A DNA stretch of 64,000 nt, from NCBI GenBank assembly GCA_018238155.1, contig JABCTZ010000019.1, positions 96,001-160,000 of the forward strand, given 5' to 3'. Shown one piece after another: positions 1-64,000 of the stretch. Below the pieces are notes generated by a model. That model saw only the letters and a list, made by a program, of their open reading frames with translations, was not told the origin of the DNA and did not search any database. Position 1 is the first letter of the stretch; each line of letters opens with the position of its first letter. Position numbers and translations under genes: made by a program. This DNA comes from Candidatus Heimdallarchaeota archaeon. GTDB lineage: Archaea > Asgardarchaeota > Heimdallarchaeia > JABLTI01.

Positions 1-1063
1 TTGAAAGATTATCACTTGCAAGATCTGAATTCTCTAATTGTATAGTATTCAATTCTTCTTTTGCAGAAATTTTATTTTCTTTTAGTTGTTCTAATTCACG
101 TTCTTTCTGAGCTTTATTTGATACGTTAATAGACTGGTTTTTAGTTAACTCCTCAATTTCACTTGTAAGAGTATTGAAAGACTGTGTTGTAGCATCTTTT
201 ACTTTTGCTTTTGCTTCTTTGAGTTTTTTATCGTATGATACAATTGCTACAGTCAGCTGATCAATAGTTTCCTCAGAACTCTTCTTTTTCTCTTTCAAGT
301 CATCTATTTTTGAGACAATTTCAACAATTCTGTCTTTAAGTTGTCTTATTCGAGCATGAATAAGTTTTGCTTCGGTATTCTTAATACGAATGGTTAATTC
401 TTGGTATCTTATTGCATCTTCTTTTTCTTTTTCTAGTCTTGCAAGATTCTTCATTGATTCTTCTAATCTTACTGTAGCAATTCGTAATTTCGTTCGTGCA
501 TCATCAAGGTTTTTCTGAGCCTTTTCCTTTTTTTCATCATAAGAGGCTATCCCAGCAATTTCTTCAAAAAGTCCTCTGACTTGCAAAGGAGACATGTTTG
601 CAAAATTAGCTATTTCACCTTGTCGAATAACATTGTAACCGTCAATTGAGATGCCGCACATTGCAATAGTATCAATAATTTCACCTCGAGTGATTTTTGA
701 ACCATTTAGATAATATTCGCTTCTTCCATCAAGATGCACTTTTCTACTGATATGAACTTCATCCGTTGCTATCGGAATTTGTTTTGGTTCTGCAGCGTTG
801 TCTAGAACTAGAGTGACTCTTGAATTTGAAGCCGTTTTTTGCCCTTCTTTTGTTCCCGAAAAAATTACTCCTGATAACTTATCACTACGAATTGTTTTAG
901 AACTAAGTTGACCAATTACAAATTGTATTGCATCTGAAATATTGGATTTCCCACAACCATTTGGTCCACTAATAACCGTTAAGCCTTTGGTTAAGTGAAG
1001 TACAACTTTACGACGACCATAACTCTTGAAATTTTCGAGAATTAATCTTTTAATATGAACCAG
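1..1063 (-). CDS. smc: Chromosome segregation protein SMC, N-terminal part (runs off left window edge)
   Basis: Not in the ORF track. Manual translation of the minus strand gives (M)VHIKRLILENFKSYGRRKVVLHLTKGLTVISGPNGCGKSNI (SMC head, Walker A), a Q-loop (YNVIRQGEI), FEEIAGIASY and then coiled coil. Probable CTG start at 1063 with AGGTGA SD motif; in-frame TGA at 1088-1090. Confidence 0.93.
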   Translation of the reverse strand, partial: MVHIKRLILENFKSYGRRKVVLHLTKGLTVISGPNGCGKSNISDAIQFVIGQLSSKTIRSDKLSGVIFSGTKEGQKTASNSRVTLVLDNAAEPKQIPIATDEVHISRKVHLDGRSEYYLNGSKITRGEIIDTIAMCGISIDGYNVIRQGEIANFANMSPLQVRGLFEEIAGIASYDEKKEKAQKNLDDARTKLRIATVRLEESMKNLARLEKEKEDAIRYQELTIRIKNTEAKLIHARIRQLKDRIVEIVSKIDDLKEKKKSSEETIDQLTVAIVSYDKKLKEAKAKVKDATTQSFNTLTSEIEELTKNQSINVSNKAQKERELEQLKENKISAKEELNTIQLENSDLASDNLS

Positions 1064-1344
1064 TAGTAATTCACCTGCGTGTTGTCCTCACAACATTATA
1101 TCAAATATACATCCGACATTATTTCTCTTATGAAATAATATTACTATTCTTCTAAATGAAACTATTTTTATCTCAGCAAATTCTTTCTCTTTTTAAATGG
1201 TTTTGAGACTTCTACATCAAATTATTTCACTCTTATCAAAAAGGATTGTATTATCCATAACTTATCTTCATATCCCATTTAATTCATTTAAATAAAAAAA
1301 AATGAAGTCGAAGGAAATTACTTTGATAAAATGAATTTCTCCTT

Positions 1345-1707
1345 CTAAATGAGTTTCTCAATTTGAGTAGCAAAAGTTCGTAGATTCTTTTTAATGATTC
1401 CTACTTGGGAACGCGCATCTTCCCCGTAAAATCCCACTAAAATGGCTTTCTTGGAAACAATAATGGTAATATATCCTTCCTCAATTTCACCATCGATGAT
1501 TTTTACTTTCTTCTTATCAAGGGATTCACTAAGTTTTTTCATCGCTCGAACGACAACTGAAGCACTTGAGAGTATAAAGTCATGTTTTAACTCTACAAGA
1601 GTATCTGCCCAAAGCTTTGTTCCATCTAATTTTCCGATTAGGAGACCTTCTAATTCGGGTATTTTATCACGAAATTCTGTTGCTGCATTAACTAATTTTT
1701 CTGACAT
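1345..1707 (-). CDS. Roadblock/LC7 (LAMTOR2/MglB-like) domain protein
   Basis: 120 aa with Roadblock-type pattern: helix, LEGLLIGKLDG, helix, beta strands, C-terminal helix (QVGIIKKNLRTFATQIEKLI). Confidence 0.75.
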   Translation of the reverse strand: MSEKLVNAATEFRDKIPELEGLLIGKLDGTKLWADTLVELKHDFILSSASVVVRAMKKLSESLDKKKVKIIDGEIEEGYITIIVSKKAILVGFYGEDARSQVGIIKKNLRTFATQIEKLI

Positions 1708-1788
1708 AGTTCATCCCGCTCTATCATTCTAATCTTAATAATAATAACTTTTCTTTAGTAACAATTGAGCTTTTATAATTGAATTTAA

Positions 1789-2889
1789 TCATTTGGATAA
1801 AGAATGATAATCTTCCGGGTAGAGTATGAACTCATTGCCCACACATTCTTTCGTTCCAAGAATTATTTGGAGAAAAGAACGCTTATTTTTCACATCTATT
1901 ACTTTTTCAAGCAATCCTCTTATGATGATTTTCTCTCCCTTTATGAAATATCCTGTTAATGCTCCTTCAAAAGAAAGCACTCTTTCTAAAGGCAAATCAG
2001 GTATTTGAGCTGTTTTTGATAGGAACTCACAATTATCAATTTGATAAATTGCAGGATAAGCAAATCCGAGATCACTATTTGTAATTTCACACTCTACATC
2101 TACAGCAAAAATCGGTGAAAATACTTCATCACCATATTTAAATGGTAATTCGGATGGTATTGGACTAAAAACTAGCGATAAATCAGTCTCACCAAATATT
2201 GATAACCATTTTTTCTTAGCTATATATTTGCTTGCTAATTTCATTGGTAAACCAGATTTTTTTGCCATGCTTCTTTCATAACGCATTCTCTTTTGTTGTG
2301 CCATTTCTTTGATCTCAGGAAAAACTTCGTAAATAATAGGGAATTCTTCATTAAAATTCTGTGCAAAGTCATTTCCATAAACAATGAAATCAATGTCTGA
2401 TTTTTTTGTTTGTGCTTTCCAAACAATAGATCCTGTTATACCCATTTTATTGAAAGGAATTTTTAAGTTGTCCCGTAATAATTCAGCTAATTTTTTTACT
2501 TTTGTTTCTATATCATCTAATCTGCTTTCCTCATTTATTATTTCCATCAAACGTTCTTCAGGATAAAAATAACGTTTAATTCGTTTAATTGGCACGGCCA
2601 AAAAATCAACGCTATATACTTCACTATGATAAAAGTAGCTTGGCTCTTTTGTTTTAAAATTAATTAGATTGTCTTGATGCCCTTCTAAACTGTAACTCTT
2701 TAACATCCTTTTATACTTCAAACCAGTCTCTCGAGAGACCCAATGACTTTCCCCGAGATCATATTTTACAATGCAAAGTTTTCTATCTTCAGGATGATGC
2801 CATGTAAGCACTTGACAAATACGATTCTTATCGTCCATAAAATAGTCTAAATGCAATGATTCTCGTTTGAATGTTAAATTTCCATGCAC
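1789..2889 (-). CDS. Predicted archaeal nucleotidyltransferase (COG1665-like, Pol-beta superfamily)
   Basis: GITGS...SDIDFIVYG motif, N-terminal HP motif, C-terminal OB-like region (GEKIIIRGLLEKV). Confidence 0.75.
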   Translation of the reverse strand: MHGNLTFKRESLHLDYFMDDKNRICQVLTWHHPEDRKLCIVKYDLGESHWVSRETGLKYKRMLKSYSLEGHQDNLINFKTKEPSYFYHSEVYSVDFLAVPIKRIKRYFYPEERLMEIINEESRLDDIETKVKKLAELLRDNLKIPFNKMGITGSIVWKAQTKKSDIDFIVYGNDFAQNFNEEFPIIYEVFPEIKEMAQQKRMRYERSMAKKSGLPMKLASKYIAKKKWLSIFGETDLSLVFSPIPSELPFKYGDEVFSPIFAVDVECEITNSDLGFAYPAIYQIDNCEFLSKTAQIPDLPLERVLSFEGALTGYFIKGEKIIIRGLLEKVIDVKNKRSFLQIILGTKECVGNEFILYPEDYHSLSK

Positions 2890-3044
2890 TGATTAATCAC
2901 CATTGAACAAAAGAATGAGCTGTTCTTCTCAATTTTAAGACTTTCTTCAAATTAAACTATTAATAAAATGAATTGTTTTTTAATGAGAACTTCTAATATC
3001 TCTAGTATAATAACAATTCATCGAACTTTAGAAGTGACTTAGAC

Positions 3045-3863
3045 ATGCCAAAAGTGAAACCAGAAGACGAAGCACAATTATATTTTCTCTCTGGAAAGAA
3101 GGCGTTTGAGGTTGGAAATTCGGATGATGCATTTCAAGATTTAAATTTGGCACTAAAATATTATCATCATTCAACCGAGCACGCAATTTTAGCAGAGATG
3201 CATCGAATGTTAGGAGAACTCTATTATGACAAAGGAAAAATGATTGAATCCCGAAATCATTACAAAAGAGCTTTTCAATCATTTAAGAACTTCAATCAAA
3301 AAATTGGGATGGCCGATTGTTTCGATAAGATAGCAATTACTTTCATATTACAAGGTGAATTAGAACATGCAGAAGATTATCAAGAAAAAGCACTAGATAT
3401 CAGAAAAAACACTCCTGATAAAAGAGGGTTAGCTCGTGGATTAAAAAATCTAGCAATTATAAAATATAAAATGGGCACTGATCTCAAAAAAGCATTAGAA
3501 ATGTTGGACCATGCAATCTCTCTTGCTTCAAAAAGTAAAGAACCTCAGCTAGTTATTAACATCTGTTTAGATAAAGCAAAAGTAGAGATAAAACTCGGAT
3601 TGTTGGAAGAAGCAATGAAAAGTAACGTTATTGCAAGACGATTCAGCAAAAAACATTCATTAAAATTACCAGATGAAAGCCAAGATGAATTTGCTGATTT
3701 ATTGATTCAATTGGGGTTAAATGCTTACGATGATGGGGCAATGGAACAGGCATTAAAATACTTAAAAAATGCCACATTAATTCTAAAAACAAATGATAAA
3801 CAAATATCCTCTTCTATTGCAGATATCATTTCAAAACTGGAGGAAAAATATGTTTCAAATTAA
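3045..3863 (+). CDS. Tetratricopeptide repeat protein
   Basis: Repeated TPR consensus (LGELYYDKGKMIESRNHYKRA; GELEHAEDYQEKALDI; GAMEQALKYLKNA). Confidence 0.85.
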   Translation: MPKVKPEDEAQLYFLSGKKAFEVGNSDDAFQDLNLALKYYHHSTEHAILAEMHRMLGELYYDKGKMIESRNHYKRAFQSFKNFNQKIGMADCFDKIAITFILQGELEHAEDYQEKALDIRKNTPDKRGLARGLKNLAIIKYKMGTDLKKALEMLDHAISLASKSKEPQLVINICLDKAKVEIKLGLLEEAMKSNVIARRFSKKHSLKLPDESQDEFADLLIQLGLNAYDDGAMEQALKYLKNATLILKTNDKQISSSIADIISKLEEKYVSN

Positions 3864-3879
3864 TGAAAAAAACTTTTGA

Positions 3880-3984
3880 TGGGCGGGAGGGGATTTGAAC
3901 CCCCGAACTCTTGATTTTTCGCAAAAATAGATTAATCTATTTTTGACCCGAACCAAGTATCATACCGTACTAGACTACCCACCC
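3880..3984 (-). tRNA. tRNA-Pro(CGG) with 31-nt intron at position 37/38 (intron 3916-3946)
   Basis: Reverse complement folds with acceptor stem GGGTGGG/CCCGCCC, anticodon stem CTTGG/TCAAG, loop TT-CGG-G^A and T-arm GGGGG-TTCAAAT-CCCCT. Perfect bulge-helix-bulge (TTCG/CGAA). Confidence 0.93.
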
Positions 3985-4138
3985 AGGATTACTTCTATCG
4001 TATTTAAATCGTTTAATAAAAAATTTTTTCTATCAATAATAATTGATGTAAATTGTTTCAATTAGTGATAAGAAAGGTTATTAGTTTCACTGTCAGTATT
4101 TTCCTATATAAACAGATGACTGATAGGAGAGCCTTTCC

Positions 4139-4975
4139 ATGAACGGTATAAAAAAAGTAGCTGTCATTTCTCGATTGTCACAAGATAAACACAAGAAATT
4201 AGCTAAAGAAGTTGTTAGCATTTTCGAAAATTATGAAGTCGATGTTTATATGAATGAACCTTTCGCCAAAGTAATGAAGTATTCTAATTCAATATCGATG
4301 GAAAAATTAAACACTGTCGATTTAGTAATCGCTCTAGGTGGGGATGGTACTATTCTATGGACAGCTCGTTATTCTGATGAAGTACCTATTTTTGGAATTA
4401 ACGCGGGTTATCTTGGTTTTCTTACTACAGCCACTTTAGAAAAAAGTGAAATAAGCCTTCAACGGATAATGACAGGTGATTTTGTTCTAGAGCGTTGTAT
4501 GCGTTTGAGGATTCTCTTAGATGGAAAAGCATTATCTACAGCATTAAATGAAGTTTATGTCACCAATGAGAAAAATGCTCAAATATGTAATTTGAATTTT
4601 GAAGTTGATGGATTTGACTTTGGTAATCATAGACTTGATGGTTTACTAGTTTCTACTCCAGTTGGTTCTACTGCTTATGCTCTTTCAGCTGGTGGTTCAA
4701 TAATTGAACCAAAAATCAAAGCAATGCAAATTGTTCCTGTGAATAGCGTTACAAGGCGCATTCGACCTTTTGTTGTTCCAGGTGATTCAAAGGTTACCAT
4801 CTCTATTCCTTCATATTCTACAAAAAAAGTAGCTATTGTTATAGATGGTAATGAAGAAAACAAATTTCCAAGTGACTCTAAACTAGAAGTAACTCAAGCT
4901 AAACGAGAAACAGTTTTTCTCCGATTTCCAGATCATGGATTTTTCAATAGATTGCAAGATAAATTGGGATTCTAA
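4139..4975 (+). CDS. nadK: NAD(+) kinase
   Basis: GGDGT motif, GINAGYLGFL, LNE, DGLLVSTPVGSTAYALSAGG. Confidence 0.95.
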   Translation: MNGIKKVAVISRLSQDKHKKLAKEVVSIFENYEVDVYMNEPFAKVMKYSNSISMEKLNTVDLVIALGGDGTILWTARYSDEVPIFGINAGYLGFLTTATLEKSEISLQRIMTGDFVLERCMRLRILLDGKALSTALNEVYVTNEKNAQICNLNFEVDGFDFGNHRLDGLLVSTPVGSTAYALSAGGSIIEPKIKAMQIVPVNSVTRRIRPFVVPGDSKVTISIPSYSTKKVAIVIDGNEENKFPSDSKLEVTQAKRETVFLRFPDHGFFNRLQDKLGF

Positions 4976-4992
4976 TCACTCGAGGTGAAATT

Positions 4993-5526
4993 GTGTCTGC
5001 AAAGAAAATGAGAAAAAAAGCATTTGTTATTGATGCTTCCGCGATATTTAATGGTGTATTGAGTCATAATCTTCTTGGCAAGAAATATCTCCCACAATGT
5101 GTGACATATGAAATTGAAGGGATGTATCGAGGAGAAGCGCTTTTAGAGGAAATTGCTGTAAAGAAAGATGTAATTATTACTATCCCTGATAAAACAGCTT
5201 TTACCGAAGTGAATAATCAAGCAAATGAAACAGGGGATATTGCGGAGCTTTCTGAATGTGATATGAATGTTGTTGCAATAGCTTATGAATTGCAATTAAA
5301 GAATAATTTAGTAGAAATTATTACTGATGATTATGATATCCAAAACCTAGCAAATCATATGGGTATCTCTTACAAAGGAATATATTGGAAAGGCATAACT
5401 TGGGTACATGAATATACTTGGATCTGTACTGGTTGTAGATTTAAAAGCAAAAAACAAATGGACACTTGTTTCGAATGTGGTTCTTCTATGAAGAAGAAAG
5501 TTCAAAGAAAGAAAAAAAGGAGCTAA
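4993..5526 (+). CDS. nob1: Nob1-like rRNA maturation endonuclease (PIN domain + Zn ribbon)
   Basis: VIDASA, TGD..LS..D, TDDYDIQNLA PIN motifs; C-terminal CTGC...CFECG. Confidence 0.88.
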   Translation: MSAKKMRKKAFVIDASAIFNGVLSHNLLGKKYLPQCVTYEIEGMYRGEALLEEIAVKKDVIITIPDKTAFTEVNNQANETGDIAELSECDMNVVAIAYELQLKNNLVEIITDDYDIQNLANHMGISYKGIYWKGITWVHEYTWICTGCRFKSKKQMDTCFECGSSMKKKVQRKKKRS

Positions 5527-5530
5527 TAAC

Positions 5531-6382
5531 ATGTCTCTTAATACTGCGAAGGTAACTAAACGTGGACTAATACTCACTGATTCAAAGAAAATCTCCTTAA
5601 TTGTCCCATTGAAAATCACTCGAGATAAAGTACAAAAAGATGATAATTCTAAAATAGATCTTAATAGACCTCTTTTTCTCCTCCTTGCTGAAAATCTTAG
5701 TAGATATTCTATTATTTTTAATAAGACATCCAAAACTGACTTTGAATTGTTACTGACTTGTTATTTTACTGCATCTCAACAGACAACTCTATTTCAGAAT
5801 TCACAAAATACCTTGAAACGTCTTAGCCTACTTTTATCTGATAATAATTTTAACATTGACCCTCTTTCACCTCAAGATTTTCTTAATCAGATAAAAAATA
5901 AATTACCAAAAAGTATTGTTGAAGTGGCTCCACAAATATATGAAATTGTAACACCAAAAGGTGTCTTTTATCAAACAACAGCAAAATTCTTGATCAATCA
6001 TTTCTTTGAAAAGAAAGCTTTCTTTTCTTTTTTAACTGATTTCTTAGCAATTCTTCCTAATGGATGGACAAGTATAGACATCAAAAATACAAAGAAGCAC
6101 ATCAAAGATAAAATGCAATATATTTCAGAAATTGCAATAACTGTCAATCTTAGCGATTCTGATATGGTATCCTTACAATTAGATCAAAAGAAATTACGCT
6201 CTCTTTTGCAATTTTTTTCCAAGGTTTGGATTGATGAACCTGAAGGTCTGATAACTTTGGTAAAAATCGATGAATTTCAAAAAAATTATGGAAAGATTAT
6301 TTTCGGTCAAGGTTGGAAATTCTTTCCGGTAGATTATGAAGGTATTTTGGATTTCAGTTCACTTTTAAAACTCCTGCCATAA
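5531..6382 (+). CDS. Hypothetical protein
   Basis: 283-aa ORF starting 4 nt after nob1; no recognised motif. Confidence 0.6.
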   Translation: MSLNTAKVTKRGLILTDSKKISLIVPLKITRDKVQKDDNSKIDLNRPLFLLLAENLSRYSIIFNKTSKTDFELLLTCYFTASQQTTLFQNSQNTLKRLSLLLSDNNFNIDPLSPQDFLNQIKNKLPKSIVEVAPQIYEIVTPKGVFYQTTAKFLINHFFEKKAFFSFLTDFLAILPNGWTSIDIKNTKKHIKDKMQYISEIAITVNLSDSDMVSLQLDQKKLRSLLQFFSKVWIDEPEGLITLVKIDEFQKNYGKIIFGQGWKFFPVDYEGILDFSSLLKLLP

Positions 6383-6544
6383 AAATAAACTAATTTAAAA
6401 TAATTCCCCCAACTCAACACAATCTTTTTAATCAATACGTTGTTTTTTGGAGATATCGCAATCGCGTGTTACTGTCACCGTACTCTTTAACAACCTTTTA
6501 TCGTTATTGATGTGCGGTATAAACTACACTAGTAAGTGATTAAT

Positions 6545-7192
6545 ATGGATATAAACAAAACGACAGAAGCCGTTGCTGCTCTTAAAAAAGCATCTAAAAA
6601 ACGAAAGTTTATTGAAAGCATTGATATTGCTGTAAACTTTAAAGATTTAGATCTTAAAGTACCTAGCAACCGTTTTAATTTCCAGACAACCTTACCTCAT
6701 GCTATTCGCAAAAAACCACAAGTAGCTATTTTTGCTTCTGGTGAAATTGCTGTGAATGCTCGCAATGCAGGTGTCAAGACTGTCTTGGGAAAAACTGAAC
6801 TTGAAGCTTTAGGAAAACTTCCTAAAGAAATTAGAAAGTTAGCAAGAGAACATGATTTCTTTCTCGCTGAACCTTCTTTGATGCCTTTGATTGCCCGATT
6901 TCTCGGTAAATATTTGGCTCCTCGAGGAAAGATGCCTCAACCAATTGCGCCAAACGTAGATATTCCCTCTCTTCTTGTACGTTTTACTCGAACGTCTAGA
7001 TTACGTATAAAGGAAAATCCTGTTGTAATTACTAAAGTTGGCACTGTTAAAATGGATAATAAAGCAATAGCTGATAATATTGCCGCAGTTATTCACACTC
7101 TAGAAGCTCGCTTAGAGAAAGGTATGATGAATATACGTTCTGCTAATATTAAGACTACTATGGGTAAGTCGTTTAGAATTGAGGTGCACTAA
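6545..7192 (+). CDS. rpl1: 50S ribosomal protein L1 (uL1)
   Basis: KRKFIESIDIAVNFKDLDLK, LGKYLAPRGKMP, KTTMG. Alternative GTG start at 6536. Confidence 0.96.
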   Translation: MDINKTTEAVAALKKASKKRKFIESIDIAVNFKDLDLKVPSNRFNFQTTLPHAIRKKPQVAIFASGEIAVNARNAGVKTVLGKTELEALGKLPKEIRKLAREHDFFLAEPSLMPLIARFLGKYLAPRGKMPQPIAPNVDIPSLLVRFTRTSRLRIKENPVVITKVGTVKMDNKAIADNIAAVIHTLEARLEKGMMNIRSANIKTTMGKSFRIEVH

Positions 7193-8200
7193 ATGAGCAA
7201 AGCAGTATATCTCCATGAACCCAACCCAAGCAATAAACGTCAACTGAAAGAATTGGTTGAAATTCTTGGTTCTTACAATAATATTGGGATAACTAAGGTT
7301 GAAAATATTGCCTCTAAGACCATCCAACGTATTCGACATGATATGCGTGGAGAAACTGTTCTCAAAATAGCTAAGAATACTTTGATGCGTTTGGCTCTAG
7401 AAGAAGCAGCTAAAAAAGACAAAGGCTTAAGCAAATTGTTGGATTATATTCAAGGATCATGTGCATTCATTTTCACTAATGGCAATCCATTCAAAGTAGC
7501 AAACTATCTTGAGAAAAAGAAAATTCCAACAGCAGCAAAAGAAGGACAAATCGCTCCAAAAGATATTAGTATCTCTGCAAGGGATACTGGTTTTGCTCCA
7601 GGTCCAGTTATAGGTGAACTTCAATCTATTGGTTTATTAACCAGAATTGAAGGTGGAACCATTAAGATAATTGAAGATGCAGTTGTTTGTAAAGCTGGCG
7701 ACAAAGTCTCCAAGACCTTGACTAACGTTCTTAATCGTTTAGGCATTGAACCTTTCGATGCTGGATTATCTGTTGATGTTATTTATAGCGCAGGTAATCT
7801 AATGGTTCATGATGACCTTATCGTTGATTTCGATGAAATCATGAATAATCTCGTGAAAGCTCATCAAGACGCTGTTGCACTATCCCTTGGTGCTAACATT
7901 CCAATGAAAGAAAATATTGACCAACTACTCGGCAGAACTCTTAGAGAAGCTCTCTCCTTAGCCATTGAAACCAATTTCATTACTCCGGAAACTGCTGGAA
8001 CCATTCTCGCAAAGACACAATTAGAAGCAATGATTCTCGCAAAAGCAATTGCTACACAAGATCCAAGCATTATTCCACCAGAATTACTTGCTGCTACTCA
8101 AGCTGTTGCAGCTACAACTACCACACCTGAACCAAGTACTCCTGAACCTGAAGAAGAGGAAGAAGAAGAAGACTCTGGTATGGGTTCATTGTTTGGTTAG
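7193..8200 (+). CDS. rplP0: 50S ribosomal protein L10/P0 (uL10)
   Basis: IAKNTLMRLAL, FTNGNPF, DTGFAPGPVIGELQ, acidic C-terminal tail EEEEEEEDSGMGSLFG. Confidence 0.96.
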   Translation: MSKAVYLHEPNPSNKRQLKELVEILGSYNNIGITKVENIASKTIQRIRHDMRGETVLKIAKNTLMRLALEEAAKKDKGLSKLLDYIQGSCAFIFTNGNPFKVANYLEKKKIPTAAKEGQIAPKDISISARDTGFAPGPVIGELQSIGLLTRIEGGTIKIIEDAVVCKAGDKVSKTLTNVLNRLGIEPFDAGLSVDVIYSAGNLMVHDDLIVDFDEIMNNLVKAHQDAVALSLGANIPMKENIDQLLGRTLREALSLAIETNFITPETAGTILAKTQLEAMILAKAIATQDPSIIPPELLAATQAVAATTTTPEPSTPEPEEEEEEEDSGMGSLFG

Positions 8201-8222
8201 TTTGTCAAAAATGTTATCTGAC

Positions 8223-8268
8223 TCTCGATTTCCAACAAAAGGAAATTCGAGAAACAATTCTTTTTTTT
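8223..8268 (+). terminator. Putative hairpin + oligo-T terminator after rplP0
   Basis: TCTCGA-TTTCC...GGAAA-T-TCGAGA stem (8223-8252) followed by T8 (8261-8268). Confidence 0.45.
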
Positions 8269-8390
8269 ATTATTGTTTAATTAGTTCTTAAACTATCTAT
8301 TATGAAATCATCATTCAATCGAAACCTTCATAAGAATAGTAGATTTATCGCTCATATTGAACACGGAACTTTTAAAGGAACCTGGAACAA

Positions 8391-8681
8391 ATGAAAGATA
8401 AAATAGCTGGTTATTCGATATTTCTGTCATCACTGATAGTTTTAGGTGCATATTGGACCTTTACAATATGGGGGCTTGCAGATTGGACAAAAGGAAATTC
8501 ATTCCTCACCAATCAAATTACGATTATTTTGATTGCCGCTCCTATCCTCTTAGGCTTGCTTGTAATTCTTGCTATAGCAGCTTGGATAGGTTGGACTATG
8601 GCAAGAACTCCTCCTCCCGCACCAATAGACCTTGAAGATTTTGAAAGCGTAGAAGAGATCGAGGAAAAAACAGAGAAATAA
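8391..8681 (+). CDS. Small two-TM membrane protein (archaeal IGWTMAxTPPPxPI family; DPM2-like)
   Basis: Two hydrophobic helices, WIGWTMARTPPPAPI motif, acidic tail. Confidence 0.7.
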   Translation: MKDKIAGYSIFLSSLIVLGAYWTFTIWGLADWTKGNSFLTNQITIILIAAPILLGLLVILAIAAWIGWTMARTPPPAPIDLEDFESVEEIEEKTEK

Positions 8682-8827
8682 GGTTTTTATCTTCTTTCCT
8701 TTTTTTTGTTAAAATAATCTATTTATTTCTTTTTTATCTATTTTTTAGCATAAAAGTCACTAAAGTGCTCAATAGCAAATGATATATTTAATGAAAACCT
8801 TTTTTTGTTTAACATCCTATCTTTGTT

Positions 8828-9850
8828 GTGAGTGGATATGAAACGATGGATATACGTAGCATTTCAAGTCAGAATTTAATTCCAATTATTGATCCAACTA
8901 ATCTTCGTCAAAGTCCTGATGAATTTCTTGCGGAGAACGGAGGATTCCTAAGTGAAGTTGCAGTGGTTGGTAAATCCACTTCTGGATTTGTACACTTCCG
9001 GAGTGCAACAGCTCCAACTAATCGAGATACAAATGAATTTTTCTCAACATTTTCAACTATTGCTGATTCAATTGGCATTAAAGTATATGCTATTGTTAAT
9101 GGATTAGCAGATAACTTCTTTGGTAAAAACCCAAGTTATTCTGCGATTAAAGATGGTGGAAATTCAAACAGTAGTTTTGTTGACCCATTTAAAGATTCAT
9201 ATACCACTTACCTGAAATCAATTATTGATGAGGTAAGCAATTATCCAATTCAAGGAATACTCCTTGATAATATTCGTTTTCCTCGTGAGGAATACAGTTT
9301 CTGTGAAAGTTGCAGACGCTCATTTTCTAGCGCATATGGAATTGAACGAATGTTTTCATTAGGTGATATTCAAAGAGATCCCAATTTAGGGGCGGAATGG
9401 CTTAATTGGCGTAAAAATAGAATTGAAACAATTTTACGAGATCTTCAGCAGACACTTACACTGAAAAAAGACTTGTCTGTTTCTATAACAATGGATATTG
9501 ACCCTACGTTAGATGGTCCAATTGGAGCTTTGAAACATTTCGGTCAAGATATAAATGTAATAGGAAATTATGGTATTCCGACAATTCACTTATCTGCTTG
9601 GACTCCATATCCAGCTTCTCCAACTACTCCTGAGTTTAAGCTTTTACAAAAGAATCTAGATTTCGCTAAGAAATATCAAGCTAGAACTCAACAAGATGTC
9701 AATCTTTTCCTATGGGGTGTTGAAGATGAATCTGTTTTACCTTTAATTGATGATCTTAAAAAAGAGATAAAATTCAAGAATATCTTCATACAAAACCACT
9801 GGCCAAGTGACTATCAGAAGCGTAGAGAAATCCATCTCGGTTTAGTTTAA
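8828..9850 (+). CDS. Glycoside hydrolase-like TIM-barrel protein (GHL10-like)
   Basis: FVDPF...IIDEVSNYPIQGILLDNIRFP...FCESCRRSF...WLNWR pattern. Confidence 0.65.
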   Translation: MSGYETMDIRSISSQNLIPIIDPTNLRQSPDEFLAENGGFLSEVAVVGKSTSGFVHFRSATAPTNRDTNEFFSTFSTIADSIGIKVYAIVNGLADNFFGKNPSYSAIKDGGNSNSSFVDPFKDSYTTYLKSIIDEVSNYPIQGILLDNIRFPREEYSFCESCRRSFSSAYGIERMFSLGDIQRDPNLGAEWLNWRKNRIETILRDLQQTLTLKKDLSVSITMDIDPTLDGPIGALKHFGQDINVIGNYGIPTIHLSAWTPYPASPTTPEFKLLQKNLDFAKKYQARTQQDVNLFLWGVEDESVLPLIDDLKKEIKFKNIFIQNHWPSDYQKRREIHLGLV

Positions 9851-9955
9851 ACAATGAAGAAGATGTTTTTCTTATTTCTATTTTTTTCTATTTTGTCACT
9901 ACTCATATATTTATATAGAAAGTTAGAAATAACAAGCAAACATATTTAATTAGTA

Positions 9956-11179
9956 ATGACAGGTGTTTTACCTTTGACAGAGGAAATTTTCAAAAAAAGC
10001 GTCACTAGTTTAGAAGAAGCATATTCCATATTAATTAATGGGGAATCTAATTCCAGCCAAGAAGCAGAATTACGAATATCTATAATTGATATTTTATCTT
10101 CTTTGGATGTTTCATTAATAAGCGAGAAAGAAAAAAACAACGAATTCATTGAATTTCTTAATTCTACAAGGGATAAGGTACTTGAATGGAACCCACATAA
10201 TCAATGGTTTAGACATCAAAAGCAATTAACTGAAATTGTGTACAAAGTTATTGTACAAGCTAAAAACGTAGTATTTACAAGAGCTGATGCTTCTGAAGCA
10301 TCTAAAATAAAAGATGAATTAGCTACACTGAAATCCGAATTAAATGATTTACGTTCACTTATGGCTAATTTAGTAAAAGAACAAACTATTGTTTCAAATT
10401 CTTCAAAAAGCGAGGAGATAAAAGATTCGACTCTTGAACAACAAACCGAACCAATAGAGAAAAAAGAAGCAGAGGAAGAACAAGATACAACAATTGATCC
10501 TCCTATTATTCTTCCAATTGAACTTGACCTTCAAAAAACAAAAGAAGACATAAATGAAGAAGAACCTCTTCCTCCTGTAATCGAATCATTAGAAAAAGAA
10601 GAAGTTTTAGAGCAAGACGAGATTTCATCATTTCAAGCAACATCTACAATCCGGAAACTCTCCGAAAAAACCTCTCCAGAGAGTGAACCTGAAACTGTAC
10701 TATCTCAAATGAGATCCATAATTACAGAAGCTGAGAAAGAAACAAAAAAACAAATTTCTTCATTTGTAGAGAAATTATCTCTAGAAGAGAATTCTCAATC
10801 TGCTGTTGAAGATGAAATTATTCTTCCTATTATTCCTGAGGAAACCTCGATAAAACAAGTACCTCTTCAATCCGAAGAACAAATTGTCTCTCAAAAATCA
10901 GATAATAAGGATTCTTTGGTGAAACCTTCTGAAGTTCTGAAGCAACAAAATTCTATTGTCAATTCTCAATCAACTGCTAGTGGGGATCCTTATATGCAAC
11001 TTCTCACTCTTGAAGCAGAAAAATATCGTTTAGAGAAAGCAATTGAAAAAAATGAAACTGACTTTCAAGAAGGATTAAAAAGTAAATTGGAATTCGATGA
11101 GAATATCCAACTTATCAATAATGAGCTAGTGACTATTAGAGAACAAATTTCCTCTCTTAGAGAGAAGCTGACTTCTTAG
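9956..11179 (+). CDS. Hypothetical protein: helical N-domain, acidic low-complexity linker, C-terminal coiled-coil hairpin
   Basis: 407-aa ORF with E/S/P-rich middle and heptad-like C-terminus. Confidence 0.7.
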   Translation: MTGVLPLTEEIFKKSVTSLEEAYSILINGESNSSQEAELRISIIDILSSLDVSLISEKEKNNEFIEFLNSTRDKVLEWNPHNQWFRHQKQLTEIVYKVIVQAKNVVFTRADASEASKIKDELATLKSELNDLRSLMANLVKEQTIVSNSSKSEEIKDSTLEQQTEPIEKKEAEEEQDTTIDPPIILPIELDLQKTKEDINEEEPLPPVIESLEKEEVLEQDEISSFQATSTIRKLSEKTSPESEPETVLSQMRSIITEAEKETKKQISSFVEKLSLEENSQSAVEDEIILPIIPEETSIKQVPLQSEEQIVSQKSDNKDSLVKPSEVLKQQNSIVNSQSTASGDPYMQLLTLEAEKYRLEKAIEKNETDFQEGLKSKLEFDENIQLINNELVTIREQISSLREKLTS

Positions 11180-11249
11180 AATTGAGTTTTCAATGAATAG
11201 CATAAGAGTCGAAATTTAATTGGTTTGTACAATTCAAAGGTTGATGAAA

Positions 11250-11684
11250 ATGAAAACTATGATAATGGAACAACAAAAAGTGCATTTGCTAAAACTGGAA
11301 AAAGGTGATGAAGTCCTTTCAAGTATTATTCACTATGTAAAAGAGCAAAAAATAGCTGGTGGTTTCCTAACAGGAATTGGTGCTCTTGAAAAAGGCAAGT
11401 ATGGTTATTTTGATGTTAGTAAGAAAAAATATCTTAATACTCCTTTTGATGAAGTTGAGGTTTTAGCTTGTAATGGAAATATTTCTATTAATAAAGACAC
11501 AAAGGAACCTATTGCCCATATTCACATTATTGTTGGTGAAGAAGATGGTAAAGCTGTTGGTGGACACCTTGTTGAAGGCTTTGTTTCAGTTACTTTAGAA
11601 ATACACTTAGTTGAAACTCGACCGGGAATTTTTAGAACAAAAGATAAAGACTTCGGATTATATTTGTTAAATCCGAAAAACTGA
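11250..11684 (+). CDS. PPC/DUF296 domain protein
   Basis: LKLEKGDEV, GIGAL, EVLACNGNIS, AHIHI, GGHL, EI motifs. Confidence 0.9.
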   Translation: MKTMIMEQQKVHLLKLEKGDEVLSSIIHYVKEQKIAGGFLTGIGALEKGKYGYFDVSKKKYLNTPFDEVEVLACNGNISINKDTKEPIAHIHIIVGEEDGKAVGGHLVEGFVSVTLEIHLVETRPGIFRTKDKDFGLYLLNPKN

Positions 11685-11707
11685 GGATTTTTCAATAATC
11701 CCAAGTT

Positions 11708-12109
11708 TTATTCATCTTTGGCGGGAATCATTTCTATTCGATATATTCCTTGCCTTCCGCTTAAAACAATTGGATCTGTTTTTTTATCTCTAAAAAGTGA
11801 ATCTAGGTTTACTTCATAAATTCCTTTTTGCCTCAATTTTATTGCTGGTATATTGTCAGTTTCTAATTCCCCTACTCTATCTTCTCCTGCTTCATCTCTT
11901 ATCAACTTTGGAATAATTTCATATTTGGTTACTGAGTAATCTTCTATTGTTTCACATAAGAATTTTGGAATTGTTTTTATTATAGCTGGTTTCTCAGAAG
12001 TTGTTGTGATGGTTTTAAACACTCTAGAGCCACACTTGGTACAACCAACAGTAAGCAGATTAGCCGTTTTTTCAAGATTAGCGTTACATTTTGCACAGAT
12101 AAATTCCAT
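11708..12109 (-). CDS. OapC/ArvC-like Zn-ribbon protein (DUF2072/COG3364)
   Basis: CAKC...LLTVGCTKCGSRVF N-terminus; IKLRQKGIYEVNLDSLF...GIYRI C-terminus. Confidence 0.75.
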   Translation of the reverse strand: MEFICAKCNANLEKTANLLTVGCTKCGSRVFKTITTTSEKPAIIKTIPKFLCETIEDYSVTKYEIIPKLIRDEAGEDRVGELETDNIPAIKLRQKGIYEVNLDSLFRDKKTDPIVLSGRQGIYRIEMIPAKDE

Positions 12110-12301
12110 GATTGATTTCCTGAGGGTTGCTCAGATGTTTTTTTCTAATATTTGGTTTCCAATCCTCATTAGAAAGATATGTGTTTAATAAAATGTAAGT
12201 TGAGATTATCAAAAGCATATATGGATGTTATCTTAAAAAACAAACAAAATCGAAAATAGTGATGAAAGAAATGATTTAGAAAGAAGAAAAAGGAAAAAGA
12301 G

Positions 12302-12847
12302 CTAAGCTTTTTCTTTATTCATTTTGTATTTCTGATATATTTTTTCTCCAACATCAATTTTCAATGAAAATGGAGTAGGCAATTTATCTCCACCCATTTT
12401 CAAGGCTCTATAAGCACTTTCTACATGTTCTGGAAAAGTATGGATTGTTACTAATGCTTGATTTGCTCTTATTCTTGCAGCAAGATCCATTGGTTTACCA
12501 AAAGAACGGCGCATACCATCCTGTAACCTATCAGCACCGGCAAAAGCCATCATTTTATTTTCACGTAAGATGTGATGGGGATATATTCTAATTATTAAGT
12601 GGTAGTTTTCAATACCTGCTTTCTTTCCCATATATCGATTGGTCATCATTCTTACAGCATCTAAAGCAACGTGTCGAACTTGGCAGGCTTCCTTGGAATA
12701 AAGGGAAACTGAAACTGGAAATGTGGCAGTTTTATTGCCAGCCTCAAAACTAGTGATTTTAGAAGCCGGAATACTTCGAACATATTTTTTACGCGTATAA
12801 GGTGGTCCTGCAATTTTTGTATAACAACGTGCGGGTCTTCTTGCCAT
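12302..12847 (-). CDS. rpl10e: 50S ribosomal protein L10e (uL16)
   Basis: MARRPARCY, YPHHILRENKM, AGADRLQDGMRRSFGKP. Start trimmed to ATG at 12847. Confidence 0.97.
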   Translation of the reverse strand: MARRPARCYTKIAGPPYTRKKYVRSIPASKITSFEAGNKTATFPVSVSLYSKEACQVRHVALDAVRMMTNRYMGKKAGIENYHLIIRIYPHHILRENKMMAFAGADRLQDGMRRSFGKPMDLAARIRANQALVTIHTFPEHVESAYRALKMGGDKLPTPFSLKIDVGEKIYQKYKMNKEKA

Positions 12848-13099
12848 GTGTATCAACTCATAATTACTTGACGAGGTGAAGCATCTTTTAAAGCTTGTCA
12901 TTTTTCAAGTAAATAGTGATAAAAATCTTGTTATTCACCAGTAAATAAAAGAACATATTTAATAATTTGACATTAGAAATTGCCTTTAAAATACTAGTAT
13001 TTAATGAAAAATATGAAAAAAAGTAAATAATCCTAAAAGCAATTCTTTTTTTAGTTAGTTGTTAAATGATTCTATATAACTAAGTAAAGGTAGAAAAAA

Positions 13100-13879
13100 A
13101 TGGTAGAATATAGATGTCCAGTTTGTAGTAAGCCCGTTTTGCCGAATTTTACATTCTGCAAATCATGTGGTGCAAGATTATCGAAAGATCTTTTTCAGAA
13201 AAGAAAAACATCTCAAGCTCGAAAAGAAATGCATTCATCTTCCATGAGTCCTGGTTCAGAGGTCGACGAATCAGCTGAAGAAATTGTCCTTGATCAAGAG
13301 ATTGTCCATGCTTTATCTATTAAAGGTCGATTAATAGTCATAGATCAAGAAATGGAAGAAATTCTAGAAGAAATTGAGAATCTTGAAGAACGAGTGAAAG
13401 TTGGTCTTATTCCAAAAGAGGATGCAAAAGAACGTGTAACTGAACTTAATAGGCGTTTTGTAGAAATCAGACTTGATAAGAAAAAGATTGCAAAAGGCAG
13501 TGCTCAAATACCTATTTTCGAGTTAATGAAGAAAAAGGATGACAGTGAAGATCATTTATTGAAGCTTGAAGGATTGAAGAAAGATAAAAGCATTAGCCAG
13601 AAAACTTATGAGAAAATGAAAGATGAATATAAGGCTACTATCTCTGATTCAGAAAAGCATATCACTACTGAAATAATTAAAATGGAACGCTGGAAAGATC
13701 AACTTAAAAAAGAACTTGGCGAGAAAAGAGAATTATTGGAAACATTATTCGTTCGGAAGTCAACAGGTGAGCTTTCTGAAAAAGAATATAACGAAGAAAA
13801 GGAAGAGCTTTCTGAAGAAATTAAGAACTGGGAAGCTGCTTATGAAGAATTGAAGAAGACACTTAGAAAATTAAAATAA
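13100..13879 (+). CDS. Zn-ribbon + CdvA-like coiled-coil protein
   Basis: CPVC...FCKSCGA N-terminus; repeated helical hairpins (LKKDKSISQKTYEKMKDEY; STGELSEKEYNEEKEEL). Confidence 0.6.
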   Translation: MVEYRCPVCSKPVLPNFTFCKSCGARLSKDLFQKRKTSQARKEMHSSSMSPGSEVDESAEEIVLDQEIVHALSIKGRLIVIDQEMEEILEEIENLEERVKVGLIPKEDAKERVTELNRRFVEIRLDKKKIAKGSAQIPIFELMKKKDDSEDHLLKLEGLKKDKSISQKTYEKMKDEYKATISDSEKHITTEIIKMERWKDQLKKELGEKRELLETLFVRKSTGELSEKEYNEEKEELSEEIKNWEAAYEELKKTLRKLK

Positions 13880-13940
13880 TTTTCTAATTTTTTATTTTTT
13901 AACTTTTTTGTAATTTTTTTAGCGATTGAGTTTCTAAGCA

Positions 13941-14663
13941 TTATTTTTTTGTCTTTGATATTTCTTCTTTTATCTCCTCTTCATCGTCATCACCAACAGT
14001 TTTAGTTTCCCATGGACCAAGTTCAATTTTCATAAAAATATCCTCTGAATTGGGACATTCAATACGCAGAGACATAGTGTGTTGGGATCTTTCAACGATT
14101 TCAGGGGTCATACATCCCTCTTCTAATTTTTCAATCAGAAATTGGATATATCTTTCTGTAAGAACATTGAGACTTCCAGCTATTAACTCTTTACCTAATT
14201 CTCCTGGAAAATACTTTACTGTTCTACCATCTCGAATAACATCGATTAATTCTGCTTCTGCTAATCGCTTAATATGGTGACGAACAGTATCATGATGAAT
14301 GCCTAACTTTTCTGCTATTTCAGTTTGATAACAACCTGAATTATTCACTATTTGATCGAAAACTTTTGCTGCAGTATTATTTTTCAATATCGCAAAAGCA
14401 CGTTCTGCTGATTCAGAACGAAGCATCTTTGGGAAAAACAGTCTCTTTCCACCAAATTTATCTGATTTGATTAGACCATCCTTTTCGAGCATTCGGAGAT
14501 GCCAAGATAGTGTTCCTTGAGGTGCTGCTAAGGCACAAACAATTTCATAAAAATATGATCCTGGAGTTTCACAAACTAATTGATAAATCTCTCTTCGAAG
14601 TGGATGCATTAAAAGTGATAATCGTTTTTCACGATATTTTTTGCTGCCAGACAGAGCATTCAT
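13941..14663 (-). CDS. Double winged-helix (ArsR-like, COG3398-like) transcriptional regulator
   Basis: HPLRREIYQLV..PG...GTLSWHLRMLEKDGLI, plus second HTH QTEIAEKLGIHHDTVRHHIKRLAEAELI. Confidence 0.85.
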   Translation of the reverse strand: MNALSGSKKYREKRLSLLMHPLRREIYQLVCETPGSYFYEIVCALAAPQGTLSWHLRMLEKDGLIKSDKFGGKRLFFPKMLRSESAERAFAILKNNTAAKVFDQIVNNSGCYQTEIAEKLGIHHDTVRHHIKRLAEAELIDVIRDGRTVKYFPGELGKELIAGSLNVLTERYIQFLIEKLEEGCMTPEIVERSQHTMSLRIECPNSEDIFMKIELGPWETKTVGDDDEEEIKEEISKTKK

Positions 14664-15023
14664 ACTCCTATTTTAATTGTTATTATAGTCTCTATATTTC
14701 ATTCATCAAATTAATAACGTGCTATAATACTTATATCTTTAGGTGACCAATTTAAAGTATCAAATCATCCACATAATATTCTCCTTTAATAATTGGTTCT
14801 GTACACTTTTTTTCATCCAGTAGAGTATATTTCAAAAAAAATCTGAAAATGGTTCTTTTTTTATTGTAAAATCATTGAAAAAATCATTAAAACCGTGTGC
14901 TTACGATTAAGTTTTTAAAAGAAAATGTGTATAAGATAGTATACAAAGGTAAAACTAATAAGCAAGCAAAGGATATTTTTAATAAAGCAAATAATTTAAA
15001 ATTCTCTTGAAGGAGAGGCATTA

Positions 15024-15446
15024 ATGACAACTGAAGTAACTGTAGCAAAGATGTGTAAGCTTGAAGTAGGACAACCCATTCAACTTCCCCAGACTTTCTT
15101 AGATGCGTTGAAGCCTGAAGAAGGAAATTATGCGGTTATGATTCTCGCTCCTAGTACGAAAATTATTAGAATAATTCCTACAACTAGTGATAAAGTATAC
15201 AAAGTAGGAATTGAGATTGGAAAATTAAGTCCTGACTTTTTAAAGAAAATGGGCTCTCTTTTCATGAAAGCGGGTATAAAAACATTATATTCCACTGGAT
15301 TATGTTTCACTCAAGAAAGCTGTGTCTATGAAGGTTATATTGACTCCAAAGAATTCAAAAATGTCAATATGGAAACCATCAAAGAAGAGCTAACTGATAT
15401 AGATGGTGTATCAAAAGTTGATATCTCAACTCTAGAGATACCATAA
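15024..15446 (+). CDS. AbrB-like + ACT-domain putative regulator
   Basis: IQLPQTFLDAL (AbrB-like) followed by an ACT-like region ending IKEELTDIDGVSKVDI; GGAGAGG SD motif. Confidence 0.55.
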   Translation: MTTEVTVAKMCKLEVGQPIQLPQTFLDALKPEEGNYAVMILAPSTKIIRIIPTTSDKVYKVGIEIGKLSPDFLKKMGSLFMKAGIKTLYSTGLCFTQESCVYEGYIDSKEFKNVNMETIKEELTDIDGVSKVDISTLEIP

Positions 15447-15532
15447 GGGTTATTTGTTTAACCCTATCTTTATAATTTCTTTTACTCAAAGAATCTAATT
15501 ACCTTATAAAATACCATTTTTTTTTCTATTAA

Positions 15533-16162
15533 TTATGATGTTAGTTTCCTCTTAGTTTTTGTTGCTGATGTTTTAGAAGGACTCTGATTTAAGCTTTCTA
15601 CAATTTCCAACATTTGTAATTCAGTTTTGGATGATAAGTCATCTATTTGATCTTTAATATTCTCCAAACTTTTTTCAACTGTTTTCATTGTTTCTTTATT
15701 TGAGCTTGTAATTTGTCTATCAAGTTGTTTCAAGGAATCACTTATTGGTTTTACTCCTTTTACTAACTCAGTTTGAATTAGTTTTCTAACTTCTCGAATT
15801 GATTCATTGGATAATCCTACTTCTGCAAGATTCCCATTGCCTGCTAATTCTGTAGCTTGTTGAACTTTGGCAATTTCCTTTCCTTGAATCTTCAAAACTT
15901 TCTTGATTTTGTTGATGTTATCATTAATTATTTCAGAAAGTATCATTTGTTGAGCTAGTATTTCTTTAAGATTTTGTAATTCCTTTTCAAGATTGGGGAT
16001 AAGTTTAGCAATATCTTTTCGTGTGTCTAGAACCTCACCGAATAATCCATCTACTACTTTATGGAAGCCTTCTACAGTTGGAACATTTCCACTTGGGGTT
16101 TTGATAGTATCAATTTTGAATTCCTGTTTCTTTTTGGAACTATTATTCATTTTTATGACCAA
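15533..16162 (-). CDS. Hypothetical coiled-coil protein
   Basis: 209-aa ORF, heptad-rich. Confidence 0.65.
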   Translation of the reverse strand: MVIKMNNSSKKKQEFKIDTIKTPSGNVPTVEGFHKVVDGLFGEVLDTRKDIAKLIPNLEKELQNLKEILAQQMILSEIINDNINKIKKVLKIQGKEIAKVQQATELAGNGNLAEVGLSNESIREVRKLIQTELVKGVKPISDSLKQLDRQITSSNKETMKTVEKSLENIKDQIDDLSSKTELQMLEIVESLNQSPSKTSATKTKRKLTS

Positions 16163-16191
16163 CTCTTTGATTCATTAAATTCAAATAATCT

Positions 16192-16536
16192 CTAAAGTTT
16201 GACTTTTTGCAAACTCTCTAAACGAAGAGTCTGTTGACAGACAGGGCATTTTCCCTTTACTCTAAGCCAATCTGAAATATGTTTTTGATGAAACATTGAT
16301 TCACACATAGGGCATTGTGTTGCATTTTGATTTCCTTTCAAGGAAAGCTTACAAATCATACAAACCGCTGGTTTTTTCTCTTCAAGAGTCCACCGACCAA
16401 TATTATTTAAAGTGAAATTCAATGCTTTGCCTGTTATTTTCTTACCATTGGTTACAGTATTAGAATCTGCTTTTGAAGTAACAAAATCAATATGTTCTCC
16501 AAGCATTTTTTCTGAATTTCCACTAATCGTGTTCAT
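16192..16536 (-). CDS. RING-finger protein (putative E3 ligase-like)
   Basis: C-terminal CMIC-x12-CPMC-x4-HQKH-ISDWL-x5-CPVC, with RING-type W and CPxC. Confidence 0.8.
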   Translation of the reverse strand: MNTISGNSEKMLGEHIDFVTSKADSNTVTNGKKITGKALNFTLNNIGRWTLEEKKPAVCMICKLSLKGNQNATQCPMCESMFHQKHISDWLRVKGKCPVCQQTLRLESLQKVKL

Positions 16537-16804
16537 ATGTCTCACAACGAAGTGATTGCTTCATACAATCTATTTTTTATTATCTATGCAAATATTAAGT
16601 ATACTTTGCTTAAAACCTTTTACAATTACCATTATTTGGTATTTCATTGAAAACATCTATTCTTCCTTTTTAAAGAGCGACTTTTTATCCGTATAATTTC
16701 TATACCTTTTTATTTGATGCCTAAACATTTCTTCTTAGTAAATAATAGTCTAGACACATAAGGTTTATTACTATCTAACTTTATGATACTTTAATATAAA
16801 GTCA

Positions 16805-17173
16805 TTGTGGGATGTTATATCATTGAGTGGCAGGGACATACATATAAGCGACGATATCAGTAAATTGATACGAAAAAGCCTTGAGGAAACAGAAATTTCT
16901 AAGGATATGGTAGTATATAGTCAAAGAACGGCATTTGTTTATGGAGAAGAAGAGAACGCAAATAAACATATTCCTATTGAAGAATACCTTCTTGATATTC
17001 TTGAAAACAAAGGGCCAATCACGCGAGGAACTTTAGTTTCTTTAACAAATATCCCTCGAACAACTTTGTACGATGTATTATCGAAAATGATCATGAAAGG
17101 ACAAATTGAGAAAAAACCATTTAGAACAGACAAACGAGGACGTCCAAAAATTCTTTTTGCAATTAAAGAATAA
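16805..17173 (+). CDS. Winged-helix (TrmB-like HTH) protein
   Basis: GPITRGTLVSLTNIPRTTLYDVLSKM...RGRPKILF. Confidence 0.75.
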   Translation: MWDVISLSGRDIHISDDISKLIRKSLEETEISKDMVVYSQRTAFVYGEEENANKHIPIEEYLLDILENKGPITRGTLVSLTNIPRTTLYDVLSKMIMKGQIEKKPFRTDKRGRPKILFAIKE

Positions 17174-17220
17174 TAAAATGATTTATTTCAAATTTTGAAA
17201 AGGAAAATGGATAGTTGTCT

Positions 17221-20200
17221 TTAGAATTCTATTGAGTCAATTTCACTTAGAAATTCCTTTAAGATATTTTCAGACACTCCATCTACTTCTATTTTTTTCA
17301 TTTTCTCCTCTTGGAGAGCTAATTCTTCGAGTTTTTTACGCTCTTGTACTGCTTCAGAATTTGAATCTACACTTTCACTTTTCACGTTTTCTTCTACTAG
17401 TGATAGAACCCAATTATCAAGTAAATCTTCATCTAATCCTTGTAAAAGATTTTTTAAAGTAGATTTTACTTCTGCAGGGGTATCTTTTGTAGGATCTTTT
17501 GAGTAAACAAGTGGGGCAATGTATTTACCTCGACGTCGTTTAGCACCTGGCACAGGTAAAATTGGTTCTTCTCTATGCTTCTTTGCTATTGCTGCTTTTC
17601 TGTGCCAAGTACCATCTTTTTTATTAAATTCGACTTGTTTTGTTGAACCTGATGCTTTTACCATCTCGAAAATATGTGCAACTTTATTTTTTGAGAGCAT
17701 CAAATAAATGATCAATTTCATACGCTCATTAGAAGAGAGTTTATCCAATGATCCCTCATTTACCTTTGCTTTTAGAACAGCTTTTTCTTCGGAAAGTAGT
17801 TTAGATTCATCAATGGAAATATCAAGTAAATCAATCATTTCTGCTGTTAATTCTTTTTTAGGAGCAAATTCTTTCTGAATCTTCTGAAAATTTCGTTGCA
17901 TTTCAAGTGGTAATTTTTCAATGATTTGATTAGATGTTCCCGCTTTTCCGAGTAACACTGCTATTGTTTTATAACAGTCTATTGTCCAGCTTTCTAATGC
18001 TCTCATAGCTCGTCCACGTAATTGTTGCCACGCTGTAACATCTCGAGTTGCGGTAGCATCAATAAGAATATCTGGTGTTCGCACATCCCATCCAGTTCTA
18101 GCCCATGCGGAAACAAATATTAATTGAATTGGTAGCTCTTCTGAATCCAAAAAATCAGATACTAGGTCGTAAATTAATTGTTTTTGCCTTCCAGAAGGCA
18201 TTTTCAAATAATAATAATCTACTAAATCACCAGTTGCAGTTTGTAAGACACCTTTATTTGCAAATTCAATTTTTCGTGCAATAATTCCATAATCGTAAAG
18301 TTTGAGAACAATATTGTCAATACGAATAGAGGGGTTTGCAATACGATCCTTTAACAGCTTTATAGAAAGATTTAGTGCGTCATCCATAACAGTCATTTCA
18401 TCAATGAAATCCCCTAAAGGTTCAAACACCTTATTTGCAAACTCCGAAAATCTGGCTCGATATACTTTTCTTAATGATTTGGCATAGGTGCTCATCAATT
18501 CTTTGAATGTTAAATACATGAAATTACTTAATTGTTCTTGGAACGGCAGTTCAAAAATCAATTCCATGAAAATTCGTTCAGTTAATTTATCAACTATAAC
18601 TTCATTTCGTACGAACTCAGCCATCATTATGTGTAACGGTTTTTCAAGTTCCGGATTAAAACTAATATACATTTCAGAAGATTGTACAGCAATTGGATTA
18701 TACTTTAATATATTGGTACTCAAACTTTGAGCAAAGCTACCTCCAACACCAGAAAACCCTGGAGAACCTATACCCGTATCATCTTCAACCTTGATAGTTC
18801 GTCCTGTATCAAATATAACTACTCCTTTCACATCTCTGATTTCTTCTTCTGCATTGATAATTGATTGGAATGTTCCCACACGTCCCTCGCCTATTTTTGT
18901 TCTAGCCCAGGTGTCTAATGTTTTGTATATTCCGACCATAGTTGAACACATAATCTTTCTAACTTTCTTTGATGTTTCCTTTCTATCTTTACTTTCTTTG
19001 CGAATATCGTAGAATGTTTTTCGTTTAGGCATTCGTTTCCCATATTTTTCACTTTTTATCATTTTTTGAAGGCTGGGGATACGAATTAATTGTTCAAGTC
19101 GCATTACTAATTGTTCTGTCTCTTCAACGATTTCTCGTGCCGCATTGGCGTGTTGAGAATTATAAGCTAATGAAATATCTGACCAGCTATTGTAGATTTG
19201 TACAGTCTGTACTAGATTCGTATCAATAAGTGATAGAGGTCTTTTTTCTCTATTTGGTGACCAGTCAAGGAATTTAGATTTTAATTTTTCATTAACCATA
19301 TCTCTTCGATAACTTTGATACATACCAAGTAATTCTTTACAAATGAATAAACGGTCATTCATGGGAATCTTTTGGAATTCCCTTCGAAGGTTATTATCTC
19401 CAAAATAATTCCATAATTGCTTCATATTCATTTTAAGCTCGTTATGCAATTCTCTGATAGCCTTTTCTCGTCCTGAATAAGCAAAAGTGACTCCTAATTC
19501 TGCTATAGGTGCAACAAATCCATGCATAACTAATTCTTTTTCTGGGACAATGTAAATGAGTTTCAATTTTAACTTCTTGAAATCTTTTTCATAAGCTTTA
19601 GCTGTACCAGAAAAACCAATGAGGTTCTCTATATGAGCTCCTTTAAAGATCTTAACTAATCGTTTAGCAACTTCGTTAGTTGCACTTCCTTCTTGTTCAA
19701 CGATTTTGTGGGCTTCATCGAAAATAACATGCCTAATACCTAACCAATTAATTAATTGTCTAAGTTCTTTTTCTTTCTTAGTTTTTGCTCCTAATACTTG
19801 AGCGAGAGAAGTATAAGTAAGAATTATTATTGGTGGAATTTCTCTTGTCTTTTGAATGAAATTTTCAAGCTGGGTAATCGTTCCAGAAAATACAAAACTT
19901 GGTGAAATCTGTAATCCAATTTCATTGAAGCAAATTGAATCTACCCATTGGGATTGATAATTTTGTGTTGGAACCAGTACTAAGATTGATTCATTGAAAC
20001 GTAACTTGCGGGTCCAATCTTGGATACACATCATTCCCATTAGTGTTTTACCTGAACCTGTTGGGGAGTCAATAATATTGCCATTATACTTTTCTCCTTT
20101 AAACATATAATAGGCTTCTAATTGGTATGGTCGAGGAATTGGAGAATTAATTATGTCTTGATGTGGAATTTTGAGAATATCTATTTTTGGTTTTTTCACC

Positions 20201-21450
20201 TTTGTTGTTTTTGCTACTTTTTCCTTTCTTTCAACAACATCTCCTGTTGTAGTTTCCTCGCTTTTATTTTGTAATTCCTTCACCTTTAAGCGTTTAGCGA
20301 TGAGGGATTTTTGTTCATTAAGATTAACTTCCTTTGGTCTTGCTTCTTCCCTTCCAATTCTTTCACGAAGAATACCGATAGAAATAGTCGTCATATCAAG
20401 CTCAAAATGCAAATCATCAAGTAAGATTTTTTGAAGTTCATCAAGTTTACCATAAACATCCTCAATTCGATAAAACCCATTTTCCTGCAATCCCTTGTAT
20501 ATTTCAGGTGGGAATAAAGCAGAAAGCTCTTCCCGACCAATATCTTCTCGACGATACATCTTCACATCGGGAGCAAAAGTATACTCGAATATTATATCTG
20601 GTATTGCTGCAGTTATTTCTGCTGGAATATAAGGAAGTGGAGGTGGAGCTAAATCAATCACCCTTTCTATTTTTTTGATGAATTCTTCTTCAACAAGAGT
20701 TTCAAGATAGAATTGGATAGATTCTGCCTTTAGTAATTCTAAAACGAATTTTTCCTCACCTTGTTGAACTTCCCTCAGAATTTCTTTGATGCTCAATGGA
20801 ATACTGCTTTTCTCAAGTATTTCAACAAGAACATCTTTTACGTATTCTTTTCGCATTTCCATATCAATTGTTTGTGGTTTTGGGATAACTTTTGAATTCA
20901 TTCGATGCATTTCGATTAAAACATCGTACAACATTCGAATATTTAGTAACATTACTCTTCCACGGAGCATATCATTTTGAGCGAGTGCATCACGATATGC
21001 CTCCACAGAACGCATATACATTTTGTTTGTTCGCCAAAAATATTTTAACTGCTGCTCTTCAGCATTTTCTTTTAAAACTCTGCTAAATTTCTCTTGTACA
21101 GTTGTACAATAACCTGTTGCATTCCAGAAATCATCTGCCCCTAGTACTTTGAAAATATCTTCCTCAGAAGTAACTTGATTAAGCATATCATCTACACTTT
21201 TGGTAGCTTCTTTGGTCTTCTTAAGTTCAATTACCTGTCTCTCGAGATCTTTTTCTTCATCGAAGAGTGGTTGGTCTTCCTCTACAACTGCAAAAATATC
21301 TGGGCTATATTCTTCCATATAGACGTTTTCATCTGTGACTTTATCATCTTCTGTTGTAATAATATCTTCAATTGGCGTATCAGGTTCAATCTCTTCTTTT
21401 TTGAAGACCCTTTTTATCCATCCGAAAAATCTCTTAAACATGTTTTGCAC
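17221..21450 (-). CDS. Large superfamily-2 (DEAH, XPB/ResIII-like) helicase
   Basis: Q-motif PRPYQ, Walker A PTGSGKT, Ia VLVPT, II DEAH, III FSGT, V TGWDV, VI QQLRGRAMR; long N-terminal extension. Confidence 0.88.
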   Translation of the reverse strand: MQNMFKRFFGWIKRVFKKEEIEPDTPIEDIITTEDDKVTDENVYMEEYSPDIFAVVEEDQPLFDEEKDLERQVIELKKTKEATKSVDDMLNQVTSEEDIFKVLGADDFWNATGYCTTVQEKFSRVLKENAEEQQLKYFWRTNKMYMRSVEAYRDALAQNDMLRGRVMLLNIRMLYDVLIEMHRMNSKVIPKPQTIDMEMRKEYVKDVLVEILEKSSIPLSIKEILREVQQGEEKFVLELLKAESIQFYLETLVEEEFIKKIERVIDLAPPPLPYIPAEITAAIPDIIFEYTFAPDVKMYRREDIGREELSALFPPEIYKGLQENGFYRIEDVYGKLDELQKILLDDLHFELDMTTISIGILRERIGREEARPKEVNLNEQKSLIAKRLKVKELQNKSEETTTGDVVERKEKVAKTTKVKKPKIDILKIPHQDIINSPIPRPYQLEAYYMFKGEKYNGNIIDSPTGSGKTLMGMMCIQDWTRKLRFNESILVLVPTQNYQSQWVDSICFNEIGLQISPSFVFSGTITQLENFIQKTREIPPIIILTYTSLAQVLGAKTKKEKELRQLINWLGIRHVIFDEAHKIVEQEGSATNEVAKRLVKIFKGAHIENLIGFSGTAKAYEKDFKKLKLKLIYIVPEKELVMHGFVAPIAELGVTFAYSGREKAIRELHNELKMNMKQLWNYFGDNNLRREFQKIPMNDRLFICKELLGMYQSYRRDMVNEKLKSKFLDWSPNREKRPLSLIDTNLVQTVQIYNSWSDISLAYNSQHANAAREIVEETEQLVMRLEQLIRIPSLQKMIKSEKYGKRMPKRKTFYDIRKESKDRKETSKKVRKIMCSTMVGIYKTLDTWARTKIGEGRVGTFQSIINAEEEIRDVKGVVIFDTGRTIKVEDDTGIGSPGFSGVGGSFAQSLSTNILKYNPIAVQSSEMYISFNPELEKPLHIMMAEFVRNEVIVDKLTERIFMELIFELPFQEQLSNFMYLTFKELMSTYAKSLRKVYRARFSEFANKVFEPLGDFIDEMTVMDDALNLSIKLLKDRIANPSIRIDNIVLKLYDYGIIARKIEFANKGVLQTATGDLVDYYYLKMPSGRQKQLIYDLVSDFLDSEELPIQLIFVSAWARTGWDVRTPDILIDATATRDVTAWQQLRGRAMRALESWTIDCYKTIAVLLGKAGTSNQIIEKLPLEMQRNFQKIQKEFAPKKELTAEMIDLLDISIDESKLLSEEKAVLKAKVNEGSLDKLSSNERMKLIIYLMLSKNKVAHIFEMVKASGSTKQVEFNKKDGTWHRKAAIAKKHREEPILPVPGAKRRRGKYIAPLVYSKDPTKDTPAEVKSTLKNLLQGLDEDLLDNWVLSLVEENVKSESVDSNSEAVQERKKLEELALQEEKMKKIEVDGVSENILKEFLSEIDSIEF

Positions 21451-21597
21451 AGTCCTAGCTACGCGAGACTATTTTATGATATTCTCTTCATTTTTTACTT
21501 TATTTATCAACTAAAATAGAGTAGTTGATGTTAAATGATAGTAATAACTACCTCATCTTCAAAATCTTAAAATGTTGAAGTGGTTTTTTAATATATC

Positions 21598-22335
21598 CTA
21601 TTGGATATGAAATTGTTTTTTGATTACTTCTTTTACTATCGATTCCAATGATTTCATTAGTGGATTAAAGGAGCTTGGTCTATATTTTCGTTTAAAATGC
21701 CCGTTGGTATCTAAAAGGATGTCTCGAGGAGTGTTCCGCAAAATCTGCTGTAAGTCACTTTTTGCTTGTTGGCAAGAACCATTAAAGATATGATCTTTCA
21801 AATTTGGGAACAAATCACTAACTCCTGCACTCTCAAAGAGTTGCTGTATGTGTCGTTGGGATATTTTTCTGCCCCAAGGTAAATCTTGTTTATTAACGAA
21901 AACGGTAAATGGTATTTTCTTATTAATGATATCCTCACCCTTCAATTCTTTTAATTCTCTAAGTGACCAAATGTTTTCTTCCCAATTATCTAAATCAGCA
22001 TCTATGACTATTACTAATCCATGAATGCCTTGTAAAACAACTTTTCTAGTTTCTCGTAATCTTCTTTGTCCTGCAGTTGTAAAAACATGGATTTTGAAAA
22101 GATATTCATCAGTTTCTGGTTTCGCACCAAATCCAAAAACTGCCTGATCAAAGAATACAGTTCTACCGGTTTGCTGGTCTGCAACAGTAACAAAATCGAA
22201 TACTCCTTTGGGATTCTCTAAAGATTTCATAACCTTAACAGCTGTTATTGTAAATGTTTTTCCAGACATTGTCGGACCCCAATAACAGATTTTTAAGGAT
22301 CTTATTGTTCGATATTTATGTATTAGCACAATCAA
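21598..22335 (-). CDS. MglA-family small GTPase
   Basis: KICYWGPTMSGKT, RTVFFD, TTAGQ, RKVVLQGIHGLVIVID, NKQDLP: MglA-type motifs. Confidence 0.85.
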   Translation of the reverse strand: MIVLIHKYRTIRSLKICYWGPTMSGKTFTITAVKVMKSLENPKGVFDFVTVADQQTGRTVFFDQAVFGFGAKPETDEYLFKIHVFTTAGQRRLRETRKVVLQGIHGLVIVIDADLDNWEENIWSLRELKELKGEDIINKKIPFTVFVNKQDLPWGRKISQRHIQQLFESAGVSDLFPNLKDHIFNGSCQQAKSDLQQILRNTPRDILLDTNGHFKRKYRPSSFNPLMKSLESIVKEVIKKQFHIQ

Positions 22336-22426
22336 ACCTCAAGTTAGTTTTTTTTCGCTATTTGTATTAATTAAAGATACTTTTTGCATACAAAAAATGT
22401 TTTGATTTGACATTTTCCATTTGTTA

Positions 22427-23545
22427 TTATTCTATAGGAATTATTGCTTCCCCACACTTGGAGCATTTATCTGCCCAAGGAATTCTTGCATTGCATTGTG
22501 AACATATCCGTAAGATTTCAGTAGATTTGCTGGTTGGAGTAAGGATGGGTTCTGGAATAGGATATATCATAAGTGGTTGTGGGTCAGGTATCTTATCAAT
22601 TTCAATTTCTTTCTCATCAATAGTACCTTTAATTCTGTCAATATATGGATTAACTAAATCTAATCTTTTGTTAGCGGCTTCTAATAATTCGGTATTATTT
22701 TCAGAAAGTTTTGCTGCGTTTTCAAAATAACTTCTAGCTTTCAGTAAATACATATAGGCTTTATCTGATTCACTTCGATTTGAAAGTCCGACTGCAATAT
22801 AGAAACAAGACATTCCCAATTCAGTAGAAGCCAGTATTTTCACTCGATTGTCAGATTCTTCTGGAAGGTCAAAATTCATCATAGCAAATTTATAAGAAGC
22901 TGCACCCGCGAAAAGCTTCGATGCTTTGTCAAAATCACCTTGTTTACGAGCTAAAAATGCTTCTGATTTTGTAATTTCTGCTTCAATTTCCAGTTTCCTT
23001 AACAAAAGCATTTGGTAGAACGGTTTTGCATAATGATTTTCTTGATCTGGTGATAATTTTTCAATAAATTCTATAGCGCTTAGTAGTGCTGCTAATGATG
23101 AGATATGATAATATCTATACTGTAAACTAGTTTGAACATTTGATATGGCTCTTGATTGATAGACTGCAGATACAAGATAAAGTAGAATGGCTATTTCATA
23201 ATTCTCTTCTACAACTCTACCAAGATATCCATCATCTAAAGAAATCCAGCGAGTTTTTAGGCCTATAGCTTCAAATTTTGTTTTTCCAAAGCTATTAGCA
23301 AATATATTTGAGATTGTTTGCAATGCTTTTATTTGACTTGATGAATTTTTAGATGGAAAAATTTGTTCTACATATTCTGGAAGGGTTGCTTTTAATTCAG
23401 AAATAATTTTCACTGTCTTTTGATTTGCACTCGTTTCATCAATAGTTTCAATGAGTTTCAGAAAACCTATCAAGAAATCTTTCTCTTCTTCAAGATATAT
23501 GGAAATCAATTTTGGGTCAAAGGGAATTTTATAAAGGGCTTTCAT
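22427..23545 (-). CDS. Helical-repeat (TPR-like) protein with Pro-rich linker and C-terminal Zn ribbon
   Basis: AFLARKQGDFDKASKLFAGAA; DKAYMYLLKARSYFENA; CSQC...CSKCG. Confidence 0.65.
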   Translation of the reverse strand: MKALYKIPFDPKLISIYLEEEKDFLIGFLKLIETIDETSANQKTVKIISELKATLPEYVEQIFPSKNSSSQIKALQTISNIFANSFGKTKFEAIGLKTRWISLDDGYLGRVVEENYEIAILLYLVSAVYQSRAISNVQTSLQYRYYHISSLAALLSAIEFIEKLSPDQENHYAKPFYQMLLLRKLEIEAEITKSEAFLARKQGDFDKASKLFAGAASYKFAMMNFDLPEESDNRVKILASTELGMSCFYIAVGLSNRSESDKAYMYLLKARSYFENAAKLSENNTELLEAANKRLDLVNPYIDRIKGTIDEKEIEIDKIPDPQPLMIYPIPEPILTPTSKSTEILRICSQCNARIPWADKCSKCGEAIIPIE

Positions 23546-23568
23546 TTGTTAATCACTTCTTTCCAATA

Positions 23569-24258
23569 TTATTCAACTATGATGATTGCCCCAATTGCAT
23601 CATCTAAGGATGGCCTATCAGGCATCATTTCTTTCTTGGTTTTTTCATTTGTTTCTACTTTCTTTAATTGAGGAGGACCACCGCGAGCTGGTCTATCTAC
23701 GCTAGGAGCTGGTCTTGATCTTGTTGTTGCAGCAGTTGTAGTACCTGAGGTTGGATGTGTTGCTGGTTGGCCATCCCTCAAGTCTGTCATGACTTTGGTC
23801 ATTACTTCAGCAAATTGACCAAAAACAGCTTGTAATGATTCTGAATCTTTCGATTCTTCTGAACTACCTGTATTTAAGCCATAAATTCCACGTTCGATTC
23901 TCATTTTCAATCTAATAGAATCGCGAACCCATTCAGCTCTTCCTCTGGTGGCAACATTTTCATTAATATATTCAATAATGTCCATGTGTTTAGCTGGACT
24001 AAGAGTAACAACAATATTCATTGTTTCAGAACTAATTGTTTCTGTTTTGTCACCTTTCAATGAAATGCTACGTTTTATAGTTGAGATTAGAGTTCTTCTT
24101 TTGCCTTTATTCAAATCTCGACTAACTTCTTTTGATTCTTCTTTCCACTTCTGTGGAATTGTCTTCTTCGACTTTTTACTTGAAGTACTCTTCTTCTTCT
24201 TTTTTTTATCTTTGGAAGTTTTGGATGTTGGTTTTTTAGAGCTCATTGAATCCATCAT
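23569..24258 (-). CDS. ParR-like ribbon-helix-helix protein with Lys-rich N-tail and WH2/beta-thymosin-like C-terminal motif
   Basis: MNIVVTL-SPAKHMDIIEYINE-RGRAEWVRDSIR (beta-alpha-alpha); LKKVETNEK at 23641-23667; start overlaps the end of the actin-like gene. Confidence 0.6.
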   Translation of the reverse strand: MMDSMSSKKPTSKTSKDKKKKKKSTSSKKSKKTIPQKWKEESKEVSRDLNKGKRRTLISTIKRSISLKGDKTETISSETMNIVVTLSPAKHMDIIEYINENVATRGRAEWVRDSIRLKMRIERGIYGLNTGSSEESKDSESLQAVFGQFAEVMTKVMTDLRDGQPATHPTSGTTTAATTRSRPAPSVDRPARGGPPQLKKVETNEKTKKEMMPDRPSLDDAIGAIIIVE

Positions 24259-25309
24259 CTCCTAATCTATTCACAAAAGTTCTTGCGAACATTTCAAATC
24301 CCATAGCATTAGACATTACGGGATCCTCTGGCATTGCAAGCATTTCTGGGTGATCAGCTAAACCTGCTTGTTCAAATCCTGCTCTTAATCGGTCACCAAA
24401 AATATGCATACCTCCTCCACAAAGGATGACTTTTTCTATAATTGCATCAGGTGGCAAAGTGCCTATTAATCGGTTTACTTCATCCAAAATGACATCTGAA
24501 ATAATTTCTATATGATATTCTTTCATACTTGCAATATCCCATTTTTCTCCTTGAATTGTAAGAATGTCTTTTTGCTGAGAAAGAGATGTCATAAGATCAA
24601 AAGGGCGAATTATTTTACCCGTTTGATTTTGCAATTCTTGGGCAATTCTATGTGTTAGAGTGTCGGTTGCTTCTTCTAAGCTCCCCGAAGCTTGACGCAT
24701 AATTCTTCCTTCGTACAAGGTTAAGATGTCTGTTGAACCATGTCCAACATCGATAACAATAGCATCTACCGCTCGCGCCTCCCCTTCAGTTTTAAGGGTG
24801 TGATAATACGTTCCAAAAGGCTCTGGCATTACTATGCAATTTTTTATTGTTAATTTCCGGTGAAATTTTTCACCAGTAGCTTCATTTTCAATTTTAAGAT
24901 CTAAATCTCCTTTCAACCCTTTAGCAAGTTTAGTCATTTCCTTTTTAGAAGAAGCTACAGGTACACCTGTTGCCATAATAATTTGATCGTGATCTTTTTT
25001 AGTAATTAAAGCAAGAACCGCTTTTATTGCTAAGATAGCATCTTCAATACTTTTTACTTTCCCTTCGCTAGCTATTGCTCGTTTTATTTCGCTCTGTAAT
25101 CTTGCAAGTTCACCAACATAAAGACTCTTTTCTCCATCAGAAATAACTAAATTTTTCTCTAAAGATTTATCGCCACTAAATCCACTCCAACCTTGTAATG
25201 GAGTGCCAACTATAGAAGGAATCTTCTTTAGGTTATCGGCACAAGAGAGTTTTATTGTTGATGTTCCTAAATCGATACCAATTGCTCGATATGTGGGTCT
25301 TAAAGACAT
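24236..25309 (-). CDS. ParM/StbA-family actin-like ATPase
   Basis: Phosphate-1 IGIDLGTSTIK, ATGVPV, connect-1 MPEPFG, phosphate-2 VIDVGHGSTD, adenosine ILCGGG, connect-2 DPVMSNAMGF. Confidence 0.9.
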   Translation of the reverse strand: MSLRPTYRAIGIDLGTSTIKLSCADNLKKIPSIVGTPLQGWSGFSGDKSLEKNLVISDGEKSLYVGELARLQSEIKRAIASEGKVKSIEDAILAIKAVLALITKKDHDQIIMATGVPVASSKKEMTKLAKGLKGDLDLKIENEATGEKFHRKLTIKNCIVMPEPFGTYYHTLKTEGEARAVDAIVIDVGHGSTDILTLYEGRIMRQASGSLEEATDTLTHRIAQELQNQTGKIIRPFDLMTSLSQQKDILTIQGEKWDIASMKEYHIEIISDVILDEVNRLIGTLPPDAIIEKVILCGGGMHIFGDRLRAGFEQAGLADHPEMLAMPEDPVMSNAMGFEMFARTFVNRLGDDGFNEL

Positions 25310-25571
25310 TGTGTATTTACTTCCCCCTAAGGGTTGAATTTTGTATTATATTATTAACTAGATTTTAATACACTTAAAACCTATTGAATTATTCATACAT
25401 AATAGTAAAAAGTGTTGCCATTTTAGCATATAATTTCACTATGAAATAGACTTCTGTGGAACAACTTTTAATATTCATTTAATATTCGAGTATATGTAGT
25501 TTTATTAAAACGGATTTTTATTTCAAAAAGCATTAATTATAAAAATCAAGAAATATTGTTGGTGTGTAAAG

Positions 25572-25853
25572 ATGTTCAAAGATTTATCAACAAAAGAGCT
25601 AAAAGACCTATATGCTAATCGACCATGGATAAATAAAACAGCGTTAACAAATCTCTTTTTGTCTGCTTTTGCAGAAGCAGTTATTCCTGCATTGGATAAA
25701 GCCATGGAACGAATGTACAAAATTCTTTCAAGTACTGAATTCATTGCAAAAATGGAAGAGGAAGTAATTGACGAATCTGTTGCTCGAGTAATTGAAATGA
25801 TAAAAGACGAACTTCGTGAAGAGATAGTTAAAGGAATGGCTTTTGAAGAATGA
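25572..25853 (+). CDS. Small helical hypothetical protein
   Basis: 93-aa ORF with GGTG SD-like motif, divergent from the actin-like gene. Confidence 0.6.
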   Translation: MFKDLSTKELKDLYANRPWINKTALTNLFLSAFAEAVIPALDKAMERMYKILSSTEFIAKMEEEVIDESVARVIEMIKDELREEIVKGMAFEE

Positions 25854-25911
25854 GCTTAGAGAGATAAACTCTCTTTCACTATTCTTGTTTTTCTTTGTAA
25901 AAAACTCCAGC

Positions 25912-26583
25912 TTATTCTCTAATTTTTGGTTTTACTGATTTCACCCAATTAATCCATTCATCCATTGACTCATTTCTTTTTAGTGCAACTGAGAAAGTGA
26001 GAATTTCCGGTTGGATTTCTTTTGCATGGTTGAAGAGAATTTTCTCTGTGAAATCTGGAAAATATTCCAATAGATCTGCTTTAGTAATTACTACAACATC
26101 AGCTTCCTTGTAAATAACTGGATATTTCTTTGGTTTATGTGGTCCTTCGGGTACACTAGCAATAATTACTCGATAATCTTCTCCAAGATCATGTGAGGAT
26201 GGGCAAACTAAATTTCCAACATTTTCTATAAATAATATATCAATACTAGATAGATCCATTTTTTTCAAAGCATTTCTGATTAATGGTGCATCTAAGTGAC
26301 ACATTCCACCAGTATTAATTTGAAGAACATCTACTCCAAGAGCCATAATTCTTTCAGCATCAATAGTTGTTGCTAGATCTCCTTCAATAACAGCTATTTT
26401 CTTTTCCCCTTGTAATCTTATAATGGTATTTTCAATGAGAGTTGTTTTTCCACCACCAGGTGATCCCATAATATTAATACAAATGAGGTTATTTGCTCTA
26501 AGTAGAGCTCTATTTTCGTCAGCGATTTGTTCATTTATTTTTGCTACTCTCTCTAATACAGGAATTTTTTTTGTTTTGTTCAA
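25912..26583 (-). CDS. hypB: Hydrogenase nickel incorporation GTPase HypB
   Basis: GSPGGGKTT, IEGD, QINTGGMCHLDA, ENVGNLVCP, KYP, TKADL. Confidence 0.95.
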   Translation of the reverse strand: MNKTKKIPVLERVAKINEQIADENRALLRANNLICINIMGSPGGGKTTLIENTIIRLQGEKKIAVIEGDLATTIDAERIMALGVDVLQINTGGMCHLDAPLIRNALKKMDLSSIDILFIENVGNLVCPSSHDLGEDYRVIIASVPEGPHKPKKYPVIYKEADVVVITKADLLEYFPDFTEKILFNHAKEIQPEILTFSVALKRNESMDEWINWVKSVKPKIRE

Positions 26584-26868
26584 TTTCAGTATCTCAAATT
26601 CATTAAAGAAACGATGAGCTAATTTAATCTAATGTAATTTCTTATTATTAATACTACAGAAATAACCTTTCTTTAATAAAAATTGGTGTGATTTGAGAAG
26701 TGCAGATAATGACATTCAGTTGTGTACATATGAAATTTGATGAAATCTGGAGTTAACTTTTAAAGTTGGGTGTACATTAACTAATTGTAACATTCAAAAT
26801 AGATATCAAGTATGTGAGAGGAATCTCTCTATAGTAAAGATTTGCTAGTGTTATCGGGGAAGCTCTTC

Positions 26869-27501
26869 ATGGAATCCGTTAATAAAACCGACTTTAAACC
26901 TAGGATAGAAGAAAATTATCTAAAAATAGTTTTAGTGGGTGATTCTAATGTTGGCAAAACTACTCTTCTTAATGCATTAGTCGGTTCCGGAGAAACAGGG
27001 CGGGGGTATTCAGTCTCGCTTGAGATACCTATTGAAATAAAGAAAGGAGATAAGAAAGAACTTGTTGTTGGAAGGATTTATGATTTAAGATCTCAACGAT
27101 ACTTTCCTTTTCTACACTCTCTGTATTATAATAATGCAAAGGGAGCAATTATTGTTTTTGATATTACAGATAAGAATTCATTCAAATCATTAACAAAATG
27201 GCGCGATATTATTTGGGGGCATGTTGGGAATATTCCTCTACTTGTTTGTGGAAATAAAACCGATCTAAAAAATTCAAACGAAGAACAGGTTTTCCAACAA
27301 GAAGTACTAGCATTAATAAAATCATTTTCTAAAAATCGAGCAATGAAAACAACCTATATTGAACTGTCTGCTGAAAAAAGGATAATTGCATATACAGCTG
27401 AAAAAATGAAGAAATCACAATTGAAAGATATTTATCCAACAATCGATGCATTTAGAGACCCATTTGTACATTGGATTAAGGGACTTGCAAAGAAAACATG
27501 A
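26869..27501 (+). CDS. Rab-like small GTPase with atypical G3
   Basis: KIVLVGDSNVGKTT, YDLRSQ (G3 lacks Gly), YYNNAKGAIIVFDIT, GNKTDL, ELSA. Confidence 0.85.
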   Translation: MESVNKTDFKPRIEENYLKIVLVGDSNVGKTTLLNALVGSGETGRGYSVSLEIPIEIKKGDKKELVVGRIYDLRSQRYFPFLHSLYYNNAKGAIIVFDITDKNSFKSLTKWRDIIWGHVGNIPLLVCGNKTDLKNSNEEQVFQQEVLALIKSFSKNRAMKTTYIELSAEKRIIAYTAEKMKKSQLKDIYPTIDAFRDPFVHWIKGLAKKT

Positions 27502-27590
27502 AATTCAAAAGTCTTTATAGGCAAGTGTTACTTTTAGTAAATAGATGCGATGTTAGAATTTTCAACGAAATAGAAAAAAGATGAGTAAAA

Positions 27591-28580
27591 ATGATTCAAT
27601 CGGTAATAGTGAATGATGAAGCGTATCAACAAATGTTCAAATATGTCATTGAATTTGCTAATCCTGAAAGACCATATAGACAATGGAGGGAAGTGATTGG
27701 CTGGCTTGTTGGTAAGGTAGAAGGTGAGACTGTAACAGTAATCAAAGCTATTCCGATGACTAGTGGAAATTCTATTTTCGTTGAAATGTCTGATTATACC
27801 ATTATTCCAAAGATTGCAGAGGAAGCAGAAAGTATCAATGCTGTTATTGTCGGTTGGTTCCACAGCCATCCCTCATTTGGTTTTTTCTTATCTGGAGTTG
27901 ATATCAGAACACAACGTTATCAGCAAAGTCTATTTGATAATGCAATCGCCTTAGTCTGCGATCCAACAAAAATAACTTCGATAGAATCAGGAATTCACGG
28001 GTATCAAGTATATATGGATGAAGAACATAGAGGAAGAGAATATCGGGAATTAGATATTCTAATAGAAACTGAAGCTATGTACCCTGACCTTCTTTCTAAA
28101 TTCTTGGAAGAACAAGGAATTACACGATCCTTCTCAGATGCTATCTCACATGAAGAACTTTCAGCATTATATGCTCTCGAAGGAATTACACCACCACAAT
28201 TGGCTGCATTAAAAGCGAAACAATTATTGCCTTCCGAACAAAGTGCTAGACCAGTATTAGAAGGGGAGTATATTGTTAGTGATTTAATCAAAGCAAAAGA
28301 AGATTGTTATATTCAAATACGAATATCAAATACTGGCAAGGGTGTTGCTTGGTCAGTTGATCTTAATTTTAATCCAGGATTAGATTTTAAATTGTTTTCA
28401 ATGTATCCTCATCGAATAATTGATCAATTGAATTACGAAACTACTATCATTGAAACTTTCAAATTAAAACCTGTGAGAAAAGGGGAATTGCTTCTTCCTA
28501 GAACAATAATCAATTATAAATTAGCAAATGAGAAGCGGTACTATATTGTTGTACCTGCGCTCACAATCCTTGCAATATAG
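27591..28580 (+). CDS. JAMM/MPN+ metalloprotease (Rpn11-like) with C-terminal Ig-like domain
   Basis: EVIGWLVG...VGWFHSHPSFGFFLSGVD..TQ...ALVCDP; C-terminal beta-sandwich (IRISNTGKGVA...GELLLP). Confidence 0.88.
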   Translation: MIQSVIVNDEAYQQMFKYVIEFANPERPYRQWREVIGWLVGKVEGETVTVIKAIPMTSGNSIFVEMSDYTIIPKIAEEAESINAVIVGWFHSHPSFGFFLSGVDIRTQRYQQSLFDNAIALVCDPTKITSIESGIHGYQVYMDEEHRGREYRELDILIETEAMYPDLLSKFLEEQGITRSFSDAISHEELSALYALEGITPPQLAALKAKQLLPSEQSARPVLEGEYIVSDLIKAKEDCYIQIRISNTGKGVAWSVDLNFNPGLDFKLFSMYPHRIIDQLNYETTIIETFKLKPVRKGELLLPRTIINYKLANEKRYYIVVPALTILAI

Positions 28581-28638
28581 GAAATAAAAAATTGAAATGA
28601 AAAATCACTTATATTTACAAGTGATTTAATTCTTTCTC

Positions 28639-29244
28639 TTATTTTTTAGCCCGACGATCTTTTACCCAACCAACAATACCCAGAACGATAAAAGATAGAA
28701 TTCCAATCGAAAGCAAGACTAGAACTGCCCAAATATAAACTGGTGAGGGTGGTCTTTTGTATTGTACAGTAATCGTTGCATTTTCACTGAATGGTCGTAC
28801 AAATGGAGTTTCAACTACGCTTTCAATATTAATGAACAGGATATTCACCGATAGATTATAACTTCTACCGATAGTGAGGTTCATCATTGTTTGAAAATAA
28901 ATTGTTTTTGCTTCAAAAGGAGTAACTCTATAGCGAGGGTCATCTTCCGCAAATTGTTCAGAAGAAACTAAAGTAGTTTCAATAGTTCCATTATCATATG
29001 TATATTCAAAGTCTACTCTCAGTTGAGTTATTCTAAATATATCTTCTGAGTGATTATTGAATATTGTACCTCCAAAGAGATAATCATCTTTTTGATAAAC
29101 ATCTCCATTTGGGGAGATAAGATCATAAAAAACTAAGTCTCCGTTAGCTCCAGAAACTATGTTTAAGTGTTGTGGTTGGAAAACCATTGACAGAGAAAGT
29201 AAACAAGTGATAATGAAAATAACATAAGCTGTCTTTTTGTTCAT
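28639..29244 (-). CDS. Type I membrane protein with Ig-like lumenal domain, TRAP-alpha-like
   Basis: Signal peptide, beta-rich domain with several N-x-S/T sequons, C-terminal TM and basic tail. Confidence 0.55.
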   Translation of the reverse strand: MNKKTAYVIFIITCLLSLSMVFQPQHLNIVSGANGDLVFYDLISPNGDVYQKDDYLFGGTIFNNHSEDIFRITQLRVDFEYTYDNGTIETTLVSSEQFAEDDPRYRVTPFEAKTIYFQTMMNLTIGRSYNLSVNILFINIESVVETPFVRPFSENATITVQYKRPPSPVYIWAVLVLLSIGILSFIVLGIVGWVKDRRAKK

Positions 29245-29380
29245 AAGGATTACACTTCTTTGGTTGTTAAGACTTAATATCAATATTCAACTATTTAATC
29301 GAAACTCTATTTTGTTTTCGTTCATTAGATACTTTTAAACATTTCTTCAAGCTAGCTTTGGATGAATTCTTCCATCATGG

Positions 29381-30007
29381 TTAGATGAATAATGATTTTG
29401 CGACATCAGTTCTTATAGAACGATATTTTTGTTCTAGACGTGCTTCAAAAGTATTATCTATGGTAATAGATTCATCATCTAAATGAACAATAACTCCACC
29501 AATGGAATTAATTGTTTCTGTGGCTAACTTGAGTGAGGATTTAGTACCGCTCTTCTTAGTAACTTCCTTAGCTAAATTTGCAAGTTCTTTCAATTTAGCT
29601 TTATCTGCCTTTCGAGCTTTTACTAAGAGATTTCCTCCACCAATTGCAATTCCTGCTTCAACAATGAGTGAGCTAAGAACTTTGGTGTAAGCTGGCTTTG
29701 AGACAAATTTCTTTAATTCTTCTTTAGCAGAAGTGAATGTTTTGGTAATTTCTTCTTCTTTCTTTTGCAAGATTTCTCGACGTGCTTGTAGGTTAATTGA
29801 AGCAATTTGTTGTTTTTCCAATTCTGTTATAGTTTTGGATTTCATTTCAATGATTTCTTCTTTTTCTCGTTCAGCAATTATTTTCCCTTTTTCTAGGATT
29901 TCTAGTGTTTGCTGTTTTGCTTCTTTAGTAAACTCACGTGCTTCATTTTTAGCATTGCTAATTATATCCTCGACCATTTGATTGATTCTTTCTTCTTCAG
30001 CAGACAA
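29381..30007 (-). CDS. atpE: A/V-type ATP synthase subunit E (stand-alone)
   Basis: Long N-terminal helix, ARREIL, IGGVIV...ITIDNTFEARL...VAKSLF. Confidence 0.9.
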   Translation of the reverse strand: MSAEEERINQMVEDIISNAKNEAREFTKEAKQQTLEILEKGKIIAEREKEEIIEMKSKTITELEKQQIASINLQARREILQKKEEEITKTFTSAKEELKKFVSKPAYTKVLSSLIVEAGIAIGGGNLLVKARKADKAKLKELANLAKEVTKKSGTKSSLKLATETINSIGGVIVHLDDESITIDNTFEARLEQKYRSIRTDVAKSLFI

Positions 30008-30262
30008 TTTACTTGCTCCTCCTCAGATTAGCGAGTTGTTTTCAAAATCAATTCTCATAATTAAAAATATTTTGACACGAGCTCCAAATATCTGCCTTTA
30101 AACACTATCATTTGTTCTTTTGTAAAAAAAATGTCTAATAACAAATTTTTCAGTTGTTCCAAAATTGTTTTAACAAAGTTTTTTCTCAATTCTGATTTGA
30201 TTGATGTATATTCAAACAACAAGATAATGAATGAGAAAAGCAGTAATTTAGGTGAAATGAAA

Positions 30263-31477
30263 ATGGTTGACGCATCCGGAAAATTAACTCAAGCACCAAG
30301 AGTGAAAGGATTAGAATACGCAATTCGAGATATCAGTGCTGAAGCAAGAAAATTATCTGCTCAAGGGAAGGATCTAATTTGGTTAAATATTGGCGATCCA
30401 AATAAATATGATTTTGAAACACCAAAGAATATTGTTGATGCTTTTGTTGAAGCTGCACGTGAAAACAAGAGTTTCTATTCAGAATCTCAAGGTATTGTTT
30501 CGTTACGTGAAGCAATTGTTGAAAAAGAGAAGAAAATAAATGGCGCAAAGAATCTCTCTATTGATGATATACATGTTACTGCTGGAATCTCAGAAGGAAT
30601 TATGTTTCTTTTTGCTTCTCTTCTAAGTCCAGGTGATGAGATTTTAATTCCAGGTCCAGCCTATCCGTCTTATATGGCGTTTCCAAAATTCTATGATGCT
30701 AAAAGTGTTACTTATCGTACAGTTAGCACTGATAATTGGCAACCAGATGAGGATGATATTAGAAGTAAAATTACCGATAAAACAAAAGCAATTCTGATCA
30801 TTAATCCAAATAATCCTACTGGTGCAGTATATCGAGAAAAAGAATTGAAACAGATTGTAGATATTGCAGGTGAACATAATTTGCCAATAATTGCAGATGA
30901 AATCTATGATCGATTGTCTTTTGATCAGAAATTCATTGGTATGCCATCTGTTGCAAAGGATGTTCCATTATTTATGATGAATGGTTTCTCTAAAGTTTAC
31001 TTAATGCCAGGATGGCGTGTTGGTTATTGTTATCTCCAAGATCCTGACGATAAACTTAGAGAAGTCTATGAAGGTATCATTAAATTGGGGCGACTTAGAC
31101 TGTGTGTCAACACTCCAGCTCAATATGGATGTACAGAGGCTTTAACGGGTCCACAAGACCACATCAAAGAAACAGTTGAAAAATTAAGAAAACGAAGAGA
31201 TATTATCTATAAGCGCCTAAATGAAATTGAAGGGATTTCAACCCAAAAACCAGAAGCAGCTTTCTATATCTTTCCTAAAATTGAGAACCTTGGAAAATAT
31301 AAAAATGATAAAGAATTCATTCTTGCACTCTTAAAGGAAGAAGGAGTGGTAGGAGTATTTGGAAGCGGCTTTGATCCAACATATGGTAGTGGTTATTTCA
31401 GATTAGTATTCCTTTCTCAAGAAGAAATAATTAGTGATGCTATGAATCGGCTTGAAAGATTCATGAAAAAAATATAG
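30263..31477 (+). CDS. Class I/II PLP aminotransferase (alanine aminotransferase AlaA-like)
   Basis: YAIRDI, LNIGDP, INPNNPTGAVY, ADEIYD, NGFSKVYLMPGWRVG. Start trimmed to the ATG after AGGTGA. Confidence 0.92.
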   Translation: MVDASGKLTQAPRVKGLEYAIRDISAEARKLSAQGKDLIWLNIGDPNKYDFETPKNIVDAFVEAARENKSFYSESQGIVSLREAIVEKEKKINGAKNLSIDDIHVTAGISEGIMFLFASLLSPGDEILIPGPAYPSYMAFPKFYDAKSVTYRTVSTDNWQPDEDDIRSKITDKTKAILIINPNNPTGAVYREKELKQIVDIAGEHNLPIIADEIYDRLSFDQKFIGMPSVAKDVPLFMMNGFSKVYLMPGWRVGYCYLQDPDDKLREVYEGIIKLGRLRLCVNTPAQYGCTEALTGPQDHIKETVEKLRKRRDIIYKRLNEIEGISTQKPEAAFYIFPKIENLGKYKNDKEFILALLKEEGVVGVFGSGFDPTYGSGYFRLVFLSQEEIISDAMNRLERFMKKI

Positions 31478-31527
31478 CTAAGAAGATAATAGAAAATTAC
31501 AAACTATTATTCTTCCTTCTTTTTCTT

Positions 31528-32805
31528 TCATTGATTTAACCAATTCAACATCGTATCTAGTTCTGTTTGTTGCTTAATCAATTCAGTATAATCTAAATTC
31601 AAACGTTTGTAAACTCTACACATAATATCTCGTGTAAGATTTGATCCTATCTCACGTTCAATATTGTTTTGTAAAACTCTGAAAAGTATTTCTAATCGAC
31701 CAATAATAGCTATTAAATCTACCTCCAAACTGAGAACTTTCTTCAGATTATTTCGGTCAATCAAGTATTCATTACTATCACTAATTAAACGGGTGAGCTC
31801 ATCATCTTTAATGAGCAAAAGTGCTGCAGTATTTCTTTTTATACGGGATAGTGTTCGCAAATCTAACCAATTATCTGATTCGTCAAAAATAAGTTGGAAG
31901 AGGTCATCAATAAATTCAAGGGAACGTGTGAATTGAAATGCTTTCTTATCGAGAACAACTTTCCATTTTGGAAGCACTTCTAGAAAACGTTCAGAAACAA
32001 GCTTTTCAACTAATTCACAAACTTGCTTATGAGGTAATTTTATTTTCTTCTTAATATCAAGCAATGATCTTTCTGTTCCAATGAGTGATAATATTTTGAT
32101 ACCATTTTCGCCTATCAAACGGTTAATATTATTGTACCCGTCTGACCCTACTTCGAGGGAATTTAACCCTTTCTTAGTAAGTTCGAGCATACTCTCATTA
32201 CTGATTTCAAAATAGGTTTTTACTAAACCCGACTCTTCAAAATACGAAATGATACTTTGAACAACATCAACACTTATTTCTAATTCTTCACTGATAGAAC
32301 TAATATCATTTTCACCATTGATACGAGTAATAATCGCCCATTTCATATCATCTAGTTTCTTTGGTGCCCGATCTGTGTCGACTAACCTTGGAATATGATA
32401 TGGACTAATAGGTTTACGGGAAATAAGTTGCTTGACATCATCTTCAAATTCTTCGAATCCTGAACAAATACCATTCCAATCTATAATTAGATCACTATAA
32501 CGAGTTTCAAATTCTTCTACGAGGATTCTCATTTTTTCTTTAAAGGAAGAATCTTTAGTACTTAAGATGAGGAGTCCAATGATGTGTTCCCCAGGTTCTA
32601 TTTGTAAAACAAAATCACCTCGATCAATAATTTTGATGATTTCCTTTCCATCAGAAGGTTTTAACTCCTCAGTAAAAGTAATTACTGCAGAAATGAAGCC
32701 AGAGATAAGTGTAGGTTCAAGCTTAATATCTTCTCTAAAACGATAGGAGAAAAGCTGTACTCCTGAAAGTCTATGAATTATTTGAAGCTCAAACGGAACA
32801 GTCAT
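31528..32805 (-). CDS. Longin-domain protein with NPRL2/NPRL3-like winged-helix region
   Basis: Asgard-type longin N-domain (SGVQLFSYRF, LISGFISAVITF, FETRY..WNG..FEEF) followed by PYHIP...INGENDISSISEELEISVDVVQSIISYF..GLV. Confidence 0.7.
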   Translation of the reverse strand: MTVPFELQIIHRLSGVQLFSYRFREDIKLEPTLISGFISAVITFTEELKPSDGKEIIKIIDRGDFVLQIEPGEHIIGLLILSTKDSSFKEKMRILVEEFETRYSDLIIDWNGICSGFEEFEDDVKQLISRKPISPYHIPRLVDTDRAPKKLDDMKWAIITRINGENDISSISEELEISVDVVQSIISYFEESGLVKTYFEISNESMLELTKKGLNSLEVGSDGYNNINRLIGENGIKILSLIGTERSLLDIKKKIKLPHKQVCELVEKLVSERFLEVLPKWKVVLDKKAFQFTRSLEFIDDLFQLIFDESDNWLDLRTLSRIKRNTAALLLIKDDELTRLISDSNEYLIDRNNLKKVLSLEVDLIAIIGRLEILFRVLQNNIEREIGSNLTRDIMCRVYKRLNLDYTELIKQQTELDTMLNWLNQ

Positions 32806-32830
32806 ATTTTTCTCAACCTTCTTTAAAGCT

Positions 32831-33244
32831 TCATTCTGGACTAATAGGCCCCATATCGTCTAGGCATTCTCCACAAATGATGTCTTTTAATTTAGTTGCA
32901 TATTTACGTAAAACCCTAATTGTTAAACCCATTGCATTGAGCTCTAAAGAGGTTCCAATTAGGATATAATCGCCAGCATTAGTTAAAATAGTAAATCCAT
33001 GTTCTCCTCTAACAAGTACTTCAAGCAATCCACCATGCTCATTAATTGAGACAGCTTGCTCGCCTGTTGACAGAATTGCTGCAGAAATTGCTGACAAAAG
33101 ATCGGCATTTGCATCTTGCTTAGCAAAGAAGGATATTTTCATACCTTCACGATTAACGACAGCTAACGCTTCTAAATCAGAATATTCACCGATTTCTCGG
33201 AGAAGTTGATAAATTTTTCTTTGAACTTCTGGATCTTCTGCCAT
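32831..33244 (-). CDS. Roadblock/LC7 domain protein
   Basis: LEALAVVNREGM, DLLSAISAAILSTGE, VLVRGEHG, MGLTIRVLR. Confidence 0.9.
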   Translation of the reverse strand: MAEDPEVQRKIYQLLREIGEYSDLEALAVVNREGMKISFFAKQDANADLLSAISAAILSTGEQAVSINEHGGLLEVLVRGEHGFTILTNAGDYILIGTSLELNAMGLTIRVLRKYATKLKDIICGECLDDMGPISPE

Positions 33245-33341
33245 AATGTATTTTACCTTCTGAGAATTCTAATATAAGCTATTGTGAGCTTCTAATGTTA
33301 TTATATATTACTATTTGAGAAAAAGAAAGCGAAAATTGCTC

Positions 33342-34772
33342 CTAATAAGCTGGAGCAATATAAACCATTTCTTTGGCTTTCTTGCCACAAATGATACAGT
33401 TCCCATCTGGTTCTTCTTTGATATCTTCACGTGTTCCTCGAATATCGGCACCAGTATCATCTTTGACTTTTTCACCACAAGCATCATCACCACACCAGTT
33501 TGCACGGCAAAAACCACGTTTGGTTCTTTGTATTTCTTTTAACTCTTCGTAATCTTTTGGATGACTGATACTATCGACAAGCAATTTATCTGCACGTTTC
33601 TGAAGGAAATTATGCATTGTCTTCAAAATAGATTTCGATTTTCTCGCAGCATCTTTCATAGGAATAAATGCTTTTTCTCGGTTATCTCGACGAACGAGAA
33701 CAACTTGCTCTTTCTGAATATCCTTAGGACCAATTTCTAAACGAATAGGTACTCCACGAACTTCCCATTCATTAAATTTCCATCCGGGAGTGTATCCTTC
33801 CCTTTGATCGAATTCGACACGCAAACCCGCTTTTAGTAAAGTTTTTTGTATTTGCACTGCTACTTTTATGATTTCGTCTTTGTTTTCTTTTTTATATATC
33901 GGGATAATAATAATTTGAATAGGTGCAATGAATGGTGGAATTATTAAACCCTTATCATCACCATGTAAACCCACAATTGCTGCAACAAGACGAGTGGAAA
34001 GTCCATAACATGTTTGATAGACATTTCTATTTTGTTTGTCTTTATCTTGAAAAGTAATATCAAAGACTTTACTGAAACCTTGACCAAGATTGTGTGTTGT
34101 GCCTATTTGTAAAGTACGACCATCTGGTAAAGGAGAATCATAAGCAATCGAATAGACTGCTCCGGCAAAAGTATCGTATTTTGGTCTTCGTAAAATCAAA
34201 AAGGACATACATGCTTCTCGATAAACATTCTCGTAAATAACCATTGATTCCTTAACTTGTTCTTCTGCTTCCTCCTCGGTTGCATGACAAGTGTGTCCCT
34301 CTGACCAGAGGAATTCTCGGTCGCGGAGTAAAGGTTTCGTTTCCTTCGTATCGAAGCGAATAATATTGCAGAATTGATTAATTTTGAAGGGAAGATCACC
34401 ATGACTATGAATCCAAAGATGAAACATCTCATACATAATCGTTTCAGAAGTAGGACGTAGAGCGAGTTTTCTATCAAGCTTGCGATCACCTGCATGTGTG
34501 ACCCAAGCAACTTCTGGAATAAACCCTTCGAAGTGTTCTGCTTCACGTTTTAAATAATCTTCAGGGATGAATAAAGGAAAATAAGCATTCTTGTGACCTG
34601 TCTTCTTTAACTCAGCATCTAGCTTATTTCTAATCGACTCCCAAATAGAGTACCCATAGGGCATAAGAACATTAGCACCTTTTACAGGAGAACGATTATC
34701 CACAATATTTGCATAACTTATTACTTCAGAATACCATTTAAGGAATTCTTTTTCTTTTTCTGGGAGCTTCAT
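33342..34772 (-). CDS. proS: Prolyl-tRNA synthetase (archaeal/eukaryotic type)
   Basis: RPTSET, LLRDREFLWSEGHT, QIGTTHNLGQ, C-terminal Zn domain ending APAY. Confidence 0.97.
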   Translation of the reverse strand: MKLPEKEKEFLKWYSEVISYANIVDNRSPVKGANVLMPYGYSIWESIRNKLDAELKKTGHKNAYFPLFIPEDYLKREAEHFEGFIPEVAWVTHAGDRKLDRKLALRPTSETIMYEMFHLWIHSHGDLPFKINQFCNIIRFDTKETKPLLRDREFLWSEGHTCHATEEEAEEQVKESMVIYENVYREACMSFLILRRPKYDTFAGAVYSIAYDSPLPDGRTLQIGTTHNLGQGFSKVFDITFQDKDKQNRNVYQTCYGLSTRLVAAIVGLHGDDKGLIIPPFIAPIQIIIIPIYKKENKDEIIKVAVQIQKTLLKAGLRVEFDQREGYTPGWKFNEWEVRGVPIRLEIGPKDIQKEQVVLVRRDNREKAFIPMKDAARKSKSILKTMHNFLQKRADKLLVDSISHPKDYEELKEIQRTKRGFCRANWCGDDACGEKVKDDTGADIRGTREDIKEEPDGNCIICGKKAKEMVYIAPAY

Positions 34773-34872
34773 AAGCAAGAATACAAAAAAGCTAACTTAA
34801 ATCTTTTTCTTAAGATTGTTCTTTTTACAAAATAAAAAGAGAAAAAACAACGAAAATAATCGTTATTCCCAA

Positions 34873-35655
34873 TTAACGCTCCTCAGATAAAGAGAATCCT
34901 TTTCGGGCTACAACCAAAAAAGCGGTAAAACCAATCATACGAGTTGCTGGTCGTATTGCACCAATCCGTGTAGTAAGATCTCTACGAATTACTTCGAAGG
35001 CTTCAATTTGATAAAAGTTATTTTCTACTAATTTTGCTAGTGATTGATCAACTTGCGTATATGTAGGAACGAAAATCACTAGTTTTCCACCGCCCATTAA
35101 AGCATCACGAGCATGTTCAATTACATCCCAAGGATTAGGCATATCCAAGATAACTGCTTCAACATCTTTTTCATCAAAACCAGTTGTGACATCCTTGATC
35201 TTAAAATCAACGGCTTCTGATAATCCGAGTTTCTCAATGTTTTTGCGAGCAACTTTTTGGTGTTTTTCTTTGAAATCATAGGAAAACACTTTCCCACCTG
35301 GGAAAACATATCGAGCTAATGCTGAAGTTAAACTACCACTCCCCGTCCCGGCCTCAATAACCCTTACACCACTACAAATTCCGGCAGTAAAGATGATTTG
35401 GGCAATGTCTGTTTGGTAAATCACTTGAGTAGAATGAGTGATGGCATCACGATAATCATAGGGGGAAGGTTTCCAAAGAAAGAATGTAGCATCCTTAGAA
35501 TTAACAATACTAGAACCATATTCTAAACCAATGACCTCATCTAAAACAACAGGTCCTTTATGTGTATGGAATTCCTTTCCAGCTTCAACTTTTACCATCC
35601 ATTTCTTATCATCAGAAATAGATATAATTATCAAATCGTCCTCTTTGATTTTCAA
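34873..35655 (-). CDS. trmI: tRNA (adenine-N1)-methyltransferase TrmI
   Basis: FHTHKG, TQVIY, VIEAGTGSGSLT, LDMPNPW, IRPATRMIG. Confidence 0.93.
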   Translation of the reverse strand: MKIKEDDLIIISISDDKKWMVKVEAGKEFHTHKGPVVLDEVIGLEYGSSIVNSKDATFFLWKPSPYDYRDAITHSTQVIYQTDIAQIIFTAGICSGVRVIEAGTGSGSLTSALARYVFPGGKVFSYDFKEKHQKVARKNIEKLGLSEAVDFKIKDVTTGFDEKDVEAVILDMPNPWDVIEHARDALMGGGKLVIFVPTYTQVDQSLAKLVENNFYQIEAFEVIRRDLTTRIGAIRPATRMIGFTAFLVVARKGFSLSEER

Positions 35656-35752
35656 AGTATATTCACCGATTATTCAGTTGCTTTTGAATTAGCAATAACA
35701 AGCTAATACTATCTCCAAAAGAAAAAACCTCTCAAAAACTTTTGCTTGGAAC

Positions 35753-36637
35753 CTAAATACCAAAAAGCTGTGTGTATTCATCACTAACAATGGTTCGTAA
35801 TATTTGCTCATTAGATTCCCCAACAATGGTTTTTGTTCCGATGATAATCGTTGGAATGGAAAGAATACCGTGTTCACTTGCAGTATTTTTATCTGCTTCA
35901 ACATCGACGACCTTAATGGTCATTGGATATTGTGAAGAAATATTTGTTAATCTATCAAAAACAGGATCACAGAAATCACAATTAGGTCCAGAAAAGAACA
36001 TTACAGGTAAAGTTTTCTCTTCAAAAGCGTTGTTAAAAAGAACCTTCCTTTTTTTGGGGACACCAAATTCTTCATTCCAAGTGGTAAGCATCTTAGCTAT
36101 CATGGAAAAAATATCAACAACATTCTGACCTGTTTTTGCACTAGCAAAAACAATTCCATTGACATCTTTCCGAACGCTGGAATTGATCACTTCATCGGCA
36201 ATAACATTCATATCATAATTCAAATCAATTTTATTGAAAAGGATAATTTTAGGTATTTTACGGTTGATAGCTTGATTTAATTTATCATTCCATGTGGAGA
36301 GACTTTCAATGGTTTCAGGTCTAGATACATCAGCAACGAATATAGCTGCATCAGTTTCAATCAAATATCGAAAAGCAAACTGTTTGAAAGCTTCTTGTCC
36401 ACCAATGTCCCAAACGGATAACCCAACTCTTTTTTCAGAAATATCAATATAACGAGTATAGATATTAAATCCTAACGTAGCATAATATTTGGTTTTAAAT
36501 TGATTATGGACATATCGTTGTATAATGCTTGTTTTTCCAACATTTGGATTGCCTAGCACAACAATCTTTCGGCAGTCAACTGACCCCAACAATGTGCACA
36601 CCGCGATTTCGCTTGAGAGAACTATATTCCTTATCAA
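35753..36637 (-). CDS. Rab-like GTPase fused to C-terminal thioredoxin domain
   Basis: GNPNVGKTS, TLGF, WDIGGQ, NKID, ASAKTG; then FSGPNCDFC...GILSIPT. True start may be TTG at 36592/36589. Confidence 0.88.
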   Translation of the reverse strand: MIRNIVLSSEIAVCTLLGSVDCRKIVVLGNPNVGKTSIIQRYVHNQFKTKYYATLGFNIYTRYIDISEKRVGLSVWDIGGQEAFKQFAFRYLIETDAAIFVADVSRPETIESLSTWNDKLNQAINRKIPKIILFNKIDLNYDMNVIADEVINSSVRKDVNGIVFASAKTGQNVVDIFSMIAKMLTTWNEEFGVPKKRKVLFNNAFEEKTLPVMFFSGPNCDFCDPVFDRLTNISSQYPMTIKVVDVEADKNTASEHGILSIPTIIIGTKTIVGESNEQILRTIVSDEYTQLFGI

Positions 36638-36712
36638 GTTTATTTAATTAAGTTATTATCTGAATAATCTGTTTTAAGTAGCTTTGCATTTAGGAAAAAG
36701 TTTGATTGAAAA

Positions 36713-37039
36713 TCACTTGTTGATGACAAGTGCCCTTGAACCTTCATGACAAAGCTCACAGTAAGTAATGACTCGAGATGGTGTGCCTGCTTTTATACGA
36801 ACATGAGCGTTAATCCCTGGATAAAGAAATTTCTTACATTTACGACAGAATCTAAAACGCCATTTCTTAGGCATTTGTATCTTTACTTTCATAGCAATTT
36901 TTCGAGCACGTTCTCCATATCGAATTGCAAGAAGAGGCTCATCAGAGTAGATAACATCAGCTTTAGTAAGAAGAATTTCAATGCGTTCTATAGCAATTCT
37001 TTTTGTTTCTGTAGCTTCTTTTCGACGACGACGGCTCAT
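36713..37039 (-). CDS. rnp4: Ribonuclease P protein component 4 (Rpp21)
   Basis: IAIERIEILL, ARKIAMK, FCRKC..LYPG..A.VRI, CELC. Confidence 0.92.
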   Translation of the reverse strand: MSRRRRKEATETKRIAIERIEILLTKADVIYSDEPLLAIRYGERARKIAMKVKIQMPKKWRFRFCRKCKKFLYPGINAHVRIKAGTPSRVITYCELCHEGSRALVINK

Positions 37040-37215
37040 GGAATCACCCAGTACAAATAGTAAATAGTTCAAGATGGGAATATTTAGCAATAAAAATTGT
37101 TCGTAGTACACGATTAAAGTCAAAGAATACAATGTTTGTCTTCAATCTTATTCAGAAGAAGAATCTTTATCTTTAAGGTTACTAAGAATCATATGTAATA
37201 GGAGACGATAATGTT

Positions 37216-38547
37216 TTGGCTTCCAAAATTGATAGAAAGGAACTTATTGATTTATTAGAAAAGCTTGTGAGATTCGATACGGTAAATGATTTATCGAAAG
37301 GTAAGAAATTGACCAAAGAGTGCCCTCAGTTCATTGTTAATTACCTCAAAGAGAGAAGTGTTACAGCAGAAATTTTTGATGATGAAGGATTTTATTCTGT
37401 ATTTGGGAAAATAGGTAAAGGGAAATATCATCTGTTGTTAATGGCTCATTTTGACGTCGTTCCTGTTGGTGATGGTTGGGATACAGACCCATTCAAAATG
37501 GAAGTTAAGGATGGTCTAGCTTATGGTCGAGGAGTTATTGATAATAAAAATAATATTGCATCAATAATGACCATCTTACCTGAAATACAAAAGCTAAACT
37601 TAGATAAAATGTCAGTTTGTTTCGAGCTCTCTGGAGATGAGGAAATTGGAGGGGTTCATAGTGCAGGAAATTATCTAAAAAAATTCGGTAGAATGCCTGA
37701 TGCAGTTATGAATTTAGATGGCGCTGGAACAGTAGTAATCTCAAGAAGACGAAATGCCATGGGTGCTAAGGTCTCTATTCCTAAAAAGAAAGATACTATC
37801 AAAGGAAAAATCATCTCAAAGAAATTCGAGTCAAATCAATGGGGACGGCACTCTGCTTATCAACATCCTGGTGCAGATGTCCATGCAATGATCCTGGCAT
37901 CTCGAGAGGTATCTTTTAATGATTGGAAGGTAGCGAGTATTTCCGGGAAATTCATCAAAGGAAATGTTGTTCCTGATGAAATAATCTTGGATGTAGTTGT
38001 CTCAGAAGAGAATGGACAAGAAATAGAATATGATGAAGGATTAACAACAATTTTTGAAAAACTTAGATTTCTAGTTCGAACACAGCTACAAACGGAGTTC
38101 TCTACCTATGGTGTTACGATCGGTCCAAACGTCCTTTCTGACAATGACGATGCTTGGGAACTTTTACTTGATATCAGAGCTATGACTCAAAAATATGATG
38201 AAGTAGAAGTAGCTCTAAGAGAAATGTGCGATGAATTATTTGGTGAGAAATCATACCAATTGAATTTCAAACCTGGTCAAGGAATGGTGAACACTCCCAA
38301 AGATGCTTTGATAATTAAAATGGCGATGGATTTATCAAAGAAATATGACTATCCAGCAAAAATAGTTGAAATGGGTGGAGCATCTGATGCACGGTATTTC
38401 TCTATGCTAGGCATACCAACATTCGATTTCGGACCAATAGGTGGTGGTGTTCATGCGAGAAATGAATGGTTAAACATTGATTCCTTTGTAAAAGTGACTG
38501 ATTTTTATCTAGATTTGGTTGAAGAAGTTCTCAACAAGGTTAAGTAA
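37216..38547 (+). CDS. M20 family metallopeptidase/deacylase (ArgE/DapE-like)
   Basis: AHFDVVP, YGRGVIDNK, DEEIGG, GGASDAR, HARNE. Confidence 0.9.
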   Translation: MASKIDRKELIDLLEKLVRFDTVNDLSKGKKLTKECPQFIVNYLKERSVTAEIFDDEGFYSVFGKIGKGKYHLLLMAHFDVVPVGDGWDTDPFKMEVKDGLAYGRGVIDNKNNIASIMTILPEIQKLNLDKMSVCFELSGDEEIGGVHSAGNYLKKFGRMPDAVMNLDGAGTVVISRRRNAMGAKVSIPKKKDTIKGKIISKKFESNQWGRHSAYQHPGADVHAMILASREVSFNDWKVASISGKFIKGNVVPDEIILDVVVSEENGQEIEYDEGLTTIFEKLRFLVRTQLQTEFSTYGVTIGPNVLSDNDDAWELLLDIRAMTQKYDEVEVALREMCDELFGEKSYQLNFKPGQGMVNTPKDALIIKMAMDLSKKYDYPAKIVEMGGASDARYFSMLGIPTFDFGPIGGGVHARNEWLNIDSFVKVTDFYLDLVEEVLNKVK

Positions 38548-38665
38548 GTAATGACCTTTCAAGGAAGATTCTCTTCCTCTTTCTTTTGTTTCCTTATTGA
38601 AATATAGATAGCTTAAGATTCTAAGAAAGAGTAGAATTAAAACCAAAAAAAGCAGAGTAACAAAT

Positions 38666-41341
38666 TCAAATTTCTTTTAAAGTAAAGTAGAATATTGAAC
38701 CTTCGCTTACCTTGCTTTCAATCCAAATTTTACCATGATGCTTTTCGATAATACGTTTCACAATAGCTAACCCAATACCAAAACCACTATACTCATCTGA
38801 TGAATGAAATCGTTGAAATGGTTTGAATATTTTCTCAGCATCAATATTGAACCCTATTCCATTATCTCGAATGAAGTAAACAGTGTTCCCTTCATGTTTT
38901 TTTGTACCAAAGACAATCAACGGTTTTTCGACTTTTTTTGAAAATTTAAAAGCATTATCAAGTAAATTAAATAGTAACATCTGAATTAAACGAGAATCAC
39001 AATGAACTTCAATATTTTTCTTAACCTTGAGCTTAACTTTTTCATCTGGATATAATGCTTTGATATTCTCAAAAGTAGCCTTAACATAATTACTAAGATT
39101 TATTTTTTTCCAATCCATTTCAAAACTTGAGACCATTGCTAAATTAGTTAATTCATCAATAAGAATATCCATTTTAGTTGTAGCTTTTCTTATTCTAGTG
39201 AAATATTCTTTTGCTTTATCATCGAAAAGGGATGAATATTCCTCATTCAATAAGTGAGTTAATCCATTAATACCTCTCAAAGGTGTTCTCAAATCATGAG
39301 AAATGGTATAGGAGAATTCTTCTAGCTCAGTGATTGTCTTTTGCAATTCCTTAGTGCGTTCATCAACACGTTGTTCTAACTTCTCATTTAACATCCGCAG
39401 TTTCTCTTCACTAGCTTTCAGAGCTTGATCACTCAGCATTCTTTCTAAGACTGTTGAGAGGATACCTGTTAAGGTTTCAAATAATGATTCGTCTTCCTTA
39501 TGAAGTTCTTTCAAATTATAAGCACCAATTGCAAATGTGCCAATAAATTCTTGCTTTGAATTAAGCAATGGCCAAACTACTTGTGATTTAATTTGCAGTG
39601 CTGCCAATCTTTGTTTATGTTTATTAGAAAGTGAACTTTTGCTAACTTCTGGAGAATAAAAAATACTTTTTGTTCTAGCTACATGTGCAACAAAAAAATC
39701 TGGATCATTGATTGAAATAGATTCAATTATTCTGCTTTTTTCATGTGGTTTTATTCCAGCATCTGCAATAAGAACAAGTGTTTGTTTCTTCAGATTTAGC
39801 AATCGAATGGTCCCAACATCAAATTCAAATGAATTCATTATTCCAACTAATGCTGCTTTTGCTAAGCTTTGAATATCTTTTGCAAATAATGCTGCTTCTG
39901 CAACAATACGAAAAGCTTTACGTTCTCTTCTTTGTTTTTCTTCTAAATTTCTTTTCTCAGTAATATCAAATAAAATACTTCGATAATGAGTTATTTTACC
40001 TCTAGAATTCTTTCTAACTGATGAGAATCCAATAATCCAGAGCATCTTATTATCTTTAGTGCGAACTCTATACTCAACACTATACTCACCAAGGACTTTC
40101 TTCTTGCCTATTTCTCTGGCTTTTTCATCAACACGTTTTGCATCTTCTTCGGGAACAATGTCATAATAACTTATTTTACCACTATAGAATTCCTCTGGAG
40201 TGTATCCCCATTGATCGATGACGTTATCTGAGATAAATTCAATAGGCCAATTAGGCTCATTGCGCCATAAAATAACTAGAGCAGAGCTTGAACTAATTAT
40301 ACGATTAAGTTCCTCGCGCTCATTGTAAGCTCTAGCTAATGCTTCCTCAGCAAGAAGTTTCGCTATAGCATTTGCTAACACTCCTGTTATAGTCTCAAAG
40401 AATCTCTTTTCTCTATTAGAAAGTGTTTTGTTTTCACACGAGGAAAGTTGAATGGAACCAACAGGTTCTCTATTTGTTCCTAATAACGGGCTTGCAATAC
40501 CCGATTTAATATTAAATTTCATTAAACTAGGATAAAATTCCTTTAGAGATTCATCTTGAAAAACATCTGCTGAAGTAATCGTTTTTCTATTATTTACTAC
40601 ATAAACCATTATATTTGTGTCATCTATCAAAGATAAATCTCGAAAACTTTCCGATAATTCATCCGGGTAACCAATAATACTTCGCAATTCTAGAATTGAC
40701 TTGTCATTGTTTAACGTGCTAATAGCACCATAATCATATTTCAATATTGATCGTAAATCTCGGAGTATTTCTATACAAAATTTGGAAACATTCGTATATT
40801 TGCTCATCGCATTAGCAATAAGCGCAAAAGCTTTGCTTTCCATTTCAAGTGTTATTTCTAATTGCTTTTTTTTGGAAACATCTCTAAAAAAACTCTGTAT
40901 ATAGATTCCATTTCCATCTTCATCACATACTAGAATTGGTTTTATTTCTGCAGTAAAAATTTCACCATTTTTTCTTCTATAAATGCGCTCATAAACAGGA
41001 ATCTTTTTGCCAGCCCATATATCCTTCCACCGTTGGTTGGCTTTTTCCTTCTCAGATTCAGCTATTAGTTCGGTACCATGACGACCCATTAATTCTTCAA
41101 TAGTGTATCCAAAAAGATCTGCAGCAGATTGATTGACATTGGTGTAATACCCATTTTTGTCTATAAACATTAATGCTTCATACTCAATTTCAAACAATGC
41201 TTTGATTTTAGTTTCTGACTCTTTTAATTGCTTTTCTAATGATTTAATGCTTTTTTTAAGTGAGGTTATCTGTTCATTTTTATCTAAGAGCTCCTCTGAT
41301 TTTTTGATAATTAAATTATCTGAAGAGGACTTCTTACTCAT
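38666..41341 (-). CDS. PAS-GAF-PAS-GAF sensor histidine kinase
   Basis: Two PAS and two GAF segments; H-box ISHDLRTPL; NLLDNAFKF, DNGIGF, GFGIGLAIV. Confidence 0.93.
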   Translation of the reverse strand: MSKKSSSDNLIIKKSEELLDKNEQITSLKKSIKSLEKQLKESETKIKALFEIEYEALMFIDKNGYYTNVNQSAADLFGYTIEELMGRHGTELIAESEKEKANQRWKDIWAGKKIPVYERIYRRKNGEIFTAEIKPILVCDEDGNGIYIQSFFRDVSKKKQLEITLEMESKAFALIANAMSKYTNVSKFCIEILRDLRSILKYDYGAISTLNNDKSILELRSIIGYPDELSESFRDLSLIDDTNIMVYVVNNRKTITSADVFQDESLKEFYPSLMKFNIKSGIASPLLGTNREPVGSIQLSSCENKTLSNREKRFFETITGVLANAIAKLLAEEALARAYNEREELNRIISSSSALVILWRNEPNWPIEFISDNVIDQWGYTPEEFYSGKISYYDIVPEEDAKRVDEKAREIGKKKVLGEYSVEYRVRTKDNKMLWIIGFSSVRKNSRGKITHYRSILFDITEKRNLEEKQRRERKAFRIVAEAALFAKDIQSLAKAALVGIMNSFEFDVGTIRLLNLKKQTLVLIADAGIKPHEKSRIIESISINDPDFFVAHVARTKSIFYSPEVSKSSLSNKHKQRLAALQIKSQVVWPLLNSKQEFIGTFAIGAYNLKELHKEDESLFETLTGILSTVLERMLSDQALKASEEKLRMLNEKLEQRVDERTKELQKTITELEEFSYTISHDLRTPLRGINGLTHLLNEEYSSLFDDKAKEYFTRIRKATTKMDILIDELTNLAMVSSFEMDWKKINLSNYVKATFENIKALYPDEKVKLKVKKNIEVHCDSRLIQMLLFNLLDNAFKFSKKVEKPLIVFGTKKHEGNTVYFIRDNGIGFNIDAEKIFKPFQRFHSSDEYSGFGIGLAIVKRIIEKHHGKIWIESKVSEGSIFYFTLKEI

Positions 41342-41574
41342 ATAAAACACCAATAAATAATACTCTCACTAAACCGACATAAATTATTTATGGTAAAATA
41401 CGCTTAAAAACTAAATAAAGTAGTCGTTTTATAAAAAAGATTTTGATTATCATTTCTGATAAATTATAAATGAATAAAAAAGCATCTACAACTTATCTTC
41501 ACTTAAGAGTAAATCTTAAAAGCTAATATGAAAACCAACTAACAAAGTGAAGTATATTATCATCATTAACTTTC

Positions 41575-41659
41575 GCGGGGGTAGCCTAGCTAGGTCAAAG
41601 GTGCTAGACTCAGACTCTAGTCTCGTAGGAGTTCGCGCGTTCAAATCGCGCCTCCCGCA
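41575..41659 (+). tRNA. tRNA-Leu(CAG), intronless
   Basis: GCGGGGG/CTCCCGC acceptor stem, CTAGA-CT-CAG-AC-TCTAG anticodon arm, long variable arm, GCGCG-TTCAAAT-CGCGC T-arm. Confidence 0.95.
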
Positions 41660-41682
41660 CTATTTTATCTTATTCGCTTCTT

Positions 41683-43521
41683 TCAGATATTTAACATAGG
41701 CTTAACAATTTCTTCCAGAATTTCCCAATTTTTCTCTTTAAATTTATTTGATAGCTCAGTTAAATTGATTACTTGTTGCATGTAGAGGAATTTATGCTTA
41801 TTTTCGTCAAGCACCCGAAAAGTTTTCGGCAGTAAATTTGAAAGATGAATTTTTTCCAGACCATCTCCATTGCTTTCTAAATTAATAAAAGAAATCTTCA
41901 CTTGTCCTTTTTTCTTCATCAACAGGATTTGCTCGAAATATTTCTCTGCAATTTCGTCTATTTCCTCAGAATTGTTGTGTGTTACAAGTACAATGTATCC
42001 ATCTGTAATTTTCCTTAATTCTTTTAATTTAGGATTTCTGATATTACTAAAGCTTTGCGCGTTTAGATTCAAAATCTTTAGTGGATGCTTAATTTTTCTA
42101 CTTGATTTATTTGGTTGAACTGTATATGTTAGTGATATACCCGGACTAAAATATTTACGTTGTAGTAAATCATCTAGCTCATGTTTGAACAAGTACTTGT
42201 CATTTATATCTCCATATCCTGCCCGTGAGATGAACAGTGCTCCAAACATAAAGTAACTAACATTTAACTTATTGTTTAATCCAAGAATCACAATATTCCT
42301 AATTCTTCTCCCTTTAGCTATTTGTATCAGAATAATGATGAATGTTATAATTCCAATGAAGGGAGGAAAAAATTTGAAATAAGAAAGTAAGTGAAAGTTG
42401 TAAATTTCTCTATATTCCCAATAAATGAGGAAAACTGGTATAATTGCTATTGTTGCCAGAAGAAAGAGAATGAAATTAAAAATCTTCCAAGGATGTTTAG
42501 GTAGAGTAAATGAATAATTAGTTGGATTCGTAATAGTGCCCAATGACCAATAGGTGCTTGTTGGCGTTTTACTATCCGAATAATCTATTACCGTATGATT
42601 TGTTGGGACAATTCGGAAACGATCTCTTGAAAATAGTATCTTTCCTCCCATAGTTTTTAACATTGAGTATATTTTCTTTTGGATTTTTTTACCTTCATCA
42701 ATTCTCTCTCTTACTTCTCCATTAATAAAACCTAGTTGAGATTCTACAGCTTCTTCTGTAAGCTCTTCTAATTGAAAATACATCCCTTTTGTGTTCTTAC
42801 AATTTTGGAATTTAGCTGCTACTTTTTTCGGTAAATTGTCATATACACTTCTTTCTCTAATGAGATGCTTATAACTATAAATATCAACATCGAATGTCAA
42901 AAGTCGCCCTTCACCATTACAAGTTAGGCAAATAATACTCCCACTACCGTTACAAGTACCGCACGTTTGATCGCCACTTCCATTACAGCTCCTACAGTTT
43001 CCATTAAAGCAATGTGAGCAATCAACCCACCCTCTACCGCCACACCATGTGCAATCATCATCATTAATGCATGAACATCTCTTTTTACCTCTTCCATTAC
43101 ACCAATTGCAATCGCCATCTCCACCGCAGCTTGAGCAATCATCTTCCCCACTGCCATGACAGTTCGTACAAGTAATTTCCCTTCGACCATTGCATTTATG
43201 GCACGTGTGAAATTGAACTGTTTCTTGGAGCGGAAATTCTTGTGTCTGGTTAGTAAAATGTGTAGGTCTTGTAGGGGATGCAACTTTATAATATTTTATA
43301 TGTTCAAAATATGAAGCAGGACGTTCCCGTGTTTGTCTTACATAAAATTCTTCTTCTGTTTCTACTTGAACAGAAATCCCTATATCTTCATCTATTTCAC
43401 GAATTGAAAGCTTCTCTAACACATTTTGCTTTCGGAAAAGCTTGGATCTAAATGAATTATAAGATTCATTCTCAGAGATAAATAACTGAAGAATTGTATC
43501 TGGGTTTAGTTTTCTTGACAT
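41683..43521 (-). CDS. DnaJ-type CxxCxGxG Zn-finger (SSUH2-like) protein with 2 TM helices and a degenerate GTPase-like C-domain
   Basis: Multiple CxxCxGxG repeats, no J-domain HPD motif, two hydrophobic segments, NIVILG...LKILNL...DGYIVLV. Confidence 0.7.
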   Translation of the reverse strand: MSRKLNPDTILQLFISENESYNSFRSKLFRKQNVLEKLSIREIDEDIGISVQVETEEEFYVRQTRERPASYFEHIKYYKVASPTRPTHFTNQTQEFPLQETVQFHTCHKCNGRREITCTNCHGSGEDDCSSCGGDGDCNWCNGRGKKRCSCINDDDCTWCGGRGWVDCSHCFNGNCRSCNGSGDQTCGTCNGSGSIICLTCNGEGRLLTFDVDIYSYKHLIRERSVYDNLPKKVAAKFQNCKNTKGMYFQLEELTEEAVESQLGFINGEVRERIDEGKKIQKKIYSMLKTMGGKILFSRDRFRIVPTNHTVIDYSDSKTPTSTYWSLGTITNPTNYSFTLPKHPWKIFNFILFLLATIAIIPVFLIYWEYREIYNFHLLSYFKFFPPFIGIITFIIILIQIAKGRRIRNIVILGLNNKLNVSYFMFGALFISRAGYGDINDKYLFKHELDDLLQRKYFSPGISLTYTVQPNKSSRKIKHPLKILNLNAQSFSNIRNPKLKELRKITDGYIVLVTHNNSEEIDEIAEKYFEQILLMKKKGQVKISFINLESNGDGLEKIHLSNLLPKTFRVLDENKHKFLYMQQVINLTELSNKFKEKNWEILEEIVKPMLNI

Positions 43522-43903
43522 TTAATCATCTCATGTTCTGGAGTAAATTTTGAGAGCTTCAAAAATTATTATTTTTAATTAAACCTATTAACCTGTTCCA
43601 ATAATTTTAGTTACACTACTTTTTCTCTGAAGTTATTTCATTCTGCTAACTTTTTAAACCTTTGATGTTGGAAATCAAAAAGTCGCTTAAACCCAAATTA
43701 AACAAATGTAGCTGAAAAAAAAATGAAAAGTAGGCTAGCTTAAACAATCTACTTTAAAAATTTTTGAATTACTTATCAAAAACTTCAGCAAATTCTTCAA
43801 TGGTTTTTGCAGTATTGTTTTTTTCTCCAACAACCAGTAAGGTTTGGAATTTTCCCTTTTTTGAATTTGAATATTATTGATAATTACCATTCAATAAATC
43901 ATT

Positions 43904-43936
43904 GAGCTGTGCGTTCCTGTTGTGCCTCCCGCACTA
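43904..43936 (+). repeat. Decayed direct repeat of tRNA-Leu 3' half (att-like)
   Basis: GAGCT-GTGCGTTCCTGTTGTGCCTCCCGCACTA vs tRNA GAGTTCGCGCGTTCAAATCGCGCCTCCCGCACTA; exact 13-mer GCCTCCCGCACTA. Confidence 0.65.
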
Positions 43937-43946
43937 ATAATCATTA

Positions 43947-44186
43947 TTAGATCTCGTTTAGTTCCATGCCAAATTTTGTTGCTTTTCTTTTTCCTAACCA
44001 AAAAACTCTTCGAAAATTGGCTTCCTTAACAATTTGAGCGCCAGTTTTATGTATAATTCTTTTCTCAATAAAATTCCCTTTTAATTCCATAGGAAAATAA
44101 TCGATTTCATAATTAGAGAGAACATCACCTATAGCAGTCTTTTTTGTACGTTCTCTCATAGTGAAATAAATAATCACAGCTTTCAT
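43947..44186 (-). pseudogene. Flavodoxin-like fragment (internally deleted)
   Basis: MKAVIIYFTMRERTKKTA resembles a flavodoxin N-terminus, but the ORF is only 79 aa and the central part is missing. Confidence 0.45.
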
Positions 44187-44447
44187 AGTTTTATATTCCA
44201 CAAACACCTTTTCAATCCTCAAATTTTCAGCTAAATATACTTTGAATTCTATATAATGTTTCATAGAAAAATTTGCATTTTACTTACATTAATTTTAATG
44301 TTCCAAACCCTCTAACAAAAAATATTTCTAACAGTAATCTACATTAAGACCTACTATTAATCTCTTGAAGTTAAATTTGATGATTTAAAATGAATTATTT
44401 TTAACTTTAAAAGTAAAATTATGAAAGGTAATAATTGGGTTGACACA

Positions 44448-45863
44448 ATGAAAACAAATTCTGAATTATTAAATCAAATAGATTTAGATCGTATTCTAAA
44501 AAAAGCATCTACATTGGGTGCATCTTACACAGACATTCGATTTCAAAATTACCAAGAAGAAACAATTCAAATTGAAGATGAGAAGTTAGATAATTTTAAC
44601 TCATCAAATCGAGTAGGGATTGGTGTTCGAGTAACAGTAAATAATGCTGTCGGTTTTGCTTCAACGAGTGACTTAAACAAAAAAAGTGTTGATGAGACAA
44701 TAAGAGTAGCTGTTAAAGCAGCAAAATCTTTTACTAGTAAAAAAGGAGTCTTTGCTCAACCAAAAAAATTAGTTCAAAAACAAATATTTAAACCAACAAA
44801 AATCAATCCTTTTGATATATCTCCAGAAGAGAAAGTTTCTCTCCTTATCGAAGCTAATAAGGCGGCTAAGATAAGTGATGAAATCAAAAGCAGAACTACT
44901 ATAATGGGCTATTCTGAAAATTATCGATACTTTATCTCTTCTGAAGGTTTTCAAAGTATCTCGTCTATTCCTCTAATCGGTATTCATCATTTTTCTGTTG
45001 CTTCTGTTAATGGTAAGCTTGAAAGAATGGGATACGGGACAGGGGATTGTTTGGGTTATGATTTCATTACATCTCGAAATTGGGATGATTTCACTGTAGA
45101 TATATCGGAATTAACTGTTCAAGCAGTAAATGCTGTTGCTCCTTCTTCAGGAACATATACAGTAATTGCCGACCCAGATCTAGTCGGATTGCTTGTTCAC
45201 GAAGCTTTTGGTCATGCAGCAGAAGCTGATTTAGTTTTTACTGGTTCTTCTACTTTGAAGGATCGATTAGGTGAGCAATTAGCTGACGAACAAGTAACAA
45301 TAATAGATCAAGGAGATATTCCTGGTGGTTATTTTGTACCATTTGACGACGAGGGTGTAATGAAAGAAAAAACAGTTATTTTAGATAAAGGTGTTCTTAA
45401 AGGATATATGCACGATAGAAACTCCGCAAATGAATTACACGTTCAACCCACTGGAAATGCCCGTGCGCAAGATTTCGAAAACCAACCACAAGTACGAATG
45501 ACTAATACTTTTATCGATAATGGAAAATATTCATTCGATGAAATGGTAGAGGATATCAAAACAGGGATATATATCAAACGAAAAGGTGGCGGAGGAGGGC
45601 AAGTAGACACCGCTTCTGGAACGTTCACTTTTCGATGTGGAGAAAGCTACATGATTCGTAATGGAGAATTAGCTGAACCTGTTAGAGGTGTAGTTTTAAG
45701 TGGACTGATTTTAGATACTTTGAAAACAGTTGATGCTGTAGGAAATGATCTAGCTATTCATAATCGCTTCTTTGGCGCTTGTGGAAAAGGAGGGCAGCGC
45801 GCTTCTGTAGGGAGCGGAGGTCCTCATATTCGAATTCAAGAAATAACTATTGGAGGGAAATAA
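44448..45863 (+). CDS. tldD: TldD family metalloprotease
   Basis: HEAFGHAAEAD, DDEG, TGNARA, VRMTNT, CGKGGQ...GGPH. Confidence 0.95.
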   Translation: MKTNSELLNQIDLDRILKKASTLGASYTDIRFQNYQEETIQIEDEKLDNFNSSNRVGIGVRVTVNNAVGFASTSDLNKKSVDETIRVAVKAAKSFTSKKGVFAQPKKLVQKQIFKPTKINPFDISPEEKVSLLIEANKAAKISDEIKSRTTIMGYSENYRYFISSEGFQSISSIPLIGIHHFSVASVNGKLERMGYGTGDCLGYDFITSRNWDDFTVDISELTVQAVNAVAPSSGTYTVIADPDLVGLLVHEAFGHAAEADLVFTGSSTLKDRLGEQLADEQVTIIDQGDIPGGYFVPFDDEGVMKEKTVILDKGVLKGYMHDRNSANELHVQPTGNARAQDFENQPQVRMTNTFIDNGKYSFDEMVEDIKTGIYIKRKGGGGGQVDTASGTFTFRCGESYMIRNGELAEPVRGVVLSGLILDTLKTVDAVGNDLAIHNRFFGACGKGGQRASVGSGGPHIRIQEITIGGK

Positions 45864-45864
45864 G

Positions 45865-47190
45865 ATGGACTATTGTGAAATAGCAGTAAACAAAGCAATT
45901 AAACTTGGAATGGATGAAGTAGATGCAGTTGTGCGAAATGAAAAGGTAATTCAAATTAGTTTTGCCCAAGAAATTCAAAACATTAGCACTCTAACTAAAA
46001 CGCTCCTAAGTATTAGAGTGATAAAAGATAAAAAAATTGCAACCTATTCAACAACATTGTTGAATAAGCAATCGATAAATGATATTGTAAAACGAGCAGT
46101 AAAAATAGCTAAAGTTGCTCCTGAGGATCAAAATTGGTCATCACTTAATAAAACGATTAAAAAATCTACCGTGAAAAATCTCTATGATCCTATCATAAAT
46201 AAACTCGATTACGGTGAACTTACCGGAGCTATTAATGCCGGTTTAGATAATGTTGCTAATGATGGGAAAGCGTTGATCACTCGAGGCGTTCTTCATGTTA
46301 CCAAAAGGAAGTTTTCCTTTTCAAATTGCTATTGTGATTCAATGGAACGAAAATCTAGCCACTTTTTTACCTATGTTCTTGCAAAAGCAGTTAAAGGAGG
46401 TGAAAGTACAGGAACTGAACAACTCCAAACTAGATTTTGGAAGGATATTGATTTTACTTCACTTACAAATTCAGCGGCAGAGATGTCACAAAAATATCTA
46501 AATGCTAAACCCATTAAAAGCAAAAAAATGCCTATTATAATAAAAAGTGATGTGTTCGCACGAATTATGAATCGTATGTTAAGTCCAAGTATAAGTGCTG
46601 AAACGGTACGTAAGGGTCGATCTCCTCTAAAAGATAAAATTGATTCTCAAATAGCAATGGAATGTTTCAATGTAATTGATGATGGGACATTAGATAAAGG
46701 GTTGAATTCTAGTAGTTTTGATCAAGAAGGTTATCCAACTCAAAAAACAACTATTATTTCTAAAGGCGTGCTAAAGAATTACATCTATGACCATTATTCT
46801 GCAGTATTGGATAACACACAATCGACAGGGAATGCTAATCGAGGTGGGAGAGCAAAACCAAGACCTAATGTTAGCAATTTAATTTTGGTTAATGGTGACA
46901 AGGATTTTGATGAAGTCATTAGTGAAACTAAAAATGGATTGCTCATCGAAGAAACAATTGGTGAATGGTTGTCAAATCCGACAAGTGGGCAGCTAAATGC
47001 TACCGTAACTCATGGACAGCTTATTGAAAACGGAGAGTATTCTCAATCGGTAAAAAATGTTATTCTTTCGGGAAATTTCTGGGAAGCTATCAAAAATGAT
47101 ATTGAAGCAATTTGTAATGATAGTAGAAATTCCGGAAATATTTATTCACCAAGCGTAAAATTCTCAGAACTTGTTGTTGCAGGAAAATGA
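45865..47190 (+). CDS. pmbA: PmbA/TldE family protein
   Basis: Follows tldD; FDQEG, STGNA, SNL, no HExxxH motif. Confidence 0.9.
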   Translation: MDYCEIAVNKAIKLGMDEVDAVVRNEKVIQISFAQEIQNISTLTKTLLSIRVIKDKKIATYSTTLLNKQSINDIVKRAVKIAKVAPEDQNWSSLNKTIKKSTVKNLYDPIINKLDYGELTGAINAGLDNVANDGKALITRGVLHVTKRKFSFSNCYCDSMERKSSHFFTYVLAKAVKGGESTGTEQLQTRFWKDIDFTSLTNSAAEMSQKYLNAKPIKSKKMPIIIKSDVFARIMNRMLSPSISAETVRKGRSPLKDKIDSQIAMECFNVIDDGTLDKGLNSSSFDQEGYPTQKTTIISKGVLKNYIYDHYSAVLDNTQSTGNANRGGRAKPRPNVSNLILVNGDKDFDEVISETKNGLLIEETIGEWLSNPTSGQLNATVTHGQLIENGEYSQSVKNVILSGNFWEAIKNDIEAICNDSRNSGNIYSPSVKFSELVVAGK

Positions 47191-47349
47191 AAGAGCAAAG
47201 CAAAAATATCATCATCTTTGCTCTTCATCTTTTTCTATTTATTAATCATTTTTTTCCAAGTCCATTAAAGAAAACAGGAAATGGAAAATCATTTAATAAA
47301 ATCCATTACTAGAAAAACTTAGGTTGCTCAATATGCTTTACCTCTCTAT

Positions 47350-47577
47350 CCATCTAGAACATGCTTGACGCGTTTGTTTTTAACTCCTCCTAGATGACGT
47401 AAGAGTAGAATAGCAACCAGTTTATTGTTTTTGGAGGTTTCAAAAATTACTAATCAGTTGATAGTAGATTCCTTTGCGGAAAAGATAACTAATTCAGAAC
47501 GTGCATTTGCTGAGTTTGGCATTAAAAAAAATGGCCAAGCTATTGAACACTCTAGAGAAATCTATGCACAAACTTGA
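47350..47577 (+). pseudogene. Possible degraded GNAT acetyltransferase fragment
   Basis: TRLFLTPPR*RKSRIATSLL resembles GNAT motif A interrupted by a stop; no intact ORF. Confidence 0.25.
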
Positions 47578-47657
47578 ACATGCAAAACAACTATTGGAAA
47601 ATAAGGTATCTAATAATGGAAATTAGAAACGGGATAGTTGAAAACAAATATTCATCT

Positions 47658-48044
47658 CTATCTTTTTCTCTCTTTTCGCTTGTGACCTAGATTGTAAGGA
47701 TCCATTGCACTTCTAGTACCCTTTATTTGATACATTCCCGTATCTTCAGGATAGATTTCTTGTTCAATTTTTATTTCTCGTAATCTTTTTACTTCTTTTT
47801 CGAATTCCTCAGTTGAGATATCAAACCAAGCATATGTCCCTTCGACTTTGAATATTTTCTCAACTTCAATAGGAACTATGAGTTTTTTCTTAAAACGCTT
47901 GATTACTAGAATCATAGCATATGATTTATATTTTTTAATAGTCTTGCCTAGCAGTTTTTCTATTCGAATAATTTTTCCAAGTTTTTTACTATCTTTATCG
48001 GCAGCGATTTTGGAGATTAACTGCTTCAAGCTTATTTTAGTCAT
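47658..48044 (-). CDS. PRC-barrel-like protein
   Basis: AADKDSKKLGKIIRIE...IVPIEVEKIFKVEG pattern. Confidence 0.55.
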   Translation of the reverse strand: MTKISLKQLISKIAADKDSKKLGKIIRIEKLLGKTIKKYKSYAMILVIKRFKKKLIVPIEVEKIFKVEGTYAWFDISTEEFEKEVKRLREIKIEQEIYPEDTGMYQIKGTRSAMDPYNLGHKRKERKR

Positions 48045-48189
48045 CTAGTAATTCCTTCAATAATTCCTCATCCAAGCATGATGTTAAGGATATAGATTCT
48101 TAGTTAATATTCTTTGCATTATCTTTTGAGAAAAGATATCGAAAAAATAGCTGAAACTTAATGATTACGTCTTATGTTCATTTCTTTTT

Positions 48190-50022
48190 CTAAATTTCAT
48201 TTAAATCTAATTCCTTCAATTTTTCATCTGAAGGTCTTCCTGTTTTCTGGTCATAATCTCGACATCTGTACCAATCTTTCAATTGTTTTGCAAAATCTGG
48301 GACGTTACCTTCCGTTGGTCCTTCAAGACTCTGAAGCATAACTTTTGGTAGAAACTCAACAGCAGGTGTCCATCCTAGTTTTAGATTGATTAATCGTTTC
48401 AAAGCGAACAATCTGTCACCAAATAAAAGGAGGTCATCTAATGATACTTGTTTATCAAGGGCAATTGATAATTGTTTAGCAATAAGTGTTGCAGGCGGAT
48501 TGAAGAATTGACACAAACCAACGGCATTGTAGAGTTGTCTATAGCTTTGTAATTTAGCTAATGGTTCTGCAATATTGTTATCAAAACGACTGTTAGGCAG
48601 ATCAACAACACCTATATCAGGAAAATTCATTCCTTGTTGAACCATGTAAGCATCACCATTCATATGACATGCTCCTCTTGGACTAGTAATATACATTACA
48701 GCCAAACCACTAAAAGCTCTTGGATCATGAGTTGGTGCTTCTAAACCTGCTACTTGTGGTGCTAATTCTAAATGATCATATTTTTCAGCTAGGACTTTGC
48801 TTCCTTCTGCTAAAGTATTACCAATCTCTTCTCTCAAAGCAATAAGTTTGAGTAATTCTAATAATGAATCAATATCTCCAAAGGAACAGCTAATGTTAGT
48901 TGGCAAATCTGATTTTGGGATAAACCCCTTTTCAATTAGATCAAATAGCACACCTATTGTTGCTCCTGCACTAATAGTATCCATTCCAAAATCATTTGCT
49001 AGATAGTTGGCATAAGTGATTGCTTCCAAGTCAGTAATACATAAATTAGAACCAAAAGACGCTAGAGTTTCAAATTCAGGACCATCTCTTTTCAATTTAA
49101 AACGTCCCTCTTTAATTTCAATTTCTCTGCCACAAGAAATCGGACAACGGTAGCAAGTAGATTTACCCGTTAGGATTGTCTCAAACATAGTTGTGCCTGA
49201 GATATTTGTACCATTTTCCAGTGTTCCTTTCGACCAATTCTTAACAGGCATGTCACCATACAATTCAAGAGCAATATCAACATAGCCTGCTGTACCAAAT
49301 TGACTGAAAACTTCAGTTGAATAATCAGCTCGAATAATCTCATAAGCTGCTTTAGAAATGTGGTCATACTCATCCGGCAAATCAAAATCTCTATTGGAAC
49401 CAAAAATTGCTATTGCCTTCAGATTTTTTGAACCCATAGTAGCTCCCATACCTGTTCGTCCGGCAGCTCGACCACCTGCAGTCATAATATTCGCATATTT
49501 TACTAGATTTTCACCCGCGGGACCAATACAGGCAATTTCACTACGTTTATTATTCAAAGTGGATTTTAGCTTCTCTAATGTCTCATAAGTTCCAAGACCC
49601 CAGAGATTAGTTGCATCTCGAATGGTTATCTCATCGTCATTAATCTCGAGAAAAACCGGCTGATCAGCTTTGCCTTCAATAATAAGACCGTCATATTTAG
49701 CGAATTTTAAGTAAGGACCAATTTTTCCACCTATATTCGATTCACCCCAAAAACCGGTTAAAGGGGATCTAGCACAAAATGTTGATCTAGGTGTAGAATA
49801 AGATGGCAAACCAGTAAGAACGCCAGTCATGAAGTAAAGATCGTTTTCAATTGCTAATGGATCTGAGAGTGAATCTAAATCCTTTATTTTCGACCAATAA
49901 TAGTATGCGGCTAATCCACTGCCACCAAGAAATTTTTTACCAATTTCTAAGTCAAGTTTCTTTGTTGATATCTCTTTAGATGAGAGATTCACTCTAAGAA
50001 TTCTGCCACGAAATCCAGACAT
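48190..50022 (-). CDS. aor: Tungsten-dependent aldehyde:ferredoxin oxidoreductase family protein
   Basis: ILRVNLS, GESNIGG, IGPAGE, GRTGMGATMGSKNLKA, CYRCPISC, GPEFET, GMDTIS, HDPR, RGACH, GLCQF. Confidence 0.93.
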   Translation of the reverse strand: MSGFRGRILRVNLSSKEISTKKLDLEIGKKFLGGSGLAAYYYWSKIKDLDSLSDPLAIENDLYFMTGVLTGLPSYSTPRSTFCARSPLTGFWGESNIGGKIGPYLKFAKYDGLIIEGKADQPVFLEINDDEITIRDATNLWGLGTYETLEKLKSTLNNKRSEIACIGPAGENLVKYANIMTAGGRAAGRTGMGATMGSKNLKAIAIFGSNRDFDLPDEYDHISKAAYEIIRADYSTEVFSQFGTAGYVDIALELYGDMPVKNWSKGTLENGTNISGTTMFETILTGKSTCYRCPISCGREIEIKEGRFKLKRDGPEFETLASFGSNLCITDLEAITYANYLANDFGMDTISAGATIGVLFDLIEKGFIPKSDLPTNISCSFGDIDSLLELLKLIALREEIGNTLAEGSKVLAEKYDHLELAPQVAGLEAPTHDPRAFSGLAVMYITSPRGACHMNGDAYMVQQGMNFPDIGVVDLPNSRFDNNIAEPLAKLQSYRQLYNAVGLCQFFNPPATLIAKQLSIALDKQVSLDDLLLFGDRLFALKRLINLKLGWTPAVEFLPKVMLQSLEGPTEGNVPDFAKQLKDWYRCRDYDQKTGRPSDEKLKELDLNEI

Positions 50023-50070
50023 GTGTACACCTTTGCTTGATAATATTTGCCAATGAATATTAGTAATTGA

Positions 50071-50487
50071 TTAAAGGAATTTAGTGTCGATTTTTTGTGC
50101 TGTTTTAATTAACTCTTGAGCAGCTTTGACCGAACGCAAAACCTTCATCATATTTCCAATAAGATTGAATTTCTTACTCATAATTCCTTTAATTGGATCA
50201 ATTTCTCCTTTGATTAATTTAATCCAATTGGAATAAATTCCAACATATTGGTAAGCAGTTTCAGGAAGATTGTCACCTTCATTGAAATAAGCCACACTTC
50301 TACAAACACCATGATATAAATCAATATGAAGTACAACTTTGTTACTAAAAACCTCATCAGGTTTAACTACAAAAAGAAAATCGCCTTCCCAATTTTTAGC
50401 TGCTTCTTGCCAATCCTTGCCTTCTTCACCATTAAGTTTATCCTTAAACGCTTTTATCCATTCTTCGGATGGAAAAGTAATTGCCAT
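50071..50487 (-). CDS. SCP2 sterol/lipid-binding domain protein
   Basis: FPSEEWIKAF...W.G.F...YSNWIKLIKGEIDPIKGIMSKKFNLIGNMMKVLR. Confidence 0.85.
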   Translation of the reverse strand: MAITFPSEEWIKAFKDKLNGEEGKDWQEAAKNWEGDFLFVVKPDEVFSNKVVLHIDLYHGVCRSVAYFNEGDNLPETAYQYVGIYSNWIKLIKGEIDPIKGIMSKKFNLIGNMMKVLRSVKAAQELIKTAQKIDTKFL

Positions 50488-50785
50488 TTGATATCTTATC
50501 TCCAATTTAAGTTTTGTAAATATTGACTCATCAATATTTAAATGTTCATTATGAATAGTATAGAAAAAGAAAGTCAAAGGATAATAGGCTAGATAGTTGG
50601 TTGCAACAAGCTTTTAGAAAATACGAAAATCAATTTGAGAAAGAATAATACTCAATAGAAGTTTTTAAAATCCTTAACAATTCAATTTTTGTTAGAAAGA
50701 GTTGTTTTAAGTGATGGGTGTAATTATTGTCAATCAAATATAAATTTGAGCAAGCAGGATCAGAATGAATGTTAGTAGATTGATT

Positions 50786-51829
50786 CTATTCAGATATTTT
50801 CTTCTTTTTGCTTAAGTGTTCTTTCAGGGATTTTTTTTCTAAAATAACTGTCACTACAATACCCACTGCAACAAAAGTCATGCCAATAAATGCAGACCAA
50901 TGCGGAATTTCTATGAAGAAAAGCACAGCTAATAATGTTGCACCAAACATTTCACCTAAAGCAGTAACAGTAATAACCGGTGCTCTAACAAACCCTAGAC
51001 TATAATTGTATAAAGTGTGACCTAAACAAGATGGTCCAATAGCAAGTAGCAAAAAGAGCATGAAATGTTGCCAACTAAGACCAGAAATGATTAATGGTCT
51101 TATTACAGGATTGGCAAGTATGTAAGCTAGAAGGAAAATTGTACAAATTCCATAAACAATTGTTGCATATGAGAAAATGTCTAATCTCTCTCTTTTCTTT
51201 CTCCCGATAACAAAATATATTGCTCCTGAAATTCCGCCAGCTAGTGCGAACAAATCTCCGTAAAAATTACCTAGCCCTTCTGTTAGAAGATCTGATAATC
51301 CTACAGTAATAGCTCCTATTACCGTCAGTGCAACAACAAGAGCTTGTTTCCAAGATACTTTATCTTTAAGAAAAATCACCGATAAAAGAAGAGCAAATAA
51401 AGGCATTAAATACACAATTGTAATTGAACTTGCGACATTTGTCATTTGCAAAGAAAGGTTCCAAGTAGCAAAATGAATTGCTAAAGCCAGTCCTGATAAA
51501 GTTAATAATGGCATATCTCTCTTTAACGCTACTTTTTTGAATTCTTTCAAATTTCTAGTAAAAACTGCACCCAGAAACATTCCCACGGTTGCAAAAAGCA
51601 AGCGCCAAAAAGCAATTACAGATGCATCTGCCGGAATAAGATTTTCATCTATTCTAATGATTTCTATACCCGCATATCGAATAAGTATAGAAGCAAAAGA
51701 GGTCATAACCATTGCTAAAGCTATAAGAAAGTAAACATGTTTGGGGATTTGTTTCCTCATTGCTTCTTTCTGTAATGGTTCTGATGATAACTCTCTATCT
51801 GGCTCGAGAAGTTCCTTTTGATCTAACAA
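50786..51829 (-). CDS. DMT/EamA family transporter
   Basis: About 10 TM helices, IAFWRL, LAIHFATW, GDLFAL, GHTLYNYSL. Confidence 0.92.
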   Translation of the reverse strand: MLDQKELLEPDRELSSEPLQKEAMRKQIPKHVYFLIALAMVMTSFASILIRYAGIEIIRIDENLIPADASVIAFWRLLFATVGMFLGAVFTRNLKEFKKVALKRDMPLLTLSGLALAIHFATWNLSLQMTNVASSITIVYLMPLFALLLSVIFLKDKVSWKQALVVALTVIGAITVGLSDLLTEGLGNFYGDLFALAGGISGAIYFVIGRKKRERLDIFSYATIVYGICTIFLLAYILANPVIRPLIISGLSWQHFMLFLLLAIGPSCLGHTLYNYSLGFVRAPVITVTALGEMFGATLLAVLFFIEIPHWSAFIGMTFVAVGIVVTVILEKKSLKEHLSKKKKISE

Positions 51830-51920
51830 AGTAATCTGTGAAATAGGCTCATTTACAATTAAATAACTTGTTAATATTTTAGTATTTAAAAAAAAGAATA
51901 AGAAGAAATTAAGTTTTCAC

Positions 51921-54900
51921 CTATTTCTCGGATAATTCTTTGAAAGATCCTGTCATATCTTTAACATGTTCATTAATGACTTCGGATAAATCGTTCGTTT
52001 TGTCAATTGACATGGTAGTTCTCTTAGCAAAACTGGAAATTTGTTTAAGCATTACTTCTTCTAAATCATCTACTGATTTGAGAAAAGCTTCAGCTATTTC
52101 CATATTACTTCTATTTGAAAGTTCAAACTGCTTTCGAGCAAAGAGTGTAGCTTCTCGTTTGACTTTCTGAAGCACTCGATCAAAACCATCTAATAAATCA
52201 ACAATTAATCGGTCTGTACTCAAACCAACTCTTTCACCCATTGCGTTTATCTCTACATCTAAATCTACTAAAAATCTGTTGGATTTAGTTTCGCAAGCAG
52301 TAATTGTTTTCATCGATGCTTTCTCTATTTTTTCCATATCTTTCTTCAGATTCACATTGAGATTACTCATTGTTTTTCCATAAAAAGAAAGATGGTTTCG
52401 TCCTATTTGATGTAATTCATTTTTGTATTTCTCTATATTTGCTGCTTCTCTTTCTATACGAGTGATTACTTGCTCAGTTAATTTTTGGCGGATTCGTTCA
52501 AGGTTTTCAGTATATCTCTCTTCAATGCCTAATACTGCTTGCTCACCAATAACTGTTACTCTCTCTGTTCTTCTAGAAGCTTCTGCAGTAATATTACCTA
52601 CCGTGCTAAATATTGCTCCTTCTATTCCAGCTGTTTTAGTTTCTAATTCTAAAATAGCTCTGTTAGTAATAGATGAGGTTTGTTCTCGCAAATCACTAGT
52701 TAACTTTTCACAATGCTCGAAAATAATTTCTTTTGAATTACTCAAGATTTCTTGTTGTTTTGTTAAGTCTTCTTTCAAAGATTGTGTATAACGGTCTCTA
52801 AATTCATAGGCATTTCCTATTTGTTTTTCTTGTAACGCATCGATTTTCTTATCTAAGATTTTAAGTTGCTGTCTGTGCATTTTGTTAATTTCATTATACA
52901 TATCAATGGATTCATCTTGTTGTTTTTCATTCAGTTCACCAAGTTCAATTTCTTGTTTACTGAGTTCAGCTGCAGCTTGTCTAAATATTCTGTCTGCACC
53001 AGAAGTAATATTAGATCGGATTGTTTGTGCAGTTGAATTAACGCCATTTGATAATTGGCTAATAGCTTTTTCAGTAAGGGCAGTAATAGTTGAACGAGAA
53101 GATTGCTCTTGATCTAATAATGAAGAAGCATCATTAGCAATTGTTTTTTCTACTTTTACGAAGCTTTCTTGCGTTTTAGAAATATATTTCTCTCGAGCAC
53201 GTATGAAATTATCTTTAAGTGAAATACTGTCTTTGGTAGTTCGAGAACTTTGACGATTAAGCATGTTATCAATAGATTTGCTTAATTCCTTTCTAGTACG
53301 TTTGAAAGCTTCAATATCGTTAGAAAAGAATCGATTAAGATTATTGTCAGTCCTCTTATAGAATTGTTTATACTCCGTGCCGAGTTCTACTAGTAATTTA
53401 GAAACTGGAAACTTTGTTTCGTCAATTAATCTATCTTGTTCTTTCTTAAAGGTTACAAGTCTGTTGTTAATTGATAAACTATCTTTCTTGAGAGTATTGG
53501 CAATTTCTTGAAGAGAGCGCCTTGTACTAGCACCTGTTTCAGCACCAAAATGTCTGAAATTTTTAGAAATTTGAGTGTAGGAATCGCGAATAAGTATTAT
53601 TAATTCCTCTTTTGAAACTTGATTGTTGTTTTTTATTTGATCTACTAGCTTGTCCATTTTATTCTCTAATGCTTCGAGGTTTTTGTCAACATTTGAATCA
53701 ATTCTATCTTGAATTGTTTTAGTGCTTTCACCTCTCCATCGTTCAAGTTTTTTAGTTAAGGAGGAAACTTCTTTTGAAGTATCCCTTAATTCTTTCTGAT
53801 GTTTAGTTGAAAATTCTTTGTAAAGTGATTGGAAAGATCTATCTTGTTCTACTAACTTCTTTTCTAAATTATCGAAATTTGATGAAAAACCCTTATCAAT
53901 TCGCTCTTTTAAGCGCTTGAGGTCCTTCTCAAAATTTTCTTCTTTCTTTTTAGAATCATTTTTGAATTGCTTGCTGATATCCTGCAATTCTACTTGCAAT
54001 CGTCGGTCGAATCTAGTTAGAAAAGTAGTTTCATCTTTTATAATACGTTCATTTAATTTTTCAAGGTTTATCATGAGTTCCTTTACAGGTTCAGTTAAGG
54101 TCATATTGATAAAATTGACCAGGTTTTGTACACTTGTACCGTTATTATCTACTGTATTTAGAAAGTCAGCTTCAAGTTTTGCGATAATATCACTAAGATC
54201 CATTTGATATTCTGCAACAGCTCCATTTAGAATGATGAGGAATTGTTCTATCATTTCGTTAAGAACATCTCGAGACCGCTCTGAAGTATTATGAATAAAT
54301 TTGTTCTTTTCATTAGTTATTTTTTCAATAGAATTAACAAATTTATCTTCAATAGCATTCATCTCATCGTTTGCAGAAGAAGTGTTTTTGAGAGATTGTT
54401 CAATTAAAATCTCTATTTTATTATCAAAATCATTTGCTAGCTCTTCCGCAGCTTTGCTAAAAATCGAAAAGTGATTTTCCATTAAACCGGAAAGTGATTG
54501 TTTCTGTTGTTCTATAACCACCTTTTGTTCATCCAAACTTGCAATAGTAATTTTAGAAAAACGCGGTTGGATGGAATCAACTGTAGTCACCAGTGGCCGT
54601 TTTTGTTCTGTTAATACACGAACCATTTCTGTTTGGAAGTTTAGCGATGATTCTTCAATTGCTTCTGTTAAAGAGCTAATTGCTTCATCAATTTGTTCGT
54701 TAATTGGTCGAGTAACTTTCTCTAAATCATCTATACCAGAATCGAGTACGGTAAAAATAATATCCTCAAATTCATCCTTAGATGTATTGAAAGCTTCTAA
54801 GACTTCATCGAAGGCAGAATTGGCTTTAGTTTCAAAATCAATAATATCACTTACTCGTGCATCAACAGTAGCTTCAAGTTGCTTCTCTGCTCTAGCATAA

Positions 54901-55511
54901 GTAGCAATTAACGTTTTAGAGAAATTTTGCGCTAAAGGGATTAATCCTCGCTTAATATTATCCGTTGTTTCCTTTGTTCGGATTGAAGATTCTTCAAGAA
55001 ATTCATTAGATGTCTTTGTTATTCGGTTTAAATCTTTCAAATCCATTTCAATGGATGCAAGGATTCCACTGAAAGAAGCATCCATAGCCATTTCGAGGTC
55101 CTTAATATCTTCCTCGGAACGTTCAGTTCGTTTCTCACGTTCATCTGTACTGGCTTCTCTTACATTCTTTATTGCTCCCTCTGTGAAATTATGAACAACT
55201 TCTGTAGTAGCTTCCAATTCACTCTTGCGTGCTTCAAGAGAACGAGTTAAAGTACTCAAAACATTGATGAATTTCATAACAGGGAATACAGCAATATAGC
55301 GACGATCATCATCATTTCCCACAGGGACAGTGAACCCTCGTTCATGCATAGCCTCTAAAATCGCGTTAATTCTTCCCTTAGAAACTCTACTTCGTTTTGA
55401 GATTTCCATAGGGGTTAATGCACCATCATTTACCAAAGCTTGGAAAACTCGTTTCTCATTTGCAGATAAACGAGGTAGTAAACCGAGAGCCTTTGCTTCT
55501 TTTTTAGACAT
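51921..55511 (-). CDS. TrmB-type HTH fused to ~1100-aa all-helical/coiled-coil region
   Basis: LSANEKRVFQALV..GALTPMEISKRSRVSKGRINAILEAM..RGF...YIAVFP, then amphipathic helices with few Pro/Gly and no ATPase motif. Confidence 0.8.
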   Translation of the reverse strand: MSKKEAKALGLLPRLSANEKRVFQALVNDGALTPMEISKRSRVSKGRINAILEAMHERGFTVPVGNDDDRRYIAVFPVMKFINVLSTLTRSLEARKSELEATTEVVHNFTEGAIKNVREASTDEREKRTERSEEDIKDLEMAMDASFSGILASIEMDLKDLNRITKTSNEFLEESSIRTKETTDNIKRGLIPLAQNFSKTLIATYARAEKQLEATVDARVSDIIDFETKANSAFDEVLEAFNTSKDEFEDIIFTVLDSGIDDLEKVTRPINEQIDEAISSLTEAIEESSLNFQTEMVRVLTEQKRPLVTTVDSIQPRFSKITIASLDEQKVVIEQQKQSLSGLMENHFSIFSKAAEELANDFDNKIEILIEQSLKNTSSANDEMNAIEDKFVNSIEKITNEKNKFIHNTSERSRDVLNEMIEQFLIILNGAVAEYQMDLSDIIAKLEADFLNTVDNNGTSVQNLVNFINMTLTEPVKELMINLEKLNERIIKDETTFLTRFDRRLQVELQDISKQFKNDSKKKEENFEKDLKRLKERIDKGFSSNFDNLEKKLVEQDRSFQSLYKEFSTKHQKELRDTSKEVSSLTKKLERWRGESTKTIQDRIDSNVDKNLEALENKMDKLVDQIKNNNQVSKEELIILIRDSYTQISKNFRHFGAETGASTRRSLQEIANTLKKDSLSINNRLVTFKKEQDRLIDETKFPVSKLLVELGTEYKQFYKRTDNNLNRFFSNDIEAFKRTRKELSKSIDNMLNRQSSRTTKDSISLKDNFIRAREKYISKTQESFVKVEKTIANDASSLLDQEQSSRSTITALTEKAISQLSNGVNSTAQTIRSNITSGADRIFRQAAAELSKQEIELGELNEKQQDESIDMYNEINKMHRQQLKILDKKIDALQEKQIGNAYEFRDRYTQSLKEDLTKQQEILSNSKEIIFEHCEKLTSDLREQTSSITNRAILELETKTAGIEGAIFSTVGNITAEASRRTERVTVIGEQAVLGIEERYTENLERIRQKLTEQVITRIEREAANIEKYKNELHQIGRNHLSFYGKTMSNLNVNLKKDMEKIEKASMKTITACETKSNRFLVDLDVEINAMGERVGLSTDRLIVDLLDGFDRVLQKVKREATLFARKQFELSNRSNMEIAEAFLKSVDDLEEVMLKQISSFAKRTTMSIDKTNDLSEVINEHVKDMTGSFKELSEK

Positions 55512-55700
55512 CTTCTTTCACCATTCCAATGTTTCATTTAAAGATGAAACACAGTAATTTCTAACCGAATATTTGATATTAATAGTAGATAAATGACGGG
55601 CACTGCTTAAATGATTTATGTCCTTGCTATACATTGGATAAAGCTGTCAAAAGAAAAAATTCAAAAGAGAGAAGATTTGAAGTCATACTATATTCCATTT

Positions 55701-55811
55701 GGGCCGGTAGATCAACCTGGTAGATCGTCTGATTCGCAATTGACTAAAAGGTTGCAAACCTTTCAACAAAAATTCAGAAGGCTACGGATTCAAATTCCGT
55801 CCGGTCCACCA
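55701..55811 (+). tRNA. tRNA-Ala(CGC) with 34-nt intron at 37/38 (55739-55772), CCA encoded
   Basis: GGGCCGG/CCGGTCC with G3:U70, TCTGA-TT-CGC-A^T-TCAGA anticodon arm, ACGGA-TTCAAAT-TCCGT T-arm. Confidence 0.93.
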
Positions 55812-55880
55812 TTTATTCTCTTCTTTCTCTCTCAATTACATGTTTGAACAATTTTCTTCTTCTTGTAAATCAATGGATAA

Positions 55881-57575
55881 TTAGTCCTTAACATCCTTCT
55901 TACTAAGGTATTGTTCTTTCAATTTATTGCAGAACTCTGTTGTTGCTATCATATCCTTGCCAATCTTATTATCCTCAATTTCAAGAATTCTACTATTTGG
56001 TATTACTGAGAGTAAATCGTGTGTCACCGCAAGAACTGAAGCATTAGTACCCATAACATACTCTACAAAAAGGCTAATTATTTTGCGTTTATTTAATTCA
56101 TCCAAGTTGGCTGTAGGTTCATCTATAAGCATTATTCTCGGTGATAGTACTAATCCCAGAAGCATTGTTGCCCTTTTCTTTTCTCCTTGTGAATAGTTTT
56201 CTACTAACTGATTTTTAATATCATCCAACGAGAGATATTGCAATAAATGATTTGTATCATAAAAACTCTGTTTACTTTTTTTATTAACTGTAAAATAATT
56301 TATATTTTCAATTAAGGTCATAGAGGGATAGAGATTGATATATTGTGAGGAGTAGTAGACTGAGTGGGATCGCAGTTTATCAATTGCTGTAAAATTAGAT
56401 GAGAGGATTTCTTCACCTAGAATTCTTATTGAACCGATAAAATCCCTATCAATCCCTGATACAAGGTTCAGTAATGTTGTTTTTCCTGTGCCTGATGGAC
56501 CAATTAGAAACACTAATTCACCAGGATAAATTTGTAGATTTAAGTTTTGTAAGATAAGTTCTTTTCTGGGTGAATAATAGAATTTTGTCAAATCTGTACA
56601 TTCTAAAATACTTGTCTCTTTTTTGTCTCGTTTTCTTGGTTGATATTGTGGGATTTTCACATGTTGGGAAATTTCTTTTCCGGCAAAGCTTTCTGGTGAT
56701 TCGGGGTTCTCAAGATAGATTTTCTTTGATTCGTGATTTACAATAAATTTGACTTTCTTGTTTAATGATAGAAGTTCTTTGATTTGGTTTGGTAGGAATA
56801 AGTAAGAATAGCTATCAATATGCGAAACAAAAGTCTCAGAAGCAACAGGTTTATCCTTATCTTCACTTTCCTCTGGAAAATTTTCCTGAGTATAAATAGC
56901 TCCTAATCTACCGTTGAAAATAAGAAAAGATTCAGAGACCACAGAAAAGTAGTTAGGATCATGACTAACAACAACAATGGTTGTTTTTTCCTCTTGATTT
57001 ATTTTTTTAAGTAGATCCAAAATGATTTTTGTGTTCTTTTTATCAAGTTGACCTGTAGGTTCATCAGCTAATAGTATTGATGGAGAGTTGGTGAGGGAAA
57101 TTGCTAAACTAACTCGCATACTTTCTCCCATTGAAAGCAGTTTTGCCTTTCTAAGAGCGAGATGTTTGATCTCCATTTGCTCTAGTATTTCATCAACTTG
57201 TTTTTTTGATTCTTCTAAGCTCTTACCTAAAAGCCTAGTTGGTACCATTAAATTCCGTTCAACAGTAAGCTCTGGAAAGAGATTATAATGTGGTATTTGA
57301 TTAAGGAATCCAATATTCTGCAAACGGAAATCATATAATTCTTTCTTTGACATTAAATCAACGTCATGCGATAAAACATTCACTTTACCACTAGTTGGTT
57401 GTTCTAAACCACTGATTATTCTCATGAGAGTAGATTTCCCAGCACCACTGGGACCAATTATTGAAACAAAACTACCACTCTTGATATCTAAATCACAACC
57501 ACCTAAAGCTACAATGGAACGACCTAGTTCAGGCTTAGGATAGATTTTTGTTATTGCCTCAAGATTAATCATCAT
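55881..57575 (-). CDS. Tandem ABC ATPase (LolD/MacB-like x2) with AbrB-like linker
   Basis: GPSGAGKST/LSMGE/ILLADEPT/SHD and GPSGTGKTT/YSQGE/MLIDEPT/THD. Confidence 0.9.
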   Translation of the reverse strand: MMINLEAITKIYPKPELGRSIVALGGCDLDIKSGSFVSIIGPSGAGKSTLMRIISGLEQPTSGKVNVLSHDVDLMSKKELYDFRLQNIGFLNQIPHYNLFPELTVERNLMVPTRLLGKSLEESKKQVDEILEQMEIKHLALRKAKLLSMGESMRVSLAISLTNSPSILLADEPTGQLDKKNTKIILDLLKKINQEEKTTIVVVSHDPNYFSVVSESFLIFNGRLGAIYTQENFPEESEDKDKPVASETFVSHIDSYSYLFLPNQIKELLSLNKKVKFIVNHESKKIYLENPESPESFAGKEISQHVKIPQYQPRKRDKKETSILECTDLTKFYYSPRKELILQNLNLQIYPGELVFLIGPSGTGKTTLLNLVSGIDRDFIGSIRILGEEILSSNFTAIDKLRSHSVYYSSQYINLYPSMTLIENINYFTVNKKSKQSFYDTNHLLQYLSLDDIKNQLVENYSQGEKKRATMLLGLVLSPRIMLIDEPTANLDELNKRKIISLFVEYVMGTNASVLAVTHDLLSVIPNSRILEIEDNKIGKDMIATTEFCNKLKEQYLSKKDVKD

Positions 57576-60508
57576 GTACCCTCCATAATTGATGGTTGAA
57601 ACTCAAAGAATTTCTTCTGATAAAAATGTCTGATGAGGATATCTGCTCCTAATAGACTCAATAATATGATTACCAAATAAAGTGAAAACTGGGCATAAAA
57701 AGGAACGTTCAGAATCCAATTCTCTGCTTTAATTAGAACTCTTAGAAGAAAAACAAGAGACCCAATACCTGCGCCAATGCTTATTGGGAGAATTAGAAGT
57801 AAAATAAGCAAGTACTCAACAAGGAAATTTCTTGAAATAGTCTTAATAGAAAATCCTCGATAACGTAAGACAAGTATCTTCTCTCGTCGAGCATTGATCA
57901 TATCTTGTACTAAAACAATACCAATAATGAAAAATGAAATACCTCCAAAAATGCCTGTTACAATTGATAATGCTATGATACTAGTAGCAAAAGTTGGCAA
58001 GTAATCAGGATAAACATCCATCCAAGTTGTATGATCAATTGAATAAGGTATTGATTGTAATGCTAGTAAAAGTGCATTCATTTCTGATTGTTTTTTGACT
58101 TTAATAATAACAGCCTCGTCTATTAAAATAACTGAAATATCTTCATTATGCTGAAGAACTGTTTGGAAAGCTGATTCAGTCATAACTAGAAAAGGAATAG
58201 AATTTTTTTCAAAATGAAATGTTGAAAGTTGGTAGTCATTTAATAGTATTGGAAAGATACTATACATATCAAAAACTTGGAATTCCTTTTCAACAAGCTG
58301 CTCATCATCAGCTGTATTATTGTTAAAACCTAACATTATACTATTGTTTTCTGAATCAGAAACAATCCTCCTATTAATAAATAGGTCTTCTGACTGTGTG
58401 AGAATGGAATTCGGAGCATCACTGAATCCCTCTAAGTCATCTATAGTAATTCCCAAATTATAATCTCTGGAATAGGATACTGTTGATCCAAAGGTTGGTG
58501 AGATAACCAATACTTGGTAATCAACGTCAAATATCGATAACTGGACAAGAGAATAATTTGCAGCTGAATGGACAGAAGGAAATAATGAAATATCTGAAAG
58601 TAAAGACGCAGTGTTGGACGGATTTTCTAAATGAATAGAAACGTCAGAACCGAGATCAAATTTTGCAGAATAGGTAGCATGTTGTGATATATAAAGTGGA
58701 ATTAAAAAAGCTTGAATAAAGATTAGAAATGAAAGAGCAATGAAAAAGGATTGTTTTTTGTGATGTTGAAAAGCAAGAGAAAGATTGTGCAAGACTATCG
58801 AGAATTTTTTTGACGCTTTTTTCCAGAGGGATTGCGATAACTTTACTAACTGTTTAAGCAACGAATTTATTAAAATAAAAAGCAAACAGATAATTGTTAT
58901 TGAAATGGAAATATACAAAAAGATATCAAAAATAAAGACTATCTCAGAATCTAAGACAGTCTGTAAATTTAATAAATTTTTAATAATCAATAATGCTGTC
59001 ATAGCTAAAAGTGAAAACAAACTAGTTAATCCGATGACCAGTATTTGAGTTTTGGTTGAACCACTAGTGGTAGCTGTGAAAGAGCTAAGACGATTTGGGT
59101 AGAATTTTTCAACTTTTCTGAGAAGAATTACTAAATTGACAAATGAAAAGACAAACAAGAAAATAAAGAACAATAATGAGGGGACAAATGCCATACCAAA
59201 AGAGATTAGGTTTAGTGTAAGAGAACTTGCCTTTGTTATACCTGAGATAATTCCAAGGTTCAAATATGTTAATGGAACAGCTAAAATAAGAGCTAAAAAA
59301 CAAGAAGAACTAATTTCTATAAAACGAGAAATGGTGAATATCTTGAGGATAGTACTACGAGGAAAACCACGAGTTATGAAATTAGCATAAATGTCTGATA
59401 GCTTGAGAGTATTAGATGAAAAACTAAGCCAAAGAATAAACAAAGAAAATACTAATGATGCAAACCCAATGGCAAAAAGTCGAAACCATTGTTGTTGAAT
59501 ATCCCTTTTAAAGTGAATCATGAAGTCTGCTAATTCAAGAGTGACACTGGCGGAAAGATCATGATAATATGAAAAACCAGATAAATCAGGTAAATTCTCA
59601 GCTGAATTATAAACTTCTTTCAAATCAGCAATTTTTAATGAAGAAAAATCATAGAGGAATTGTATATGGATTTCTATTTCCGATGATAATAGTTTTGGGA
59701 AGGCATGAAAGAAATCAGTTAAGTAATTAATAGAAAGTAATAGCAAAGGTTGATCAGATATAAAGCTTGTATAATAATCTAGAATTTTAAAAAGAAAGGG
59801 ATTTTCCTCTTCAATGATACTTTCAAGCAGGAAATCGTTTGTATTGAAAATATTGGAAATACTAACATTAAATGGATCAATAACGAATGTGTTATTTACA
59901 ATTAATTCAGATTCTTCTTGAACAAAAGGTAAAATTGAAATGGTATCACCAATTGAATAGGTGTATTCAAGAGTAGTCTGTTCTGGCAAATCATTTTTTT
60001 GTACTAATATACATTCATCAAAAGAAATAGGAATTTCATTGATTATCTCAAAATATTTAGAGATTTGATTTAAGGATTCATTCTGTATAAATAAAATATT
60101 TGAAGAAGCGATTTCCCCCTCTGAGTAATATTGTAATTGAGCATCACAATTGGATATATAACCATCAATATATTTGTCTAAATTTGAGTTAAAAATAATG
60201 TCATCAATATCTCTATTAATTTCTGCAATAAGGTTTGAGGGAATATTTGATGTATTAGTAAGATAAGAATTAGAGAAGAAATAACCTATAGAATGTTGTT
60301 CATCTCCTTCTAAAGGATGTAAAGATTGGTATTCCAATAAAAAAGAAGACTGTACACTTAAACCAATGAAAAGTATTGGGAAAAATAAAAGAAATGGAAG
60401 CATAAAACTTAGAATTGAGAATAGTAAGTGTTTTTTATCACTGAATGTAAAAGAAAATGCACAATACAGTAATGATTTAATTGAGAAAGTATCTTTTTGA
60501 ATAACCAT
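57572..60508 (-). CDS. FtsX/MacB-like ABC permease (duplicated)
   Basis: Two TM clusters with large extracellular loops; FITRGFPRSTI and RREKILVLRYRGFS motifs; GSDV. Confidence 0.8.
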   Translation of the reverse strand: MVIQKDTFSIKSLLYCAFSFTFSDKKHLLFSILSFMLPFLLFFPILFIGLSVQSSFLLEYQSLHPLEGDEQHSIGYFFSNSYLTNTSNIPSNLIAEINRDIDDIIFNSNLDKYIDGYISNCDAQLQYYSEGEIASSNILFIQNESLNQISKYFEIINEIPISFDECILVQKNDLPEQTTLEYTYSIGDTISILPFVQEESELIVNNTFVIDPFNVSISNIFNTNDFLLESIIEEENPFLFKILDYYTSFISDQPLLLLSINYLTDFFHAFPKLLSSEIEIHIQFLYDFSSLKIADLKEVYNSAENLPDLSGFSYYHDLSASVTLELADFMIHFKRDIQQQWFRLFAIGFASLVFSLFILWLSFSSNTLKLSDIYANFITRGFPRSTILKIFTISRFIEISSSCFLALILAVPLTYLNLGIISGITKASSLTLNLISFGMAFVPSLLFFIFLFVFSFVNLVILLRKVEKFYPNRLSSFTATTSGSTKTQILVIGLTSLFSLLAMTALLIIKNLLNLQTVLDSEIVFIFDIFLYISISITIICLLFILINSLLKQLVKLSQSLWKKASKKFSIVLHNLSLAFQHHKKQSFFIALSFLIFIQAFLIPLYISQHATYSAKFDLGSDVSIHLENPSNTASLLSDISLFPSVHSAANYSLVQLSIFDVDYQVLVISPTFGSTVSYSRDYNLGITIDDLEGFSDAPNSILTQSEDLFINRRIVSDSENNSIMLGFNNNTADDEQLVEKEFQVFDMYSIFPILLNDYQLSTFHFEKNSIPFLVMTESAFQTVLQHNEDISVILIDEAVIIKVKKQSEMNALLLALQSIPYSIDHTTWMDVYPDYLPTFATSIIALSIVTGIFGGISFFIIGIVLVQDMINARREKILVLRYRGFSIKTISRNFLVEYLLILLLILPISIGAGIGSLVFLLRVLIKAENWILNVPFYAQFSLYLVIILLSLLGADILIRHFYQKKFFEFQPSIMEGT

Positions 60509-60510
60509 TT

Positions 60511-61989
60511 TTAATTCTCTTCTCTGCTTTTTTGTTTTTTCTTATAGCGGTGAAAGTAATAGTAACCAACTCCTCCAAAAATAATAGGAATAATGATTGA
60601 ACTGGTTATTATTAGCCAATAATAGGGTGATTTGATTGCTCTAATAAAATAAGGTTTACTTATGTCATTAGCATATATACCATATATACCAAGTGAGGAG
60701 ATTATGTTATTATCTCCTCCAAAAGAATGATATTGAGAATGATCATTGTATGCATACCCTAGTAAATATGAATCAAGATAGGAGTTAGATGTACAGTTAT
60801 AGATAAAACGCGAATGGAAAGGATTTAAATTACTTTCCAGATTAAGATTTATGTAATTCCAATCTCCATTAATCGTCAATGAGTAATTGATTAAAGCTAT
60901 TTGTCTGAACTCTGAATGTGCAGTAGATTTTCTATAAATTATTGAAAGTTGCGAATTGTGAATATATGCATCAAAAATCTCAAGTCCTTTATATGTATAA
61001 AATCTAACATTGGGGTCTATTCTTGTATTCAATGTTACATATGCGCTTTCGGATACACTTGTTAAGTTAAAGGTTGAAGAGGTACTGTTGTATTCAAATA
61101 GAGCAAATTCTGTTGGAGAACTTGTTGAAGCAGATAAGGTACAGAGTAAGTAGATGTTGTCTGTTAACTGATTATACAACAATCTTCCAACTCTTATGCT
61201 ACCTTTTATATTATAACCTGGATTGGAGAATGAGCAATTAGAATAATTAGTTAGAGAATGAGTAAGGAAATCGTATTCATATAAACGATAGTTATCTTTT
61301 CCTGTATCAAAATAGAGAAAATAGGCACTGTTATTATTTGGATTATAACAAGAGGAAATATCCTCTAACATACCATATTCAATATATTTATTAGTTGTTT
61401 TTTTAGTTTGATTGAGATCAAATACTATGATATCTGTCTTATTCCCTAAAATATTATAGCTAGTTAGTAAGTAAATTGCTTGATTATTATCTAAAATATT
61501 TACTCCTAAAATACTGGGTGTTGACCGATAGTCAATGAGATAGTTAGTTCCATCAATAAGAAAAATCTTTTGACTTTCATTTGAAGTTGAATTATAGTAA
61601 TAACACCAAAACTCTCGATTATATTCTTGCGTAGTCTCATTTTTCACAGAGAGAGCATAAGCAAAATAAAATGATTTCTCCATAGTTGAGGTAAAAAAGT
61701 ATTGTCTTTCAGGATAAAACCCCTTTTCTTCCAGTAATTCTTTTTCTACTACTTCTCCATCTTCTATAAAAAAATGGCTAAGTTTTGTACTATCTTTGTG
61801 GTCAGAAATACCAATAAAGTGAAGCTGGTTATCAATTAAATAGCTTCCACATAATCCTAAATCATCACCAGTTACTATTAGATTTGAAACACTTAGAAAC
61901 TCTTTTCCTTGAGCAAAACTTATCATAAATGGAGAAATAAATAAATAAGAAATCAAAAAAATATTGAATAAATGCTTCTTCCCTAACAT
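60511..61989 (-). CDS. Secreted beta-rich (propeller-like) protein with C-terminal TM anchor
   Basis: Signal peptide, Tyr/Asn-rich beta segments with many sequons, TM helix and basic tail. Confidence 0.65.
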   Translation of the reverse strand: MLGKKHLFNIFLISYLFISPFMISFAQGKEFLSVSNLIVTGDDLGLCGSYLIDNQLHFIGISDHKDSTKLSHFFIEDGEVVEKELLEEKGFYPERQYFFTSTMEKSFYFAYALSVKNETTQEYNREFWCYYYNSTSNESQKIFLIDGTNYLIDYRSTPSILGVNILDNNQAIYLLTSYNILGNKTDIIVFDLNQTKKTTNKYIEYGMLEDISSCYNPNNNSAYFLYFDTGKDNYRLYEYDFLTHSLTNYSNCSFSNPGYNIKGSIRVGRLLYNQLTDNIYLLCTLSASTSSPTEFALFEYNSTSSTFNLTSVSESAYVTLNTRIDPNVRFYTYKGLEIFDAYIHNSQLSIIYRKSTAHSEFRQIALINYSLTINGDWNYINLNLESNLNPFHSRFIYNCTSNSYLDSYLLGYAYNDHSQYHSFGGDNNIISSLGIYGIYANDISKPYFIRAIKSPYYWLIITSSIIIPIIFGGVGYYYFHRYKKKQKSREEN

Positions 61990-62109
61990 ATGTAAACATC
62001 CTTTTAACCTGTTCTTAACATAATTTTGGTAGCTTTTCTCGTTACAGTTTTTTACTATTTTCATTTGTTTTTTATAAAAAAGAAAAAAAATAATTGGAAA
62101 GAGTATTAT

Positions 62110-62766
62110 TTAGTCGTAGTATGGTGCTGGGAAGCTTATGTAATTGATTACATCTTCTACTTGCCAATCATCACCATTGGAGTAATAATCATCCATATAA
62201 TAATACATGGGAGTCCAATTACTTAATACATAACCTGCAGACCACCAAGTAAAATCATCTCGATCACGTCCAAAAACCTTGGCTCCTTCACGTTCAAAAA
62301 TCATATTACCTCGGTTTTTAATTTGAAAGACACACATGCGATAATCATCTTGTGAACTATCGCCAAAGTTTGTATTTAATGTAGAATCACGTTTTACACC
62401 ACCATCATATGAATCGATAATGTAGTTAAAGTCATCATAATCACCATTATCATTAGAATCTGAAACACAAATAATTATAAAGTCCATATTATTAAGATAA
62501 GGACAAACTACTCCATTTGATCCTCCACGAGATTCATAGATATAAAAGTCATTTCGATTTGTTGTTTCATATAAAAAGTAATGAATGGCTTTACCACCTG
62601 TTGATGGCACATCAACTAAAAGAATTAATGTTTCATCATAGTATACACTAGATCCATTGAAATACAGATAACAATTATCGTATATATATGAATTACTTAG
62701 ATTTGAATTCACAAACATTAATCCTAGAAAACTTATTAGTAATAAATTCAAGTATTTTTGTTTCAA
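62110..62766 (-). CDS. Secreted Asp/Asn/Tyr-rich hypothetical protein
   Basis: Signal peptide, GGAG SD motif, DSNDNGDYDD loop. Confidence 0.65.
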   Translation of the reverse strand: MKQKYLNLLLISFLGLMFVNSNLSNSYIYDNCYLYFNGSSVYYDETLILLVDVPSTGGKAIHYFLYETTNRNDFYIYESRGGSNGVVCPYLNNMDFIIICVSDSNDNGDYDDFNYIIDSYDGGVKRDSTLNTNFGDSSQDDYRMCVFQIKNRGNMIFEREGAKVFGRDRDDFTWWSAGYVLSNWTPMYYYMDDYYSNGDDWQVEDVINYISFPAPYYD

Positions 62767-63052
62767 TTTATACTCTCCAGTAAGTTATTCCTTTTCGAGA
62801 AACAACTACTTGAAAAAAAAAAGCAGTTCAAACTGATATTTAAACATTTCTCAGTTTTGAATTATTGTCGATTTAGTTATTTTACTCTTGTAAATATTCT
62901 TATTCAAAATGAAAACAATCAATGTTATTTATTATTGGGTCTATACAATTCTGCAATTCAGAAATGAATTGATTATCATAAGTGAACACTAAATTTCTAT
63001 TACTCGTGTTTTTTCTATCAATTTCATTAAAATAAAAAAAAACTCTTCAAAT

Positions 63053-63084
63053 GAAGTCGTGGATACACATTCCATCTGGTCCAC
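63053..63084 (+). repeat. Decayed direct repeat of tRNA-Ala 3' half (att-like)
   Basis: GAAGTC-GTGGATACACATTCCATCTGGTCCAC vs tRNA GAAGGCTACGGATTCAAATTCCGTCCGGTCCAC (25/33 by hand). Confidence 0.6.
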
Positions 63085-63088
63085 ATCT

Positions 63089-64000
63089 CTATTCTAGTTT
63101 TTCTTTCTGAAATGATCGAGCACCCATTTCTTTGATAGTGCAACTAGCAGCCTTTGTTCCAAGTTTAGCTGCTTTTTGAACATCTCCATCTTTTAAAAAT
63201 TCATGAAGGAATCCTGCAATAAATGCGTCTCCTGCTCCTGTCGTGTCAACAACTGTTGTTGGTATTGCTTCTTGGAAATGCTCTATGCCATCAGAATTCT
63301 TTACAAGTACTCCATCTTCTCCTAAAGTTAAAACAGCATTTTCTGAATACTGAAGCATCTTGTTGATTATATCGTTATGGTCATCGAGATCTGTAAATGC
63401 CTTGCCTTCGAATTGATTGGCAAATAAAACATATGGAGGATATTTTTTCATCATTTTTTGTAGCGTAGGCAATGTTTGTTCAATTACTGAATGTGATGCA
63501 AGATCAAAAGTTGTTTTTTGAGCATTCTCTAAAATTTTCCATAATACCTCTTGTGAATTGATAATTAGGTATCCTTCAATATGGTTTATTCCTGCATTGG
63601 TGATAATCTTTTCAGCAACTGAATCAGGATGTAAAATTTCGGAAGCTCCCCAGTGCACAATAAAGGTCCGATCTTTATCTGGTGTGATAAGTGAAAAGAG
63701 CTGTCCTGTTGCTTTTTCTTTATCTAAAACACTGACAGGTTCTACTCCTTCTTCTTTCAAGATTTGCATAAAATGCCAACCATCTTCATCATCTCCATGT
63801 TTACCACAAAAGGATACATTTGAACCCAATTTAGCTAAATTGGACATAATATTTGCTGCACTTCCCCCGGGATTTTTAAAAATCGTTGTTTCAGGCATTC
63901 CTTCTAATCGTTTGATAATATCTGTAATGATCTCGAAATTAACTCTCTTGTGTCCACCTTTCTCAATTTCTACATCTAGTAAAAATGGATAATCTACTTC
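63089..64000 (-). CDS. PfkB-family carbohydrate/adenosine kinase (5' end beyond window)
   Basis: PGGSAAN, DRTF, ANQFE, TLGEDG, VDTTGAGDAF; the frame is open to base 64000. Confidence 0.92.
   Translation of the reverse strand, partial: EVDYPFLLDVEIEKGGHKRVNFEIITDIIKRLEGMPETTIFKNPGGSAANIMSNLAKLGSNVSFCGKHGDDEDGWHFMQILKEEGVEPVSVLDKEKATGQLFSLITPDKDRTFIVHWGASEILHPDSVAEKIITNAGINHIEGYLIINSQEVLWKILENAQKTTFDLASHSVIEQTLPTLQKMMKKYPPYVLFANQFEGKAFTDLDDHNDIINKMLQYSENAVLTLGEDGVLVKNSDGIEHFQEAIPTTVVDTTGAGDAFIAGFLHEFLKDGDVQKAAKLGTKAASCTIKEMGARSFQKEKLE

Follow-up and report, generated by a model that had tools for sequence, protein, structure and literature searches.

The window analysed here, a stretch of 64,000 nucleotides from the genome of a Candidatus Heimdallarchaeota archaeon, carries a four-gene operon in which a gene for an actin-like protein (ALP) is directly followed by one for a small protein that we call the adaptor. 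We confirm the adaptor open reading frame at positions 23569-24258 on the minus strand (229 aa); it overlaps the 3' end (stop) of the gene for the 357-aa actin-like ATPase (24236-25309, minus strand). The family's conserved start is M5, at 24246, which from the alignment is probably the true start, so that the overlap is probably 11 nt rather than 23. Around the adaptor gene lie the following features:

24236..25309, minus strand: ParM/Ta0583-type ALP of 357 aa, the presumed target of the adaptor's tail (Pfam ALP_N, 5.9e-15; MreB-like_C, 8.6e-14)
22427..23545, minus strand: third operon gene, encoding a 372-aa protein of helical repeats (weak TPR) with a zinc ribbon at its C terminus (weak Pfam matches only; syntenic in 11 of 11 genomes)
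21598..22335, minus strand: fourth operon gene, 245 aa, MglA-like small GTPase (best PDB matches MglA, 7e-15; syntenic in 11 of 11 genomes)
25406..25429, minus strand: conserved 24-nt non-coding box that precedes the ALP start by ~100-120 nt and is a candidate promoter or operator

All 11 genomes with the adaptor share the order of ALP, adaptor, TPR/Zn-ribbon protein and MglA-like GTPase, and this synteny, together with the overlapping genes and the ParM-type ALP, bears out the original prediction that the protein is the operon partner of the actin-like gene. The adaptor family comprises ~80 sequences (79 homologues), all from Heimdall-group Asgard archaea. Among 301 sampled genomes of the phylum it occurs in 11, all from one GTDB family, and it is present in every one of the 10 other genomes of its own family. 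The gene is single-copy and sits with fixed synteny in housekeeping context on a contig of at least 160 kb, which, with its presence throughout the family, sets it apart from the plasmid-borne ParR adaptors. The 260-nt region upstream of the ALP contains a two-copy 10-nt tandem, small palindromes and the 24-nt box, which is the longest near-invariant block in the intergenic alignment of the 11 genomes; no parC-like iteron array was found in this region.

The ALP is ParM/Ta0583/CorM-like by both sequence and fold. It matches the NCBIfam ParM family PRK13917 at 2.1e-19, a value under that family's cut-off, and its sequence matches in the PDB are led by pCBH ParM (3.5e-6), followed by Dh-cParM1, Ta0583 and CorM (E 0.003 for CorM). 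Its AF2 model (pLDDT 89.5) has Ta0583 as its best Foldseek match (TM 0.74-0.84), with ParMs and CorM (TM 0.73-0.77) likewise ranking ahead of MreB and actin. Residues specific to the orthologues of this ALP fall at 36 positions that are spread along the sequence without a cluster, a distribution that needs coordinates to be interpreted. The genome also has genes for a true actin (445 bits to Pfam Actin; on another contig), an ARP and a two-domain gelsolin.

Alignment of homologues and the AF2 model divide the adaptor into eight parts:

24109..24246, minus strand: low-complexity N-terminal region rich in Lys, Ser and Thr (residues 5-50), always basic in the alignment although its length and sequence vary (AF2 pLDDT <50)
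24058..24108, minus strand: conserved basic amphipathic helix (residues 51-67), with R54, L57, I58, R63 and I65 invariant
23887..24027, minus strand: most conserved core (residues 78-124), an invariant block in the alignment with a strand-helix-helix, RHH-like pattern
23773..23844, minus strand: conserved helix (residues 139-162) with a GQFA..M motif (alignment and AF2)
23683..23772, minus strand: disordered Thr/Pro/Arg-rich linker (residues 163-192), variable in the alignment and lacking secondary structure (pLDDT <50)
23653..23682, minus strand: GGPPQLKKVE, the upstream element of the tail (residues 193-202) and its 'WH2-like' motif, strongly conserved
23623..23652, minus strand: variable Lys/Glu spacer (residues 203-212), 7-12 residues long across the family
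23572..23622, minus strand: PDRPSLDDAI...VE, the terminal element (residues 213-229), presumed to bind the groove, strongly conserved

The helix at residues 51-67, which in the AF2 model spans residues 36-66 and has a hydrophobic moment of 0.73 at residues 55-65, is a putative contact for DNA or membrane. In the core, AF2 places helices at residues 88-101 and 107-123 (pLDDT 81-87), and comparison with hhalign to 27 Heimdall RHH_1 domains gave P 0.015 with the strand and both helices aligned; this was a rerun of a comparison with only six RHH_1 domains (E 0.094). Atlas feature matches of the core, at 0.80-0.84, were to RHH_1, Plasmid_stab_B, TraM and RHH_6. We regard the core as a probable ribbon-helix-helix domain, an assignment that stays unproven because it has no Pfam match: whole adaptor proteins matched no Pfam or NCBIfam family, and a PDB profile search with the adaptor returned one chance GST match only (E 0.19). 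The adaptor monomer model (pLDDT 57.7), compared with 48,161 PDB representatives, yielded helix-hairpin matches only (Z ≤5), in a search that is uninformative for an obligate-dimer fold.

The C terminus of the adaptor runs from the Thr/Pro/Arg-rich linker through GGPPQLKKVETNEK, a 10-residue Lys/Glu spacer and PDRPSLDDAIGAIIIVE to the stop codon; the LKKVETNEK string originally noticed here is real, and is encoded after that linker. Apart from the core, nothing in the protein is as well conserved as the two tail elements, whose consensus is GGPPx[LIV]KK[VIM][ED] followed by P[DE]RPxLDDA[IM]xx[IV][IV]V. No variation is seen across 34 aligned homologues at P196, K199 or K200, and conservation is at least 90% at G193 and P195. 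The pattern [LIV][KR]K[VIML][EDN] is found in 80 of the 81 members with an intact C terminus, a set that excludes three truncated or frameshifted sequences and includes three distant members (24-34% identity); the exception, P0008, reads LKKVV. Among 78 tails the core reads LKKVE in 34, LKKIE in 24 and another [LIV][KR]K variant in 20. The sequence that follows it varies (VKDD, IKDE, VEED, TDEK and others), with TNEK in one of 78 tails and the thymosin-like ETNEK in this genome only, so that the LKK core passes the originally suggested check of conservation in orthologues and its ETNEK extension does not. In the terminal element, P213, R215, P216, L218, D219 and D220 are invariant even in the members with 24-34% identity, and the final residue is an almost invariant Glu or Gln. 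These distant paralogues keep both tail elements and lie one gene from an ALP, on two independent contigs.

Taken singly, such motifs are expected in a proteome of this composition: LKK[VTI]E alone occurs 6 times against 9.4 expected, and 6-of-9 matches to the thymosin signature LKKTETQEK occur 5 times against 6.8 expected, while the 7-of-9 match is unique in the proteome and appears in none of 5 shuffles. It is conservation across homologues that lifts the LKK core above chance. A reading of LKKVE as a SUMO-type consensus was dropped, as the residues do not fit hydrophobic-K-x-E.

The tail resembles the WH2 and beta-thymosin domains (PF02205, PF01290) in having a conserved L-K-K-[VI] that lies in an extended stretch, with a hydrophobic segment nearby that could fill the groove of an actin fold. 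Were it a genuine module of this kind, related to eukaryotic WH2 and binding true actin (or the ALP) in WH2 style, several observations would fall into place: the conserved core, with LKKV or LKKI in 58 of 78 tails; the unique 7-of-9 signature match; Pfam WH2 as the only family reported for the isolated tail (E 0.085); the presence of true actin, ARP and two-domain gelsolin in the genome; and the precedent of Asgard gelsolins, whose LKKT-like motifs act on actin (PMC9433394). However, the Pfam match scores 13 bits against a cut-off of 23.1 and covers 11 profile positions only (17-27 of 28), and none of 34 whole family members matches. WH2 domains are defined by an amphipathic helix of about three turns directly N-terminal to LKK[TV], and the near-invariant Gly-Gly-Pro-Pro in a disordered linker before LKK implies that this helix is absent, as had been noted from the start: GGPP directly precedes the core in 66 of 78 tails, and AF2 predicts no helix in residues 163-217. 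The hydrophobic segment comes 16-17 residues after the motif, across a long spacer and in the reverse of the WH2 order, and the full LKKTETQEK signature is not conserved across the family. At the homologous position in the tails of other Asgard lineages (Loki and Hel) the lysines are lost, the residues being I-D-V and I-R-I, and synteny ties the gene to a ParM-type ALP rather than to the actin gene.

A further difference lies in the expected polarity of binding. The peptides of ParR and arcadin-2 lie in the groove in the orientation opposite to that of thymosin (Izore et al. 2016, PMC5173319), so that the likeness between adaptor and thymosin would be an analogy at most. We consider a true WH2/beta-thymosin module highly improbable, and the suggested link between prokaryotic and eukaryotic actin regulators, tempting as it was, is unsupported. 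Of the proposed hybrid ParR/WH2-like adaptor, the ParR-like architecture and the strongly conserved C-terminal tail are supported, and the WH2 module is not. We propose instead that the WH2/thymosin resemblance would reflect the lineage-specific look of the upstream element, not homology.

The tail recurs on other proteins. In the same genome, an unrelated 237-aa protein carries the same 14-aa terminal motif (BLASTP E 0.002), its orthologues conserve this element, and it has an acidic extension after the motif, which indicates that a free carboxylate is not required. In addition, the ALPs P0134 (Loki lineage) and P0141 (Hel lineage) are each directly followed by a gene whose product has this bipartite tail at its end, and the tail is the only significant pairwise match of these partners (E 7e-4 over 36 columns); here the LKK position reads ID[V] or IR[I], with Asp-Val or Arg-Ile in place of the two lysines. 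The tail is a portable short linear motif. Its bearers evolve too fast for whole-protein searches, since the 427-aa Loki partner, used as a query against 201 genomes, reached only its own genome and, weakly and through the tail alone, a relative's second tail protein. A search among longer proteins (400-2000 aa) for exact words of the tail found none, a null result that is weak evidence because the Loki and Hel tails share no 5-residue word with the query. Within ~4 kb of the ALPs of two other families (7 loci), of the genome's two other paralogues and of the metagenomic loci L066 and L067 there is no tail-bearing ORF, and a relaxed regular expression for the tail motif gave no other match in ~95 kb of other ALP loci.

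These recurrences bear on which part of the tail docks, and on what. BLASTP of the Loki partner against the adaptor aligns both elements together, with matches at the P, an aliphatic residue, V-E and the E-K..K of the spacer, and this suggests, at the level of sequence, that the two belong to one bipartite unit, in which P-x-[LI]-x-x-[VIA] is the shared pattern. The same alignment argues against docking by the terminal RPxLDD element only, with GGPPxLKKxE conserved for some other role, for example as a hinge, as a site of modification or proteolysis, or in contacting DNA or membrane. That idea gains from the second tail protein and the Loki and Hel tails, which keep the terminal element and not the lysines, and from the variable spacer of 7-12 residues; on balance we judge it improbable.

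TPR domains bind short extended or C-terminal peptides, and the tail, or its LKK element, could accordingly dock on another product of the operon, the TPR-like/Zn-ribbon protein or the MglA-like GTPase, in place of the ALP. The strict synteny of the four genes, the weakly TPR-like third gene and MglA-like fourth, the position of the tail at the extreme C terminus with its nearly fixed last residue, and the weak TPR matches of the tail-bearing Loki partner, which link TPR proteins to the system, all speak for this. Yet the tail also adjoins ALPs where no TPR/Zn gene or GTPase is nearby, on the Loki and Hel contigs and at the paralogous loci L016 and L028, and the acidic extension of the second tail protein removes the need for a terminal carboxylate. 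An ALP is the sole partner common to all tail-bearing loci, and docking on another operon product is in our view unlikely.

We instead favour, with a probability of roughly 60%, a model in which the bipartite C-terminal tail of a ParR/CorR-like adaptor docks on the ParM-type ALP encoded just upstream. In this model, the basic N-terminal region and the probable RHH core would hold cargo (DNA, possibly membrane), and the disordered Pro/Thr-rich arm would link this cargo-holding part to the tail. The terminal element would most likely enter the hydrophobic groove between ALP subdomains IA and IIA, as ParR does on ParM, CorR on CorM and arcadin-2 on crenactin, and GGPPx[LIV]KK[VIM][ED], 16-17 residues earlier, would probably make a second, extended contact with the ALP surface or with a neighbouring filament subunit. 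We infer this division of labour in part from known systems, in which ParR, CorR (residues 150-162) and arcadin-2 (187-203) each bind their filament protein solely through a C-terminal peptide (PMC5173319; bioRxiv 10.1101/2025.06.27.661541). AF2 places a short helix at residues 218-223 of the terminal element; as a helix the segment is weakly amphipathic (hydrophobic moment 0.3-0.4) and it is rich in beta-branched residues, so that it may instead bind in strand form or have some other target. The unproven RHH core also counts against the model, as do the upstream region without an iteron array, the ALPs of this genome and of two other families that have no tail-bearing neighbour, and the scattered orthologue-specific positions of the ALP.

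Complex prediction, the check suggested with the original prediction, gives docking on the 357-aa ATPase weak support: the ALP with adaptor residues 183-229 scored 0.39 (runs 0.35, 0.46 and 0.39), above the 0.08 of the best of three controls and without a reported interface. Contact agreement between the runs is 71% or higher, with a partner pLDDT of 50 or more. Of 80 solved complexes, 58 attained the mark that we used, as did 2 of 110 mismatched pairs; at a score of 0.60 or below, only 7 of those 80 complexes attained it, together with both mismatches. Since ParM-ParR complexes have already been solved, the pass may reflect likeness to them, and the weakness of this score counts against docking on the ALP.

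Among known systems, the pair most resembles type II ParMRC of plasmid R1 (PDB 4A62) and CorM/CorR of Anabaena sp. PCC 7120 (PDB 9rmi; bioRxiv 10.1101/2025.06.27.661541). The adaptor is like ParR in its small size, in a gene that directly follows, in the same orientation, one for a ParM-type ALP, and in its plan of a probable RHH core, then a flexible region, then a short peptide at the C terminus that would be expected in the ALP groove. Unlike ParR, it is chromosomal, single-copy and vertically kept in one archaeal family, lacks sequence similarity to ParR families, and has a long Lys-rich N terminus and the extra conserved LKK element; its ALP upstream region shows no iteron centromere, and downstream of it the operon also encodes a TPR/Zn protein and an MglA-like GTPase. 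CorM/CorR is likewise a chromosomal ParMR pair of vertical descent, as is this ParM-like gene with its adaptor and putative C-terminal binding peptide, and CorM ranks with the closest matches to the ALP in sequence and in fold. Bacterial CorR, however, binds membrane rather than DNA, through a helix in its first 10 residues (bioRxiv 10.1101/2025.06.27.661541), whereas the adaptor's amphipathic helix, of putative role, comes after a ~50-residue basic tail; CorR also lacks an LKK element and an association with an MglA-like GTPase. Arcadin-2 of Pyrobaculum (PDB 5LY3) is another small archaeal protein from an actin gene cluster, whose last 17 residues alone bind the hydrophobic groove of crenactin in the ParR orientation (PMC5173319). 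It differs from the adaptor in targeting crenactin, a relative of true actin, rather than a ParM-type ALP, in acting as a depolymeriser or sequesterer, and in having no RHH-like core and no sequence similarity.

Asgard archaea have been studied for their eukaryote-like actin system, and a full-text literature search found no paper on their widespread ParM-type ALPs or on the partners or function of these. A tail common to different ALP-adjacent proteins provides a concrete handle on Asgard ParM-type filaments, with possible uses in target capture, polymerisation regulation and the listing of filament 'clients' by motif. In a bolder extension of our model, which we find doubtful though possible, P-x-[LI]-x-x-[VIA], a spacer and RPxLDDxxxx[IV][IV][IV] would make up a portable docking code that recruits unrelated proteins to these filaments, an unstudied second actin-like cytoskeleton beside lokiactin, which in the Heimdall family would be wired to an MglA-like polarity GTPase. 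Its clients would then include the RHH-like adaptor, a coiled-coil protein and TPR-like proteins of the Loki and Hel lineages. In the Heimdall family the upstream element would serve as a 'retro-WH2': starting from a peptide held in the groove with opposite polarity, this basic, extended segment would follow the surface of the ALP, and the WH2 solution would have been re-invented by convergence. The principle of a groove-binding peptide is common to ParR, CorR, arcadin-2 and WH2, and the resemblance seen here would be one of analogy.

The two-domain gelsolins of Asgard archaea offer a last comparison, in that they too have an L-basic-basic-[TV] motif that contacts an actin-fold protein, a contact that in the adaptor is putative. 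In these gelsolins the LKKT-type motif lies between domains, after a gelsolin domain, and acts on true actin (PMC9433394), whereas the adaptor has no gelsolin domain. In this genome's own gelsolin, the LKKT-type motif reads LVHV.

The 229-residue product of the minus-strand ORF at 23569-24258 ends in a Thr/Pro/Arg-rich stretch, then GGPPQLKKVETNEK, a Lys/Glu spacer, PDRPSLDDAI, an aliphatic run and a terminal Glu, which confirms the WH2-like string reported in the original prediction. The gene overlaps the 3' end of an actin-like protein (ALP) gene, probably by 11 nt, since codon 5 is the start used by most homologues. Gene order around this protein, which we call the adaptor, is the same in 11 of 11 genomes:

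25572-25853, plus strand: 93-aa ORF without a family, oriented divergently from the ALP gene
25406-25429, minus strand: non-coding 24-nt box in the ALP upstream region, near-invariant in 11 of 11 genomes
24236-25309, minus strand: 357-aa ALP
23569-24258, minus strand: 229-aa adaptor
22427-23545, minus strand: third cluster gene, 372-aa helical-repeat protein with a C-terminal zinc ribbon, without a family
21598-22335, minus strand: fourth cluster gene, 245-aa MglA-like small GTPase (best PDB matches MglA, 7e-15)

The divergent ORF keeps its position throughout (60-98% identity), the third-gene protein is 51-94% identical across the 11 genomes, and no Roadblock/MglB gene adjoins the GTPase gene. 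The adaptor matches no family in Pfam or NCBIfam. A search of 5.8 billion proteins returns 79 homologues, all from metagenome-assembled genomes and nearly all of the named ones labelled Heimdallarchaeota or Asgard; an exhaustive HMMER search adds three distant members at 24-34% identity. Among 301 sampled genomes of the phylum, 11 carry the gene, one copy each: the window's own genome and all 10 others of its GTDB family, with none outside that family. The locus is chromosomal in context and vertically inherited, and is therefore not a plasmid partition cassette; no centromere-like repeat array is found in the ALP upstream region.

The product of 24236-25309 is a ParM-type ALP. It matches Pfam ALP_N (5.9e-15) and MreB-like_C (8.6e-14) and, under that model's cut-off, the NCBIfam ParM model (2.1e-19); its closest solved relatives by sequence are pCBH ParM, Dh-cParM1, Ta0583 and CorM. 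Its AF2 model (pLDDT 89.5) best matches Ta0583 (TM 0.74-0.84), followed by ParMs, CorM and Alp7A, all ranking above MreB, MamK and actin. The ALP family occurs in only 9 of 61 sampled genomes of the phylum, from 3 families. Two paralogues in the window's genome (contigs C15:223167-224195 and C3:82368-83399; 56% and 51% identity) stand alone, with neither adaptor nor tail-bearing neighbour. True actin (L023) and ARP-like (L024) genes are found in the same genome as well.

Along the adaptor chain we distinguish six parts:

N-terminus: variable, Lys/Ser-rich
residues 51-67: conserved basic amphipathic helix
residues 78-124: strand-helix-helix block, the most conserved part
residues 139-162: further helix
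residues 163-192: disordered linker
residues 193-229: tail

A ribbon-helix-helix (RHH) fold for the core is plausible but unproven. Aligned by hhalign with 27 RHH_1 domains of related genomes, the core gives P 0.015 with the strand and both helices aligned, and its language-model features show a weak likeness (0.80-0.84) to those of RHH_1, Plasmid_stab_B, TraM and RHH_6; Pfam gives no RHH match in the core, and an intertwined dimer is beyond what a fold search with a monomer can recognise.

The conserved unit of the tail is bipartite: GGPPx[LIV]KK[VIM][ED], a spacer of 7-12 residues, and P[DE]RPxLDDA[IM]xx[IV][IV]V. In the family alignment P196, K199 and K200 never change and G193 and P195 rarely do. 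A single strict two-element pattern fits 78 of 84 sequences (of the other six, three come close to it and three are truncated or frameshifted), and P-x-L-[KR]-K-M-[ED] is retained by the three distant members. The expectation that LKKV would persist among orthologs is thus borne out for its LKK core. LKK[VTI]E is common in the proteome of the window's genome (6 observed, 9.4 expected), and a 7-of-9 match to the thymosin signature occurs once there and never in five shuffles; it is by virtue of its conservation that the LKK core stands above chance. The four residues that follow the core are free to vary, and the TNEK form occurs only once in the family.

The proposed WH2/beta-thymosin identity does not hold up. 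The isolated tail scores 13 bits against a Pfam WH2 cut-off of 23.1, the match covering profile positions 17-27 (the LKK half), and whole family members give no Pfam WH2 match. The helix that defines WH2 is expected N-terminal to the LKK motif; here, as the original prediction had cautioned, that helix is absent and Gly-Gly-Pro-Pro within the disordered linker stands in its place, while the sole hydrophobic segment lies 16-17 residues C-terminal to the motif. The peptides of ParR and arcadin-2 lie in the groove opposite to the thymosin orientation (Izore et al., PMC5173319). The reversed order of the adaptor tail could still put a basic segment on a similar surface. Such a likeness would be analogy, not homology, because homology cannot run backwards along a chain. 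LKKT-like motifs are already known from Asgard gelsolins (PMC9433394); a two-domain gelsolin of the window's genome (L025:1435-2088, plus strand, contig C7) has LVHV at the inter-domain LKKT-like position.

The tail recurs beside other ALPs. One Loki-lineage and one Hel-lineage contig each carry a head-to-head pair of ParM-type ALP genes (L064:4843-8494 and L065:4771-8303), and the protein encoded directly downstream of one ALP (427 aa in Loki, 397 aa in Hel, both with weak TPR matches) has this bipartite tail at its end; downstream of the other ALP of each pair comes an unrelated protein (250-303 aa) that lacks the tail. The Loki protein aligns with the adaptor over the whole tail (36 columns, BLASTP E 7e-4) and has no other significant BLASTP match to it; the two agree at the Pro, the aliphatic residue, V-E and part of the spacer, and the adaptor's two lysines are replaced by Asp-Val in Loki and Arg-Ile in Hel. 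Distant adaptor paralogues lie one gene away from an ALP on two independent contigs; the gene between ALP and convergent paralogue (L016:5722-6435 and L028:5631-6347, both minus strand) encodes a conserved protein of 237-238 aa without a family assignment.

Scanning the window's genome for the terminal element finds it in one further protein (237 aa, L058:5391-6104, minus strand; C19:93393-94103, minus strand, on a different contig from the adaptor), whose gene does not adjoin an ALP and which shares only a 14-residue element with the adaptor (BLASTP E 0.002). It comprises an N-terminal strand-helix-helix-like segment, a coiled coil, a basic region and RPxLDD..[IV]I[IV] followed by an acidic extension; three relatives conserve the protein and a second family has a distant homologue. 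Its orthologues keep the element while the surroundings vary. A relaxed regular expression finds no match in ~95 kb around eleven other ALP genes, so the motif is specific, although some ALPs lack such a neighbour. The tail motif is portable and tied to ALPs.

Complex prediction from the ALP alignment and residues 183-229 of the adaptor alignment gives weak support for docking: 0.39 (runs 0.35, 0.46 and 0.39), with the best of three controls at 0.08, at least 71% of contacts agreeing between runs and partner pLDDT of at least 50. Among 80 solved complexes 58 reach the mark that it passes, as do 2 of 110 mismatched pairs; with scores of 0.60 or lower, only 7 of the 80 do so, along with both mismatches. 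Since ParM-ParR complexes are already solved, likeness to them may partly explain the pass. Weighing this prediction together with the layout of the operon, the repeated occurrence of the tail next to ALPs and the precedents set by ParR, CorR and arcadin-2, we estimate a probability of about 0.6 for docking of the tail on the ALP; there is less certainty about what the LKK element specifically does.

The ParR-like part of the original reading is supported by the overlapping ParM-type operon partner and the conserved C-terminal tail. Among described systems, CorMR of Anabaena comes closest: there a chromosomal ParMR pair has become a membrane-bound cytoskeleton, and its adaptor retains the RHH domain and the C-terminal peptide (bioRxiv 10.1101/2025.06.27.661541). 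An adaptor with a groove-binding peptide is a known principle; full-text literature searches found no description of Asgard ParM-type ALPs or their partners, and what we add is a bipartite tail that several Asgard proteins encoded next to such ALPs have in common. The basic N-terminus and the RHH-like core of the adaptor point to DNA as cargo, and the amphipathic helix would also allow membrane binding. We infer from the conserved link to the MglA-like GTPase and helical-repeat protein that the filament may be spatially controlled. Upstream of the ALP gene, the 24-nt box may serve as a promoter or as an operator for the adaptor; ~20 nt after the box comes a GGTTTTAAG-like element that is also conserved.
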